Shown: positions 1 to 64,000 of the stretch, in pieces
How the letters are laid out: each line of letters begins with the position of its first letter
How positions within the stretch are numbered: the first letter of the stretch is position 1
DNA from: Takakia lepidozioides
Taxonomy: Eukaryota; Plantae; Bryophyta
Reading direction: 5' to 3'
DNA: 64,000 bases
Assembly: GCA_030704615.1 (NCBI GenBank)
Contig: CM060734.1
Coordinates: 63,736,001-63,800,000 of the forward strand
The notes under the pieces: generated by a model
What the model saw: only the letters and a program-made list of their open reading frames with translations
Database searches by the model: none
Told to the model about the DNA's origin: nothing
Program-made: the position numbers and the translations under genes

Positions 1-532
1 ATGGGGGAGGACATCTTGGATGACCTCAAGGGTCTACCCACTCTCGGCACTAGACTGAAATTTAAACTCAGGGCAGGAAGCCTACCTTTGAACAGCAAAC
101 AGAAGCAGAGAGGAAAGGGAGAGTGCAATTGCCCGTTGTGTGGGCAATCTGAAGACAGTATTCATTTTCTGATACACTGTCCGGGGTTCTCTCACCAAAG
201 AGACGCTCTCTTCAAATCTATTAAGGGTATTGTGCCTGTACCCCTGTTTACCAACTTTGAAAGTCTCGAGGCTGAGCCAAAAGCCCAGGCCCTCCTGAGG
301 CCTAGTTTTTGGGCAAATCACACACAGCAGATTGATGCTTGTGTGAAGGGATTTCTAGAGGATATCTGGAAAACTCGGATTAATTCTATTTATGGAGGTA
401 AGTCTTACTACCAACGTCAGCCCCTGCCAGAGGTAGGTTCTGTCCCTTTTGTTCCCGCTCAAACTGGGCGCGGGGTCAATGGCCACAAGGCTACGGCAAA
501 CAACGTCTTATGAGTACAATCTCTCTCTCTCT
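1..532 (+). mobile_element. LINE (RTE-X-like) 3' fragment: C-terminal zinc-binding domain and (CT)n tail
   Basis: ORF with RLKFKLRAGSLPL...CPLCGQSEDSIHFLIHCP, a CCHC zf-RVT-like motif; stop at 513 followed by tctctctc; near-identical to 1810-2345. Confidence 0.8.
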
Positions 533-2345
533 GTGAAATAAAGGTCCGCTCAAACTGGTCGTGGGCTCAAAGGCCACAAGGCTACGGCAAACGTGGTCTT
601 ATGAGTACATTCTCTCTGAAATAAACTCAAATCACCATGGTGGTAATGACAAGAGATTCTGGTTGGCCCTTCAATGTCTGTACAAGCCGAAAAATTGTCA
701 GCAAGTACAAGCGCTGAGGACTACTAAGGGTGAAGTGGTGACTTCAATGGTTGACATTGTCAAAGCCTTTCAAACTCACTGCCGTATCCTTGGCAGAAAT
801 TCTAGGTCTAACAGTGAGGGTCTTCTGAAGAATGGAAGACACAGTTGAAAAAACTGTTCCTATGTAGCCTGATGAACTGGAGTATGTTTCAAAGGGTTAC
901 AACAAGCTCCCATTAGTTCTTCTGAGCATTTCAACGGATATAAAGCTGGTGGACCTGATGGCATAGTCAAGAGCTTATCAAGCACTGGGGCGACCCCATG
1001 ATAGAGGCCCTTGTACTTCTCTTTAATCCTATCTGGAGGACTGAAATGATCCCCTTCGCTCGCGACAGGGGGTTATTGTGAATCTACTCAAGAAAGGTGA
1101 CAGGGAAGAGCCCGGGGACTATGGAGGCATCATGCTTCTCAATGCTGTTGGCAAGATATTTTGCAGAGTTATCTCGAGGTTGATCTGGAGTCTAGAGGTT
1201 GTTTCCATGAAGGCCAAGCTGGCTTTCGGAGAAACAGGGGCTGTGTGGATTATACTTCACTCTAAGCCACAAACTGGCAAGGGCAAAGCTCTGGGGCTCA
1301 CTAAATTTTTCCACTGCAGAGGGGTCAACTCTGAGGTTAAGAAAACCATGCTTTGTCGCGTTATTAGACCTGCCTTGGAGTACCGATCTGCAATATGGGT
1401 TGATAACTCCAACCCGGCTAAGTCTCTAGAATCCATTCAAGTGGGGGGTGCTTAAGGAGTGTATGTCAGCATGCTCCAAGACAGCCAATGTGGCTGTTCG
1501 GGGTGAGTTTGGCATTCCGTCCTTAAGTTCCCGACGAGATGAATTCAAGGTCAGATGGTGGGGTCAGCTGCAACATACACCAGATATCCTAAGTTAATCG
1601 ACTCTATATCTTGGAAACAGGCTAAGTCCTGGCAGAAGAGAGTAGATGAGGTTCTCAAGGACCTGGACCTGGATCCGCAAGTCTTGACCCTGCTGGATAA
1701 ATCTGACTTAGAGGCTGTAGTGTACAAAGCCATGTCTGTTGCCATGAGATTGTCTGATGAAAATGAAGTTAGGCAGAAAACTTCCCTGAACTTGTTTCTA
1801 GTCTGTGACATGGGGGAGGACATCTTGGATGACCTCAAGGGTCTACCCACTCTCGGCACTAGACTGAAATTTAAACTCAGGGCAGGAAGCCTACCTTTGA
1901 TCAGCAAACAGAAGCAGAGAGGAAAGGGAGAGTGCAATTGCCCGTTGTGTGGGCAATCTGAAGACAGTATTCATTTTCTAATACACTGTCCGGGGTTCTC
2001 TTACCAAAGAGACGCTCTCTTCAAATCTATCAAGGGAATTGTGCCTGTACCCCTGTTTACCAACTTTGAAAGTCTTGAGGCTGAGCCAAAAGCCCAGGCC
2101 CTCCTGAGGCCTAGTTTTTGGGCAAATCACACACAGCAGATTGATGCTTGTGTGAAGGGATTTCTAGAGGATATCTGGAAAACTCGGATTAATTCTTTAT
2201 ATGGAGGTAAGTCTTACTACCAACGTCAGCCCCTGCCAGAGGTAGGTTCTGTCCCTTTTGTTCCCGCTCAAACTGGGCGCGGGGTCAATGGCCACAAGGC
2301 TACGGCAAACAACGTCTTTTGAGTACATTCTCTCTCTCTCTCTCT
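533..2345 (+). mobile_element. Internally deleted LINE copy (RT remnants, C-terminal domain, CT tail)
   Basis: Frameshifted RT pieces (KKGDREEPGDYGGIMLLNAVGKIF; QAGFRRNRGC in another frame; VIRPALEY), ORF 1555-2322 with zinc-binding domain, (CT)n at about 2328-2345. Confidence 0.8.
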
Positions 2346-3112
2346 TCCCCAACACTCAAAATCTCAGGCTGAGCCTAAAGCCATGGCCCTTGAGGGGGCA
2401 GATCACACAGAGCAGATTGATGCTTGTGTGTGTGCTTACAGAGGAAATCTGGATACCCTGAACAAATAGATCAAGGTAAGTCCCACCACTCACGGAGATT
2501 GTGTCTTTCCCCTGTTGTTTTGCCCAAACTGGGCATGGGTCTATGGCCGCAAGGCTATGGTAAAGAATGTCTTTTGAGTGTACTCTCTCTCTCTCTTGGC
2601 TACAACTGAAATTTAAACTCAGGGCAGGAAGCCTACCTTTGAACAGCAAACAGAAGCAGAGAGGCAAGGGAGATTGCAATTGCCCGTTGTGTGGGCAACC
2701 TGAAGACAATATTCATTTTCTGATTCTATGTCCTGGGTTCTCTCACCAGAGAGATGCTCTCTTCAAATCTATCAAGGGAATTGTGCCTGTACCTCTTTAC
2801 CAACTTCAAAAGTCTCGAGGCTGAGTCAAAAGCTCAGGCCGTTTTGGGGCCTAGTTATTGGGCAAACCACACACAGCAGGTTGATGCTTGTGTTAAGGGA
2901 TTCCTAGAGGATATCTGGAAACCCTGTATCAGTTGTTTATTTCAAGGGAAGTCTTACTACCGGCATCAGCCCCTGACAAAGGTAGGTTCTGTCCCTTTGT
3001 GTTCCACTCAAACTGGGGTCAAGGCTACGGCAAACAACGTCTTATGAGTACATTCTCTCTTGGCTTCGGCAAACAATGTCTTATGAGCATATTCTCTCTG
3101 TCTCTCTCTCTG
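2346..3112 (+). mobile_element. Stacked 5'-truncated 3' ends of the same LINE family
   Basis: The terminal motif aaggctacggcaaacaacgtcttatgagtaca plus (CT)n recurs at about 2550-2596, 3020-3060 and 3062-3112; zinc-domain coding segment at 2600-2800. Confidence 0.75.
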
Positions 3113-3444
3113 TCTCAGGTGTCTCCCCTCCTTGCTCACCAGCAAATAGATTTCTCTGAAGAGTGTAATTGGGAGCCTCACCTCAATTGATTGTGAGCAC
3201 GGCTCAGAAGAGCTGAACCAGCACAAATCTGTACGCAGCATCTTCCCAGTCTTTTATGGACATGGGATTAAAGGATGACTCTCCATACTCTGTTTGTAAA
3301 ACAATAGAGCCACAGGGTTTCAGGCAATGAGTCTCAAGCAGGCATGGTCAAACAAAGTCCCATCCTTCCCATCCACTGAACTCATTACTAATTCTGTGGG
3401 TCAAATTACTAATGATGATGGCATGGTGGTCTTTGGTGGGCCAG

Positions 3445-6400
3445 GTGGAGTACCTGGAGGCAGCAGAGGCACGTTGTGCTTTTAAAAGCCTGGCCTACAA
3501 ACGCTTCAAGTAGGGCTGTCTTCATCTTGTGATTTTTGTTCTTCAGTTTCTCTGGGTAGTCCATGTATGTGTGTCCCCCCACCCCCCCTCTCTCTCTCTC
3601 TCTCTCCCTGGTCTGGGTCAATGGCCACAAGGCTACGGCAAACAACGTCTGATGAGTACATTCTATCTCCCTGCCCTCTAGGAAGCCTACTGCCATTGGG
3701 TGGACGTGATATGGGAGTAGATAAATATCTCTGTGACTAAATGCCAGCCTTGTGACCTCGTGTCTTTGCTTGTTTTGACCTGAAGCACCCTGCTTCTGGT
3801 ACGGTAGTGCATTCAGTTTAGTTGGAGAGTTTGGGGCCTCTCCCTCTTTAGAATATGTCTATGTGGGCCATTCCCTGCAGCTCTTTTGCAGTGTGATCTC
3901 TGAATGGTAACAAGCGGACCCCTACGGCTTGGGGGCAGCCCCTTCACCCACAAGGGGCAGTTGCATGCTCTGTCTAGCATGCTTGGCACTTGGGCTAGGG
4001 TTGGTCCTTGAGCTTAAACTTATAGCCTGCGACATCAATCAATCTAATATGCCATGACGACAACAACACTCTCCAGGGTGATTCCTGGGAAATGGTTACT
4101 TATGCCAAATCTAGGGCTTCATGTATAGTTTCCGGGGTGAATCCCAGGATGGACGATGTGTCTTTTAAAACCAGCTGCTCCAGCTTGGGGTTGGATTAGC
4201 TAATGGCTCGATCACGCAAAGCTAGACTGTAGGATGATACCATTGGGCCTTTTGGTGAGGACAAGCTGAATTATAATGGAAGACAGTTAATGAACTGTCT
4301 GGAAGAACTTCAGCCTTTGACCTTGAACAATAGGTCAAAAGGAGACCTGCAATGGACTCATGAGAAGCGAAAAGCCGAGACACGAGTCCTCTATAAAGAG
4401 TGCTGCAATTCGAAAGTCAACAAAGAATTGTGGGCTAGGTACTACCAGTTCCGCAAAGATATCAATCAGCTTGTAAGGTTTCAGAAGAAATTATATTGGG
4501 ACAAGTTATACAGTGAAATGAATTCAAATCACCAAGGTGGTAATGACAAGAGATTCTGGTTGGCCCTTCAACGACTGTACAAGCCAAAAATTTGTCAGCA
4601 AGTACAAGCACAGAGGACTAAGGGTGCAGTGGTGACTTCAATGGTTGACATTGTCAAAACCTTTGAAACTCACTACAGTATCCTTGGCAGAAATTCTAGG
4701 GCTAACAGTGAGGGGTCTTCTGAAGAATGGAAGGACAGTTGAAAAAACTGTTCCTAAGATTCAAGACAGCCCGGATGAACTGGGAATATATTTCAAAGGG
4801 TTACAAGTTACAACACTCCCATTAGTTCTTCTGAGCATTTAAACGGATGTAAAGCTGGTGGACCTGATGGCATAGTCAAGAGCTTATCAAGCACAGGGGC
4901 GACCCCATGATAGAGGCCCTTGTAGTTCTCTTTAATCCTATCTGGAGGACTGAAATGATCCGCTTTCGCTGGCGACAGGGGGTCATTGTGAATCTACTCA
5001 AGAACGGTGACAGAGAAGAGCCTGAGAGTTATTGAGGCTGAGCCAAAAAAGCCTAGGCCCTTTTGGGGCCGAGTTATTGGGCAAATCACACACAGCAGAT
5101 TGATGCTTGTGTAAAGGGATTTCTAGAGGATATCTGGAAAACTTGGATAAATTGTCTGCTCCAAGGTAAGTCATACTACCGTCGTCAGCCCCTGACAAAG
5201 GTAGTTTCTGTCCCTTTGTGTTCCGCTCAAACTGGGCGCTGGTCAAAGGCCACAAGGCTATGGCAAAGAACATCTTATGAGTATAGTCCCTCTCTCTCTC
5301 TCCCCCTGTCTTCTCTATCCCACCCTTCACTCTTGAAAAGTCTTATGGAGTGACGAGATCTTAACACAGACTTCGAGCAGATGAAAATGCTTTGCGCAAT
5401 GGTTTTGGCATGACTGCAGGAATGTGCCACTCTACCTGGAGTGGGCACCCGAAAGCTTGTTGACTGTGGATGGAAGACAAAGGTTCACCAAAGGAGCACA
5501 GGGGGCAATGCGTGAGAACGAGGTGAAGCGTGCTGTGATGGAGCAGCAGTTAGCAGGTGTACCTGATGATAATGATGATGCTGCTCAGGTGTGGAGTCAA
5601 ATGTTGTAAATGATGAGGTTGTTGGGTTTCCCATTTGCAATGATTTGAACCCTCGTGAAGACTGTAACGCCCGAACAGAGTCGTCTCTTCGTTCTTCTCT
5701 TCTGCTCATGTATCAGGTTAAACATAAGATCACAAGAACTTGAAGGGTGAATAGATGACGATATTGAGCATACCTCTTGTGCAATTTCGATGGAGGCTGG
5801 CAGGTTTGAAGCTTTAAAGAAAGCTTTTTCAACTATTCTCCTCATCAATGACTCATCCCTCTGTGTCACAAGGCTTCTTCAAACTTATTACGTATTCATT
5901 TGATGTAGTACTAGACTGGACATCAGACAATTCTTGGGGCAGCAAGTAGTCATGGGGTGAGCAACTTTGATCCAGTACATCAATGAGTCGCCCACGTCCT
6001 CACATACAAGATATAGCTAGTGTCAGTATGTGGTGGTGATGTGGAAAGTTCGGTAAAGGGCCTCTGTGTCATTGGGACAAGAACAGCTCAACACTGCAGT
6101 GCTATCTATTATATCTATGCAGCATTCAGGGTCAGCTTCTTATAATTCAAGGGAAGGATATATTGACTGGAACTGGAACCCTGAATGGGTCACTGACCCT
6201 GCACAGACAGGAAAAGGTAGAGGCAGCATAAAATGAGACTTTCATGCTGACTGTCTTGAGGCAACGTGATATGACTTCTTGAGATCAACTTGTTGAGCAT
6301 GTGACTCACATGGTTTGTGGTTGTTCATTGGGGTATGATCTGGGGCAGGCACAGTCACTGTTTGTGAAGAATCTCAGCTTTTCCACCACAGAGCCATCCC

Positions 6401-8660
6401 TCAAGAAACATTTCCAGCAGCATATCACACAGGGCACTGTTCGCAGTGTCACGGTATATCAGCTCTCACAGGAACCATATGTAGTTGTCAGACCATGCAT
6501 ACCGACACCTTGTGGCTGTAAATCTGCAAGAGTGAGGATGAACTTAGGTTGAAGTTGATACATTTGTGCTTTCAGTATGCTTACTTTAAAGACAGTTGGG
6601 GAAGGAAGAGACAGACGGGCTGTCATGGGGTAGAAGGGAAGTGTGTATGGGGAGGACATCTTGATTTTCGTGCGTTTTCGGGGGCAAGCGGTGAGAGAAT
6701 GAAGAGTTTTTAGGGATAGTCTTTTGTCCAATGAGAAAAAGAAGCATGTGTTGTGCAGATCAAGAAGGCCTCCAAATCAGGGAGACCATTATCAATGGGC
6801 TTTGGGTTTGTGGAATTTGACAGCTCGGGTGCTGCCAAAATGGTCTGCCAGCAGTTGCAGGTCAATGTGCTTTTCTTGGTTCTTTTCATTCCTTTTCAAG
6901 GGGACTCCAATCTCTGTTTCTTCTCTTAGAGGAGATTTGGTTATTGTGTTGAGTCTAGATAATTTGTCCGACAATGTTATGGTGCCGCTCTATTGCTTCA
7001 CACTGAAGCTCTCACTCCTTCTAAGTGACCTTTGGGTTCTTTATACAGTCCTCGGTTTTTCTCTTGTTCTACTCTTTCGCATATGCCACTGGCTTTACTG
7101 TGGAAGTAATAAAATCTTTCTCCTTTCTCTTGTCTCTGCAGTTACTTCACAGCCAGATTGTCCTCTGCTCTGTGCAATCGTAGTTCAGTTTGAATAAGTT
7201 TATAGTTTGGCTTATGTGGTAAAGATTGCATGGTTTTTCATATGCTCATTTGTAAGTAGTTCATATATGGCAGTGTTGGACAACTGGCCACAGGGTTGAC
7301 CTTAAGTTGACTATGACCTCAAGAGCACATCAGTCACATGGTGGTGAATGAGTCCATGCTTTTGTCTGACCAAGCATATGTGGAATATATCAGTTATTAT
7401 AGCAGCTGGGTCAGTGTATGTTCCTCCAACAGCAGGATTTAACAAATATGGTATGTTCAGGGGACAGTCCTTGATGGACACGCCTTGGTGCTGCAATTGA
7501 GCCATCATGCCAAAAAGTCTGCAGGGAGGAATTCAAAGGGGAAGTTGGACAAAAAGGAAAGCTCAACCAAGATCATTGTCAGGAATGTGGCATTTGAAGC
7601 TACTAAAAAAGACCTACAACAACTTTTCAGCCCTTTCGGTCAGGTAAGACTCTCCTCTCATTTCCACCCCTGGCAGTGCAACCACAAGCATGTGGTTTCT
7701 TTGTTGCAAGAACCGTGATGGAATCAAGCAATGGGATTGTTGTCGGCTGTCTGTCAGCAACAGCAATTTTGGGCAGTACCCTCCTGACTTTAAACTCCAG
7801 AACTGCTTTTGAAATGGTTGTTGTCAATTGGGAACTATGCCCTGTAAGGGTAGCCAATGCCTCCTGGGACTGCCGAAGGATTACATCTCTCTCCCTCCAT
7901 AACCCCCTATTTTTGCGCACTTGCATCTGGCATTGGGGCAATCCATAGGGCAAGACGTCTTGGCCTTTTTATGCTACTCTAGCAATACAGATGGACCACT
8001 TTTCAGTCCGTATGGAGAATTCACCCAGCCAGGACAGTACGGATCCTGTTGGGTCTATCACACCGATGATTATCGGTTATGGCATAGCATTACACCATTG
8101 AGGACTCTTTCTCTCTCCTGTGGATATAACAATTCTTCTTTTCTTTCTTCTTCTCTCATGCGCCCTTACACAGGATACCTGGGGTATTTGGCACAGATCA
8201 AGAGTGTACGACTACCCAAGAAGTTTGATGGTCACCATCGTGGATTTGCATTTGTTGAGTTCATCACACGACAGGAAGCTCGGAATGCCTTTGATGCACT
8301 CCAAAGTACTCACTTATATGGTCGGCATTTGGTAAGCTTTCTTGACATGTACCCCCTTCTCTCTTCAGAAGACAAAAGTGGCGATGTGAATCATGCCAGT
8401 TTTCATCCTCCTTTTGTCCTTTTGGGGGTTAAGAGGAAGGTCACAAGACTCAGTTTTGTAATTTGAGCTCTAACAGTCTCTCATTGTAGGTGCTGGAGAG
8501 AGTGAAAGAAGGTGAGACTCTGGAGGAATTGCAAACGCGAACGGCAACTCGGTTCTTTGAAGAGAGTGGGATTAATATGGATAGTGGAAGGCCAACAAAG
8601 ATGAGAAAGCACTCATCCTTGGATGGTACAACAGTGACCTTTGGTCAGTTTGCTGATTAA
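3445..8660 (+). CDS. RBM19: Multi-RRM ribosome-biogenesis protein (RBM19/MRD1-like), last 7 exons; 5' exons lie upstream of the window
   Basis: GT-AG exons 3445-3509, 5420-5588, 6349-6453, 6759-6860, 7461-7643, 8197-8331 and 8490-8660 splice in frame: [26 protein letters not shown]...[13 protein letters not shown]...SMGFGFVEF...[48 protein letters not shown]...[12 protein letters not shown], stop TAA. Confidence 0.88.
3608..3673 (+). mobile_element. About 60-bp extreme 5'-truncated LINE insertion in a (CT)n tract
   Basis: Only the terminal motif is present; it is flanked by tctccctg on both sides (candidate TSD) and follows a CT microsatellite. Confidence 0.6.
4200..5305 (+). mobile_element. 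Internally deleted LINE copy in an intron of the RRM gene
   Basis: 4510-5020 parallels 617-1100 with the same internal junctions, followed by the C-terminal segment, terminal motif and CT tail. Confidence 0.75.
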
Positions 8661-9641
8661 ATTTTGTACTCGATTGGTGGTTCCGCGAAACTGAGCCATG
8701 TACATCCCAGAAAGTTATGCGATAGTACTTTCTAAATCTCCCTCAGCCTCCCTAAGGCACCATGGCCTGTCTGGGACAACCTGGGCGTTTACCACATCTG
8801 GACAGGTTATAACTTCCTGTGTCAAGAGCCTATGTTCATTGGTTGAGAAAAAATACTGCCACGGCGTCCACGCCGACGCAATTGTCGTTTTTCCGAGGTT
8901 TCTGCGACAGACCGGCGTCGCAGAACCAGCCAACCCCCCCCCCCCCCCCGGCAATTCCGTCGCCACATCTAGGCCCCGTGGGGCACCGAGCATCACAATC
9001 CCCTCCTAAGCGCTGTAGTGATTATACACAATATGTTGGAATTCGAATGATCAGAATGCTTCAAATTAGTCCAACATTTAGCACATCGTAGAGTATGGTA
9101 TTATCACATGCCAGTTGTACATGTTTCTCAGCAGTCCCAAATGCATGTGGCTTGATTTTACTGCAAGCGTGTGAGCTGACAGGTACGGCCCGTGAGGTAC
9201 AGCCGGAACCCCGCTCCGGCAGCCTCGTCAGCAAGCTGGACGCCCCATGTCAAATCATCCCCACCCCCCTCCAACCCCTCCACCCGCTGCCCCGCCCGCC
9301 TGCCCGGGATCTTGACCCCGCTCCACCGCTGGCCACGCGGAGATCTCCAGCCACGTGGTGGGGCCCCCCCCCTTGTCTATTGCCTGCCTGGGTGATCCCC
9401 CACCCCATATCAATCAACAGAGTATTTACCCTAAACCCTAAACCCTATAACTTTATTGGTCTGCATCACATGTTAAGATATTGCCATCACACTATGTGGC
9501 CATGGAAAAATGTCTGAAAATTTATAATAGCTCCATCCGTGCATTCTTGTGCACTTATGCAAGTCTGGATTGCAATGGATTGTGAATCTATCAAAATCTT
9601 CCATAAATCTGTAATATAACTCACTTAATGGGTGTGTACAG

Positions 9642-10375
9642 GTGGATAGAGTGAATTTGGAGATACAACAAGCAGAGCGTGATTATGACTTGAACCGTGC
9701 AACTGAGCTGAAGTACGGCAGAGAGACCCTGCAGCGGCAGCTGGAGTCTGCCGAACAGGCTTTGACAGAATACCAGAGCACTGGCAAGTCAATGCTTCGG
9801 GAAGAAGTTACTGGAAGTGATATAGCTGATATTGTGAGCAAATGGACAGGGATTCCCATCTCGGAAAAACCTTCAGATTTTTTGGCTTTGTTAAAATTAG
9901 GGCTTCCGTGACATGAATTTTCCCTCGCACGTGATTACAGGTTTTTGCCCCAGGAGGGGATATGGAATCTGTCCCCTGGCAGGCTGGCATATTTTATGGA
10001 TCTATTATTCTTAATATTGGGCAGACGATTTTCAAACTTGGGCAGCGAGCTACAATGCCGTGACAATGAAACCCTAGTGGCAACGCAGAGGAGAAACGGG
10101 CAGCCTTGAAAACGGGCAGCTTCGTTTATTACGAAAGGTAAAGCACTCGCCCTTGGACTTTCCTGGATTTTCGACCCTGCCCTCGGGACAGGCGCCTCAA
10201 ATCCAGGAAAGCCCTAGGGGGAGGGCTTTATCTCTTATGAAATTACAACAGTCTGAGAGAGAAAAACTCCTACATCTGGATGATGAACTCCATAAGCGTG
10301 TTGTTGGACAAGATCCAGCTGTGAATCCAATGGTCAAGGGCAAGACTCTCTGATCCGAATCGGCCAATTGCTAGC
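9642..10375 (+). pseudogene. clpB: ClpB/HSP100 (organellar ClpB3/4-like) single-exon fragment, interrupted and truncated
   Basis: After an AG acceptor: EIQQAERDYDLNRATELKYG...LREEVTGSDIADIVSKWTGIP | LMKLQQSEREKLLHLDDELHKRVVGQDPAV...LSDPNRPIAS; ends before the second Walker A motif. Confidence 0.85.
9857..10232. mobile_element. 376-bp non-autonomous insertion of unknown class in the ClpB fragment
   Basis: Its removal restores att cct ctt atg (I-P-L-M) in frame; subterminal 20-bp inverted repeat at 10151-10170/10199-10218; no TIRs seen. Confidence 0.65.
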
Positions 10376-11159
10376 TAGGAGGAGGTGGGCGATATGGAGG
10401 AGGAGCATAAGGGCCATACTGGCCAGCTGCATAATTGTATTGGGGGGCCGTTCCTTACTAATCAACACACAAGAAGGTCCTACTGCAAGAAGAACTGTTT
10501 GGCACGCATACCACAATCCTAAGGGTCGGTAGTGGTAAAAGTGCCAAGACATACTAGTATATTGCTAATACTAGTATCAAGTCGTTGTTTCCATGAACAA
10601 ACAAAACCCTATTTTAACTAATTCTTGACTTTTGGCTTAAAACCGGACCAAACTTAATATGTATTTGAATTAAAATTAATTCAAAATTTGTTAATAATAT
10701 CTTGGATAGTAATGTGTGATTGAACTTTGTGAAATTACAAGTGATGTCATACTTGCTTCAAAATGTAACATATAAGATGTCCATTTGACATTGAAGTGCT
10801 TGTGAAGTTGCAGTGTAACTCAACAATTCATTGAACGTCGATTGGGAAATCGAAAGATGTAATATTACATTATGTTACAATCACGATAAACAAATGTGTC
10901 GAATCGAACATGGGATAGACTTATAGTACTCTACCATACTTGATATAAGTTGATAGTAATTTTGACTGAATCTTCATGTTGACAAGCACAATATTCATAG
11001 ACAATGCCATTGGAATGATGTGTTTGGGTGTGAGAAGGGCAGTAAAATATTAAAATAGCTTGAACATTAGGAAGATGACCTACTAGGGCAGTAAAATAAG
11101 GTTTGGGGTGTAACTAGATATATTAAGTGCAATAAGGTCCAAGTTTGTGGTGACTCGGA

Positions 11160-12000
11160 GAAGGGTTTAGGGTTTTAAAGGGTTTAGGATAGAAAGAGAC
11201 AAACATGTAAACATGATGACTCTAAACCTCTGTAGAATGTAAAAATGTAAGGGGAATTTGATATCCATGTAATCATTCTATCATACGTTATCCAACTTGA
11301 AAATTAAAGAAAACATTAAGAGAATGATACAAATTTACCGGAGGTAACATGGTAGTACAATAAGGTTTGGAGTTTATTATAAGTAGGGTACTACACTAAG
11401 GTTTTGGGTATATGGTTAAAGTAATGGTTTATGGTGCTAAGGGTCAAGCTTAAGCTTGGGGTAAGGATTATTAAGGGAAGGATAAAGGGAAGGGTAAGGG
11501 TTTAGGGTTTGGATTTAGGGTAGAAAGGGACAAACAAATATGGAAGACTCACACATGGTAGTACAATAACTTGGTTTGGTTTAGGGTAGTAAGTGTCAGG
11601 CTTAAGCTTAGGGTAAGGATTAAGGCCAGGGTAAAGGAATGGGCAAGAAATTTAGGGTTTGGATTTAGGGTAGTTCAAATGGACAAACAAATATAGAAGA
11701 CTCACACATGGTAGTACAATAACTTGGTTTGGAGTGTAAGTAGGGTAGTACACTAACCTGGTTAATGGTATATTGTAAGAGTAATGGTTTAAGGTAGTAA
11801 GTGTCAGGCTTAATCTTAGGGTAAGGATTAAGGCCAGGGTAAGGGTATAGGGTTTGGATTTATGGGAGTACACAAAGCTTTTTGGTATATGGTAAGAGTA
11901 ATAGTTTAGGGTACTAAGTGTCCGGCTTAAGCCTATGGAAAGGTTAAGGGAAGGGTAAAACGAAGGGTAAGGATTTAGAGGTGATGGTAAAGGTATAGTG
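11160..12000 (+). repeat. Degenerate telomere-like (TTTAGGG/GTAAGGG variants) tandem region with longer repeated units
   Basis: Many ggtttaggg, gggtaagg and gatttaggg variants; recurring blocks such as catggtagtacaataacttggtttgg at about 11350, 11555 and 11707. Confidence 0.6.
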
Positions 12001-12699
12001 AGTGAGACTCGCACTCACTAGAACGAGACATTGCAAAAAAACATTTAGACCGGATTGGAAAAGAAAGAATCCAGCGGTTGTGCCAGCATTTTATTTTATT
12101 TGGGTGCATTGTCTGTTTTGTAAGCCAGAATCCCCCATGTCACGAATATATCTAGATGAATAGAATGTACAGCAGTGCAGAATCCAACACGGCAGAAAGA
12201 AAATAGATGAACGTCCACTGCCCACTCAAGGTTCAGTGCGACAGAAAAAGAAGATAGGAAAGATCACCCAACGCAAATACGAAGGGAAAGGAGCGTAAAG
12301 AAATTTTTATATCTTAAAATGAAAGACCGGAAATAACCTCAACATTTAGTCCATGGATGGAAAATGGTTCGCAAGAAGGAAACCTTCAGGTATCTGGCTG
12401 AAGGTTAGCAATCTCCAAATTCGCGCGCGCCTTCACTGCTTCCACCGCTGTAATTCTCTTGGTGCTATTTCTTGTCGTATTTTTTCGTGGCGGCATTGTC
12501 CACACGACATTGTTCACGTGGATCCATTGAGCAGGATATGCCGGGTTGTACTCCCAAACTTTTGACCAACAGTCCCAGTACCTCTCAAAGTCTGAGGGGT
12601 TACCTTCTTTCTTCGGTCTCCACCTTCACTTTCTTAAAATTATGATCTTCTCTTTCTCAGATGACATCTGAAATTGCCAGTCCCATCCAGACCGGGCAC

Positions 12700-15600
12700 G
12701 TCGTTGGGTCATGAGGGCGAACGAGCACAAAAAAACCCTTTCTCAATATCCTTGAACGGATTCAAGGGTATCATTGGACACTCACACCTAGGGCCACAGT
12801 AAGGTTCTGGAACTTCATCCCATATCTTCCAGTATCTGTGGCTGGATGCCATCCCTCCGATGGTTTGAGGACCAATTTGTTCTCGGCCAAAATCCCTCAA
12901 GAAGCTGAATACGATCCGGAATGTCCTGCATTGGCTTATCAAGTTCGGCGAGAATATTTCCCCAGTATTGGTCATATTGTTCCATCACACCCTGGTAATG
13001 ATCGTCAAGCAACATTCCTTTGGTCCAAAAATCTCTGTATTTCTTAATACCATTTTTTATGAATGACCATTTTTATGAGGAGTCGTCCCCGACTCCCCAT
13101 ATCGGTCTTATTGGAACAACATCTGGGTCTCCTTGAGGTAGATATGGAGTCCCATCAGAATTGGACTTCCACATCTTAACGCTAGAGTTTGTAGGAAGCC
13201 ACTCCGAATCACTAGCTGACTTCTTGTACTTCATAATGGGCCAGCCATCCGCATCCTTAAAAAATCGAAAGACGTGCATCTCTGAGATCCCCACCAAAGC
13301 CTCATTTCCATCATGAATACAACCCTTAACAAACTTCTTGAAGTCGGGAACCTCCTGTGTGATTTGAGGAATGAATTGCATATCTTGGGAGATCATGAAT
13401 GACCTCATCAAATCCGGAAGAATGTAGGTGTTGCGTTCATTTAGCTTCTTCGAGAGATAGCTAAAGAATCCGTCAATATCCTCATGGGTGTGCCCAACCA
13501 TGAGAAAACCAAGCTGGATCTTTTCAAAGACATCTTTGGCAGTGAGGAGAGATAGGAAATCAAGCATCCATTTGTTCTTATTGTCCTTGGAGGAGTTGTC
13601 CATTTGCAAATAAAGTTGTCTAGGAAGTGGTCGAGCACCACATTTATCGTGCGGCCTGCACGGTTTCAGAACCTCCAAACATCTCGATTTACCTCTCATG
13701 AGCGTTTCAAAAAAATCATTTGAACTTCAGTGTCGAAAATGTTCCTGGATTCCCGGCATGTCGGCTTTTCCAGTTGGCGGAGGCACCGAGCCAACGACCC
13801 GATTGTGAAGTTTGAATTGTTTTTCCAGAACTCAAGGGAAAATTAAGCGTAAGCTCCATCTCCGTGTCCGTGCATAACCATTCATGTCAATGAGACAGGC
13901 AACTCACCCAATCCGGAGACCATCTTGTTCGTCGTCTATAGCCTCGGAATAGCCGTTTTCCTATGATCCATCTTATCATGAATAATACATAGGAACTCCT
14001 CCGGAACCATAACGGACTCATTCCTCCAGCTATGGTACAGCCTTTTGCATGACTCTTGATGCCTCAAGTGCAAATCAAGCGCCCGCTTATGTGCGACCTG
14101 TTCGGAACTCCTCTTAATCGACTTCTTGATCAAGTCCTTGAACATCTCGCATTTTGTGCACTGTAGTGTGAATGCAGGGGAGTGACATTGAAAATTTGTT
14201 ACTCGCTCAGATTCTTCATTTCCACAAGAAAGGGGCCCTGGTACCAATGTGAAAATAGGTTGAGTTGTCCCTGCAATTTATTCCATACATGTTTCTAGGT
14301 TACATCATGGGAACGATGGGGAACTCTTGGCCAGGATGAAAGTGGCTAAGCCGTGACCAAGGCGTATTTTTATCCGGACGATGAATGGATTACATCCATG
14401 GTTACTGGATGATTCCCAGGAACGAGGACGAAGGATCCTGTGCCAAGGATGCAATGAATTTGTGATTAACTCTGTTAATGAAACCTAGCACATTTTCCGT
14501 TCGTGAAAGTGGATGACTTTCATCGCTGGCGGTTACCCTAGAAACGTGGGACGAGGAAGACGAAGGGGTAGATGAGGGGGGCTCTGAGCAGATGCTGCAA
14601 ACAGTGGAATTAACAGGGCATTGTGTCAAGGGCGATTGCATCTACGTTGGGGCATCTGGCTTGCATTAAGAGAAGTGTTAATGTAGAGGATAAGGGCACA
14701 GCTTGGTAATCTATGCAACAGGGAAAGCGGTGCCGCCATCTTCTTGGTAATGATCGATTTTTGGAGGATATGCTTACAGGGAGCAATCAGTTAACAGGCG
14801 GTGTCGTCGCTGCTATGGTGAATGGGTAGCTTAGGGCTTGCTGGAGGATAATCGTGCAGGGAATAGCTAGGTAATTTGTGCTCAAGCCAGGTGAAGGGAG
14901 GCGGTGCAGTAATCGTTTCATAGCTTTGAAGAAATGGAGTGTTGCAGGACGATTCATGAAGGGCAAGGGAAGTAATATCATGTGCTACTGACAGAAGTAA
15001 TGAAGGCATAGAGGTGGTGCTGCCTGTGATTCGACCTCTGAAGGTGTAGGAGTTGCGGGGAAAGCAACTTGGTGGAACGGCGGCAGTGTCGTCGTTACTC
15101 TCATGACCACGATGACAGGGAGGATGAACTTGCAAGGGAAACGGCCTGCTGCCAGGGAATAGGAAGGTGGGGTTGCTGGCACAATCAAAGGCTAGTTAAG
15201 GTGAAGGAGCAGCTCGACATGACGAGCATCTGCCAGAGGTAGGGTGTGCAAACTGATACTGCCGCCATTGCATTCATGTGCAATTATTGAAAGCTGCACT
15301 TGTGGGAGAAGCAATTGCTGCCAGATGACGGGCTACGATGGGATTACTGACTTGGCCACATGTTGACTGGTGCAATCGCCAAAATGAGGGCATTGGCTTG
15401 TGGACAATGAATCGGGTTATCTGTAAATAAGGAGGCAAAGAGTGAAATGTACAGAGCAAGATCTTCTTGTTATAAGATCATATCAGATCTTAGGGTAGAT
15501 TAGCAGAGATGGTGGGATAGGGTAGTTAGTTGGCAAGCGACAAGGTTACTGCCATGGGCTGAAGCAGAGCCGTCATGACTCACTGAACGCTTGAATCGAC

Positions 15601-18527
15601 AAATATCTAAAAGGTGGAGTGGCAGAGCGATGACAGGATCTGACATGCATAGATCTTTGTTTTTACAACATGGCATTCAGACGACAAGAGGAGTTAGGGC
15701 AGCTGCTGACAGAGATGGTGAGGTGCCATTTCGGGCAGGCAATCCCACCGCTTCACCTGGAGTATAAGACAGCTAAATTCGTAGATGCATGGCTCTTCTC
15801 TCAGACTTAGGAATAGAGGCTTCTTCTTCTTCCACTTAGTAATAGTTGCTATGGAATTTTGGTAGAGATGCTCTCAATGGAAATGAGAGAGACAAAAAAA
15901 GATTTTGGAAAATGGAATGGGGGCTGATTCTTCTTCTACTGGTGACAATTAGGAGTAGAGATGTTTTGCTAGAGAGGACCTTGGGGAAAAAGTGCTTTGG
16001 AAAATGGAATGGAGACTTCTGGAATTCATACCAGTCCTAGTGGTAGAGAGAAAGTGAGGCAGGATGGAAGTTATGTGGAGTGCTGCAAGAAGTTGGGAAG
16101 TCAGTTCTTAACATAGGATGTTTCCTGTTTGGGAGGATGTGAATGAGGGAGAGTAAAGAAGAAGTGCCCATGACTTACAATGAGGGCAACATGCATATAA
16201 TTAGGTTAGGCAGTAGCATTTTCAGAGAGAATGAATCAGGTGGAAGTAAACCTGCTGGCTGCTGATTGCATGATATACTTAGAAGCATGCAGGGGCTGAG
16301 GCCTGCAACAGAAAAGATCACTTGAGGGTGATTATTGGTAGCCCATTTGTATCTGCAAGAAGGGATTGAGAGGGTTGAAAGTGTCATATGTCCTTGATGC
16401 AAAGGGATGGGGAAAAGAGATCTTGAAAGATGAATGGTGGATCATCAAAGTGAGGCTATGTGTGTGGAAAACCCGGAGCTGGTTGTAGTTGAACCAGTGA
16501 CCACAAAACTTGATGTGTACTTCATGGAACTGGCCTGCCAGTATTATCAAGTGATTGCCTGTCATGGGTGCTGGCTAACCTAATTTTGTGATAATGTATG
16601 TGTTGAAACATTTAGGAAATAGAACCCTGGCATATGCAATACCCTGTTTATAAATGAGCCAAGTTATAAATTAGAGAAACTTCTCAATCCCTGTCCATGT
16701 CTTCTCTTCCGCTGCGACGTGGATGAGGGTACCCAATCTCTGGTCATGAATAGAGTATAAGTAATTACCTGTGGTGTGAGTCATAGGGCAGTAAGTGTAT
16801 ATTTGGGTAAGGAACAATTTAGGAGTTAACTAGAAGGGGATTTATGCCCCCTTCTTTTCACACTACAGCACTTAGCAAAGGTGCTTCATGTTTTCCGAAC
16901 CTCCACGTTAGGAAATATTTGATTCCGTATACGGCTTATAGCTGGCTGCGAGACTCCTTTCAAACCGAGCAGTCTGTTTGTCTGCACCCCAAGTACCCAA
17001 CAATGTCAACATCCACTAGGCAGTGGAGGTTCTATAAAGTGGAAGAACAAGAAAGCATGATGGCATCAAAAAGAATAAAATCATCCACAGCATTTTGAAA
17101 AACGAAAGGGGACAACAAATAAAAGTCACCTCGTTGGACACCTCTCGAATTCTCTTCCAGTTCATTTCAAGTGGCAGAATTCTCAAAGTATCACGACGTC
17201 CCTCTCCAATGCAACGTGTTTTGTGAGGCATAAGTTCAGTATTGGCATTGATAATGAACATAATGTTCCCCTCTGCCTGGAGTGTCCCTAGTCGCGGCCG
17301 CTTGACGCCACGATTTCCGTGGAAAGATGACAAACAGCCCTCTTTACTGAGCTTTTTGTACTCCATGTACGTTGACCTTCCAATTCCGTGTATTATCCAC
17401 CATGCTTTCTCACAAACATCAACACCTTCTATCGTAACATACGACCTGCACGATGACCCATCCATAATGTGAAGTCGTTTTGAAACATTCAATCCAAGTT
17501 CTCTTCTCTCATCGAATGACGAACCCCAAAATGCAGTACGAATTGCCAAGGTTTTTCTCCAATCAAAATACTGGTAGCAGTGAAGCTTGCATCAATGTTT
17601 GCTGCTCACCGACCTCACTTCATCCAAAGTAAGATTTTTCTTGCTCTTTTTTTAGTCCTCCATATTGGATGGATTCTTCTTCCTATTAAAATGCATGTAT
17701 GCTGCTTTCAATACGCCTGTACCATGGTCGTCATTCTCCATGTCATTGCATGATCGTAGGAAATTTTTGAGATCAACGGAGAGTATCTGGCCATTTTCAA
17801 GAAGTCTGGTTTTTGTTAACGGCCATTTCACAATCGACATCAGTGAACCGGACTCTCCAAATATTGTTCTGGTGACCAGAACCCCAACATCGTCCTCTCC
17901 GAGTTTGTCATTCAGAATGATCTCGTTAGGAATGCATGCCTGAATTCGGCCTTCGAACAGGGCGTTTCCGTCCTCCCTAAGAAGAAAACATTGCAAGTTT
18001 CTCCAACATTCTCTCCCCAGACCTGCAGGCAGATCCCCCCCAGTCTCACCGTTGGACGGAATATCATTGCTTTCAGTGCTTTGTCCTTGATAATCACTAC
18101 CTTCTGTGATGGAATGACATCCTGGGTTTCTCGGGGATGATGAATCCACAGTTTCATGAGTGCGAACACATGACACGTCCCACACAACTGGAGTCCCAAT
18201 CGCCTCCTTCAATGCGTCAGCATCCATGTGTCGATAAGGCAGAGGACAGGAGCCGAATGCGTCATCACAAAAGATCAGGGTAACTGAAATGGTGGACGAA
18301 CACAAGTGGTGTCCGTGGCAAGTTCCTTCCCCAGAAACATTCTGGCAATCTCCTGAGGCAACAACTGAAGGAGATCTAGGAAGCGACAAAAACACCCTTT
18401 GGCCTACTTGGAACCCCATGAAGTTAGTAACCTCCATTGGGCAGTGGAGGTCCAGTAAAATCCTATTACTGGACTGAAGATTAACTGAAGGAAAGAAAGA
18501 CGTGCCACCGAAAGGAGAAACAAACAT
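12700..18527 (-). mobile_element. Degenerate Sola-type (DUF7869-like) DDD transposase, spliced
   Basis: Catalytic region IIHDKMDHRKTAIPRL ... LYLQMDNSSKDNKN...FLMVGHTHEDIDGFFS (13073-14247); N-terminal VCEKAWWIIHGI...HGNRG...MPHK (17016-17549) and a 291-aa upstream segment; candidate intron about 14272-17129; stops and frameshifts present. Confidence 0.72.
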
Positions 18528-18551
18528 TTCCGTCTAGGTATATGGAGCTGC

Positions 18552-19049
18552 ATGATGAACAAGAACTTGCAACCTATCCTAAACTTTATGCTACGGGGTC
18601 TTCCTCAGCCGGCATTCGTTATGACTCAGGAAGATTGTATCTCATGTCCTATTTCTGTCCACCCTCAATTTATATCAGGATACGACCCGCCGAGTCTGTT
18701 CTTGAAGCCATTGATGACGGTCTGGCAAAGATTTGGTGGTCAGTTTATCCGGAGTAACACTCTACTTATTGACGATTCTGCTATTAAGTGTGTGTTGAAC
18801 CTACCTGAATCCTGCCTGATTCTAAAATCGTTTGAATCCGTTGACACGGACTCTTGCTATCTCCAGAAGGTTCTCCAGAAATATTTGCTTGAAATGAAGA
18901 AATCTCGCACCGTTTCCAGTTATCTAAGGGAAAAGAGGGTAAGACTTAAGCCTTGTCAGAATGTTTCCACCGATCCCAAGTTTAAGCCTCTCCTGGATTA
19001 TGTTGATGATTCTAATTACGGAAATCTCCGATATGATGCTTCAAAATAA
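18552..19049 (+). pseudogene. FCP1/NIF-like (HAD phosphatase fold) C-terminal fragment
   Basis: LFLKPLMTVW...NTLLIDDSAIKCVLNLPESCLILKSF resembles the NTLLIDDS motif of NIF domains; the N-terminal DxDxT motif is not seen. Confidence 0.55.
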
Positions 19050-20844
19050 AGATTTTATTGATCAACCACATCTTTGATTCAATGTATATTTTTGATTGGT
19101 TTTTCTATAGGTTGTATTGTTTTTCTATAAAAACTGTTGTGTATTGTGATTTCCTTTTCAATCTGAATTGACATGGAATTGTTTGCTATTTCCTTGTCTC
19201 ATCCATGCGTTTCTCCACCCCATACCTTCCCGATCCTCTGAGATACAGGCCTTCTCCGAAACTCATCTCGGGGGCTTTTTCAAATCCGACAACCTCCACT
19301 GTGCAGTGGAGGTTAACCTGTGTCTGTACATTGACGTTGTAAGTTCGATTCTGCAGGTTCATGGCAATGTTGCTGATGCCAACTTCTTGTCGGGACCTCC
19401 ATTGGAATCCTCCATACCAGAAATTCGTCCAAAGAGGGATAACATTTACACTACTGTTGAGATTTCTGTCATCGACGGTGAAGCATCATCCAGGCACTTG
19501 GCTTCCCTTCAATTGCACGACCCTCTTCTTCAGTCCATTCCTGAAAATGATGTTCTGTTGCAGGATTGTTTAGGATTGAATGTCAAAGATGAAAGCCAAC
19601 TTGACAAATGTGCAGGGGATTTCATGGACCTCACTCTACAATCCTCACCCTCCATATTAAGTGTCAAGGGTCCGCAACACACTGTTGCCTCTCTTCCCTC
19701 CTTCTCTCCCCAGCACGAAGGTTGGACAGCCCAAATCAGAAGAAGTCAGGTAAAATTACTTATATCTGAATTCTAACTCGTTCTTTTGTTTTCCTTAGTA
19801 CTGGGTCTGATGTTCTTGTTTTACTCCAGGCTAGAAAATCTACGGATTGTGACATTCCTGTCAAACGACGTCTTCATTGGAAATCTATTCCGAGGTAATC
19901 CCTTCGTTACGTGTGAATTCCATTAGGATGTGGAGTGCTCAAGGGACAATTTTCATTCCGTTCCCCTTCTCCGCAACCCTTTCGACGAGGACAAGGACGA
20001 CTTCAATTGCAACTTCTCGGCTTCCCGACCCTGCAGTGTTCGCGCAATGTTCTGCACCGAGGAAGCGGAATAGGGCCCCCAAACCATTTCCATCTCTTCT
20101 ACAAATCGGTTCCACCGGAGAGAAGTCCTTTGTCAGAGACAAAGCAGACTCGAGGAAGAAAAGGAATACCTCGGACATCCGGGGTCTCGTCAAAACACGT
20201 CCATTGGGATGCCAAGCCCGCCAGCGAGACTTCCCAATAAGGCGAGATCGGTATTATTCGATCATTTCTCCACTTTCTTCTTTTTTCTGTTCGTTTGGTT
20301 ATGCACTAATTAACTCCATCTTTTCTCACCATGCGGGGATGCAGCACGATACCTTCATCAATTTCCCTCCGTACAAGGTACTTTCCTGAACCTCCACTTG
20401 GCAGTGGACGTTCCTCTTCTTAGCAATATTAACCCTCCTCTTGAAACATTCCAAGCCCACAACATTGTGCAGTATTTTGCCATTTTCTACACAATCGTGT
20501 TGATCTTCCATACACTCAATCATTCTGGGTCGTGGGTCTTTTTCATGGCAGAAACACTAATGTCAGTGTGTGATTAACCTGCTCAGGATAACTTTGTCTC
20601 TCATCCTTTACATGCAACAGCAGGGAAGAGGAAATGGATGTTGTTAATTTTGAGTGTCAACGGACTCCTCTGCTACCGGCCACCCCCAACCGGCGGTGAA
20701 CTGTTTAAGGAGAAATTTCCTTTGCAGACAACTTAAATATGGGACGAGGTATTGTAAGTGGCAGAGTAGCGTTGCTGCTACGATCCACTGAGATTCGGCC
20801 TCCTGTCCCAACGATTTGTTATCAAACTATTTTTTGGGGAGCAG

Positions 20845-21525
20845 ACGGTCGAGGGTCTCGGAGACGCAAGGCCCCGAAAATCGCCCAAGTCCTTTTCTGG
20901 GGACCACACGGTCGAGGGTCCCGAATGGTCGAGGGTCTCGGAACCCTACCGCGGACAGCCTCCACCATTGTTGGGGGCTCCTCTCCGGGGGTTCAGGTAA
21001 GGGCGGGACAGTCGAGGGTCTGGGCCCTCGAGCGTCGGGCTGCTCGGGAGGGGGGGCGTGACGGTCGAGGGTCGCGGCCGGCCGGAGACCCTCGACCATC
21101 GTGGAGGATGCGCAGGGCTGAGCCGGTCGAGGGTCTTGTCCCGCGCTCCGGAGACCCCCGAGCACTGGGGCAGGGAGGGCCAGTGCGGTCAGAGGGTCTC
21201 GGCCTGCGCGAGATTGGGCTGCTCCAGGGGGTCGGGACGGTCGAGGGTGCTGTGCCGCGCTCCCGAGACCCTTGACCACCGTGGAGGTTGCGCGGGGCCT
21301 CTGCCGGTCGAGGGTGCTGTCCCGCGCTCCCGAGACCCTCGACCACCGGGGCAGGGAGGGCCGGGACGGTCGAGGGTCGCGGCCGGCCCGAGACCCTCCA
21401 CCAAGTCCGCAGGTTTCGCCCCTCAACGGCTCCCACGCCGTGACCCTCGACCGTCCGCCAGCCGCACTTCCGCCCTCACAAGGGCCACCCTCGACCGTCC
21501 CACCAGCCTGCTCCCCCCTCGACTG
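20845..21525. repeat. GC-rich array of GGTCGAGGGT / ACCCTCGACC inverted motifs, about 60-bp period
   Basis: About 9 forward and 7 reverse copies; forward copies near 21062, 21124, 21186, 21238, 21305 and 21368. Confidence 0.8.
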
Positions 21526-21588
21526 TCCCACCAACCTCCTCGTGGTTGGCTTGGGACTGTTTGGGGTCCATGCGGTCAAAGTCCCCAC

Positions 21589-22247
21589 TATCGCGCACCT
21601 CACTTGGTGAACTCCCCTTCAAGTCATAGTTGCTCCTTTTGATGCGCACGCCTAACTCCCCAACGGGCCGCTGGGCCAACTCGGAGCTTCCGCTGCTCAC
21701 CGGGACATAATGGTCCCCAGGCCCCCCCACCCATCTTGCTCCCCCACGGAACCCACTCTCGCTTTCCGGCTCGCTTGCTCGTTCACTAGCTTTTGGTCGG
21801 TTGACGGGCTTGCACCCTTCGCGGGGTCGCTACCCCTTATATATACTTCTGCAGGTGTCGCGGGGGTCTCACAAACAGCCCATGTCTCTTCTGGCGAACC
21901 ACCACCGTGACCCTCGACTCCCGGTGAGTCTTGGCCCACCCACCACGGCCCCAATGGACCGTGGTGAGCCCCAAGACTCCCACAACTCCCACCACAGGCT
22001 TTAGCCCCACGGTGAGTCCTATGCCACCCCCACTACGACTCCCTATGCTACGACCACCCCCGCTCGGAGCCCCCACCGCAAACCCCGCTTGTGAGGCTCC
22101 CCCTAGTGAGCGCCTCCGCCCCTTGAGCGCCTTCCGTCCTCGAGGGTGCTTCAGCCCCCATTCCTACTGCTGCCGCTGCCCCCACCACAGGGGCGCCCCC
22201 TCTTGTGTCCCGACCCCCCCCCGCCCTTGAGGCAAAGGGCCGCGACA
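21589..22247 (-). mobile_element. Solo LTR (gypsy family related to 42808-47648) with 5-bp TSD CCCAC
   Basis: Reverse-complement homolog of the 42808-43530 LTR; cccac at 21584-21588 and 22248-22252. Confidence 0.85.
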
Positions 22248-22252
22248 CCCAC

Positions 22253-23282
22253 TCGCCGGTTCTAGCGAGCTACGCAGTGCGCGACGCAAACCTACATAGA
22301 TGCCCGTTCTTTTGGCGAAGGCCAAGAAGAGTGCACTGGGAGGAGCTTGAGAGGCTCCACCCCTGGCCGGGACTCGGAGGAAGTCGGTCGAACTAGCTAG
22401 TGGAGAGTAGAGTCGAGTGTGGGGTTTGGTTCTTTGCCATGGGACGCCAAGGTACGGAAACAAACTCCTTGATGTGGGACGCCACAACTTGGATGTTCGT
22501 TTCTACAAAATGGACAAGTCGATGAGGACATCGACTCCCTGTTGGTAGGGGTGTGTGTCGCGGCCCTTTGCTTTGAGGGCAGGGGGTCGGGACACATGAC
22601 GGGCTGCCCCTGTGGTGGGGGCAGCGGCAGCGATAGGTATGGGGGGCTGAAGCACCCTTGAGTGCCCAAGGCACTCAAGGAGGCGGAGGCGCTCACTAGG
22701 TGGAGCCCCGCACACCGGGTTGCGGTGGGGGTGGCTCCACAAGGGGTGGTGGTAGCTTAGCGGGACTTAGTGGGGGTGGCATAGGACTCACCATGGGGGC
22801 GGAGACCTCGTGGTGGGAGTCATGGGGAGTCTTGGGACTCATCACGGTCCATAGGGGCCGTGGTGAGTGGGCCAAGACTCACCGCGACTCATCATCGGGA
22901 GTCGAGGGTTTTCGTGGGGGTTCGCCATAAAATGGCATGGCTGGTTGTGAAACCCCCGCGGACAGCTACAAAAGTATATATAGGGAGTAGTAACCCCGAG
23001 AACGGTGCAAGCCCGTTGGTGACCAAAAACTAGTGAGTAAGCGAGCGAGCCAGAAAGCGACCAAAGAGTGGGGAGCTGTTCCGGACTGCCAAATACCAAA
23101 GGGAATTCCCGCTGGTTCCAAATCGGTGGAGGGTTCTTTGGGAGAACAAAGGGGGACCGTTATGCCCCGGTGAGCAGCCGAAGCTCCAAGTTGGCCCGGC
23201 GGCCAGGTTGGAAGTCAGGCGCGCGCATCAAAGCGAGTAACTATGACTTGAGGGGGAGCTTACCGAAGTGAGGTACGCGATA
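22253..23282 (+). mobile_element. Gypsy 3' UTR, PPT and 3' LTR (22556-23282) abutting the RNase H region of another element
   Basis: 22320-22555 matches 46689-46924; the LTR begins tgtcgcggccc and ends gcgata (CA>TA). Confidence 0.85.
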
Positions 23283-26200
23283 TTCAAGGTTTTTGTGATC
23301 GGTGTAGACAGTGATATGATGTTTAACCCCTTCTCATAGATGACGCCACTCCTCAAAAGCATCAATAATCGCTAGAAGTTTTTTGTCATGGATTTCATAA
23401 TTGATTTCTGCAGCAATAATTTTCGAGAGCGAAAACCAACAGGGTGAAGTTGGCCATCCGTACCGTATTGAGATAACACAACGCCAAGTGCAAAGCCCGA
23501 TGCATCTGCTTCCAAGAAGAATGGTTTGAATGGGTCGGCATGTACCAGAATTGGGACCATTGTAAATGTTTGTTTCAGTCTTTCAAATGCATGGTCAGCC
23601 TTCTCGTCCCATATAAACTCGTCTTTCCCTGTAAGTCGTATCAATGGTGCAGCAATTTTGGAGTAGTCATTGATGAAGATCCTGTAAAAATTTGCAAACC
23701 CTAGAAAACATTGTATATCTCGAATCGAAGTTGGTTTAATCCACTCGATGATGGTTTGTATTTTCTTCTGATCCATAAAGACGCATTTATCGAAAATAAT
23801 GTAGCCCAGGAATTCGACCTCAGATTGATGGAAAAGACATTTTTCCAACTTGACATATAGTCATCTTTCTCTTAATTTATCAAGGACAAAGCGTACATGA
23901 CGGCCATGTTCTTCTTCATTCTGCGAAAATATCAAAATATTGTCCAAAGAGATGATTACAAAGTCATCTAAAAATTCTCGAAAGATGTCATTCATCATAT
24001 CTTGGAAAATTACTGGAGCATTTGTAAGACCAAAAGACATAACACTGTATTCAAAATGTCCATACCTTGTTCGAAAAGCTATTTTCCATTCGTCTCCTTC
24101 TTTTATCCGTATAAGGTTATAAGCCCATCTCAAGTCAATTTTGGTAAGTTACATCTTCGCTCGTCCAAGCTGATCGAGAAGCCCAAAAATCAGTGGCAAC
24201 GGATAACGATTATTAATTGTGACTTTGTTGAGATCGCGATAGTCTACACACATGCATAATGATCCGTCATTCTTTTTCACAAATAAGATAGGCGCATGTG
24301 ATTTTGTATGTCGGATGAAATTCTTCAACAAATTTTCATCAATGTATTCGCGTAATGCAGCCAACTCCGTCTGGGATAAGTTATGGATTGGGCCGAATAG
24401 TGGTTGGGCTCCTTCTTGTAACTCAATTGCACAATCATAATGTCGATGTTCTGACAATATGTCTGTATTTTTCTTCTCGAAGACATCATTGAAATCTTGA
24501 TATTGAGTGGGTAATGTTGAAGTACATTTGTCTATTGTGGTCTTGATCGAAGTCGCATAAAGTGCAAATGTCGCATCTTTTTTGGTACCTCTCATAATGG
24601 TTTTAGCTCCAAGGAACAGAGGTTGAATACCTTTGATATTTCTACATTTCTGTCTTGCAGAAATTTTTCGCGATCGTCAGTTGATGTCAGGATTGTGAAA
24701 TACGAACCAGGGAAGTCCAATGATCACAGGATTCGTTGGAAACTGGATAATGTTGAAAATAATATGTGATGCTTGATCTTTAAGCTTCACTTCAAGTGGT
24801 TGAGTTTCATGGTCAACATTTCTGATGCTAATGGTCGTCCATCGAAGACTTCAATGGGGGCCGATAATTTCTTCTTTACGAGCGTTAAATTGCGTTGTTT
24901 CGCAAAGTTTTTGTCATTAAAACATGCTGAAGCCCCCTGAGTCCAAAAGTGCTTCTATAGAGATATTTTGATTTTGCACTCTGATTTTAATCGGAACTGT
25001 GAAGCAAGTTGCGGGGTCTGGACGTAAAAAAAGATTTTTTTTTTAAAGAATTTGTGGTGTCCAGCCGCATGGTCCCTACTGTGATTGGACATCTTTGTTT
25101 TCCGACCTCCTCGTATCGAACATTTGAGTTGCGTCCCAAGCCTTGAATTTTTGTCTTGTTGGGGCAGTTTAATGTTATATGATCTTCTTCTCCGCAATAG
25201 AGACATAATCACTCCGAGCGTCGTCTTTGCTTTTCTTGTGGCGTCAATGGCTTGAATCGAACAACATCAATCTGCATAGGATCACTACCAGATGTCTGAT
25301 GTATCGTTGTATTTGGTGTCATAATAGTAGAGGCATGGTGCATCATTTACCATCTAGATCGCTTCTCTTGAAGTCTTTCGAACAAACAATTATCGCATGC
25401 AACGATTTGGGTGATGAATTCGCTCAGGGTACTAACGTTTGACATTGTCAGCAACAAATCTTTTACAACTTCCTTTAGTTCACATCAAAACTGACTAATG
25501 AGCTATTCTCATTCCAGTCGAGGTCGCATGCAAGTTGTCGAAATTCAGCAGCATAAACGGAAGTAGGACGCGCTTATTATCGAGGATTTCGCATATTTGT
25601 CTTTGCAACTCTCTCCCTATCATTTTCTCCAAATGTTACAGTGAACTGGACATAAATGCTTCAAAATTGTATAGTACATGCAAATTTTTCTAAGAGAGGT
25701 GCAAACCAAGATAGGGCAGTGCATGATATAAAGGTGCCCATAAATCCCACCTGAATACCTTCATCGGGATAGCATTGTGGATATAGTCGTAGGAACAATC
25801 ATACTTATTGAACAAAACCGCGAAATCTTGATCTTGTCCCATCAAATTTCTCGGGCATGCTGATCTTTGGTTCTCTCGTAATCTGTTGAAGATGAACCGT
25901 TGCAGTAAGGACTCGTATGGTTGAAGATCCATGTTTCGACTCCTTTAACTCTGAAATTTGTTGTTGCAAATTGTGGAGAACATTACCAATTTCTTGAGAC
26001 TGATCAGCATGTAATTGGACGGTAGAGGTACAAAGTTCTTGCATCTGGAGCTGAAGACTCTGCAAGGGGCCGACCATTTTCGTAAATGTGCCTTCCATTT
26101 TAACTAATTAAAGAACAAATTTTAGTCTCGCCAAACTGTCAAGGACGAGAGCATGACTGAACGCAAACAAGATATCAGACTTAGATGTACAAGACTATAC

Positions 26201-26530
26201 AAGAAGTCAAGGTCGGCGTGGCTGAATGCATGATGAGTAAAGAAGAATCAAGATGAACTTTATAACAATGGACAAGAGTACAAGATACTGGAACTCGACT
26301 TGAATACTAGAATGTTGGAAACTGGACTGGAGTACCAGATACTAGAACCTGGACTAGAGTACTGGAAGCTAGACATGAGTACTGGGACATGAAACATGAA
26401 TAGCTTGAACTTTTGGCGAGACTGAAGAGTGTTCAGTCTCGCCTCCTATATATACTGGCTACTAGGAAGTTTCCTAAGAAGCTTCCCCAGCCAAGGGAAG
26501 TATCTTGAGAAGCTTCATTGATCAAGGGAA
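23283..26530 (-). mobile_element. Degenerate Ty3/gypsy chromovirus (Tcn1/Tf1-like): partial 5' LTR (26137 to about 26530), gag, protease, RT, RNase H
   Basis: gag EPKISMPEKFDGTRSRFRGF; [40 protein letters not shown]; RNase H LEADASGFALG and DHKNLE; many stops and frameshifts. Confidence 0.9.
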
Positions 26531-26876
26531 GTCTCTTAATTTCTGCAAAATCAAATAAATATGACATAAATGAAAGACCAGAAAATGAATGACAAAAAAA
26601 AAATGACCTAAAATTAAAGACCTAAAACATTTGTTCCACTAATTTCAAATTGTGTTTTCTTGTATGGTACTCATGTTTTTTTTCCTTAATTTCTGTAAAA
26701 ACGAACAAATTTTAGGGCATGCAAAGGTTTGATTCCATAATCTTTACCACCCACAATCAATGCTCTATACTGGTCATCAAATCAGTGCCAATCATTCAAT
26801 AACAAACCGTTCTAAAATCTATATATTATAAGTTTTGTTCCACTAATTCTAACAACGACCGAAGGTCTGAAGCTAG
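26531..26876 (+). mobile_element. Helitron 3' end
   Basis: Hairpin gaccgaaggtc (26857-26867) followed by CTAG|T at 26873-26876; AT-rich body homologous to 33985-34130. Confidence 0.6.
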
Positions 26877-27011
26877 TTTAGTGTAGTGTAGAGTAGATAT
26901 AGGGTGTCATAATGCCTCATCATCGTCGCCACGTTTCGTCGTCGTCAATTTTTGTCGGGCCTGCCCGGACTGCCCGAAAATGTCTTTGCAGTGCGAGGAA
27001 GGGATGACGAT

Positions 27012-28350
27012 ACGATACCGGCCATCCTTCAGCGCGGAGGGATTTCAAGCAATGTGGTGAGGGCACCTTCTTCTTCGACCTATTTCAGCCTGTTTTGCCT
27101 TCTCATCAGACTTAGGCTATGTTTCAATCTCTGTCTACTCAGCTGCGTCGTGGTGGTTCTCATACCGGCCATCCTTGAGCGCGGAGGGGTTTCAAGCAAT
27201 GTAGTGAGGGCACCTTCTTCTTCGACCAATTTCAGCCTGTTTTGCCTTCTCATCAGACTCAAGCCGTGTTTCACCTGCTCAGCTGCACCGTGGTGGTTCT
27301 CACAGACCAATCCGACATTACCTGACTACAGACACAAGCAACACATATAAGAGGTCCTTGTGGGTTGATGGTCGGTCAAATCCTCCATGGGTCATGACAC
27401 AAGGTCAAGGACAATGTGGTGAGGGCACCTTCTTCTTCGACCTATTTCAGCCTGTTTTTCCCTCTCATCAGACTCGGCCCTGAGATGCATATTGAATTCT
27501 GTAAGTTAGCTCATTGCAGGGTGGATTCGTGGTCGTTTGGAATGACTTTGACAAGTTACTGCCGATGTGGCAGCAGGAAAGTATCAAAAAACAGATAACA
27601 GAGATGAGGAGAAGCTGGGACAATGGAGACATAAAGGTGAATGTCCGTTGGACTACAGATAGAAGCAGATGCAATTCAGAATCGGAACTCTGTACGTAAT
27701 AAGTGGGGTTGGGGTGTTTGCTGACAACTGCAATCGCAAGGTGTGGCTTTTCTTAATGTACGATGTGAAGAAGTTTGTGCATCCTGCAAATGTGGGCTCT
27801 TGGCTCCTGTTAGTACCATGATTTGGTATTCTTATGATGTTTACAAGGTTCTCGGGAGAATCAGCTTGGTCTTAGCAGCCCGTATTTCAATCTCTGCCTG
27901 CTCAGCTGCACCGTGGTGGTTTTCACAGACCAATCCGACATTACCTGACTACAAACACAAGCAGCACACTCAAGAGGTCTTTTTGGGTTGATGGTCGGTC
28001 AAATTCTCTATGGGTTATGACACAAGGTCAAGGACAATGTGGTGAGGCACCTTCTTCTTTGACCTATTTCAGCCTGTTTTTCCCTCTCATCAGACTCGGC
28101 GCTGAGATGCATATTGAATTCTGTAAGTTAGCTTTTTGGGTGGATATTTGTGACTTTGACAAGTTACTGCCGATGTGGCAGCAGGAAAGTATCCAAAAAT
28201 AGATAACAGAGATGAGGAGAAGCTTTGGAATGAACACTTTCTGACCCCAGTCAATAGTGGGACAATGGAGACAAAAAGGTGAATGCCTTTTCGACTACAG
28301 AGAGAAGCAGATGCAATTCAGAATTGGAACTATTATAATTAGTAGGGTTG
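27012..28350 (-). repeat. Nested local duplications containing an ARM-repeat-like coding fragment
   Basis: The block encoding NRLKLVEEEGALTTLL recurs at about 27050, 27195, 27413 and 28036; 27265-27720 is duplicated at 27885-28360. Confidence 0.55.
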
Positions 28351-28649
28351 GTGTGTTTGCTGGAAGAACTTCACGTCGTCAGTGTCAGCTGCTAGCAGCA
28401 AGGCTAAGGATGTATTCATGATCTGTCCACAGGCAGGGATAGCTGAAGGACCATGGATAGAGGTCCAGATTCATCCAAGAGGGCTGGATTTCAAGCTCCA
28501 GATTACCTATGATTCTCGGTGGATCAATAGCTACAAGAAACCTGCATGAGTAGATGGTCAACTAAATGCAACCACTGCAGTGGCACAGTTGATAAAATCA
28601 GGCACCTCAACTATGACCACAGTTTCTGAAAGAAGATCAAGACAAAGAG

Positions 28650-31600
28650 TCCCCAATGCCTCTTTTGGCACTTTTGGGCATGTGAAGATGCTTTGTGCGG
28701 CATGCAGACTGACAGAGGCTCTACAGACTTTAAACCAAAGAGGCATTTCAGCAGATTCAGATGTGTATGTCTGTCTCTTGCTTAAGTGCATCAAGATGGA
28801 AGGTCTGGAAGCTGGAAAACAGGTGCACACTCACATTATCCAAAGTGGATTCATGCCAAATGTTTTTCTACTCAACACCCTTGTCAACATGTATGTTAAG
28901 CATGGGAGCATCATGGATGCTCACCAAGTGTTCAATAGAATGCCTCTACGATCTTTGATTACGTGGAATAGAATGTTGGCAGATTTACCAAGCATGGGTG
29001 TGGTAGGAATGCTTTGGAGACCTATGAGCAAATGCTGCACAAAGGGGTGAAGCCCAACCACATCACATTTGTTTGTGTATGCAATGCGTGTGCAAGCCTG
29101 GGAGCTCTGGAAAAGGGGAAAGAGGTCCATGGTGACATCGTCAAAGCTGGAATTGTACCAGATGTCATTCTGAACACTGCCTGGTGGACATGTATGCCAA
29201 ATGTGGGTGCATTAAGGATGCGAAGGGAGTTCTCAACACTATGGCTGAATGAGATGTGATGTCATGGAACGCGATGCTTGCAGGGTATGCACAACATGGA
29301 CGTGGTATGGAGGCTTTGGAGACCTATGATCAAATGATGGGGGAAGGGTGAAACCCGACCACATCACATTTGTGGGCATTTGCAAAGCGTATGCAAGCCT
29401 GACAGCTCTGGAAAAGAGCAAAGAGGTCCATGGCAACATTGTCAGAGCTGCAATTGTACCAAATGTCATTCTGAACAATACCCTTGTGAACATGTATGAA
29501 GGGAGTGTTCGACTATATGGCTGAATGAGATGTGGTGTCGTGGAGTGCGATGATTGCAGGATATGCACAGTAAGGCTGCGGGATGGAGGCTTTGGAGACC
29601 TATGAGCAAATGATGTGCGAAGGGGTGAAGCCCAACCACATAACATTTGTTTGCATTTGCAATGCGTGTACAAGCCTGGCAGCCCTGGAAAAGAGGTCCA
29701 TGGTGACATCGTCAAATCTGGAATTGTACCCGATGTCATTCTGAACACTGCCCTGGTGGACATGTATGTCAAATGTGGGTGCATCGAGGATGCAAAGGGA
29801 GTGTTCAACAGTATGGCTGAACGAGATGTGGTGTCGTGGAGTGCGATGATTGCAGGATATGCACAGCAAGGGTGCAGGATGGAGGCTTTGGAGACCCATA
29901 TGCGCACGAGACGCACTTCACCTTGTTCAAAAGACTCTTTCTTTCTTTCACCCGGCCGATCAATTCTTAACTTATCATCTTCCGACCTTCGGAGGTAGAA
30001 CAATTTTGGGAAGGGAACACTGATTTGACTCAAGAAGAGCTCGCCAAATTATAAAGTAGGGTGCACCTAAGTAATCCTTTGGAACCCGGACAACTTCCTG
30101 AAGAAAGATTTTCAATCTCAGATGTGTAGAGCTCTCTTTGTCTTAAGTTTTGATCATGTACATTACACTCAACAGCTTCCAGATGTTGAGCATCATTTGT
30201 CCCTGGTTTAGTGTTAAGTCTGTCTTCGCTATCTTGGTGTCATTTGAGCAAATGATGTGCGAAGGGGCGAAGATGGTCAACTGAAGGCAGCAGCGGCACA
30301 GTTGATAGAATCAGTTTGTGTTTGCAATGCGTGTGCAAGCCTGGGAGTCCTGGAAAAGGGGAAAGAGGTCCATGGTGACATCATCAAAACTGGAATTGTA
30401 CCAGGTGTCATTCTGAACACTGCCTGGTGGACATGTAGGCCAAATGTGGGTTCAAGGATGCAAAGGCAGTTTTCAACAACATGGCCGTCGTGGAGCGCGA
30501 TGCTTGCAGGGTATGCTTGCAGGGACGTGGGGCATAGAACTTCCCTGAACTTGTTTTAAGATGCAGAAAGAAAAGGTAGATTGTCAATACCTGATGTATG
30601 GGCACCTAATTGTTTATATCAAGGTAGGCTCAGCCTCGAGATTTGGAAGTTGTTGAACAGAGGTGAAGAGCAGAAAACAGATATTGTCTTCAGGCAGCAC
30701 TGGCACGTCCTGCCATCAGTGGGGACCTGAGAACTTTCATGGTGAGAAAGGATTGGAACACTGGCTGGAAGCAAACACTGCAGGCATCTTCACTGGCTGA
30801 GGAGAGAAGTGGGAGTGGCGAGGAACAACCATAGCACACAGGCATGTCAACATGTGTTCCGGTATCCTCCCCACCTCCGGCTTTCCCTCGCACTGTCAAT
30901 GCAGCCACCTCCAGTTTGTGAACCCAGCTATCTGGCGCCTGTAGACCCTGCAAGCGCCCGTAGGTATGCTGTGCTACTTTACAACAGCCTGCATGCAACA
31001 GAATGTCATTCTGTCACTTTCTCAGCCGATCAGTCACTTGATTGGTGTTTAAACTTTTGCTAGTCAACCCAGTGCTGTAAGTAACAGAGACTAGGAGAAG
31101 CTGTGGAGTGAATACTTTTCTGACCCCAGTGCTTGTGGTGTGCTTGTGCATGCGTGGCAGCCCTGGTGGTGACATCATCAAAGCCGGAGTTGTACCAGAT
31201 GTTATTTTGGACACTGCCCTGGTGGACATGTATGCCAAATGTCAGCATTGAGGATGCAAAGGGAGTATATGACAATATGGCTGAACGAGGTATGGTGTCG
31301 TGGAGGGTGATGATCGCAGGATATGCCCAGCATGGTTGTCATAGGGAGGTCCTGCAACTATTGGAAAGAATGCAAAATGAAGGCTTCAATCCAGACAGTA
31401 GCGCCTTTCTATGTGTTCTCTCTGCATGCAGCCATGCTGGCCTACTGGATGAAGGAAGATGATACTTCGATTCCTGAGTCCAGATCATGGTGTGACTCCG
31501 ACGGTAAAGCACTTTGGCTGCATGGTGGACCTTCCTGGACGTGCGGGCAATTGGATGAAGCAAAGGACCTCATTAATAAAATGCCAACGGAACCAGATGC

Positions 31601-32074
31601 TGTGGTGTGGATGGCCTTGCTTGGTGCCTGCAGAAGCCATGGCAATCGCAAAGGTGAGTGAGATGATGAAGGTCGGAGGGGTTAAAGAGGAGCCAGGTCG
31701 CTGCTGCATTGAGGTTGGGAACAGGGTGCACACCTTTGTTGTAGATGACAAATTGAGGAAATCCATGCTAAGCTGAGAAGATTGTCTGGGCAGATGAAAG
31801 AGGCAGGGTATGTGCCTGACACACGCTTTGTATTACGTGGAGCAAAAGGAAGCTTCTCTTTGCTACCACAGTGAAGCTGGCCATTGGTTTTGGGCTGATA
31901 AGCATAGCCCCTCGGACGCCTCTCCGTCTCATCAAGAATCTTCGGGTGTGTGGTGACTGCCACACCTCCACCAAGTTCATCTCAAAGATTGTTGGCCGAG
32001 CAATTGTTGTATGGGACGCTAACCACTTTCACCACTTTAAAGATGGGGTTTGTTCTTGTGGGGATTACTGGTGA
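28650..32074 (+). pseudogene. PLS-E-DYW PPR pseudogene with internal duplications and insertions
   Basis: PPR motifs (VFLLNTLVNMYVKHG, VILNTALVDMYVKCG, VVSWSAMIAGYAQ), E domain, PG box (EPGRCCIEV) and ...[15 protein letters not shown]...CSCGDYW; many frameshifts. Confidence 0.9.
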
Positions 32075-32454
32075 AACGTTGTCTTGTTTGTTGGAATGGC
32101 GCGGATGCCTTGCTTCATTCTTTGATCTGTGTAGCTACTCAGTTCGTCCACCATTTCCTGAGAATATTGGCCATGATGTACTGTTGAGGGCATTTCCGTA
32201 CCATAGATCCACAGGAAACAGTAGCGGGGTCTACAGGTAGTTAGTGAAGGGGGGGATTTTGACTGTCTTTGGTGATAGTGGAAGGAAATCAGAGTGCTGT
32301 CATGTTTATGGTGTGGGTGGTGGATCTTCTCCAGAGCTTGACGATGAAAGTGAAAATGATTCGCAATGACCTTGATTAGAGGGGCAGCCTTGTGCACAAG
32401 TTTGTTCAGCATCTTTTATTTGGACATGTTTGTATGTTGCTTGTGGTGCTGCTT

Positions 32455-32720
32455 CAGATTGAGCAGAATAGTATCACCTTTGTATCTCTTCTGTGTGCAT
32501 GTAGCTTTGGGGGTCTTGAAGGCCATCACTACTTTGATTCCATGACTGAAGCTCATGGCCTCATGCCTATAGTTGAGCATTTTGGCTGCATGGTAGACCT
32601 TTTTAGCTGTGTAGATTGGATGAGGCAGAGGACCTCATCACTAAAATGCCCATCCAACCAGATGTTGGGGTGTGGAGGGCCATGCTTGGTGCCTGCAGAG
32701 TTCATGGCTATGTATCATCG
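32455..32720 (+). pseudogene. PPR L2-S2-E1 fragment
   Basis: ITFVSLLCACS...[25 protein letters not shown], then frameshifted WRAMLGACRVHG. Confidence 0.7.
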
Positions 32721-33280
32721 CATTGATGGACACTTTTGGGTATGTTAAATGCTACTTATAGTATCTGATTGCCAGCGTATAGTCTGACTCATTGGCAACT
32801 CTCAAGGTTAGTGGTGGCATTCTCATAATAGATAGTAATTGTATAGAGCCACAATGCAGCCACCAGTGGAGAGGTTACTCTAGCTTGGCTGTAACAAACC
32901 CTGCTGACCTACTTAGGTGCATATCAAGCACAGGCTTGTGATATGGTAATGAACAACTAGCATATCATGCCTGCTTCATCTAAGGGAACCAACTGACTCT
33001 CTCCATGTGTGACTCCAACAACATTATATAGATCTTGCAACACTGCTCTAACATGCTGTTTTGTTGTTCCTGAGACTTCAATTTGTGACTTCACTTGAGA
33101 GGCTCAAAGTGTGAGAATAGGTTTCTCCCATATTCTATACAAACTGATAAAACGGTCAACTAACTGAGAGGCTAATCAACACTGTGTTGGTAGGTTTCAG
33201 TGTGTAACTGCCTCATGGATTGAACTTTTTCCTCTCTTTTTTAACAAACTTTTCCGCATTATGGAGAATAAATTCATATA

Positions 33281-33979
33281 TCTATACTATATCTTTAAAT
33301 TAATAATCTAAACTGTTTTTAATGGGCGATGAAAAATAGATTAGTATAATTACGTGTATCACAACCAATGGCTATGCGCTAACGGCTCCTCTTTGCAAAG
33401 AGTGAAATCTACTTTCATCCATAATAAACCTGAAAATTTCTAGACATTGAACACCAAGAATTGTGGCTGGCTAGTCATGGAGGCAAATGACAAAGTCAGT
33501 GCCATGCCATCGGAAGGCCTCACTTGGACTGCGTAAGAATTTTTGATATAACTCTTTAGTGTATTTAGCATAAAACATTTTGTAGAGTAAAATAAAATAA
33601 GTGGATTATATTGGTATAAAATGAAAGTACATATCCAGTTAACCCTTCACTGCTTATCAGGGTTCAGATGTATCCCACTAACTTTTGCATATGACAATAA
33701 TTTTCACTCTTTGCTCCAAAACACTCCATGAGATTTCTGGAAAACTTCATTTGGGGTATAGCATCCTTGAGTGGGCCCTGCCTCTCATCAAACAAGGGAA
33801 GCAAGTATGCAATAGACTTCAAGCCACCGACTTCAAGAGACAGTTGATACATCTGGCAATTTCTTGCAAAAAACAATGAAATCCGGGATCTATGTATGTA
33901 ACACCACCCCCTTTTTGTGCAAATTCAACATAGTTCTCAGAATTTGTCGCTAGTAGTGCGGAGCAACGCGAAGCCCTAG
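33281..33979 (+). mobile_element. Non-autonomous Helitron
   Basis: A|TCTATACTATA 5' end; GC-rich gcggagcaacgc segment then CTAG|T 3' end. Confidence 0.75.
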
Positions 33980-34838
33980 TTTTTTTTTTTCATGAAACTA
34001 ATATTTAAATTCAGCAAAAGCAAATAAACTTTTTGGGGCATGCAAAGGTTCGATCTCACATCGTCCATGCCAATTATTAAGCATCATTCAATACTAGAGT
34101 CTATATATCATAACTTTTGTTCCACGGATGGTTTTTATGTAATTAATGTTTATTTATACGAATGTAGCGGGATTTGACCCCAAAATCATCTGGATGACAC
34201 ATATTGTATTAACTGGTGGAGGCACATCTTCCAAATTTGGATGTAGATATATCTAAATTTGGGCATTTTCTAATGTAGGTGTTCTTGGCGTAGGTATTAT
34301 GTAGTGAAGGTATTATCTGGTGTAGATACATCAGGATCCTCGCTCAAGTAGTGATGCGTGGTCTCCTCTTGAGGGAGGAGCCAACAATAAAGTAAGTGGA
34401 TTATATTGGTATAATACAAAAGTACATATCTAGTTAACCCTTCACTACTTACCAGGTTCAGGTGGATCCCTCTAACTTTTGCATATGATAATAATTTTCA
34501 CTCTTTCTTCAAGATCATTTATAGCTCATGAGGTGGCAGACTTGCTCCAAAAAACTTCATGAGATTTCTGGAAAACTTCATTTAGCGTACGACGCTCCCA
34601 ACATCCTCGAGCGGCCCTACCTCTCATCAAACAAAGGAAGCAAATATGCGACAGACTCCAAGCCACTGAGACAGCTGATACATTTGGCATTGAAATGTTT
34701 ACCACTTTTCTTGCGAAAAACAATGAAATACGGGATGTATGTATGTAACACCATCAGGATGACCCACCCTTTTTTGTGAAAATTGAACGTAGTACTCAGA
34801 ATTCGTCGCTAGTAGTGCGGAGCAACGCAAAGCACTAG
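33980..34838 (+). mobile_element. Second Helitron 3' segment (tandem or composite)
   Basis: 34385-34838 duplicates 33590-33979, including gcggagcaacgc..CTAG|T; 33985-34130 resembles the 26.7-kb Helitron end. Confidence 0.7.
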
Positions 34839-34847
34839 TATAACATT

Positions 34848-36780
34848 AAATGCTTTCAATTGTAGGGAGGGCCCTAGTCGCAAACCAGATTCTGCAGGCC
34901 TCATTATGGTTCTTCGCTATTGTTTGGAACCCAGACCAACTATGCTCAAGGAGATTAAAGCCCTCACGCGCAATTTCATTTGGCGGCAGGAATGTCTTTG
35001 GCAAATCCTGTTTGCGAACTACAACACGGACTCTTGGTATTTTACTCGCGCAAACCCCCCGGTGGGCATTTTGGGAGGGGCGGGGTTTCACCCACATTGC
35101 AGCCATGCGCTCTGGAGAAAATTTCCTTATAGAAGGCCATATCAGGAACCTTCGGTAGAAGGAGACCCAAGGCCTGCGGCACTCTTCTTGCCAATATCCC
35201 ACGATACATGACTCCGTTACTGGGTGAGGAAGGTCGGAATTGGGCGGCCCCTGCCTAGATGGCTTACATCCAGGGCAATGACAAATCAATGATTCTTGTC
35301 ATAGAAACTCATGGATCCATGGCATTTGGACTGGGGTTTCACACGGATTGTGAAGGTGACCTTGCATATACAGGAATGGTAGAGGTGGATAAAACAATCT
35401 TATTCCACATAAGAGTGCTTGATGGCAAAGGAAACGCCAACCCCGAAGCTCAATGGGCCCGTCATGAAACCCTCACCTGGTTCCTCATGTGTCCTTTGGA
35501 AGATCTACAGTTTGACCCAGGTGAGTGGAAGTGGATGGATAAGAAGAAGACCCCATTCTTCGGATACTCGGTGAAAAAAAGGTACTCCCTTGCCAACCCA
35601 CCCCGCTCTTTTGTAGGCAAATGGTCAGCTAAGTGGGCCAACATCCAATTCGTCCAAGGAATCTGGGACAAAATTTGGAAAGTTGTGTGGAGAAAGTATA
35701 GGCCTGCAAAGATATCAGGCTTCCTTTGGAAGCTCACACATAGAATCATTCCAGTCAGACAACGACCACACGAGAATAATCCTACCTGTACTCCCTTGCA
35801 TAAACGGAATCCATAGAACACTTTGTTGTTCTGCAATCTATCTAGCATGATATGGAGGCTGGTTCTCTCATTATATTCTCACTGGGCTTCATTCCCAACT
35901 CCTTCCCCTCCATCTCTCCAGCTTTTGAACTTCCTGCCTGGTCTGCCAATGAGTGCTTGCCCAGTTTGGGCTGCTACTCTTAGAGCCCACACTCTGTGGA
36001 ATCTATGGAGAGCCAAATGTAATTGGGTTTATGAGGAAAACCCCCCAGGGGCATATCAATCTTGTTTCATATTTATTATGATCTGTTAACTGAGGGGCGG
36101 AAAGCATGGGACACTGTTGGTGCAGCTCTTCCCAGAACTTCGGAGCAATAAGGGAAACTTACTTCAAGATTTCGTTAAGTCTTGGGGCAAAGGCGACTTG
36201 CTCAGCTCCAGTCTTCCCAACATGCGCTTTACCTGGCATCAATCCATCCCCCCTCAAGGGGAGGTCCCCTGGTGATGGAGACGAAGCAGATTTCAACTGG
36301 AGATATAAGAAAAGTCGAGGCCCCAAATTTAGAACTCAGCTCAAGTTTTGAATACTGCAGTCTTGACAATGTCACTGCAAGTCTTCTCCAGCTCCTTACC
36401 TTCTCGGCTCACTACCTCCGAGCTGCGCTCTTCATCTTCAGATGACCTTCGGACTGTTATTCTAAATGCAGCTTTGCCTCTCCTCACTTACCTTTTTTCG
36501 GGACCGCTTAGTATCTTACACTCTTGCATAGATCCTTCTTAGTACTCTTAGTTTCTACCTTTGCATAGCACCTCTCCTTATCTCTCTTGCAATCTCTGCT
36601 TCACCACTATTCACTCCCTCCTTCTCTCTTGTTAGCAAGTTGGCTAGGGTCATGGGAATCTTCCCCCTCAATAAGCCTTCACGGCCTTCTTGGTGGTTAT
36701 TTTTTCCACCTATGTGACATCTTTTTAATTCATTTGACTAAAAGGGCCTCTGTCCCCTTTTCTCTGAAAAAAAAAAAAAA
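34848..36780 (+). mobile_element. 5'-truncated L1/Tx1-like LINE with poly(A) tail
   Basis: LSIVGRALVANQILQASLWF; zf-RVT region WKVVWRKYRPAKISGFLWKLTHRIIP; LWNLWRAKCNWVY; pyrimidine-rich 3' UTR; A14 at 36767-36780. Confidence 0.8.
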
Positions 36781-37822
36781 CAAATAACCTTCAAGGACTT
36801 GTATCAATCCCTACTAGGTGCCAGGGGTATAACTTGTTAATTATAAGATATATTGTGAACTCATTCTTTTATGGCAAAATTTTCTGAAAGTCCTTATTTC
36901 TTCTATGTCACAGTGGGCCTGTCCTCCTCTTGTGTCCCATAGTGGACCTACTGATTGAACCGTCCAGGCCACTTCAGCCTTGGGCTTGCAGAGTGGACTA
37001 ACTTATACACTGGATCCTCTGGCGGGCTGGTTCCTGGAGCGACTATCCAGTGGACCCTTGGTAAGGCACCCGACTTATGACGTGGCCCCATGGGGCGTAC
37101 AGGCAGGGCCAATTGGCGCATTGAAGACCTTAATATTAAAAAATCAGAAGCAATTATTCCTTAGCACCTTTGAATACAACCTATTACCATGGATCTGTGC
37201 TGTAAAGACATAACCCCTCTCAGAGTATGTGTTGGATAACAACCACATCGAGATGCTTTTCTTTTGATGTGTCCTCAGTTTTGGTTGACAATTAGGTACC
37301 TTCAAGATGTTGCTTGTCCAGTATGTGCTTCAAATGCTTCTTTACATCTTTGAGATGCATTTTAGTTTCATTCCCTCGTGGGTATCTCGCCAGGAATCAC
37401 AATTGCTACGGCGTGATGCATCCACTTCCTGGGGTGGTTCAACACTGATACAATCTGCTTTCAGACATCTATCTTTCATTTTGGAACTTGGGGCCTCTGA
37501 GGAGAAATTGTGAAATTTCCACTCAATGAATGTTGAGTGCTACAACTTGGTGTTGGCTCTGAAATCAAGAATGCCTGAAGTGCGGCAGATATAGCAAATG
37601 ACACATCTCCTCTGTTGGCACTCTAAGGGAAAAGAAGATATTGCCTGAATGCATTGCACAATGTGTGGTTGTATATGCAGCAGGCACCAAGAGAGGAAGA
37701 GAGAGACAAAACCTTGATCCATCACTCCCGTAGGAGTGACACTGGGAAGAGAGACTCCAATGAGCTTGGACTCTATCATCCCAAGACCTCACAAAATCTG
37801 GTTGTAGTTCGTTCCACTATCA

Positions 37823-40800
37823 TCACCAATAGTCCCCACAAGAACATGCACCATTCTTGAAGTGATGAAAGCGGTTGGTGTCCCTTGCAACAATTTCTCG
37901 TCCAACAATCTTGGAGATAAACTTGGTGGCACTGTGGCAATCACCGCAGACCCGAAGGTTCTTAAATATATGGATAGGTGTCCCAGGGGGTGTGCTAATT
38001 AGGCCGAAAGCAATGGCCAACTTTTCACTGTGGTGGCAAAGGGCCTGTTCCTTCTGCTGCTGCTCGACATCATGCATCACAAACCGTGTGTCTGGCACAT
38101 ATCCCACCTCCTTTATCTGCCTAGTCAATCTCTCTAACTCTGCATGGATTTCCTCTGCTTGTGGGTGTGATCTATCTTCTACAGTGAAAGTATGCACCCT
38201 GTTGTTGACCTGAATCCAGCTGCACCCTGGCTCTTTTCTGACCCCTCTGTCCTTCATTATTTTTCTTACGTTTGCTACATTATCCCACCTACCAGCCACA
38301 GCATAGATGTTTGACAGCAGCACATACACGGCAGCGTTTTGTGGTTGCAACTTGAGAGCACAGTCTGCAGCCCGTTCAGCCAGCTCCACATTGCCATAAA
38401 TTCTGCAGGCGCCAAGCAAGGCCCCCCATACAGCAGCACCTGGTTCAAATGGCATGCCGTGAATAAACTCCTCTGCCTCATCCAAATGCCCTGCACGGCC
38501 AAGAAGGTCAACCATGCAGCCATAGTGTTGTTCTGTTGGTGTGATGCCATAATCTCGACTCATGGAATGGAAGAGATGATAGCCTTCATCCACTAGGCCC
38601 ATATGGCTGCATGCAGATAGAACACCAATAAATGTGACATTGTCTGGATGCACTCCTTCCCATTGCATTTGGTCGAAGGTTTGGACAGCCTCCTTACCAT
38701 GCCCATGCTGGGCATATCCACCAATCATCACATTCCATGAGATGACATCTCGATTAATAATAGTGTCAAACACTTGCCGTGCATCTCCAACACTTCCACA
38801 CTTGGAATACATATCAACAAGTACATTTCCCACCCGAACATCTGACTCCAATCCAGATCGCAGGAAGTAGGCATGCACTCGCTTGCCCTCCTCCAGGGCA
38901 GCTAGGCTGGTACATGCAGTGAGGATGCTTATGAAAGTGACCTTGTCTCCCTCCACGCCTTCTCTTTGCATTTGCCAAAAGACTTCCAATGCCTCTGCAC
39001 AATGACCATGCTGAGTTAATCCTGCAATCATCGCAGTCCAGGAGACCACATTCTGTTCAGGCATTTTAAAGAACACTCTTTGTGCATCCATCATACTCCC
39101 ACACTTGCAATACATACTGACAAGCGAATTCCCAACTTGAATATCTGACTCAAATCCTGATTTAACAATTGCTGCATGGAGCCGCTTGCCCTGTTCCAGA
39201 GCTGCTGGGCTGCTACATGTATGGAGGATGCTAATGAATGTGACTTTGTCTGGCTTGGCGTCTTCTTCTCGTTGCATTTGGCCAAACACTTCCAAGGCCT
39301 CTGCACTATACCCTTGCTGTGCTGATCCTGATATCATTGCATTCCATGAGATTACATCTCTCGTGGGCATTTTGTTAAACACACAGCGTCCATCCACTAC
39401 ACTCCCACACTTGCAATACATATTAACAAGTGAAGTCGCCACCCGAATATCTGAGTCAAAACCAGCTTCGATGATGCCTGTATGGAGCCGTTTACCCCGT
39501 TCCAGAGCTATAGGGCTGGCGCATGCATTGAGAACGCTAACAAAAGTGACTTTGTCTGCCATCACGCCTTCTCTTTGCATTTGCCAAAAGAGACCAAAAG
39601 AATCCTCAACATGACCATGCTCAGCACATGCTGCAATCATTACATTCCATGAGATCACGTTTCGCTTGGGCATTCTGTTAAACACTCGAAGCGCATCCAT
39701 CACACTCTCACACTTACAATACATGCTCACAAGCGAATTCCCCACTTGCATATCTGAATTGAATCCGGATTTAATGACACCTGCATGGAGCTGCTTGCCC
39801 ACTTCAAGAGCTGCTGGGCTGGTGCATGTATTGAGGATGCTAATGAACGTGACCTTATCAGGTTTGACGCCTTCTGCTATCATTTTCTTAAAGACTTCCA
39901 GCGCCTCTACAACATGCCCTTGCTGGGCTAAGCCCGTGATCATCGCATTCCATGAAACAACATTTCGTTTAGGCATTTTGTCGAACACCCTGCGCGCATC
40001 CGCCACACTCCCGCACTTGCAATACATGCTGACAAGTGCAGTCCCCACTCGGACGCTTGACACAAATCCGGCTTTGATGATATCCAGATGAAGCCCTCTC
40101 CCCTGCTCCAGAGCTGCTGTGTTGGCACATGCATTGAGTATACTAATGAAAGTGACCTTGTCTGCCATCATGCCTTCTCTTTGCATTTGCCAAAAGAGAT
40201 CGAATGCCTGCTCAGCATGACCATACTGAGCAGATCCTGCAATCATCGCATTCCATGAGATCACATCTCGCTGACGCATTTTGCTAAACACATGGCTCGC
40301 ATCCCCCATACTCCCGCACTTGCAATACATGCTGAGGAGGGCAGTCCCCACTCGGACATCTGACTCAAATCCAGCTTTGATGATGTGGGCATGGACCTGC
40401 TTGCCCTCTTCCAGAACTCCCGGACCCACAAGGGCCTTGAGAATGCTCAAGAAGGTTATCTCGTTTGGCATCACGCCTTCCTTTTGCATCTGTTGAAACA
40501 GCTCAAATAAGACTTCACCACGCCCTTGCCGTGCTAGTCCGGCAATCATCGCAGTCCATGAGATCACGTCCCCACTAGTCACACAAGTGCCCTTGTGTCC
40601 TTCCAACCTATCGCGTCCTCGTCTTTCCACTCCGTTAGAAGCAGCGGTGGTAGTGGACATGCCAAGCCTCTGATCCCCGACAAACAACCGGGTCTGCTTC
40701 CAGACTTCCAGAACTGCAGCTAGGAAGTGCTTCAAACATACTTTCTCGAGAAGCGAGTGTTCTCTTCTATGAGGACGTAAAATGCGGGTCATCTTGTTCT

Positions 40801-40888
40801 CAAGGAACTCGCTAAAACTATGAAGACCTTCTTCGGGCCTCGCTATCCCGAGTTTGCCCAGGACCTCTAGAGTGATAGGGACAGCCAT
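37823..40888 (-). CDS. Intronless PLS-class PPR protein with E1-E2-DYW cytidine deaminase domain (organellar C-to-U RNA editing factor)
   Basis: Open frame with 6 P-L-S triplets plus P2-L2-S2, PG box PGCSWI, intact HHSEKLA...CGDCH zinc site and terminal DYW; the start Met at 40888 is inferred. Confidence 0.93.
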   Translation of the reverse strand: MAVPITLEVLGKLGIARPEEGLHSFSEFLENKMTRILRPHRREHSLLEKVCLKHFLAAVLEVWKQTRLFVGDQRLGMSTTTAASNGVERRGRDRLEGHKGTCVTSGDVISWTAMIAGLARQGRGEVLFELFQQMQKEGVMPNEITFLSILKALVGPGVLEEGKQVHAHIIKAGFESDVRVGTALLSMYCKCGSMGDASHVFSKMRQRDVISWNAMIAGSAQYGHAEQAFDLFWQMQREGMMADKVTFISILNACANTAALEQGRGLHLDIIKAGFVSSVRVGTALVSMYCKCGSVADARRVFDKMPKRNVVSWNAMITGLAQQGHVVEALEVFKKMIAEGVKPDKVTFISILNTCTSPAALEVGKQLHAGVIKSGFNSDMQVGNSLVSMYCKCESVMDALRVFNRMPKRNVISWNVMIAACAEHGHVEDSFGLFWQMQREGVMADKVTFVSVLNACASPIALERGKRLHTGIIEAGFDSDIRVATSLVNMYCKCGSVVDGRCVFNKMPTRDVISWNAMISGSAQQGYSAEALEVFGQMQREEDAKPDKVTFISILHTCSSPAALEQGKRLHAAIVKSGFESDIQVGNSLVSMYCKCGSMMDAQRVFFKMPEQNVVSWTAMIAGLTQHGHCAEALEVFWQMQREGVEGDKVTFISILTACTSLAALEEGKRVHAYFLRSGLESDVRVGNVLVDMYSKCGSVGDARQVFDTIINRDVISWNVMIGGYAQHGHGKEAVQTFDQMQWEGVHPDNVTFIGVLSACSHMGLVDEGYHLFHSMSRDYGITPTEQHYGCMVDLLGRAGHLDEAEEFIHGMPFEPGAAVWGALLGACRIYGNVELAERAADCALKLQPQNAAVYVLLSNIYAVAGRWDNVANVRKIMKDRGVRKEPGCSWIQVNNRVHTFTVEDRSHPQAEEIHAELERLTRQIKEVGYVPDTRFVMHDVEQQQKEQALCHHSEKLAIAFGLISTPPGTPIHIFKNLRVCGDCHSATKFISKIVGREIVARDTNRFHHFKNGACSCGDYW

Positions 40889-41244
40889 CACACTAGTTAT
40901 GTTTGGTCCAACAAGTTTAGTGATGAATATTTTTGCCAAGAACCAAATGTTGAGACAAGTAGAAAATACATGATACAGATGGACGAGCAATATAAGTGCT
41001 CCGCGATTTCCGCTTAGGGTCTTGGGACTTTAATTAGGGTTACTTTCCATGTAAACCCATTCACGTTACATGACGTCGTCCAGAAATGGGTTTGACCACA
41101 TCCATTTTCGTGCACCACCGTGGAACTAAACCCGTCCGGTGGATTCTATCTGCACTTTTGCACGTGTGTGACAAAAAAAAAGTGTCACGGAAATGTATCG
41201 AGGAATGTGACCTATTTAGCAAGTCATGGGAGGAAAAATACCGG

Positions 41245-42720
41245 TGTCAAGGACAAGAACACGACTGAACACAAACAAGAGATCAGACTAGAGGTACAAG
41301 ACTAGACAAAAAATCAAGGTTGGCGTCGCCGAATGCATGGTGGATAAACATGAATCAAGATGATCTTTATAACAATGGACAAGAATACAAGATACTGGAA
41401 CTTGACTCGAATACTGAAATGTTGGAAACTGGACTGGGGTACCAGATATTGGAAACTGGACTGGAATACTGGGATTGGGAACAAGAGTAGCTTGAACCTG
41501 TGTTGGCGAGACTGAAGAGTGTCCAGTCTTGCCTCCTATATATATTGGCTACTATGAGGTTCCCTAGAAGGCTTCTCCAAAGGAGGTTTCTTGATGGAGA
41601 AGTTTCCTCAAACAAAAGAGGTATCTTGATGGAAAAGTTTCTTTAAACAAAGGAGATATTTTGACGGAGAAGTTTCCTCAAAATGAAGCTTCCTTAGCAA
41701 TTTCCCAAGTTACTCTCGGTAATTTGGTAAATTCTCGATAACTTGATAACTAATGGTAACTTATGATAAATCATAGTAGATCATGGTAGATCACGGTAAT
41801 TTTTGATAACATGGTAATTTGATAACTTCTGGTATTTACTCTTGGTAAGTTCCTTTGGGTTATGTCCGTGACATCACCCTCCTCTAGTGCCGAGTTCTTC
41901 GAGAAGCGGTAAAATCTTAGACTTTTTAGAGTTGGAGAACCTCTCTCCTTAGTGTGTATCAGATACACTGAATGTGGAGTCTTCACCTTGAAGCTAACTT
42001 GGCTGACATCATCGTTATGACGTCTTATTGACGTGTAGCTCGGGGTTTAGCTGGATATCGTTGATGAAACTCTTGGATTTTGTCAGTTCATTGGCAAGGT
42101 TGGATGAAGGTTCTCACATTCGTTCGTTGATGTCGTAACATTTCCAATGTACGAAATACTCAAGATATTTATACTTGATGCGAGAGTCTATGACTTCGTC
42201 GACTCCATACTCGATATTCTGATTGACTTCAATTGGTGGAGGTGGTACGGAAGCTCTTCTTGGAATATTCGATGGATGATACAACTCCAATAATGAAACA
42301 TGAAAGACTGGATGGATGCGCATACTTCGTGGGAGTTCAAGCCGAAAACTGACTGGATTTATTTGTCGAATAATTTTGAATGGACCCAGGTGTTGATAAT
42401 CCAACTTCATTGATGGTCGCGAGGTTTGTATGTTCCGTCGAAGAAGCCACACACGATCTCCGATCTTGAACTGGGGTTAGAGTTGGCGATGTTGATCTGC
42501 ATACTCCTTGTATTGTTTTTGAGCTGGAAGGTGGAATGTAAACTCTTTGTGAATCGTAGCAAATTGAGTAATAAGGTTTTCTGCAGCAGGACTTCCAACA
42601 GCCTTCATATGGAAAGGGTTTGCTCGAGGATGATAACCATAATTGGAGAAAAATGAAGTTTGTTTGGTCGAAGAATGTATAGTGATGTTCTAGGCAAACT
42701 CAGAAGATCCGTCCAATTAT
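41245..42720 (-). mobile_element. Tcn1-like chromovirus 3' end: integrase/GPF-chromodomain remnant, PPT, 3' LTR (41245-41873)
   Basis: LGPFKII...[11 protein letters not shown]...EYGVDEVIDSR...YFVHWK; PPT agaggagggtga next to TGTCAC...TTGACA; the LTR is homologous to the one at 26137. Confidence 0.88.
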
Positions 42721-42807
42721 CCCACTTCCCAAACGGATGAATAACATGGATGAGAAACAACATTCATGAGGACTTAAAACGGCTCATGTATCAATGTAAG
42801 TTGGTCA

Positions 42808-45800
42808 TGTCGCGGCCCTTTGCCTTGAGGGCAGGGAGGTCGGGACATGAGTGGGGCTGCCCCTGTGGTGGGGGCAGTAGCAGCGATAGGTACGGGGGCT
42901 GAAGCACCCTTGAGTGCCCAAAGCACTCAAGGAGGCGGAGGCGCTCACTAGGTGGAGCCCCGCACACCGGGTTGCGATGGGGGTGGCTCCACAAGGGGTG
43001 GTGGTAGCTTAGTGGGACTTAGTGGGGGTGGCATAGGACTCACCATGGGGGTGGAGACCTCGTGGTGGGAGTCGTGGGGAGTCTTAGGACTCATCACGGT
43101 CCATAAGGACCGTGGTGACGCCAAGACTCACCGCGACTCACCACCGGGAATCGAGGGCCTTCGTGGTGGTTCGCCATAAAATGGCATGGCTGGTTGTGAA
43201 ACCCCCGCGGACAGCTACAGAAGTATATATAGGGAGTAGTAACCCCGAGAACGGTGCAAGCCCGTTGGTGACTAAAACTAGTGAGTAAGCGAGCGAGCCG
43301 GAAAGCGACCAAAGAGTGGGGAGCTGTTCCGGACTGCCATCTACCAAAGGGAATTCTCCTAGTCCCAATTAGGTGGAGGGTTTTAGAGGGAAGCAAAGGG
43401 GGGACCGTTATGTCCCGGTGAGCAGCCGAAGCTCCAAGTTGGCCCGGCGGCCAGGTTGGGAGTCAGGCGCGCGCATCAAAGCGAGTAACTATGACTTGAA
43501 GGGGAGTTTACCGAAGTGAGGTGTGCGACAGGTCATGTACCAAATGTCGCACACCTCACTTCGGTAAACTCCCCTTCAAGTCATAGTTACTCGACTTGCG
43601 CTCCGACTATCACCAAATTCGGGTGGCGGAAGGAGATGAGGAGAAGACCGCGTGCAGGACAAGGTATGGTTCATATGAGTTCTTGGTGATGCCTTTTGGG
43701 CTCACCAATGCACCAGCGACATTTAGCACGCTGATGAACAGCCTTTTCCATGAGTGGTTGGATGACTTTGTGATCGTGTACATCGACGACATCTTGGTGT
43801 ACTCGAAAACAAAGGAGGAGCACCTGCAGCACCTCAAAAGGGTGTTCCAAAAATTGCGGGAATGGAAGCTGTATGCCAAAGCTTCAAAGTGCGAATTCGG
43901 GGTCACGAAAGTGGAGTTCTTGGGGCATGTGATTACACAGGATGGGATCCAAATGGATGACAGAAAGGTGAGGGCGATCTTGGACTGGGAGCCTCCGACT
44001 TCGGTCCCGGGAGTGCGATCCTTCCTAGGACTCGCCTCCTATTACCGGAAGTATGTGAGAAATTTCGCCAAGATCGCGGGGCCGCTGTCGGACCTTCTAT
44101 GTAAATCCAAAGTCTGGGTATGGAACACATTTTGTGGCCAAGCTTTTGCTGAATTGAAGCAGCGGATGACGGAAGCTTCAGTCTTGAAAATCCCGGAGTT
44201 CGATCGTCCGTTTGAGATTCATACAGATGCATCGGACTTCGCGATTGGGGGTGTACTTATGCAAGATGGACGTCCAGTGGCTTACGAAAGTAAGAAACTG
44301 AATGAAGTGGAGCGACGGTGGCCGACGCACGAAAAAGAGATGAAGGTGGTGGTGCATTGCCTTGAGCTCTGGCGCCACTATGTTGGTTCCAACCCAGTGA
44401 AGGTGTTCACGGACAATGTCACGGTGAAGTATTTTGCCACGCAGCCCAAGTTGTCCCCAAAACAACTTAGGTGGCAAGATACTTTGGCAGTGTTCGACGT
44501 GGATATCCAGTACAAACCGGGACGGGACAATGTGGTGGCCGATGCTTTAAGTAGAAAGCAGCAGCTCTTGTTGGTGTACAAGGGCGAGACGGCGCTCCAA
44601 AGGAAGATCCGGAAGGCTTGCCGGAAGGATGAGCTGGCGAAGTCCGTGATGCAGGACTTGAGGATGGGGGTTAAATCGCAGTTCCACTTGCAAAATGGAC
44701 TGCTCCGGTATAAGCAAAAGCGTCTCTACGTGCCGAAGGGAGGGATCAGGGATAGTCTCTTGAGAGAATGCCATGATAGCCCGCTTGCGGGCCACGGCGG
44801 AGCCAAGCGCACTGCGGCACTCTTGAAGAAAGAGTATTTTTGGCCCAAACTGAGGGAGGAGGCAGAGGAGTATGTCAAGACATGCACCACATGCCAACAA
44901 AACCGGAGCGAGTACAAAAAGCAAGCGGGGCTGTTACAACCCTTGCCGATTCCAGAGGGGACTTGGGAAAGCGTCTCGATGGATTTCATGACTGCTATGC
45001 CGCTGTCAAAAGGATTCGATGCAATCATGGTGGTGGTAGATAGGTTCAGTAAAATGGGACATTTCATCCCCACCAAGGAGACGGCAACGGCGCAGGAGAC
45101 AGGGCGACTTTACTTCGCCCACGTCTTAAAGCATCATGGAGTTCCGAAGGATATTGTCTCGGACCGCGATCCAAAGTTTACGAGTAAATTCTGGAGAGCA
45201 CTTTGGAAGAAGATGGGGACGAGGCTGAAGATGAGCACCGCCTTCCGACCTACGACGGACGGCCAAACGGAAAGAGTGAATTCCGTAGTGAAGCAATTCT
45301 TGCGGAATTACGTGTCGGCAGACCAATCAGACTGGATGGAACACTTAGACGCGGCAGAGTTCTGTTATAATAACACAGAACACTCCGCAACGGGAGTTTC
45401 CCCTTTCGTGTTGGTCTATGGAAAAGCACCTCTGGTGCCGACAAGTTGGGCCGCCCAGGATGTTGAGGAACCGGCAGTAGCGGCGGTACTGGAAGAACGC
45501 GAGCGTTTGTTGAAGCTCGCAAAGTACAATATTGCCAAAGCTAGGAAACGGTATAAAAGGCAGGCGAATCGGAAGCGGAGGGAAGTGAAGTTTGAGGCAG
45601 ACACAGAGGTCTGGTTGAACATCAAGAATTTCCGACTACCTCCGGAAGTGAGTCCGAAGTTCGTACCTCCGTATGCGGGACCCTTTCGCATTTGGAAGGT
45701 TATGAATAAGGATGTGTATGTGCACCCAGTATTCCATGTCTCCCTTTTGAAGCCTTACTTCAAAGATGAAGCGCGTCCGAATCGGCATCAAGTGTTGCGT

Positions 45801-47648
45801 CCGCCACCTATGCTGTTGGATCATGAAAATGAACCTGAGTACGAGGTGGAGGCAATACTTAAGTCGAGGAGGTTCAGGAACCGAGAACCGGAGTATCTCG
45901 TCAAATGGAAGGGCTATCATCATGTGGAGGCATCTTGGGTGCGTGCCTCAGAAATGGGAAACGCATCCGAGGCGGTTGCAGCTTTCGAAGGGCGACCTCA
46001 AAAGCGGAAGAAGCGTTGATGGGGACATCAACCTTGGAGCGTGGGGGAGGAAATGCATGCTTAGCCCGGTTTAGCTAGCTCAGGAATCCGATTGCAAAAA
46101 CTTGTATTGTACAAAAATTTGTTATAAAGGAAATGGGTTCCAAATATTGTGCGTCCTATTGTGTTTGGAATGGTGATGTATGGTGTGGTTGGCTAGTGTG
46201 TTGAATGCATGCTAGCTTACAAAAGTGGGAGAGGTAAATTGGGTTAATCGTGTGTTTGCGCAGTGCCGAAATCGGGTGACTCCCATCCAAGGGGCAAGGA
46301 AACTTGCGTCTTCTTTGGGAGTTCACGTGCTAGTGCGCACCTGCGCGTGCGCGTACTATAACTGCGCTACCGAGGGGGTTGCCTTGTAGTGCGGGCTAAC
46401 GCGGAAGCTACGTGCTTCCGTTCACGTACTATAATCGTGTAGCCTCGGGACGAAGTCGTAGTGCGGCTTCGGCGTGTTCCCGTACCTCAGGCCAGCATTC
46501 CAAGGCGGACCCAATTGTAGTGATTGGGGCGCACGGTTGGTTCAAGGTTATCTTCCTAGTCAAAGAGGGTTCCAGATGAACCCTTGCTCAAGGTGATGCC
46601 AAAAGCGGCATCAGGAGCGATCGCAAGCAATGTTGTTGCAGTAAGGCGATTCGATCCTCGGGGAGGATCGTTCCTTGGCCTTGAAGTAGGCCAAGAAGAG
46701 TGCACTGGGAGGAGCTGGAGAGGCTCCACCCTTGGCCGAGACTTGGAGGAAGTCGGCCGAACTAGCTAGTGGAGAGTAGAGTCAAGTGTGGGGTTTGGTT
46801 CTTTGCCATGGGACGCCATGGTACGGAAACAAACTCCTTGATGTGGGACGCCACAACTTGGATGTTCGTTTCTACAAAATGGACAAGTCGATGAGGACAT
46901 CGACTCCCTGTTGGTAGGGGTGTGTGTCGCGGCCCTTTGCCTTGAGGGCAGGGAGGTCGGGACATGAGTGGGGCTGCCCCTGTGGTGGGGGCAGTAGCAG
47001 CGATAGGTACGGGGGCTGAAGCACCCTTGAGTGCCCAAGGCACTCAAGGAGGCGGAGGCGCTCACTAGGTGGAGCCCCGCACACCGGGTTGCGATGGGGG
47101 TGGCTCCACAAGGGGTGGTGGTAGCTTAGTGGGACTTAGTGGGGGTGGCATAGGACTCACCATGGGGGTGGAGACCTCGTGGTGGGAGTCGTGGGGAGTC
47201 TTGGGACTCATCACGGTCCATAAGGGCCGTGGTGACGCCAAGACTCACCGCGACTCACCACCGGGAATCGAGGGTCTTCGTGGTGGTTCGCCATAAAATG
47301 GCATGGCTGGTTTTGAAACCCCCGCGGACAGCTACAGAAGTATATATAGGGAGTAGTAACCCCGAGAACGGTGCAAGCCCGTTGGTGACTAAAAACTAGT
47401 GAGTAAGCGAGCGAGCCGGAAAGCGACCAAAGAGTGGGGAGCTGTTCCGGACTGCCATCTACCAAAGGGAATTCTCCTAGTCCCAATTAGGTGGAGGGTT
47501 TTAGAGGGAAGCAAAGGGGGGACCGTTATGTCCCGGTGAGCAGCCGAAGCTCCAAGTTGGCCCGGCGGCCAGGTTGGGAGTCAGGCGCGCGCATCAAAGC
47601 GAGTAACTATGACTTGAAGGGGAGTTTACCGAAGTGAGGTGTGCGACA
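42808..47648 (+). mobile_element. Young rearranged Ty3/gypsy chromovirus (Galadriel-like): LTR 42808-43530, 5'-truncated pol, PPT, LTR 46925-47648, TSD GGTCA
   Basis: The LTRs differ by about 5 substitutions and 1 indel in about 723 bp; TG...CA ends; ggtca at 42803, 43531 and 47649; gag, protease and PBS are absent. Confidence 0.92.
43596..46019 (+). CDS. pol: Gypsy Pol (partial RT, RNase H, integrase, chromodomain), open but lacking its N-terminus
   Basis: [23 protein letters not shown] zinc finger, DD35E core (SMDF, SDRD, GQTER), EYEVEAIL...YLVKWKGY chromodomain. Confidence 0.93.
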
Positions 47649-48859
47649 GGTCATGTACCAACTTAAGTTGATCATGTCCTAGGATGGAAGATGAATGAAA
47701 ATTATGGAAGCATGAAAGTTACAGACGGATGAAATCAACGGATGGATGAGAGATTACCGGTTGGATGACAAAAAAATAAAATGGATGACAATGACAACAG
47801 ATAGATGATAAACACGAGGCTTGATCTAGTCCATCCAAATGGAGGGGACAGATCTAACGGATTAAAATAAAAAGATTATATATTATATTAATGAACACTC
47901 TAGGAAAAATTAATTAAAAACTTTAACTAGGTGTCGGTGCTTAAATGCACCAGTGGTGATTTATTATTATTTTGAGAAAAAAGATGGATGATAACCGTCA
48001 AAACAAGTGACGGATGGAGGGCGATGGGCTGCTATAAATCAGCCGGTGAGAGGGTAGAACATGGACAATCTAGTTTTTATTTCTCTCGCTCCATCTCTCC
48101 CTCTTCGCTCTCTTTCTTTCTTCGTTTTAGTGTATGCTAGATGTTGTAGTGAAGAATAAAGGTGTATAGCGAACTAATTTGGATCAAATATTACAGCCGC
48201 AAGTCTTTGGGATCAAGGTGCCGTATTAGTTGAAGTGAGTAGTGTGGTACACCGAGACGTGCGTGATTGAATTAGAGAAGCCTCTTATTGTCTAGACTCC
48301 CTTTGAGTTATTTGTGTACATACCCTCTCTACAATCTGATCGGTCATCCGTACTATAGCAACTCATATCAGTTCCGTGAGCGGAATTCATCAAACCTGCA
48401 CCACCAGCGACATCAGTTCGGGACTAGTGCTCGGGTGAGCACTGTGTGGGGAAGTCTACCTCAAGTAGTTGATTATTTTGTATAAGACTACCCTCTATAC
48501 CTACCTGGAGTTCTATAGAGACAAACTTGAGTCTGAACTTCAGATATCCTAGACCATCCTAGATTTACACCGAGTTAGAGGAAACGACCTTGGAAATCTA
48601 GCACTCCGAAGCTACAGCCACGTCGATTAGGAAGCAGCAGGGGAAGCACCCCAAAGATAATTTCAAACAAAAACTTTGATTTGGTTAATGATGAGTGAGC
48701 CGGGAGACCAGGCCGAAGCAATGAACCAGGTAGATGTGTGTAAAACCTGATTAATGGTTAAGGCTTTCCTAGTAATATCTAGACAGATGGACAGTGCTCC
48801 AAAAAGCAAGTTTCCTTAACAGGGGCAGTACAACGTTGTTGATCCGTGACATCATGACC

Positions 48860-49870
48860 GATAGGCTGTCCCAACATGACATGAGCCTGACCATCTTTGA
48901 GCCATATGAGCCCTAACTCATTCCCCCAGGGATCTCAGTGGGAAGCTTTGTCAGGATGCTTTAGACGAGAAAAGATACCAGCAAATTTCCCCCAATTGAT
49001 TGATAGACCAGAGGCCTCGCAGAAGGAGGAGAGTACACCCAAAGCATTGGTGACATGATTAAGAGTCGAGCTATTGACAATCAAGAGAACAGTATTGTCA
49101 GCATAGAGAGAAGCTTTGATGGAGAAAGAGGATGGCATGGATCTAGAGATAGCAAGCCCCCTTACATTACCGACGGAATCTAGCAAATGACCAAGACCAT
49201 CGGCGGCGATAATAAACATAAAAGGGGCTAGGGGGCGCCCTTGTCTGACAGAGCAGTGTAGCAGGAAAGAAGAACACATGGCTCCATTTACAGTGACCCT
49301 GCTTGTTGCTGAAAGAAGAAGGATTTTGACCAAAGCCAGAAACGTTCCATTGAGACCAACTCTTACCAGAGCACCAAATAGGAAGGCCCAATCGACATTA
49401 TCGAACGCTAAGTCAAGCAATATTAACATTGCCAGAGGCTAGCGATGAAGGCTTGATGTAGAGCCTCATTAGCTAGAAGAACATTGTCCAAAATCTAGCG
49501 GTTTTGTAAGGTTCTAGACTGTTCAGGGCGAACAATCTTAATATGAAGAAGGGGCTGAAGCCTACTAGCTAGAGCCTTAGAAATAATCTTATACACAGAG
49601 GAAAGCAAGGTTATGGGCTTGTAGTCAGTAATAAGGTTCCTGTCTCCCTTCTAGTACATGAGAATAATTAGACTTGTAGCTTGGAGGAATTCCATAGAAG
49701 AAAAGGGTGCATAGAGAAGACTTTGCTCCGCAGGAGAGAGAACAAAAAGGATTGCCGAAGTGAGACCTTTATCCCTCCCATGAAACGGAGAATGAGCATG
49801 CTAGTTTCAACAAGCTTTTGTATCAGTCGATAACAAGGTGTAGTAGCAGTTTCAGTGCAAATTCCCAACC
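48860..49870 (-). mobile_element. Degenerate L1/Tx1-like LINE RT fragment
   Basis: LLDLAFDNVDW...SVRQGRPLAPFMF...SLYADN...FCEASGLSINWGK; upstream frameshifted YKPITLLSSVYKIISKAL. Confidence 0.8.
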
Positions 49871-50118
49871 CTCAAAGTTAGCCGGAGTGGAATTGAAGTT
49901 TTCCTACGTTAAAATCGCCCAGACTGATTTAGATATGGTCTACATGCTAAGGGGGGTGCTATTCCGTGAGCCCGGAGGCGTGAGCCCATGAGCCCAGCAC
50001 AGGCTCACGCCACGTCAGCATGCATACAAGGCCTATTTCCGCGGGTGTCACCTACATACAGAGACAGACATGGTTGAAATAGGCTCAAGAAAATGTAAGT
50101 CAATCCACAGCCAGAGAC

Positions 50119-51210
50119 CTGCTTGAAGAACACCAGCAAGCATGAGATCAAGCTCGTAGACGGGAGAGCCTTTGAGAAAGAAGACACCATGGAAGATGCC
50201 CACCAAGCCCCACTGTTTGGCACTTGGCTCATTTGGGTGCATAATTACAATGGGTGGATACCCGGGCTTACGCAACTCCCTGAGAAAGTAGAAAATGTGT
50301 CGAGGCCACCTGCCCTGGCAGCAAACCAGAATATGTGGCAAATTCAACTCCACTACAGAAACAGTTTGCTTTTAAAGATCCTGGAGTATGATGTCTGCTT
50401 TCCGTTCCAGACTACCGGATGTGGCTGCCCAAAGTGTGATAACGGTGGCCATGCCAACAACTTCTCTATAGCATTTTCCAATGATGGTCCTTTGGAAACT
50501 TGAGCACCATTTGCACCTTAAGTATTGTTCTTGTTGGTCAACACATCATGGGAACTATGGTGTTCATTAATTGAGCGTGGAAGTAAGTTTAGTTCACCAG
50601 TATGGTCCTGCTCTTTCCTATGGTTTTCAAGCACCCGACGGATAGCTGAACCCAGCTGTGACTCCAACTTGTAATGTCCCTCTGGGCTAATTGGAAATGT
50701 TCGTGGATCAGGTCTGTCAATAGTTTCATCCGTATCAACCATCGATTCTCTAGTATAATTGCCAACAGTGACTATTCCTCTTCGCTTCCATCGATTCTTC
50801 ACACTCTCTAGCTTCCCATCGTCGTCAGTGGAATTTGAATAGTGGGCTTGATGCTCCTCATTGTTGGCCTATAATCTTTCACATAGTCTTAATTGCAGTT
50901 TCTTCGTCCCCACACTGAGAGATGGAGAAGGCCGTGTGAAGGTCCTTTGAGATAACAAACCCTATGTCATGGGGTTGTATGATGTGACCCTTCGGATGCA
51001 GCAACACCTATCATCAATGCAATGCATTTTCAACCGATGAAAAACCGTCAACAAAGGCAGCAACAGTCACATATCGTTATTTAGTTCCTAGGTACATGTG
51101 GGGATAGTCTTCAACATCTGAGAGTAGCAGCAGGATAAATTGATATAAGGCACGGTGACATCTAGTGCAAACAGGACACAGTTGAAAGTCATAAACACAA
51201 ACTCCGCAAC
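50119..51210 (-). pseudogene. BK/Slo-type Ca2+-activated K+ channel fragment (end of RCK1, linker, start of RCK2)
   Basis: Exons starting at 51210 (VAEFVFMTFNCVLFALD) and 51007 (VLLHPKGHIIQPHDIGFVISKD...PHILVCC...YFLRELR...PIVIMHP...VFFLKGSPVYELDLMLAGV); in-frame TAG/TAA and frameshifts. Confidence 0.75.
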
Positions 51211-53050
51211 CTGCAAAACTCACCCATCCAAACCTCTTATAATTGTCTATAGGCTGATTAGGTTGTTATTCCCAGTGACATTACAAACTATATAATGGTT
51301 GTTTAGAGATAAGGCAGCTCATGCCCTTGTTCACCCTTGCATGATGTAGCTTGCTTCAAAGGAGCTTATAAGGTTCTAGCTTAGAAGCTTCTAGAAAGCT
51401 CTTAAGAGATGAGAAGCTTCTCGAAGCTTGTAGGGTTTCTCAAGGAGGTGATTGAGCTTCCATAGGGACTAGAGAAGAAGCTTCCTCCAAAGGGATTTTT
51501 AAAGACTCGAACCCTTTACACACAAGACTCTCTTTGCATTTCCTCTAACCTCTAGTGAGTTTAGACCTAAGACACATGCAATCTCATTAGGTTATGGGAC
51601 CTGGACATTAACTATGCAAAGAGAGAGTTTAGAAACTAAATATGTCAAAAGAAGGTTGAGAGCTTTCAAAGACACACATCTTGAAGCCAATGCATCTAAG
51701 GCAAGAGGTTCTGACCAGTGTTGTTCTGGTTTCAGGTTCGGGACATACCAGACTGGTCCTGGTACCAGATGTATCACAAAAACTTTTATACTAGTCTGGT
51801 CTACATAATGGTGGATGTAATTTTTCCTAGATACTGGTATGAGTATGAGTATCATGACCACAACTACAAGTTTATCACATAGCAAGTATCAAGTGAAAAC
51901 AAATACAAATTATATTATAAATAAGAAAATAAATATACATAAACACAAATATGTAGACATATGTACATATAAATTAGTATAGGATACATACCAGAGTAAA
52001 TGAGGAAGACGGTGGGGGAGTATTAGTATTGTGGCTGGTATGAAAAACTAATACCAGCCTGGTGTGGTATATGACCAAGTATTCTCCCAAATGATACGAG
52101 ATTGGTCTGGAATTTGATACCAGTGCATATACCAATACTTTATACCCGTCCTTCACCTACGTACGAGACCAACACTAGTTTTGATACCATTATCCTATAG
52201 CACGATATATAAGGATAAAGGATTCAACATCTCAATAAGTTGATAGAGATGTCTTAAGCTAGAGACAAGAGCTAGTGGGATACTAAACTTCACCCGATCG
52301 AAACGCAGTAGCCCTTTGGGATCATAAGTTACACTTGCTCAGGCTAGAGTCCACATTTATTTTTATTGTTTGCTAAATTTAATCTATGTGTGGTCCAATA
52401 TCAAAAACGTTGTAACCTTCATTGATGTGGATTCAAATATGACGGTTACTTATCTCATGGCATAAAAGTTTGAAGCATCCAAGAAATTTGGGGAATAAGT
52501 AGATAGGTTTACAATTCGTTATGATAGAAATATCAAGGCACTAAGATATAATGGTGAAGAAGAATAAAAATCAAAAGAGAAAGGGATAGACATTCAAAAC
52601 ACTGTCGTGCGCATACATATTGCTACACAACTACATCGTTGTCCAAAACCACATAACACATGTGCACACCACACACTAGTATACCACTAGTCCACCACTA
52701 GTCCAACCACTAGTCCAACCACTAGGCTACAACTAGTCAGTCACTAGGCTGCCATAATGCTGCCCACTATGGCAGTCACTAGTCCACACAATCGGCCCCC
52801 TAGCTGGTGCTTAGGTCCCTCTAAGTCCAGGTAGCCACAAGATGTGATAGTGACCATAGCCTCACTAAGTCCTCCACCACTATCCCTACTACACTCAAAC
52901 TCGATAGATCAAGAGGCCGGGTGCAAGAGTTGCCCCATCGTTAGTCGCAGTCTTGCAACATGTGAACTTGAGCTTGGGATCTCATGTATTGACTTCTATG
53001 AGCTTGGCCTCCCATGTCTTGTTAGCTGCCTCCAGTCATGTTCACTGCCA

Positions 53051-53542
53051 CTATCCCAAGCAGTGTGGACACAACCAATCTCCGTCAGGAACCTTCTCAA
53101 GAGGTGGTGTCAAGCATCCCATATGCCAACCCCTTGAGCATCGATCACACACCAGCATGGTAGCTGCCCCTTTGGCAGACCCACAGAGCATGCACCTCAA
53201 ACCTGCAGGTACCACTGCCAAGTTTGGGTCAACTCTGCCATCGACATTGGGAAGGTGACATGGCGCACAATTACGCACATGGTCCTTCCAAGTCATGCCA
53301 TCCCGACCCTCCAAGATCAGGACCCCTGAGGGCAACACCTCTCGAACCCTCAGAATAACACGCCCTGCAGTAACATCCAGAGTCGTAGGAGCAGTCTGCT
53401 GCAAATAAACATAGTCACCAGGGCTAAACCTCCGAACCCCAGGAGGATATCCTCCACCACGTATAGTGGCATACCTCAACGTATCACGGTGTTGTGCAAT
53501 GGCAAGGTTCTCAAAAGCCATGGGCATGACTTTCTTGAACAA
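53051..53542 (-). mobile_element. Gypsy integrase C-terminus ending in a PHD finger
   Basis: AFENLAIAQHRD...FSPGDYVYL followed by C4HC3 CMLC...MLVCDRCSRGWHMGCLTPPLEKVPDGDWLCPHC. Confidence 0.82.
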
Positions 53543-54177
53543 CTCTGATCACATGCACGTACCCACACGTCCGGATCGTCAAGGTTAAGGACTTGAGCAG
53601 TGTCCCTACGAATGGCTGTAGGCAAATCCGGCTCTCGGCCAAAGAGAAGGAAATATGGTGAGAAGGAGGCAATCTGTCCCAGAGTCCTTTAGCAACGTCT
53701 CTACGTCTTACCACCGTAACCTAAGGGCCATGTTTGACACATACGATCACCAAGACGATCCCAACACAACCTCCACACACCCGAAGCAGGTACCCAGCCA
53801 ACAGCCGGCTTCTTCCAAAAGGACCTCCAGCGAAGTTCGTAGCTCCTCCAAGCATACGAGCTCAAAGTGATCTAGGGGTCCCGCTATGGCTGATGGCCCC
53901 ACAGAACCCAGCACCATGTCGTCCCCATTGACACCTGCAGGAGCAACACCTGCCCAGACCCCAATTGTTACTCCAGTCGGAGCAGACATCACACATTTGT
54001 GGCTTGGAAGCAGAACCATGGAAGAAAGAGCCCGCAAGGCAGGAGACCCCCCTATCTTGGAGCTATGGTCACAAGAAGAACTCATCCGACTTGGGGTGGT
54101 GCCGAGAGAGAGCGAAGAAATGGTGCACTATCGACGTGTTTTTCCTCGAGTGCCTAAGTGACTACAAGAGACGGTGT

Positions 54178-55562
54178 AGCCGCATTTCCGTCCAGCACGT
54201 CCAAAAGGCGGTGTAGCATATCCGACCAGCACGATGGGATGCGGTGCCACATTTCCGTCCAGCACATGGGAATGCTTTGCCGCATTTCCGTGAAAGGGTC
54301 TGCAAATGGACAAGAATGATGTCCGTTATGGAAATGCGGTGCCGCATTTCCATGTCCGTCATCGAAATTTCTTATTGGAAAATGGAATGCGGTGCCGATT
54401 CCTCCAGATGGGTCTGTAGTTGGAAAAACGTCCATCTCCAAAATGGAAATGCGGCACCGCATTTCCATGTTCGCCATTTGGACCTCCGTGTTCGACCACG
54501 GTGTTCGACCTCTGCATGCGGGGTGGCATCCAGGAAATGAGCTTGCAAAACCCAAAACTACCGTGTCGAAAACGGAAATGCGGTGGCCGAACAGTTTCTG
54601 ATGTCCAAACCTGGAAACGGAAATTTTTTCTTGCCCATGTTTTGGAAATGCGGTGTTGCATTTCCAAAAGAGGTTTTTGCAGCTGCCAAATTTTCGATCC
54701 TACATGGAAATGCGGTGCCGCATATCCGATTTTGGGAGGACTTGGTTTGGACGATGGTGTCGCTGAGGAGCACATGGGAGAGGGGACATGGAGGACGGAG
54801 AGAATTTCATTTATATACTCTGGAAGAGAATTTAAATGTACAGAGAATTCATTAAAATCATCAGTATCGTCGTCCTGTCCTTGACTGTCCGCCTCCGCCT
54901 CCACCCCATCCTTGCCTTTCTCATCTCAGCGGACTGCTCGTTGGCCAGACTTTCGAAAATCCCATCTTCCCCTTGCAGAACCGTCCATCTCACCTCCGTT
55001 GGGTCGTCGTCATCCCTGTCTGCATCGCTCTCATCCGCTGAATCCCATATGAACTTTCACACCCGTCTACCTGTCTCAGCTGTTGCCAACTCTTTCCTTA
55101 TCCTTTTGTCCTCCCTAGCCCTCTCCAAAATCTGCTCTAATTTACTGGGATTCTCACATCGTCTAATCGCTGTATTTGCGAGTTTAGCTGCATAACTAGG
55201 AAGGGAGTAGTCCCTCACCGGGCTCGTCATGAAGTCGGCCCTCGCAAAGAACGGGACATTCTTCCTGGCAGGAAGTGTAGGGCCTACGTAGGTGGACAGT
55301 CCCCCAAGGAGAGGACGGAATTTTTTAGAAGCATAGTGCAACCGATGTATCACAGAGCTCGGAGGATGGGGGGGATGAGGGGGATGAGGAAGAAGGAGGG
55401 CCAAGTTCCTCGGAAGGTGTAGGAAAGTAGTTCCCATTCATGCTATGACAGTTAGGACACACTTGTATAGGCGTGGCTTGCCACCAAATTTGCAATAAAA
55501 TGTTGCATTTCATTGCTATGACGAGTCCACATGACCCTATTTCCGTGGACACAATTCGGCCC

Positions 55563-55605
<43 letters not shown>

Positions 55606-56240
55606 TTAAATAATTTTTTTTAATTTTTTAATAATAATTTTTTCCGCTCATGCTCATGCCGCTCATGAAATAGCACCCCCCTATTTCATGAGCATGAGCG
55701 GCATGAGCGGAGTACGAACACAATCGGTTTTCATGAGCAGAAGTACAAATTTTGAAAATAAAAAATATTAAAAACATTAATTTAATGCAATGTGTCAGAA
55801 AAAAAAACAGATATATTATTCATTGATTGAAGGGAAAATTGTAGTTTTGAGAGTTGTGCTCATGATATTTCGTCTTCCGCTCATGCCAATTCCCAACGAC
55901 ATGTGCAAAAGTGGCGCCGAATTTCGCGGTAATAGGGTCCGCAAGCGGAAAAAACCACGAAGTATTTCGCGGTAATAAGTCTCTCTGGCGAAAAATGGTG
56001 TCGAATTCCGCGGCTATAGGTCTCCTCATGACAGGTGTGTAAGCCCAAGATTTTGAAAATGTGGCACTGAATTTCGGTACATGGTGCCGGGGGATTGCAC
56101 AGATGTTGGACAGTTCTGGGCCATGTAACTGGAAATTCGGCGCCATTTTTCCAGACACAGGGGTACCAGTGCATGTTGGGACTTAGCCAGTTTTCGGCCC
56201 AAAATAGAGAAATTCGGCGTCATTTTCCAGAAATGGCCCC
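54178..56240. mobile_element. Two abutting TIR-type DNA element remnants with subterminal motif arrays (PIF/Harbinger-like ends)
   Basis: About 10 copies of GGAAATGCGG(T/C)/CCGCATTTCC at 54178-54725; TIR aatagcacccccc ending at 55681; palindromic junction 55644-55710; AAATTCGGCG-like motifs at 55910-56230. Confidence 0.5.
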
Positions 56241-56917
56241 ACAACTGCTTCTGTTGGATCTCAGTTTGAATGGAATATTGCCTCATTCTAGGAGTTCGTG
56301 TCGGGCAAGCTAATTTAGCCCGGACTACACGGTTCCCCCTGTCGTACGCCCGATGGTTGGAGAGAAGGGACTTGGTTGATCCTCCCTTGAGTTCATCTTG
56401 AGCGATCAGAGGACTATGGGCATGCGCAAGCCTCTGCCGACCTAACCTTCTCGTCGATGACCTTATGCGGTAATCCCTCCCATTCTTCCTTAGAGGTACG
56501 AACCTCTTTTTGAAGGTGGGGCATATAAGTTTTCCAACTAGGGGTTGAGACTTGACCCTATGTTTGTGAGTGCCTTGAGCGCATGCTTGCCCATAGTGAG
56601 CAAGATTTTTGTCGCTAAACAAGGAGAAGCAAACATAAAAAAGCTTACGGTTGGAACGAAAGTGCCTCATTCTTCAATTAGAGAACCTTATCTCGTGAGG
56701 GCGGGAGTCCTTGCATAAGACATAATAGTCTTATTGCATCCCTTTAGGCACAATAGGCGCACTTTGTATGCATTTGTCTTGATTTCCATTGCATTTGTAT
56801 TTGGGTCCGAACCGGCCCCCCTTAATTTTTACTGTGTCTCTTTCCAGTATTTTTTCTACTTTTTGTTACCTTTGCAAGCCTTTGCTAACCACCCTAAACC
56901 CTAAACTCATTTTTCCC

Positions 56918-59105
56918 ATGGCGGAACTAGCAGGTAACAAACGTCCATGTCCTAGCTTAGGCGTCGGCCCTTCTCATGCATCCGCGTCTTCTTCTTCTAG
57001 CATGGATATCTCCATTCCTCCCCCTTTGCTTGCATTTGTGCATACATCGGTCAAGGAATTCAAAAGTCTTAGGCATGAGCATGAAAAAACTTCCAAGTAC
57101 CTTCAAAAATTGCGAGTGCAATTCGAAGAAGGCACCATACCCAACTCCCTTAGAATGAGTCCTCCTAAACTTCAAATAGGAGATCCCGAGGCCCAATCTG
57201 TCCTTGATGCGAGCCTGGCCGAATGCACAACCACATATCGGATCAAGTGCTTTGAAGCACTCATCAAAGCCAAGAATCTCGACTTGCTAGCTTGACCCAC
57301 AAGCTCGAGCAATCGAAACCGGTCTTTGAGACTCGCCTCTCGGATTTGATTTCGCCTTTACGATCCTTAAATTTGATAGGTGACAAATCTAAGTCTTCCA
57401 TTGAGTCGTGGCATCTTCATCTTAGCAATCTCTTTGTTACTCATGTAGATGCATTTCTTATTCACAAACAACTTTCCGACGTCAGCAAGGCCGCGGCTAT
57501 CGCCGCTCCCAACGTTGCTCGGGAAGGTGCTATGGAAGAAGCGGAGACCCTCCTTGTGGAACCGTCCATTGCTACACTCGTGAAACGCGAGGTGGTCAAG
57601 GAAGTCCTCAAGGAGGTGAAGAAGGTGGTGAACTCCATCCAGGTGAAACCCAGAAGCTTGGGACCAAACCGGCTAGTAAGCCTAAGACGAATCTTGGCGG
57701 AAAGTCGGGAAACGGCAAACAGCAAAAAGGTATCCGGGTCTCCACCCGTTTTGTTGCGTCACCTACCTCTTTCAACAAGAGGTCAGGCCCGAACCGCACA
57801 ACCGGTTCTGGTACGGGAGGCCGAAAACCTTCAGTGAGGGTCAACGGTAAACCGGCCACGACGAAGGGTTCGACGACGACGACAACGAAGACGAAGCAGC
57901 CATACGTACCTCCTCACAGGCGTGGGGGCGCACGAGGAGTCTCTTCTGGTACCCGCTCGTAGACCCGAAGACTTACACTTTGTTGCTCTTTGCTAGGAAG
58001 ACTCCCTCCCAAGTGGAATGCAGGGTCACCAACAGTGCTATCCAAAACTATAGCAAGAGGGTTCTCTCCTTTGCGGAGCGACAACTCCTGGGCCTTGGTC
58101 TCAATTACATTCCTCGTCCTCTTTCCCCTTCCCGATCTTCAATCATCACCGAATTCAACAATTTTGCTCGAAGCTTGAGGTTGCGAACGTTCTTCTCCGG
58201 CAAAGACAATGACGAGGTTCATCTTTGGCGCGTTCCAAATCCATCATTCAATCCGCCAGTGGAATCTCAACCGCTCAAGGCCATCATTCGAGAAGGTAAT
58301 GATCTTTTGTCTAGCCGTTTGGATCGAATCGCCCGCAATGCACGACCTTGTCTGCCGAGACACTTGAGACTTGCTCTCAAAAGATTGAGGACGGATCCGG
58401 ACCTTGTCATCAAGCCGGACGACAAAAATCTTGGTCTTGTGCTTATGGACAAGTCTTGGTACATGCAAGAGGCGATGCGGCAACTCTCAGACACCGAAGT
58501 TTATCGTCCCGTGGATTCCGTACCGTGGGAAGAACTTTGGTCGAGGTTGGAGGTGCTAGCTTGCCATCCAATCTACAGGTTTGTGATCTCCACCAAAGAA
58601 TGGAATTACATCCGCCAACGCCCTCGGTCGTCCATGGACTTTCGAGCTTGTGCTTTGTACTTCATTCCGAAGGTGCACAAACCCGTGCTTGTTGGAAGAC
58701 CCATTTGTTCCTACAACAACTACATCTTCGAGCATGCTTCAATTTGGCTCCATCACCAACTCCTTCCGGTACTTCTCAAGGAACCCACTCATTTGGTTGA
58801 TTCTCTCACACTTCTTCGAGAGGTTTCCCAACTCGAGGTCCCCTCGCATGCTCTTCTTTTTACGTTTGACGTGGAATCTTTATATCCCAGCATCATCACC
58901 GAGCTCGGCTTGTATGAGCTCGAATGTGCTATTGGAGGTAATTTCACCAAACACAAAAAAGACCTGATCATGACCCTCGCTGGATTAGTCTTGAAACACC
59001 ATTACCTTGAGTTCAATGGTAGTTTTTGGCACCAAATTCGCGGGACCGCAATGGGGAGCAATTTTGCAGTTGTTTATGCTTGTTTGTTCCTTTGTCGGTT
59101 GGAGA
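56918..59105 (+). mobile_element. Penelope-like element copy A: helical/basic ORF1 (56918-57962, two 1-nt shifts) overlapping an RT ORF that is truncated after motif B'
   Basis: GTIPNSLR N-terminal motif; RT LGLGLNYIP, VIKPDDKNLGLVLMD, YFIPKVHKP..GRPICS, FTFDVESLYPSI, QIRGTAMGSNFAVVYA; no GIY-YIG seen. Confidence 0.88.
57707..57756 (+). promoter_or_regulatory. Candidate -1 programmed ribosomal frameshift signal
   Basis: G GGA AAC heptamer, 6-nt spacer, then a stem-loop; the -1 frame is the RT frame. Confidence 0.6.
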
Positions 59106-59660
59106 TGTACATGGAGTTTAGGGTTTAGGGTTTACAAAAGAGTGGAAACAAATACATGTAGCAGTGCAACAGAGTCCGAACCGCGAATGCACCAGGTGCA
59201 TTAGTAGCAAAGTGCAAACAAGTTTTTAGGGAGGCCAGTTATGGACACCTTAGAAAACTTGTAGAAATATCTAGCCTGTGAATCAAAACTAAAAGAATCG
59301 ATCCTGAGACACAAAAAAACTAGAATAGAACAGAGTGGAAGTGATGTTGCAACGTTCTAAAATGCAAATGCAAAGATATGCAAGAGGCAAGTGTGTGTGA
59401 TGAAACTAATTCACTGTAAGGACAGGAGAATATTAACCTATTTCTAAGAAAGAGAATAGACACACTAAAGAACAGTCTTAGAAGGAGATCTAACATGCAA
59501 CACTCGAAAAGGAGTTTAAAACATGCACTACAATAGACACAAAGCAAATGAATGCAATGAACTATGCAGAAGATCTAATCTAAAACTCAACAACAACAAC
59601 AACGCCGCCAATGAGACAAAGAGACAAGAACACAAGATGCAGCAAAACGAATCTCTATGA

Positions 59661-59704
59661 TCCCCAAACTAGTTTCGCTCAGCGCGTGAGCTCATCAGTG
59701 GGAA
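59661..59704 (-). ncRNA. Minimal type-I hammerhead ribozyme
   Basis: Minus strand: TTCCCA CTGATGA GCTCA cgcgc TGAGC GAAA C ta G TT / TGGGGA; complete core, 6-bp stem I, 5-bp stem II, palindromic short stem III, GUU cleavage triplet. Confidence 0.82.
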
Positions 59705-59744
59705 AGAGAAGGAAAAGAGATACAATGTGCACCCCTCACCCCGC

Positions 59745-59751
59745 TTATATA
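59745..59751 (-). promoter_or_regulatory. TATA box upstream of the hammerhead
   Basis: TATATAA on the minus strand, followed by a pyrimidine-rich tract and the ribozyme about 40 nt downstream. Confidence 0.5.
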
Positions 59752-61190
59752 CTGCGGAAAGTGAACTTGTCTCGGGGGGGGGGAGAGAGAAAAAAATACC
59801 TAATGGATGGAAAACATCCAAAATTGTCTTGGCTGGAGAGATATCCAACGCATGAAAATCTAGATGAAAAACATCCTAATGTTCTCTCCAAAATGGATAA
59901 TCATCCAAACTAGAAGCTAACTACATGTCTCAAATACAACTAGCCTCTACATTTGTAACATAGCACGAACTAGATAGGAACGCAAGTTCCGTGCCCTCTT
60001 CCAACATACCATAGGTCTGTCAAAGGACGCTAACTGCGGAACTTTCAAAAAGCCCTCATGAAGTTTAGGGTTTAGGACTCCCTCAAAGCTTAGAGCTTGA
60101 GTATAACGCGAATGCTCAAGTTTCAGAACCAAGGGGGACCGCTTGCCCGTCAACTTACGAGTGGACTCTGAAATCAACAGTGTAGCACGTTGTGCATAGT
60201 TACAAAGCACAAAACACTCCAAGATAAAAGACTTTGGATAGCCTCGATCACGCAGTCGCTCATAGAACAGTTGCCTGATCTCAGAAAAACTTGCCCGTGT
60301 GCTCTCCCTCAAAGTGTAACGTCGTAATTCGCCAATGATGAATGCTCGTTTTTGGTGTCGTGGATGACACGAGGTCCATGGCAAATACTGGTATTTGTTG
60401 AGTGCCTTTTGATGACATCTTGAAGATAAAATCCCATGGTTGACAAAATCAACTCCCTTGAAGAACTGAATATCAAGAATGTCAACCGTAGACTCAGAGA
60501 TTACCCTTTGAATCCGAATTGTGGGACTAAGAGAATTGTATCCATCGAGCCAAGCCTCCAAACTTGCCCGAGATCCTGCCCAAATTCCAAATCCATCATC
60601 GATGTATCTCTTGTAGTATAGAGGCCACATGCCTCCTCCAGCACCAACCAACTCTCTTCTAAGCTGCAAAGAAAGAGACAAGCATAAACAACAGCAAAGT
60701 TGCTACCGATTGCCGTGCCTCGGATCTGATGCCAATAGCTTGAACCAAATTGAAGATAGTTATTCTCCAACACCATGCGAGAAAGACTCAGGACGAATCT
60801 TTCAAACTGAGGTGACTTGAACTTGTCGGCAATCATCTCCTTCAATCGTCGAAGCCCGTCCCCAGTAGGAATGCTAGGATACAATGACTCCACATCAAAG
60901 GTGAACAAAAGCACGTCGCCAGGAAATTGCCTATCCGACAGATCTTTCAACAAAGATATAGAATCTATCAAATGGTTATCTTCCTCAAGCAGAATGGGAA
61001 ACAGATGGTGATGCAACCACTTGGATGCGTGCTCAAAAACATATCCGTTGTATGAACAAATCGGCCTCCCGACCACCACAGGCTTGTGCATTTTGGGCAC
61101 GAGATAAAACATGCAGGGTCGGTAGCCCCCTTGGGGCTTGAACGCCAAAAAGTCCCTTGTCTGCCCGTCAATCAAACCAATGGCTTTGTC

Positions 61191-62000
61191 GATTGGCATG
61201 ATGAACTCTACCCCATAAACCAATGAAAGAGGGTATGTCGAGTAGTTACCTTATGGGTTGTGCGAACTGCCTACAAGGCCGAAATTAACTTGGTGTCCCA
61301 ATCCCTTTTGTGCTCCCTGATTGTCTTGGAGAGAATGTTGCACAGGGTTTGGTTGGCGCGCTCCACCTGCCCACTCGTTTGTGGATGATAAGGGGTCGCA
61401 TTGTGATGCTTGATGGAGAATGCGTCGTTGATGAAGTGAGATCATCTGTCACTCACTATCTCTTTTGGGCATCCGAATCGGGAAATGATATATTCATAAA
61501 TGAAAGAGGCGGTTACCTTTGTGTTGGATCTCTTAACCGCTTTGGCTTCTGCCCACTTGGTCAGGTACTAAGTGGCTATAATGATGTAGCGATTTTGTCG
61601 ACTCGATGCAGGGTGCACTTCCCCTACATAGTCGATCCCCCACTTCTCAAACGGAGCAAGGGGAAGAGTGGAACTAATGACATTCCGAGCCTGTTATTTC
61701 GTTTGGCGTACCTTTGACAAGAGTCGCATTTTCGCACATGCATGTGCGCATCTTTGAACATGGAGGGTCAGTAGTATCCTACCCTCAAAGCCTTCTGCAC
61801 TGTGAGCCGCCTTGCAAAGTGTTCTCCACACATGTTATCATGGGCTGACTCTAAAATCTGGGGAACCTCCTCCGGGGTGACGCATCGGCTCAAGAGTCTA
61901 TCCAATCCCCTTCTATAAAATTGCCCTCCCACAAGAGCAAACTTCATGTTGCGCAGTCGAAGCCTACGTCGCGCATGTCGATCCAATCCTGGGGAAATTC
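61191..62000 (-). mobile_element. Degenerate non-chromovirus gypsy integrase fragment
   Basis: RCVTPEEVPQILESAH...EHFARRLTVQKALRVGYY, CDSCQR, PKEIVSD, LVYGVEFIMP; joined directly to PLE copy B. Confidence 0.8.
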
Positions 62001-63369
62001 CAGGGTGCTTAAATATTGAGCTAAGTGTTCATGGACTCGGCTCATTTTTGGTATGTCATGCATAAATGAGCTAGGCCCACTGCTATATGGTTGGAATCTC
62101 TGGATGATTTTTGGTAGGTTTCTAGGGGCAATTTATTGCAGCTGGGTACCAAAAATTGGTAAAAAGTCAAAAAAGGGCTTGGGAACTTAAAGGTTAAATA
62201 AGATAGAGGTATTTAATTCAGACCTAAAATCTTTCACGATGAGTACAAATTAATTTTGAAAATGTCCACCACCTTGACATAAAAACTTGCGTCGGTTCTA
62301 AGTCACCTAACAAAAAACTTTGAAACCTTATGATTTTTGAATCCACGGATTCTTTGCTGCATTGGAATCCACTTTTAATTTGCTAACAAAAATATACAAA
62401 AACTTGACCATTCTAATAGTAATAACTATGCCCAGTGATTAATATATCATTTATTTTTGTACGATCACCTTACTTTTGACAACAACAAAAAAATTAGGTT
62501 TCACTTCAATCACAAAATCGGAAACTATGCTCTATTTTCGAACGATTGCCATTGTGGAATACCTCACAGACGAGAGAGAGAGCGTGATACTGCATATGAG
62601 GACTCCTGCCTAAGTCGCCGAGCACAACCGCTCTCCGCCTTTGACTGGTCTGCTTGCGCTTCCCGAACAACGATCGAAACGAAAGCCATGATCAAGATCC
62701 GCATCCTCCTCCTCCATGGCCCTATGCACGGAGAGCTAGGGTTGCAAGAACCCCTATGCAATCGGAGACGGGGAATTGAGCAATAAATGCTTGGAGAGGA
62801 AATGTTGGGGTGACAGAAACGAAATACATGAAAATGTGGCGTGTGATTGCAGTGGAGAATCAAAACAAAAACAAATGAAAAACAGGAGAGGAACTCAAAG
62901 ATTGCAAGGTGGTATGGAATTGGAAAGAAGAGCACCGACTAAAAACCTTGAGGCGGAGTTTCCCTTGCAACGCAAAGACAGACATTCTCCAGTCAGCAAG
63001 TGGAGGGCCCGTTTCCTGACATGCACGAGGTGGCGGTGCCCCGTTATGAGATCTGCGGTTTGCCGGTTTAGTTGGGCTCTAAGAAAATTGAAGGGCAGCC
63101 CGCCCCTGCATGCAGCCCGCCCCTGCATGCAGCCCGGCTCCAAAATGTAAAAATCACCCAACTATTTGTGCAACTTTGTAGGTCACTATATATCAATGTC
63201 ATACATTAAATTTTTTGACTTGTACATTACTAAATAATGGTTTTCATCTTTTACTCCCTTTGTTCCAAAATAAAAAGCACTTTTGATTTCTTCATGTATT
63301 TGTACCTCTTCATATATTTGTATTCTTCACGTATTTGTATTTATTATTTTATTTTAGTTTACTGTATTG

Positions 63370-63594
63370 TTTTTTCTAAAAAAAAGGGGAACACCTGGGG
63401 GCGACAGCTCACAAATCAGGCCCCTTAACAGTGAGAGGAGAAAATAACCTCTTTCACAGTAACCCGCGGAGCAAGGCATAGGATCGGGACCAGGAACCGG
63501 GGAGAAGAGTATGCCACACCCGTCAGTAGCAGGATTCGACCCCAGAATCGCCTCGGTCGCACTTAGTGCACTTAGCCAACTGAGCTATCGGCTG
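63370..63594 (-). mobile_element. tRNA-derived SINE (or tRNA pseudogene with an unrelated 3' body)
   Basis: Head 63594-63522 has A box TAGCTCAGTTGG and B box GGGTCGAATCC; poorly paired acceptor stem; about 140-bp body ending in a T run then an A run. Confidence 0.65.
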
Positions 63595-64000
63595 TTGGTT
63601 TTTAATTTCCGAATGGTAAATCACAAAAAATCAAAAGTGATTACGGAAATCACTGCAGAGAAGCCGACGTCAACACACACAAGGAATCTGATACTCAAAG
63701 TGCCTGCACATCTTCCAATGACATGAAAAACTCTAGTCTACAACTCCTAGTAGAAGTCTATCTTAACGCTATTTGGTTCACTTGACTCACCGCCAAGTGT
63801 AGCCAAAACAAAACTTCAAGAATATTCACACCTAATCTTGATTCTCAATGGCACCTGATGCCCAGTGCACTACACACAACCACGCCTTGGTGTTGAGCAA
63901 ATTGACCTGCCGCCTCCCCTGGAAACAAAATTATTCTGGAATATCCTGCAAACATGTCACACCATCGTATCATGCAGTGTAACACAAAGCTGATGAGCTC

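Follow-up and report, generated by a model that had tools for sequence, protein, structure and literature searches.

The analysed window is a 64 000-nucleotide stretch of Takakia lepidozioides DNA that contains two copies of Penelope-like retroelement (PLE) reverse transcriptases (RTs), copy A on the + strand (56296–59117) and copy B on the − strand (61180–59118), which lie tail to tail. They represent two diverged families of endonuclease-less PLEs, and the most likely history is that one of them was copied onto a broken end within the other. Such capture of a break by an endonuclease-less PLE is the best reading of the locus and, in our judgement, a moderately probable one. Both copies are dead and the locus is a dead fragment. 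The two RT pieces share 54% protein identity (58583–59104 of A aligned to 61175–60657 of B), in agreement with a sequence-only reading of the same DNA, which had described two diverged PLE RTs in this orientation.

Copy A starts with the non-coding leader of its family (56296–56890). Its outer boundary follows from a paralog, A', which was seen in three of the four public runs whose contigs were compared and which has the same sequence from exactly 56296 onwards, preceded by a different upstream flank. The A block thus begins at 56296 and not at 56280, where it had been placed before. The leader is followed by a C-strand telomere-like tract (56891–56908, +; 16 nt telomeric plus TC) located 9 nt upstream of the ATG of ORF1 (56918–57960, +), which is disrupted by a stop at 57293–57295 and by frame changes. 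The RT of copy A (57980–59117, +) comprises the N-terminal region through motif B and ends before motif C. Paralog A' matches A at 98% over 56296–59117, past which its RT frame goes on toward the conserved motif C. It lacks 3 nt at 56907 and has one additional nucleotide after 57269 and seven after 57648 in ORF1. The end of the A RT had earlier been set at 59105; the paralog match shows that A sequence reaches T59117, and the stop at 59126–59128 is formed by the telomeric tract and is not A's own.

Copy B, read in its own sense on the − strand, consists of a 5'-truncated RT (61180–59947), a putative hammerhead ribozyme (59702–59660), a spacer running from the hammerhead cleavage site (59666–59135) and a 3'-terminal telomere-like tract of 2.6 units (59134–59117), of which T59117 is common to A. 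The RT frame is broken near 60656, and relatives carry one additional nucleotide after 60656. A further telomere-like tract is located within the RT reading frame (60076–60063), where it encodes LNPKL, 129 nt ahead of the stop. Directly adjoining the 5' end of B, outside the PLE, is a decayed Ty3/gypsy integrase fragment (61181–62010, −) with integrase core motifs in its translation. Positions 61181–61223 encode the LVYGVEF..P.. motif of this integrase, and other B-like copies cease matching at 61180; the B RT begins near this position, short of the limit of 61190 given previously. The neighbourhood is a mosaic of truncated repeats, and both PLE copies are decayed.

The conserved RT blocks HKP..GRPI, FDVESLYPSI, GTAMGS and YIDD can be aligned, the motifs are of PLE type and the nearest relatives are PLE RTs, namely RT-only proteins of ∼600–625 amino acids from Cryptomeria, Ginkgo and Selaginella. 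The best matches include a Selaginella protein (47–51% amino-acid identity). Judged by similarity to the Selaginella protein P0020, A and B fall into the same plant clade as the telomere-associated Selaginella elements. The RT homologs carry precomputed DUF8422 and HTH_animal domains; the Pfam copy that we used reported neither family and gave no match at all for the window pieces, not even to RVT_1. Among 63 relatives, Pfam found RVT_1 in 39 and GIY-YIG in one, and this single member was not one of the eight long relatives that were scanned with Pfam separately. Pfam detected GIY-YIG in none of the window pieces, as the sequence-only reading had noted by eye. The same search returned no domain for ORF1 of copy A and no GIY-YIG for the ORF1s of the related loci L010 and L004, and a regular-expression search for GIY-YIG words in the proteins of the relatives was likewise negative. 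The B reading frame ends within a few residues of the best relatives of its C-terminal half (555–636 amino acids), so that B has no nuclease domain. GIY-YIG is thus not seen at either coding end. Together with the RT-only relatives, the shared end of the B frame and the reverse-complement telomeric tracts in the sense strand, this bears out the earlier assignment to the endonuclease-deficient PLEs.

The unit of this clade is built as ORF1, RT, a 3' UTR containing a minimal hammerhead, a spacer and a short C-strand telomere-like tract. The hammerhead predicted in copy B is of type I, with a CUGAUGA core, a 5 bp helix II, GAAA and a palindromic ACUAGU helix III. It was recognized from the motif and helix II; the Rfam scan of 54000–64000 gave only four weak, unrelated hits, and the copy B hammerhead lies below the Rfam report threshold (no match at E up to 1). 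Cleavage is predicted after U59667, and is supported by copies in the public contigs that begin at this site. The same motif occurs 250–425 nt past the stop in L001, L003, L004, L006 and L009. A very short helix III with a palindromic loop characterizes a type I hammerhead architecture that has been described as working in dimers (Cervera and de la Peña 2014, PMC4209133). Compared with the PLE hammerheads described there, that of copy B has the same type I core, very short helix III and palindromic loop. The same paper reports canonical hammerheads in plant (Selaginella) PLEs, whereas those here and in several relatives are of the minimal kind with a palindromic helix III, with cleavage predicted.

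As the hammerhead of copy B sits at the same place as in the relatives, 59106–59946 is B's own 3' UTR. This speaks against an unrelated LTR family at 59106–59925, an alternative that had been allowed for at the outset. The spacer of B is found elsewhere also as a stacked non-coding unit. By position, the leader of A corresponds to the post-hammerhead spacer that would belong to the 3' portion of a unit upstream of it, in the manner of a pseudo-LTR. A motif search found no hammerhead in this leader, and the A leader and B spacer have no significant similarity; the idea that the two are homologous pseudo-LTRs was dropped on this ground.

The three telomere-like tracts in the sense strand are located where the sequence-only reading had placed them. 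The 18-mer ACCCTAAACCCTAAACTC occurs exactly at 56891–56908 (+) and at 59131–59114 (−), forming an inverted pair, and CCTAAACCCTAAAC lies within the copy B reading frame at 60076–60063. A two-unit C-strand pattern with at most one mismatch matches five times in the window; shuffled sequence gives a mean of 0.01 matches, and five were reached in none of 100 shuffles. Two of the five overlap in one tract at 9429–9449, for which no link to any PLE sequence was found.

Placement of a tract 0–17 nt ahead of the ORF1 ATG recurs in L008 and L009 and, in degenerate form, in L004. In L008 and L009/L010, which are tandem or circular units, the distance is 0–8 nt, and in such units of the relatives the pre-ORF1 tract forms the 3' end of the unit before it. 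Paralog A' carries the pre-ORF1 tract too, in the same leader–tract–ORF1 order as A. The codons CTA AAC CCT of the internal tract, which encode the conserved LNP motif, are invariant in nine lineages that have a mean amino-acid identity of 44%, and no other conserved sixfold or twofold column is codon-invariant in this comparison. The junction tract is the normal 3' terminus of B. Since the terminal tract of one unit precedes the next ORF1 and the second tract lies within RT coding sequence, all three are built-in parts of the elements. The pre-ORF1 and intra-ORF tracts are inherited family features and are uninformative on the history of this locus. A more speculative and less probable idea is that the telomere-like tracts, including the one in the RT gene that would have been conserved at the codon level for hundreds of millions of years, act as primer-binding sites.

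The 3' junctions of other B-type copies, which the sequence-only reading had proposed to inspect, end in the same telomere-like tract in the public contigs, with a variable number of units. One of these ends adjoins non-telomeric sequence, others form stacks that start at the hammerhead cleavage site, and contigs connect 59667 to 59123 via telomere-like letters. At our locus the 3' end of B is joined to the break in A with the geometry that priming of cDNA on a + strand 3' end should produce. Because the paralog shows that A sequence runs to T59117, the B cDNA starts directly on the broken end of A. Telomeric letters are absent both at 61180/61181 and at 56296; no cap is present on either side.

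In the sequence of events that we favour, copy A would have been broken or nicked after T59117, within its RT. Reverse transcription of a family-B RNA would start at the terminal tract of this RNA, primed by the 3' end thus exposed on the + strand, with a possible overlap of 1–4 nt, and the B cDNA would be extended to ∼61180 and joined to another DNA end within the gypsy integrase fragment. Whatever DNA lay between A and the gypsy fragment would be lost. The data show what the elements are, how their unit is built, exactly where A is broken and that a cap is missing. From these we infer that the RNA was primed on the broken end and that the break was an internal two-ended one rather than a chromosome terminus; A and the family-B RNA may have shared microhomology past the tract of the latter. 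Two other candidates were discarded. The junction tract plus CATG does not represent the start of a downstream ORF1, as A' shows that these letters belong to the A RT, and twin priming does not account for a B priming end that sits mid-locus against A and not against the flank.

Some observations count against break capture. Several other B-type ends, which match the window only from 59123, are one unit shorter than the junction tract, and telomerase could have added one unit before priming. A one-step repair is also indistinguishable from a two-step history. A' does not retain the CTC portion of the 18-mer match, and 59117/59118 has no independent bridging contig.

The sequence-only reading had seen in the locus a possible fossil of a healed chromosome end. 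A break in A would have received a telomerase seed of TTTAGGG units, B RNA would have annealed to it and been copied outward, and the product would later have become internal. The order along the + strand (A followed by G-strand units and these by antisense B, beginning with its 3' end) fits this history, as do the additional unit in the junction tract and the location of the Selaginella relatives between telomeric arrays. However, the tract contains only ∼2.6 units, and its ∼18 nt are close to the 10–16 nt measured in the tracts that the family itself carries; the other two tracts are family features. The truncated 5' end of B directly adjoins the gypsy fragment and lacks the telomeric cap published as the hallmark of copies at chromosome termini, and an extra event of internalization is required. 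The endonuclease-less PLE, the sense-strand tracts and the B 3' end on a break in A stand from the earlier proposal; healing is not needed to explain family tracts and an uncapped end. Telomerase-mediated healing followed by internalization is possible yet improbable, and nothing at the locus calls for it.

We consider it similarly unlikely that end joining or ectopic recombination at the DNA level united existing A, B and gypsy fragments with no reverse transcription on site. The mosaic surroundings, in which a high-copy repeat precedes 56296 and the gypsy fragment is only ∼830 nt long, and the decay of both PLE copies would be in line with such a rearrangement. The joint nevertheless coincides precisely with the 3'-terminal tract of B, which is the only site at which one would expect priming and an unlikely site for a break at random. 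Paralog A', which has the leader, tract and ORF1 in the same order, excludes an inversion between the 18-mer arms.

It is very improbable that the assembly was falsely joined at the short telomere-like repeat. None of the contigs listed from the four public runs bridges 59117/59118, so that the A|B junction has the window assembly as its sole source, and the short-read contigs all end between 59117 and 59123. However, a repeat of 18 nt falls far below the length that would mislead a long-read assembly, breaks in short-read graphs are to be expected where the flanking words are common to A' and other B-type ends, and the B|gypsy junction next to it is spanned by one exact contig and one 99% contig.

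Break capture at this locus can be compared with several known systems. LINE-1 undergoes endonuclease-independent retrotransposition at DNA breaks. As in that case, the cDNA here would have been primed on a 3' end that already existed, with little if any homology, the product is 5'-truncated and target DNA would be lost. In contrast to LINE-1, the element is of a different retroelement class and its template ends in a telomere-like tract that biases it toward G-strand ends. Telomere-associated endonuclease-deficient PLEs are represented by Athena, Coprina and the Selaginella elements (Gladyshev and Arkhipova 2007, as relayed in PMC8557442 and PMC12477314). As far as these accounts describe them, they share with A and B an RT without GIY-YIG, an upstream ORF1, short reverse-complement telomeric stretches in the sense strand at or near the 3' end and a hammerhead near the 3' end. 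They differ, on the same accounts, in that our locus is internal with 5' ends that have no telomeric cap, that its 3' end sits on a broken retroelement and not on a telomere, and that its hammerhead is ∼540 nt upstream of the tract and not beside it. Terminal location with telomere-capped, 5'-truncated ends is not seen here and is seen in the Selaginella locus L005, where the units are separated or flanked by long sense (CCCTAAA)n arrays. PLEs with an N-terminal endonuclease (Chlamys and Naiad) occur in the green lineage including Selaginella and have an N-terminal GIY-YIG and a CxC linker (PMC8557442); the green-lineage occurrence is in common, but neither their GIY-YIG nor their CxC linker was found at our locus or in its close relatives.

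Among retroelements, endonuclease-less PLEs are the nearest relatives of telomerase. Telomere-associated transposable elements are rare in plants, with Selaginella as the PLE example (reviewed in PMC12477314). The clade is also present in conifers, Ginkgo and T. lepidozioides, with conservation of the unit ORF1–RT–hammerhead–spacer–tract, and the codon-level conservation of the tract within the RT is a small hint of an RNA-level function that overlaps the coding region. If the locus were a healed chromosome end after all, plant PLEs would take part in break or end repair. The locus fits a known type of element, and a healed end is not needed. As read here, it provides one clean example of an endonuclease-less PLE starting on a non-telomeric broken end, which bears on how elements that lack a nuclease spread inside chromosomes.

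The window contains only two RT-like copies, arranged tail to tail. In copy A, on the forward strand, ORF1 starts at 56918 and is broken, and part of the RT follows at 57980–59104. Copy B, on the reverse strand, occupies 61175 to 59947 and is read in two frames that overlap. Over 175 aligned positions the two are identical at 54% of residues. Searching with the RT of copy A gave 65 homologs, the named ones being from Cryptomeria japonica, Selaginella moellendorffii and Ginkgo, with best identities of 54% at full length and 70% across two thirds. The full-length homologs are 555–636 amino acids long, and DUF8422 and HTH_animal are the families precomputed for them. With the C-terminal half of copy B as query, an exhaustive profile-free search gave 5044 relatives, and the best of these stop within a few residues of B's stop, in agreement with the alignment. 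A Pfam scan of 63 relatives detected RVT_1 in 39 and GIY-YIG in one; no GIY-YIG was found by Pfam in the pieces from the window, in the ORF1s of two relatives or in eight longer relatives. As the Penelope-like element (PLE) blocks HKP..GRPI, FDVESLYPSI, GTAMGS and YIDD are conserved in the alignment, the window pieces lack GIY-YIG and the relatives end at B's stop, both copies are endonuclease-less PLEs, as the sequence-only reading had proposed. An N-terminal nuclease like that of the Chlamys and Naiad PLEs (PMC8557442) is likewise absent. Frame-breaking differences are found in A at 57269 and 57648 relative to A′, its paralog in public contigs, and in B at 60656 relative to its own relatives; both copies are dead.

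The sequence-only observation is confirmed, with some coordinates slightly corrected, and the telomere-like tracts are present where they had been noted. The exact 18-mer ACCCTAAACCCTAAACTC lies on the forward strand at 56891–56908, its exact reverse complement is found at 59114–59131, and the minus-strand ORF of copy B contains a 14-nt stretch at 60076–60063. A two-unit C-strand pattern with at most one mismatch gives five matches in the 64-kb window compared with a shuffle mean of 0.01. Two of these matches overlap each other within one three-unit tract (9429–9449) that is distant from all PLE sequence and lies ∼190 nt upstream of a ClpB/HSP101-looking exon (about 9640–9860). No PLE similarity is seen near this tract; a telo-box is one possibility, the tail of a short element that went unrecognised another.

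The placement of a tract just ahead of the ORF1 ATG recurs in relatives. Contigs of two relatives close into circles, a sign of tandem arrays or of circular forms: L009/L010, whose 3907-nt unit is closed by 30 nt shared between the contig ends in two separate runs (the same 3937-nt contig, rotated from one run to the other), and L008, with a unit of 3041 nt and an overlap of 141 nt. Both circles read ORF1, RT, hammerhead, spacer and short C-strand telomere-like tract, the last directly next to the ORF1 ATG; the tract measures 12 nt and lies 8 nt ahead of the ATG in L009, and measures 10 nt and adjoins it in L008. From this order, the tract preceding ORF1 of copy A is the 3′ terminus of an incomplete unit ahead of it; it is a family feature and no mark of this locus. 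Its TC extension is not fixed in the family, since A′ lacks 3 nt at 56907. The Cryptomeria locus L004 forms plain head-to-tail tandems with a unit of 4330 nt and has a degenerate tract 17 nt ahead of the ATG; none is found there in L001. In Selaginella (L005) the unit, made up of ORF1, RT and 2.2 kb of 3′ region, has long sense-strand (CCCTAAA)n arrays on both sides. The 3′ region and array recur upstream at 98%, and this arrangement is the published telomeric stack.

Downstream of the RT of copy B, a type-I hammerhead core is found at 59702–59660 on the reverse strand, with a CUGAUGA box, a 5-bp helix II, GAAA and a helix III of two base pairs within the palindrome ACUAGU. Cleavage is predicted after U59667. 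Five relatives from other organisms have the same motif 250–425 nt 3′ of their RT stop. This assigns 59106–59946 to the 3′ UTR of copy B and excludes an unrelated LTR, a possibility raised in the sequence-only reading itself. Rfam reports no hammerhead at E values up to 1, which is not surprising for a minimal form; such forms work in dimers (PMC4209133). Ahead of the hammerhead in B's 3′ UTR, a homopolymer/short-repeat stretch (59773–59790) shows small indels between public runs. The 3′ UTR of the related locus L003 has sense-strand TTAGGG-like bits at 1380–1470, upstream of its hammerhead, which differ from the tracts discussed here in repeat type and orientation. A further candidate, a 27-mer present four times at 27083–28093 (reverse strand), contains the words CTGATGAG and GAAA; since the segment between these words is not self-complementary, the 27-mer is unlikely to be a hammerhead.

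Public contigs link 59667 to 59123 via ∼29 telomere-like letters, the joining point being at most one base from the predicted cleavage site, so that a non-coding unit reaching from the cleavage site to the tract exists in stacked form. Another contig has a B-type tail about 1.8 kb upstream of an RT, the spacing expected for a tract, ORF1 and RT N-terminus laid out as in copy A. In two contigs the tract of a B-type tail is shorter, and non-telomeric sequence adjoins it directly. The unit number at B-type 3′ ends is variable.

Public contigs were aligned to 56200–61400. The paralog A′, best seen in a 4053-nt contig of run X3 and matched by contigs in runs X1 and X5, is about 98% identical to 56296–59117. 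It runs 227 nt beyond 59117, matching B's RT (60420–60329) in A's orientation. The reading frame is kept, leading to the conserved stretch ahead of YIDD; A′ simply goes on as RT. Copy A's own sequence therefore ends at T59117, with the breakpoint at 59117|59118. In the 18-mer, GAG is part of copy A, and the identity of the 18-mer pair is made up of 14 nt of tract and 4 nt of copy A. The overlap between the end of A and the B template is certain for 1 nt, and we infer up to 4 nt. The A|B joint is supported by the window assembly only. On the left, A and A′ share the boundary at 56296 and have different upstream flanks. The flank 56200–56296 is a very high-copy repeat in the public runs, other copies of which have different sequence from exactly 56296 on. 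Further upstream, 54160–54740 holds at least seven copies of a palindromic 27–44-nt repeat (GGAAATGCGG..CCGCATTTCC) with many hairpins and a weak, sub-threshold likeness to a plant miRNA precursor model.

At its 5′ end, copy B abuts a decayed Ty3/gypsy integrase recognised by translation (about 62010 to 61185, reverse strand), to which the LVYG..E..P motif fused to B's RT in the ORF list belongs. The match of other B-like copies ends at 61180. This junction contains no telomeric letters; a 2029-nt contig spans it exactly, and a contig from another sample does so at 99%.

Because the A|B joint lies exactly at B's priming end, a start on A is strongly favoured: reverse transcription of B would have begun on the exposed 3′ end of A. 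Telomerase may possibly have added a one-unit seed to A's break before B was primed, as several B-type ends are shorter by one unit. The healed chromosome end of the sequence-only reading shares the geometry of a joint at B's priming end and is possible but not needed. The junction tract is close in length to that carried by the family itself, a second broken repeat adjoins the cDNA, and B's 5′ end is uncapped, whereas published terminal copies of endonuclease-deficient PLEs typically carry a cap (summarised in PMC8557442). For these reasons, capture at an internal break fits better than a healed terminus. A random DNA-level join of A and B is disfavoured by the exact position of the joint.

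The tract inside the RT ORF of copy B is translated as LNPKL; in relatives Lys, Thr or Glu comes after LNP, and the distance to the stop is always about 123–147 nt. Codons were compared between this tract and loci L002–L009 (nine lineages, mean pairwise amino-acid identity 44%). Leu is CTA and Asn is AAC in all nine, and Pro is CCT in eight. This Leu is the only codon-invariant position among 19 conserved six-fold degenerate columns, in which the commonest codon has a mean share of 0.43, and this Asn is the only one among 25 conserved two-fold columns. In L008 and L009 the protein differs here while the DNA remains telomere-unit-like. The pattern points to selection on the nucleic acid and suggests a role at the RNA or DNA level that overlaps with coding. 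This codon-level conservation and the conserved unit layout are two modest side results for the family.

Follow-up and report, generated by a model that had tools for sequence, protein, structure and literature searches.

Past the end of a Penelope-like element (PLE) reverse transcriptase (RT) in this window (the window being the whole 64-kb stretch of plant DNA analysed here), a short sequence reads like a hammerhead ribozyme set behind a TATA box. This raises the questions of whether the motif is a genuine ribozyme conserved in a family of elements, to what kind of element it belongs, and how it might act with a third helix that has no loop. We approached these questions by reading the motif base by base, by comparing it with relatives that accompany homologous RTs, and by weighing the readings that compete for the same observations.

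Read directly, the minus strand from 59704 to 59661 contains a complete type-I hammerhead core. The two strands of the 6-bp stem I are UUCCCA (59704-59699) and UGGGGA (59666-59661), and between them lie CUGAUGA (59698-59692), a 5-bp stem II (GCUCA at 59691-59687, loop CGCGC, UGAGC at 59681-59677), GAAA (59676-59673) and CUAG (59672-59669). U16.1 and U17 fall at 59668 and 59667, and the predicted cleavage site lies between 59667 and 59666. Every core position carries a hammerhead residue (C3 U4 G5 A6 N7 G8 A9, G12 A13 A14, the pair A15.1-U16.1 and an H17 that is not G, all at 59698-59667 on the minus strand). Helices I and II are formed and helix I is the open one, which is the type-I topology, and covariation among relatives backs it. 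Helix III is the palindrome ACUAGU with zero loop nucleotides; a single motif therefore cannot close it within one molecule, and its pairing needs a second copy. Beyond a UCAU bulge (59660-59657), stem I continues as an outer 5-bp helix of UCUCU (59709-59705) and AGAGA (59656-59652), which is also present in the monomer fold of the window motif, and stem I of the relatives is likewise long with an internal loop. A long, interrupted stem I of this predicted form resembles that of many natural type-I hammerheads. A sequence-only reading of this DNA had described the same core, stems, coordinates and orientation with copy B, all of which are borne out on the minus strand; its distances of about 240 nt from the copy B stop codon and about 40 nt from TATATAA measure 243 and 40 nt to the start of stem I. 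The features of the locus are collected in Table 1.

Table 1. Positions of the ribozyme, its module and the surrounding element copies in the window
Feature	Start	End	Strand	Basis
(CCCTAAA)2 tract, 12 nt (56906-56917) upstream of the copy A ORF1 start codon	56892	56905	+	pattern search
Copy A: ORF1 56918-57837 (two frames) and RT N-terminal half 57977-59116, cut in the RT core	56918	59116	+	ORF table, tblastn
Telomere-type tract TTTAGGG TTTAGGG TTTA	59117	59134	+	pattern search
Non-coding tail of ~530 nt past the predicted cleavage site	59135	59666	-	position matches 5' UTR before ORF1 in related tandem units
Full ribozyme including outer stem I helix	59652	59709	-	reading, monomer fold
Hammerhead core with inner stem I, stem II and loop-less palindromic helix III	59661	59704	-	reading, relatives-only covariance model
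TATA box TATATAA; 40 nt to the start of stem I, 53 nt to CUGAUGA	59745	59751	-	reading
3' untranslated stretch, RT stop codon to TATA box	59752	59946	-	ORF table
Copy B: 5'-truncated PLE RT, no endonuclease, frameshift near 60621-60654, stop 59949-59947	59947	61220	-	tblastn, A1, ORF table
Telomere-like tract inside the copy B RT frame; sense strand encodes L-N-P-K-L	60064	60077	+	pattern search

We used covariance models to examine whether the motif stands out from the rest of the window. None of the Rfam hammerhead models reached its gathering score there, the best match being Hammerhead_HH9 at 15.8 bits against a cut-off of 52. HH9 also stayed below this cut-off in three relatives (L006, L007 and L009, 21.6-21.7 bits), and nothing was found with Rfam at gathering score in 20 more distant loci. 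Our model R2 was built from seven metagenome-contig relatives (alignment A7) with the window sequence left out. When R2 was run against both strands of the 64-kb window, its sole match was 59710-59650 (-), at 48.9 bits and E ~1e-12. A second model, R1, includes the window sequence, and the covariance-model searches detected no second hammerhead in the window. The sequence-only reading had looked to hammerhead models for confirmation; the Rfam models remained sub-threshold, whereas the model built from relatives supplied it.

The relatives came from a search of metagenomes with a four-sequence alignment of the RT C-terminus, which returned at least 80 loci (L001-L080); we applied our own hammerhead descriptor and model R1 to the listed loci. 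Among the matches listed, six carry the same ribozyme 241-363 nt past the RT stop (L001, L002, L003, L004, L005 and L008), and R1 places it just upstream of ORF1 in L006, L007 and L009, with a cut copy at the start of L062. The RT C-terminus of ribozyme-bearing loci is 38-47% identical to that of copy B. In the 68 loci of greater distance (L013-L080), neither the descriptor nor R1 returned a convincing hammerhead; a 22-bit match in L035, with the core UUGAUGA and no stem II, was set aside.

Across the ten distinct rows formed by the window and these relatives, the catalytic core (CUGA-N-GA, GAAA, U16.1 and U17) is invariant except for the free position 7. Standard pairs are formed in 94% of pair cells, compared with 85% in shuffles and at most 45% when the partners are slid; these counts lean towards structure because the alignment was model-fitted, and the raw sequences show the same pairs. 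Five pairs have changed on both sides. Stem II is 100% paired, includes two of these doubly changed pairs and occurs as GCUCA/UGAGC, GCUCU/AGAGC, GCCUA/UAGGC and GCC/GGC, while stem I is 83% paired and also has two. Helix III is ACUAGU in the window and in L002, L004, L005, L006, L007, L008 and L009, and ACCGGU in L001 and L003; its centre has changed from UA to CG with the palindrome kept. This is the one kind of compensatory change seen in helix III, and such a change has roughly a one-in-four chance of preserving the palindrome. The loop-less helix III is common to all of the four to five diverged families found, which argues that it is old and maintained and is no recent deletion.

To which element the motif belongs can be judged from the RT. 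Searches by tblastn with homologues identified only two RT pieces in the window, belonging to copies A and B. These pieces have homologues of about 600 aa in Cryptomeria, Ginkgo, Selaginella (where protein P0021 is a clear homologue of the window RT) and many further assemblies. The ~600-aa homologues carry precomputed PF28514 and PF26215; local Pfam models assigned no family to the window RT pieces or to P0001. The RT core motifs can be recognised in alignment A1, together with the boxes G-x-(K/N)-(F/Y) and ADKNLG. Weaker RT matches include animal RT proteins and one protein bearing GIY-YIG, and by homology this more distant match ties the RT family to PLEs. PF01541 (GIY-YIG) is absent from 66 of 67 homologues, and the copy B frame shares its C-terminal end with the 600-aa homologues and has no endonuclease domain. 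Because it lacks an endonuclease and is accompanied by telomere-type repeats, the element is placed with the telomere-attaching PLEs. Among endonuclease-less, hammerhead-bearing plant elements, Chlamys PLE-X of spike mosses and Chara is marked by a conserved cysteine motif at the N-terminus and, ahead of the RT, by a zinc-finger-like CxC motif (PMC8557442). We rejected this identity, as no CxC motif is visible in A1; nor is there a conserved cysteine pair in the N-terminal 200 columns of A1, which include the full N-terminus of copy A. Among the PLE clades, only Naiad and most Chlamys lack a reported hammerhead; Athena and Coprina, which have no endonuclease, are among those that carry one (PMC8557442).

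The arrangement of the two copies is informative about how copy B arrived. Copy A has no ribozyme of its own. Copy B, whose RT homology spans 61220 to 59953 (-), lacks ORF1 and about 190 RT residues and is joined at its 5' end to the remnant of a Ty3/gypsy integrase (~61230-62100); being 5'-truncated and frameshifted, it is dead. The telomere-type tract at 59117-59134 connects the broken end of copy A (59116) with copy B, which follows in antisense from its 3' end; in the sense of copy B, the tract is a run of CCCTAAA repeats. Double telomere-type repeats were found five times in the window by pattern search, against 0.03 expected. One of them precedes the 5' end of copy A and, like the junction tract, has the orientation expected for G-strand priming. 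The stretch that runs from the tract inside the copy B RT frame to the one at the end of the tail measures 961 nt. The in-frame tract encodes LNPKL, and the motif LNP(K/T/E)L is present in several homologues. The tail itself has no ORF1 homology and no other copy in the window. No doubled telomere repeats occur in L001-L009. A broken end, G-strand repeats and then an antisense element beginning from its 3' end are the geometry expected from reverse transcription primed by a telomeric G-strand. Endonuclease-less PLEs are known to attach to G-rich overhangs, aided by reverse-complement telomeric repeats and hammerheads (PMC8557442, PMC6431247), and the junction matches their published behaviour.

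We examined what precedes and follows the ribozyme in the same set of loci. Among the matches listed, a TATA-like box (TATATAA, TATATAT or ATAAAAG) occurs 38-53 nt before CUGAUGA in 10 of 10 ribozyme copies found, against background frequencies of 1.29 per kb for the sense strand of these loci and 0.22 per kb in the surroundings of the window site. A TATA-like box in this 16-nt slot across four to five diverged families is far from chance. A T/C-rich tract (59796-59774) precedes the TATA box in the window, and C/T-rich tracts are usually found upstream of the boxes in relatives. A bacterial promoter and terminator scan of the window, a tool irrelevant to this DNA, returned nothing useful. TATA promoters have their start sites some 25-35 nt past the box, a spacing that would put the transcript start at stem I or just within it.

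On the other side of the ribozyme, ORFs start 195-424 nt past the predicted cleavage site in L003, L004, L005, L006, L007 and L009 (~236-239 nt in L006, L007 and L009), and ORFs downstream of the relatives' ribozymes are homologous to copy A ORF1 (blastp 4e-9 to 8e-6). L009 has the module as a direct repeat on both sides of its unit (64-249 and 4724-4908, 79%), and in L003 and L005 units of ~5 kb follow one another head to tail. The unit layout suggested by these comparisons is TATA, ribozyme, 5' UTR, ORF1, RT, 3' UTR, TATA, ribozyme, and this pseudo-LTR and partial-tandem layout is that described for PLEs (PMC8557442, PMC4209133). The pseudo-LTR pair is seen in relatives; in the window, the 5' truncation of copy B leaves the module present once, on the 3' side.

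Taken on these comparisons, the motif is likely to be a type-I hammerhead that forms part of the pseudo-LTR module in a plant PLE which lacks an endonuclease, is associated with telomere repeats and is Coprina-like by its features. The first proposal of the sequence-only reading, a type-I hammerhead with palindromic helix III in the pseudo-LTR of a PLE, is supported, with relatives carrying TATA box and ribozyme both after the RT and before ORF1.

The promoter activity, cleavage, need for a dimer and telomere priming that we infer for such an element would combine as follows. The TATA box would start transcription at or just before the ribozyme and drive the downstream unit in the manner of a terminal-repeat promoter. 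Read-through or tandem RNA would be cut to unit length by the ribozyme, so that U59666 would carry a 5'-OH and U59667 a cyclic phosphate. Two ribozyme copies may pair through ACUAGU into a double hammerhead, upon which cleavage would follow. Finally, CCCUAAA tracts in the RNA could pair with telomeric G-strand ends and prime new copies; such CCCUAAA-primed copying would be the reason why the copy B tail ends on the (TTTAGGG)2 that caps the broken copy A. A promoter at the 3' end of a telomere-attaching element has a parallel in Drosophila HeT-A, which differs in being a non-LTR element that encodes no RT, carries no ribozyme and has poly(A) at its 3' end. The HeT-A 3'-end promoter reportedly drives the downstream neighbour in head-to-tail arrays, as Danilevskaya et al. 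are said to have described in 1997.

Cleavage probably requires a dimer, because helix III cannot close within one motif. In cofolding, dimers were favoured over two monomers by 5.6-12.7 kcal/mol for the six motifs tested, the favoured pairings not always being the active ones. Minimum-energy folds included no clean double hammerhead, and several showed a longer AAACNNGUUU duplex or a fold that occludes the core. U17 and U1.1 are invariant and extend the palindrome to 10 nt. Catalysis does not require either identity, and their invariance may reflect a role in dimerisation or switching. PLE hammerheads whose helix III is small and palindromic have been proposed to act as dimers (PMC4209133, PMC7761336); this form was described for animals, rotifers included (PMC4209133).

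The closest known systems share different parts of this arrangement. The telomere-associated PLEs of Selaginella moellendorffii (Cervera and de la Pena 2014, PMC4209133; Gladyshev and Arkhipova 2007) likewise have a plant host, an RT without GIY-YIG and a type-I hammerhead in a terminal repeat, and stem II and core of the window motif are like those of HH9 and Schistosoma-type motifs. The Selaginella motifs are canonical, with a closed helix III, whereas the window and the relatives found have a loop-less 6-nt palindrome (PMC4209133). The portions of the published Selaginella hammerhead descriptions that we consulted make no mention of a conserved TATA box just upstream. The minimal hammerheads of animal PLE pseudo-LTRs (PMC4209133; and, via PMC7761336, Lunse, Weinberg and Breaker 2017) have in common with the window motif the type-I topology, a helix III that is short and palindromic, and proposed dimer action; they also lie in RT-flanking repeats, as the module does in the relatives. 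Unlike them, the window motif has a plant host, no accompanying endonuclease and stems I and II of more than minimal size, stem I having 6 + 5 bp with a bulge and stem II 5 bp. In the window element, a loop-less palindromic helix III is joined to an HH9-like core and stem II, and the host is a plant.

Athena and Terminon elements of bdelloid rotifers (Arkhipova et al. 2017, via PMC6431247 and PMC8557442) share with the window element an endonuclease-less RT, copies joined to or truncated by telomeric tracts, a 3' hammerhead and a frameshifted ORF1 upstream. They also differ. In Terminons, the reverse-complement telomeric tract stands immediately downstream of the ribozyme (PMC6431247, PMC12477314), whereas in the window the nearest tracts are ~530 nt downstream (59134-59117) and ~360 nt upstream (60077-60064). 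The window element also has its second tract inside the RT frame and a repeat unit of CCCTAAA and not ACACCC. Because its downstream tract is ~530 nt from the ribozyme, the Terminon 3'-end model is not directly transferable to the window element.

This distance gives room to a different cycle, to which we assign a small but appreciable probability. RNA cut by the hammerhead might be circularised as in retrozymes, or a read-through multimer might be used, and the G-strand end might prime on an internal CCCUAAA tract and not at the RNA 3' end. If this were true, internal priming would explain why the telomere-complement tract lies ~530 nt past the predicted cleavage site, why the end of each new copy is a terminal repeat of TATA box, ribozyme and tail, and how tandem arrays arise; a telomerase-like RT would then drive the cycle of a plant 'telomeric retrozyme'.

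A further possibility, and on balance an unlikely one, concerns the ribozyme itself and not the cycle. The motif might be a decayed canonical type-I hammerhead of the Selaginella kind that has lost its helix III loop and no longer works, with conservation reflecting another role, such as protein binding or a dimerisation palindrome. The alignment with HH9, its best Rfam match, would suit such a history, since core and stem II are identical and a 5-nt gap falls precisely at the helix III loop, as would the fact that the plant PLE hammerheads so far described are canonical (PMC4209133). The 10-nt palindrome (AAACNNGUUU) provided by the invariant U17 and U1.1 exceeds catalytic needs, and metazoan minimal hammerheads cleave poorly in vitro (PMC4209133). 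A relic is nevertheless hard to reconcile with a loop-less form common to four to five diverged families, and with a core that stays invariant while stems I and II covary, as selection for a folded ribozyme predicts. The same architecture is, moreover, found in animal PLEs proposed to cleave as dimers (PMC7761336, with reference to Lunse et al. 2017).

The position of the TATA box leaves some room for a reading in which it does not transcribe the element at all. It might drive a separate small ribozyme-bearing RNA, ended by a T-run ~20 nt past the cleavage site, which would activate cleavage of the element transcript in trans through the helix III palindrome. A box 38-53 nt before CUGAUGA in all copies, with a start at or inside stem I, would fit such an RNA, as would runs of at least four T within 14-50 nt past the ribozyme in the window and relatives and a helix III that cannot close intramolecularly; in L002, two snRNA-USE-like TCCCACATTG boxes precede the TATA-like box. 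The flanks are T-rich throughout, however, so that T-runs are expected, and the USE-like boxes are absent from the window and the other relatives. ORF1 begins only 195-424 nt past the module in relatives with no other obvious promoter, and the simplest role of the TATA box is therefore to transcribe the element. We consider a separate small RNA distinctly improbable and retain the TATA box as the putative promoter of the PLE unit.

The 820-bp segment around the ribozyme has TG...CA ends (59106 and 59925), and a TATA box followed by a transcript-processing signal resembles U3/R logic. The sequence-only reading had offered as its alternative an LTR with a type-I ribozyme, which it called unusual. 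On this view the segment would be an LTR, a plant LTR retrozyme or a solo LTR, unrelated to the neighbouring RT. We reject this as very improbable. Self-BLAST revealed no second copy of 59051-60150 in the window and no target-site duplication was found, the lack of which that reading had itself remarked. The left boundary, (TTTAGGG)2 at 59117-59130, belongs to the telomere-type tract that caps copy A and is no LTR terminus. The segment is continuous with the RT frame, which stops at 59947, about five diverged RT families share the module at the same place, and the sole nearby LTR-element remnant, the Ty3/gypsy integrase at ~61230-62100, flanks copy B at its opposite end. Plant LTR retrozymes (Cervera et al. 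2016, via PMC7761336) do share a hammerhead in a terminal repeat and a unit-length RNA whose 5'-OH and cyclic-phosphate ends would allow circularisation. They use type-III hammerheads, however, as the sequence-only reading also noted in agreement with PMC7761336, and they have true LTRs with target-site duplications, a PBS, a PPT and dependence on Ty3/gypsy RT, none of which is present here. The 820-bp segment is the copy B 3' UTR, the promoter-ribozyme module and the tail.

That the hammerhead strings arose by chance can be dismissed: loose CUGAUGA...GAAA...UH patterns are not rare (23 overlapping matches to the loose core in the window against 9 +/- 7 in shuffles, non-significant alone) and Rfam gives no significant match, but the independent covariance-model match at E ~1e-12 and the position, spacing and covariation kept in relatives leave this reading next to no probability. 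Judged by these comparisons, the chance reading is refuted and the window motif is a real, family-conserved hammerhead.

A hammerhead in a telomere-attaching PLE is a known arrangement, of which the window shows a version with a less usual form of the ribozyme. Although the window copy is dead, the element adds two modest new points, a loop-less helix III in a plant and a conserved TATA spacing. Telomere-associated elements were described as rare in plants in a 2025 review, which gives Selaginella as an example (PMC12477314). The conserved hammerhead of telomere-attaching PLEs now appears in a second plant lineage besides Selaginella. Models R1 and R2 detect a form of the ribozyme that Rfam misses and can be used for a census. 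Plant elements can use a loop-less, probably dimer-dependent helix III of the kind until now described for animal elements, and the strict placement of the TATA box gives a testable picture of how such elements would be transcribed and processed.

Reverse transcriptase (RT) homology in copy A, the forward-strand piece of a Penelope-like element (PLE) that holds ORF1 and the N-terminal half of RT, stops at 59116, where TTTAGGG TTTAGGG TTTA follows directly and is succeeded by copy B, a 5'-truncated PLE RT on the reverse strand, whose 3' end comes first and reads antisense. This junction looks as if one element had broken, telomere repeats had healed the break and another element had later prolonged it. 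Because the two copies lie in opposite orientations, a rearrangement is also implied. On the other side of copy A, (CCCTAAA)2 occurs 12 nt 5' of the ORF1 ATG, and neither a hammerhead nor any likeness to the copy B tail was found upstream of this repeat. The 5'-truncated end of copy B is joined directly to a Ty3/gypsy integrase remnant with no telomere tract between them; the zinc-binding H2C2 match of this remnant is weak and its catalytic core is discernible across several frames.

Features in the window and in related loci (L002, L010, L011)
Position	Strand	Feature
9250-9420		strongly C-rich stretch
9429-9449		CCCTAAA CCCTAAA CCCTATA tract
11425-11732		tandem repeat, 153 bp, 2 copies
20718-20814	+	97-nt match to eukaryotic 28S rRNA 3' end, 63 bits
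21051-21393		GC-rich 181-bp tandem repeat
27051-28093	-	CTGATGAG...GAAA strings in repeated units
56892-56917		(CCCTAAA)2 upstream of copy A
59104-59135		copy A/copy B junction
59673-59664		extended helix III palindrome
60064-60077	+	double telomere-like repeat in copy B RT
61230-62100	-	Ty3/gypsy integrase remnant
L002:3500-3545		TCCCACATTG, twice
L010:2153-4065		clustered tRNA genes
L011:2952-4481	-	clustered tRNA genes

In the hammerhead of the copy B tail, the bases on either side of the predicted cleavage bond (U17 and U1.1) are invariant in the window and in all relatives, although other bases are compatible with catalysis, and with them the loop-less palindrome of helix III grows to 10 nt, AAACNNGUUU. 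The repeated strings elsewhere in the window fit the loose core pattern, but they lack hammerhead helices and are unmatched by the covariance models built on the family hammerheads. Among the relatives, the two TCCCACATTG boxes of L002 directly precede a TATA-like box and closely resemble the plant snRNA upstream sequence element; this element-like box was seen neither in the window nor in the other relatives. Four to five tRNA genes directly follow the truncated RT 3' region in L010 and L011.

Telomere-type sequence also occurs farther away in the window. One such tract adjoins the C-rich stretch, with neither PLE coding sequence nor a hammerhead nearby, and several TTTAGGG heptamers lie inside the 153-bp repeat. 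The 28S-like match is isolated, 39 kb from the PLE, and the repeat 3' of it is possibly an rDNA spacer fragment; 28S genes are a reported target of some spike-moss PLE relatives (PMC8557442).

Within copy B itself, the telomere-like repeat is in frame in the RT C-terminus, where it encodes L-N-P-K-L; from here to the tract in the copy B tail, the stretch measures 961 nt. LNP(K/T/E)L occupies the equivalent alignment position in Cryptomeria, Selaginella and further RT homologues and, because of this recurrence, the coding sequence of RT may retain a telomere-complement tract.
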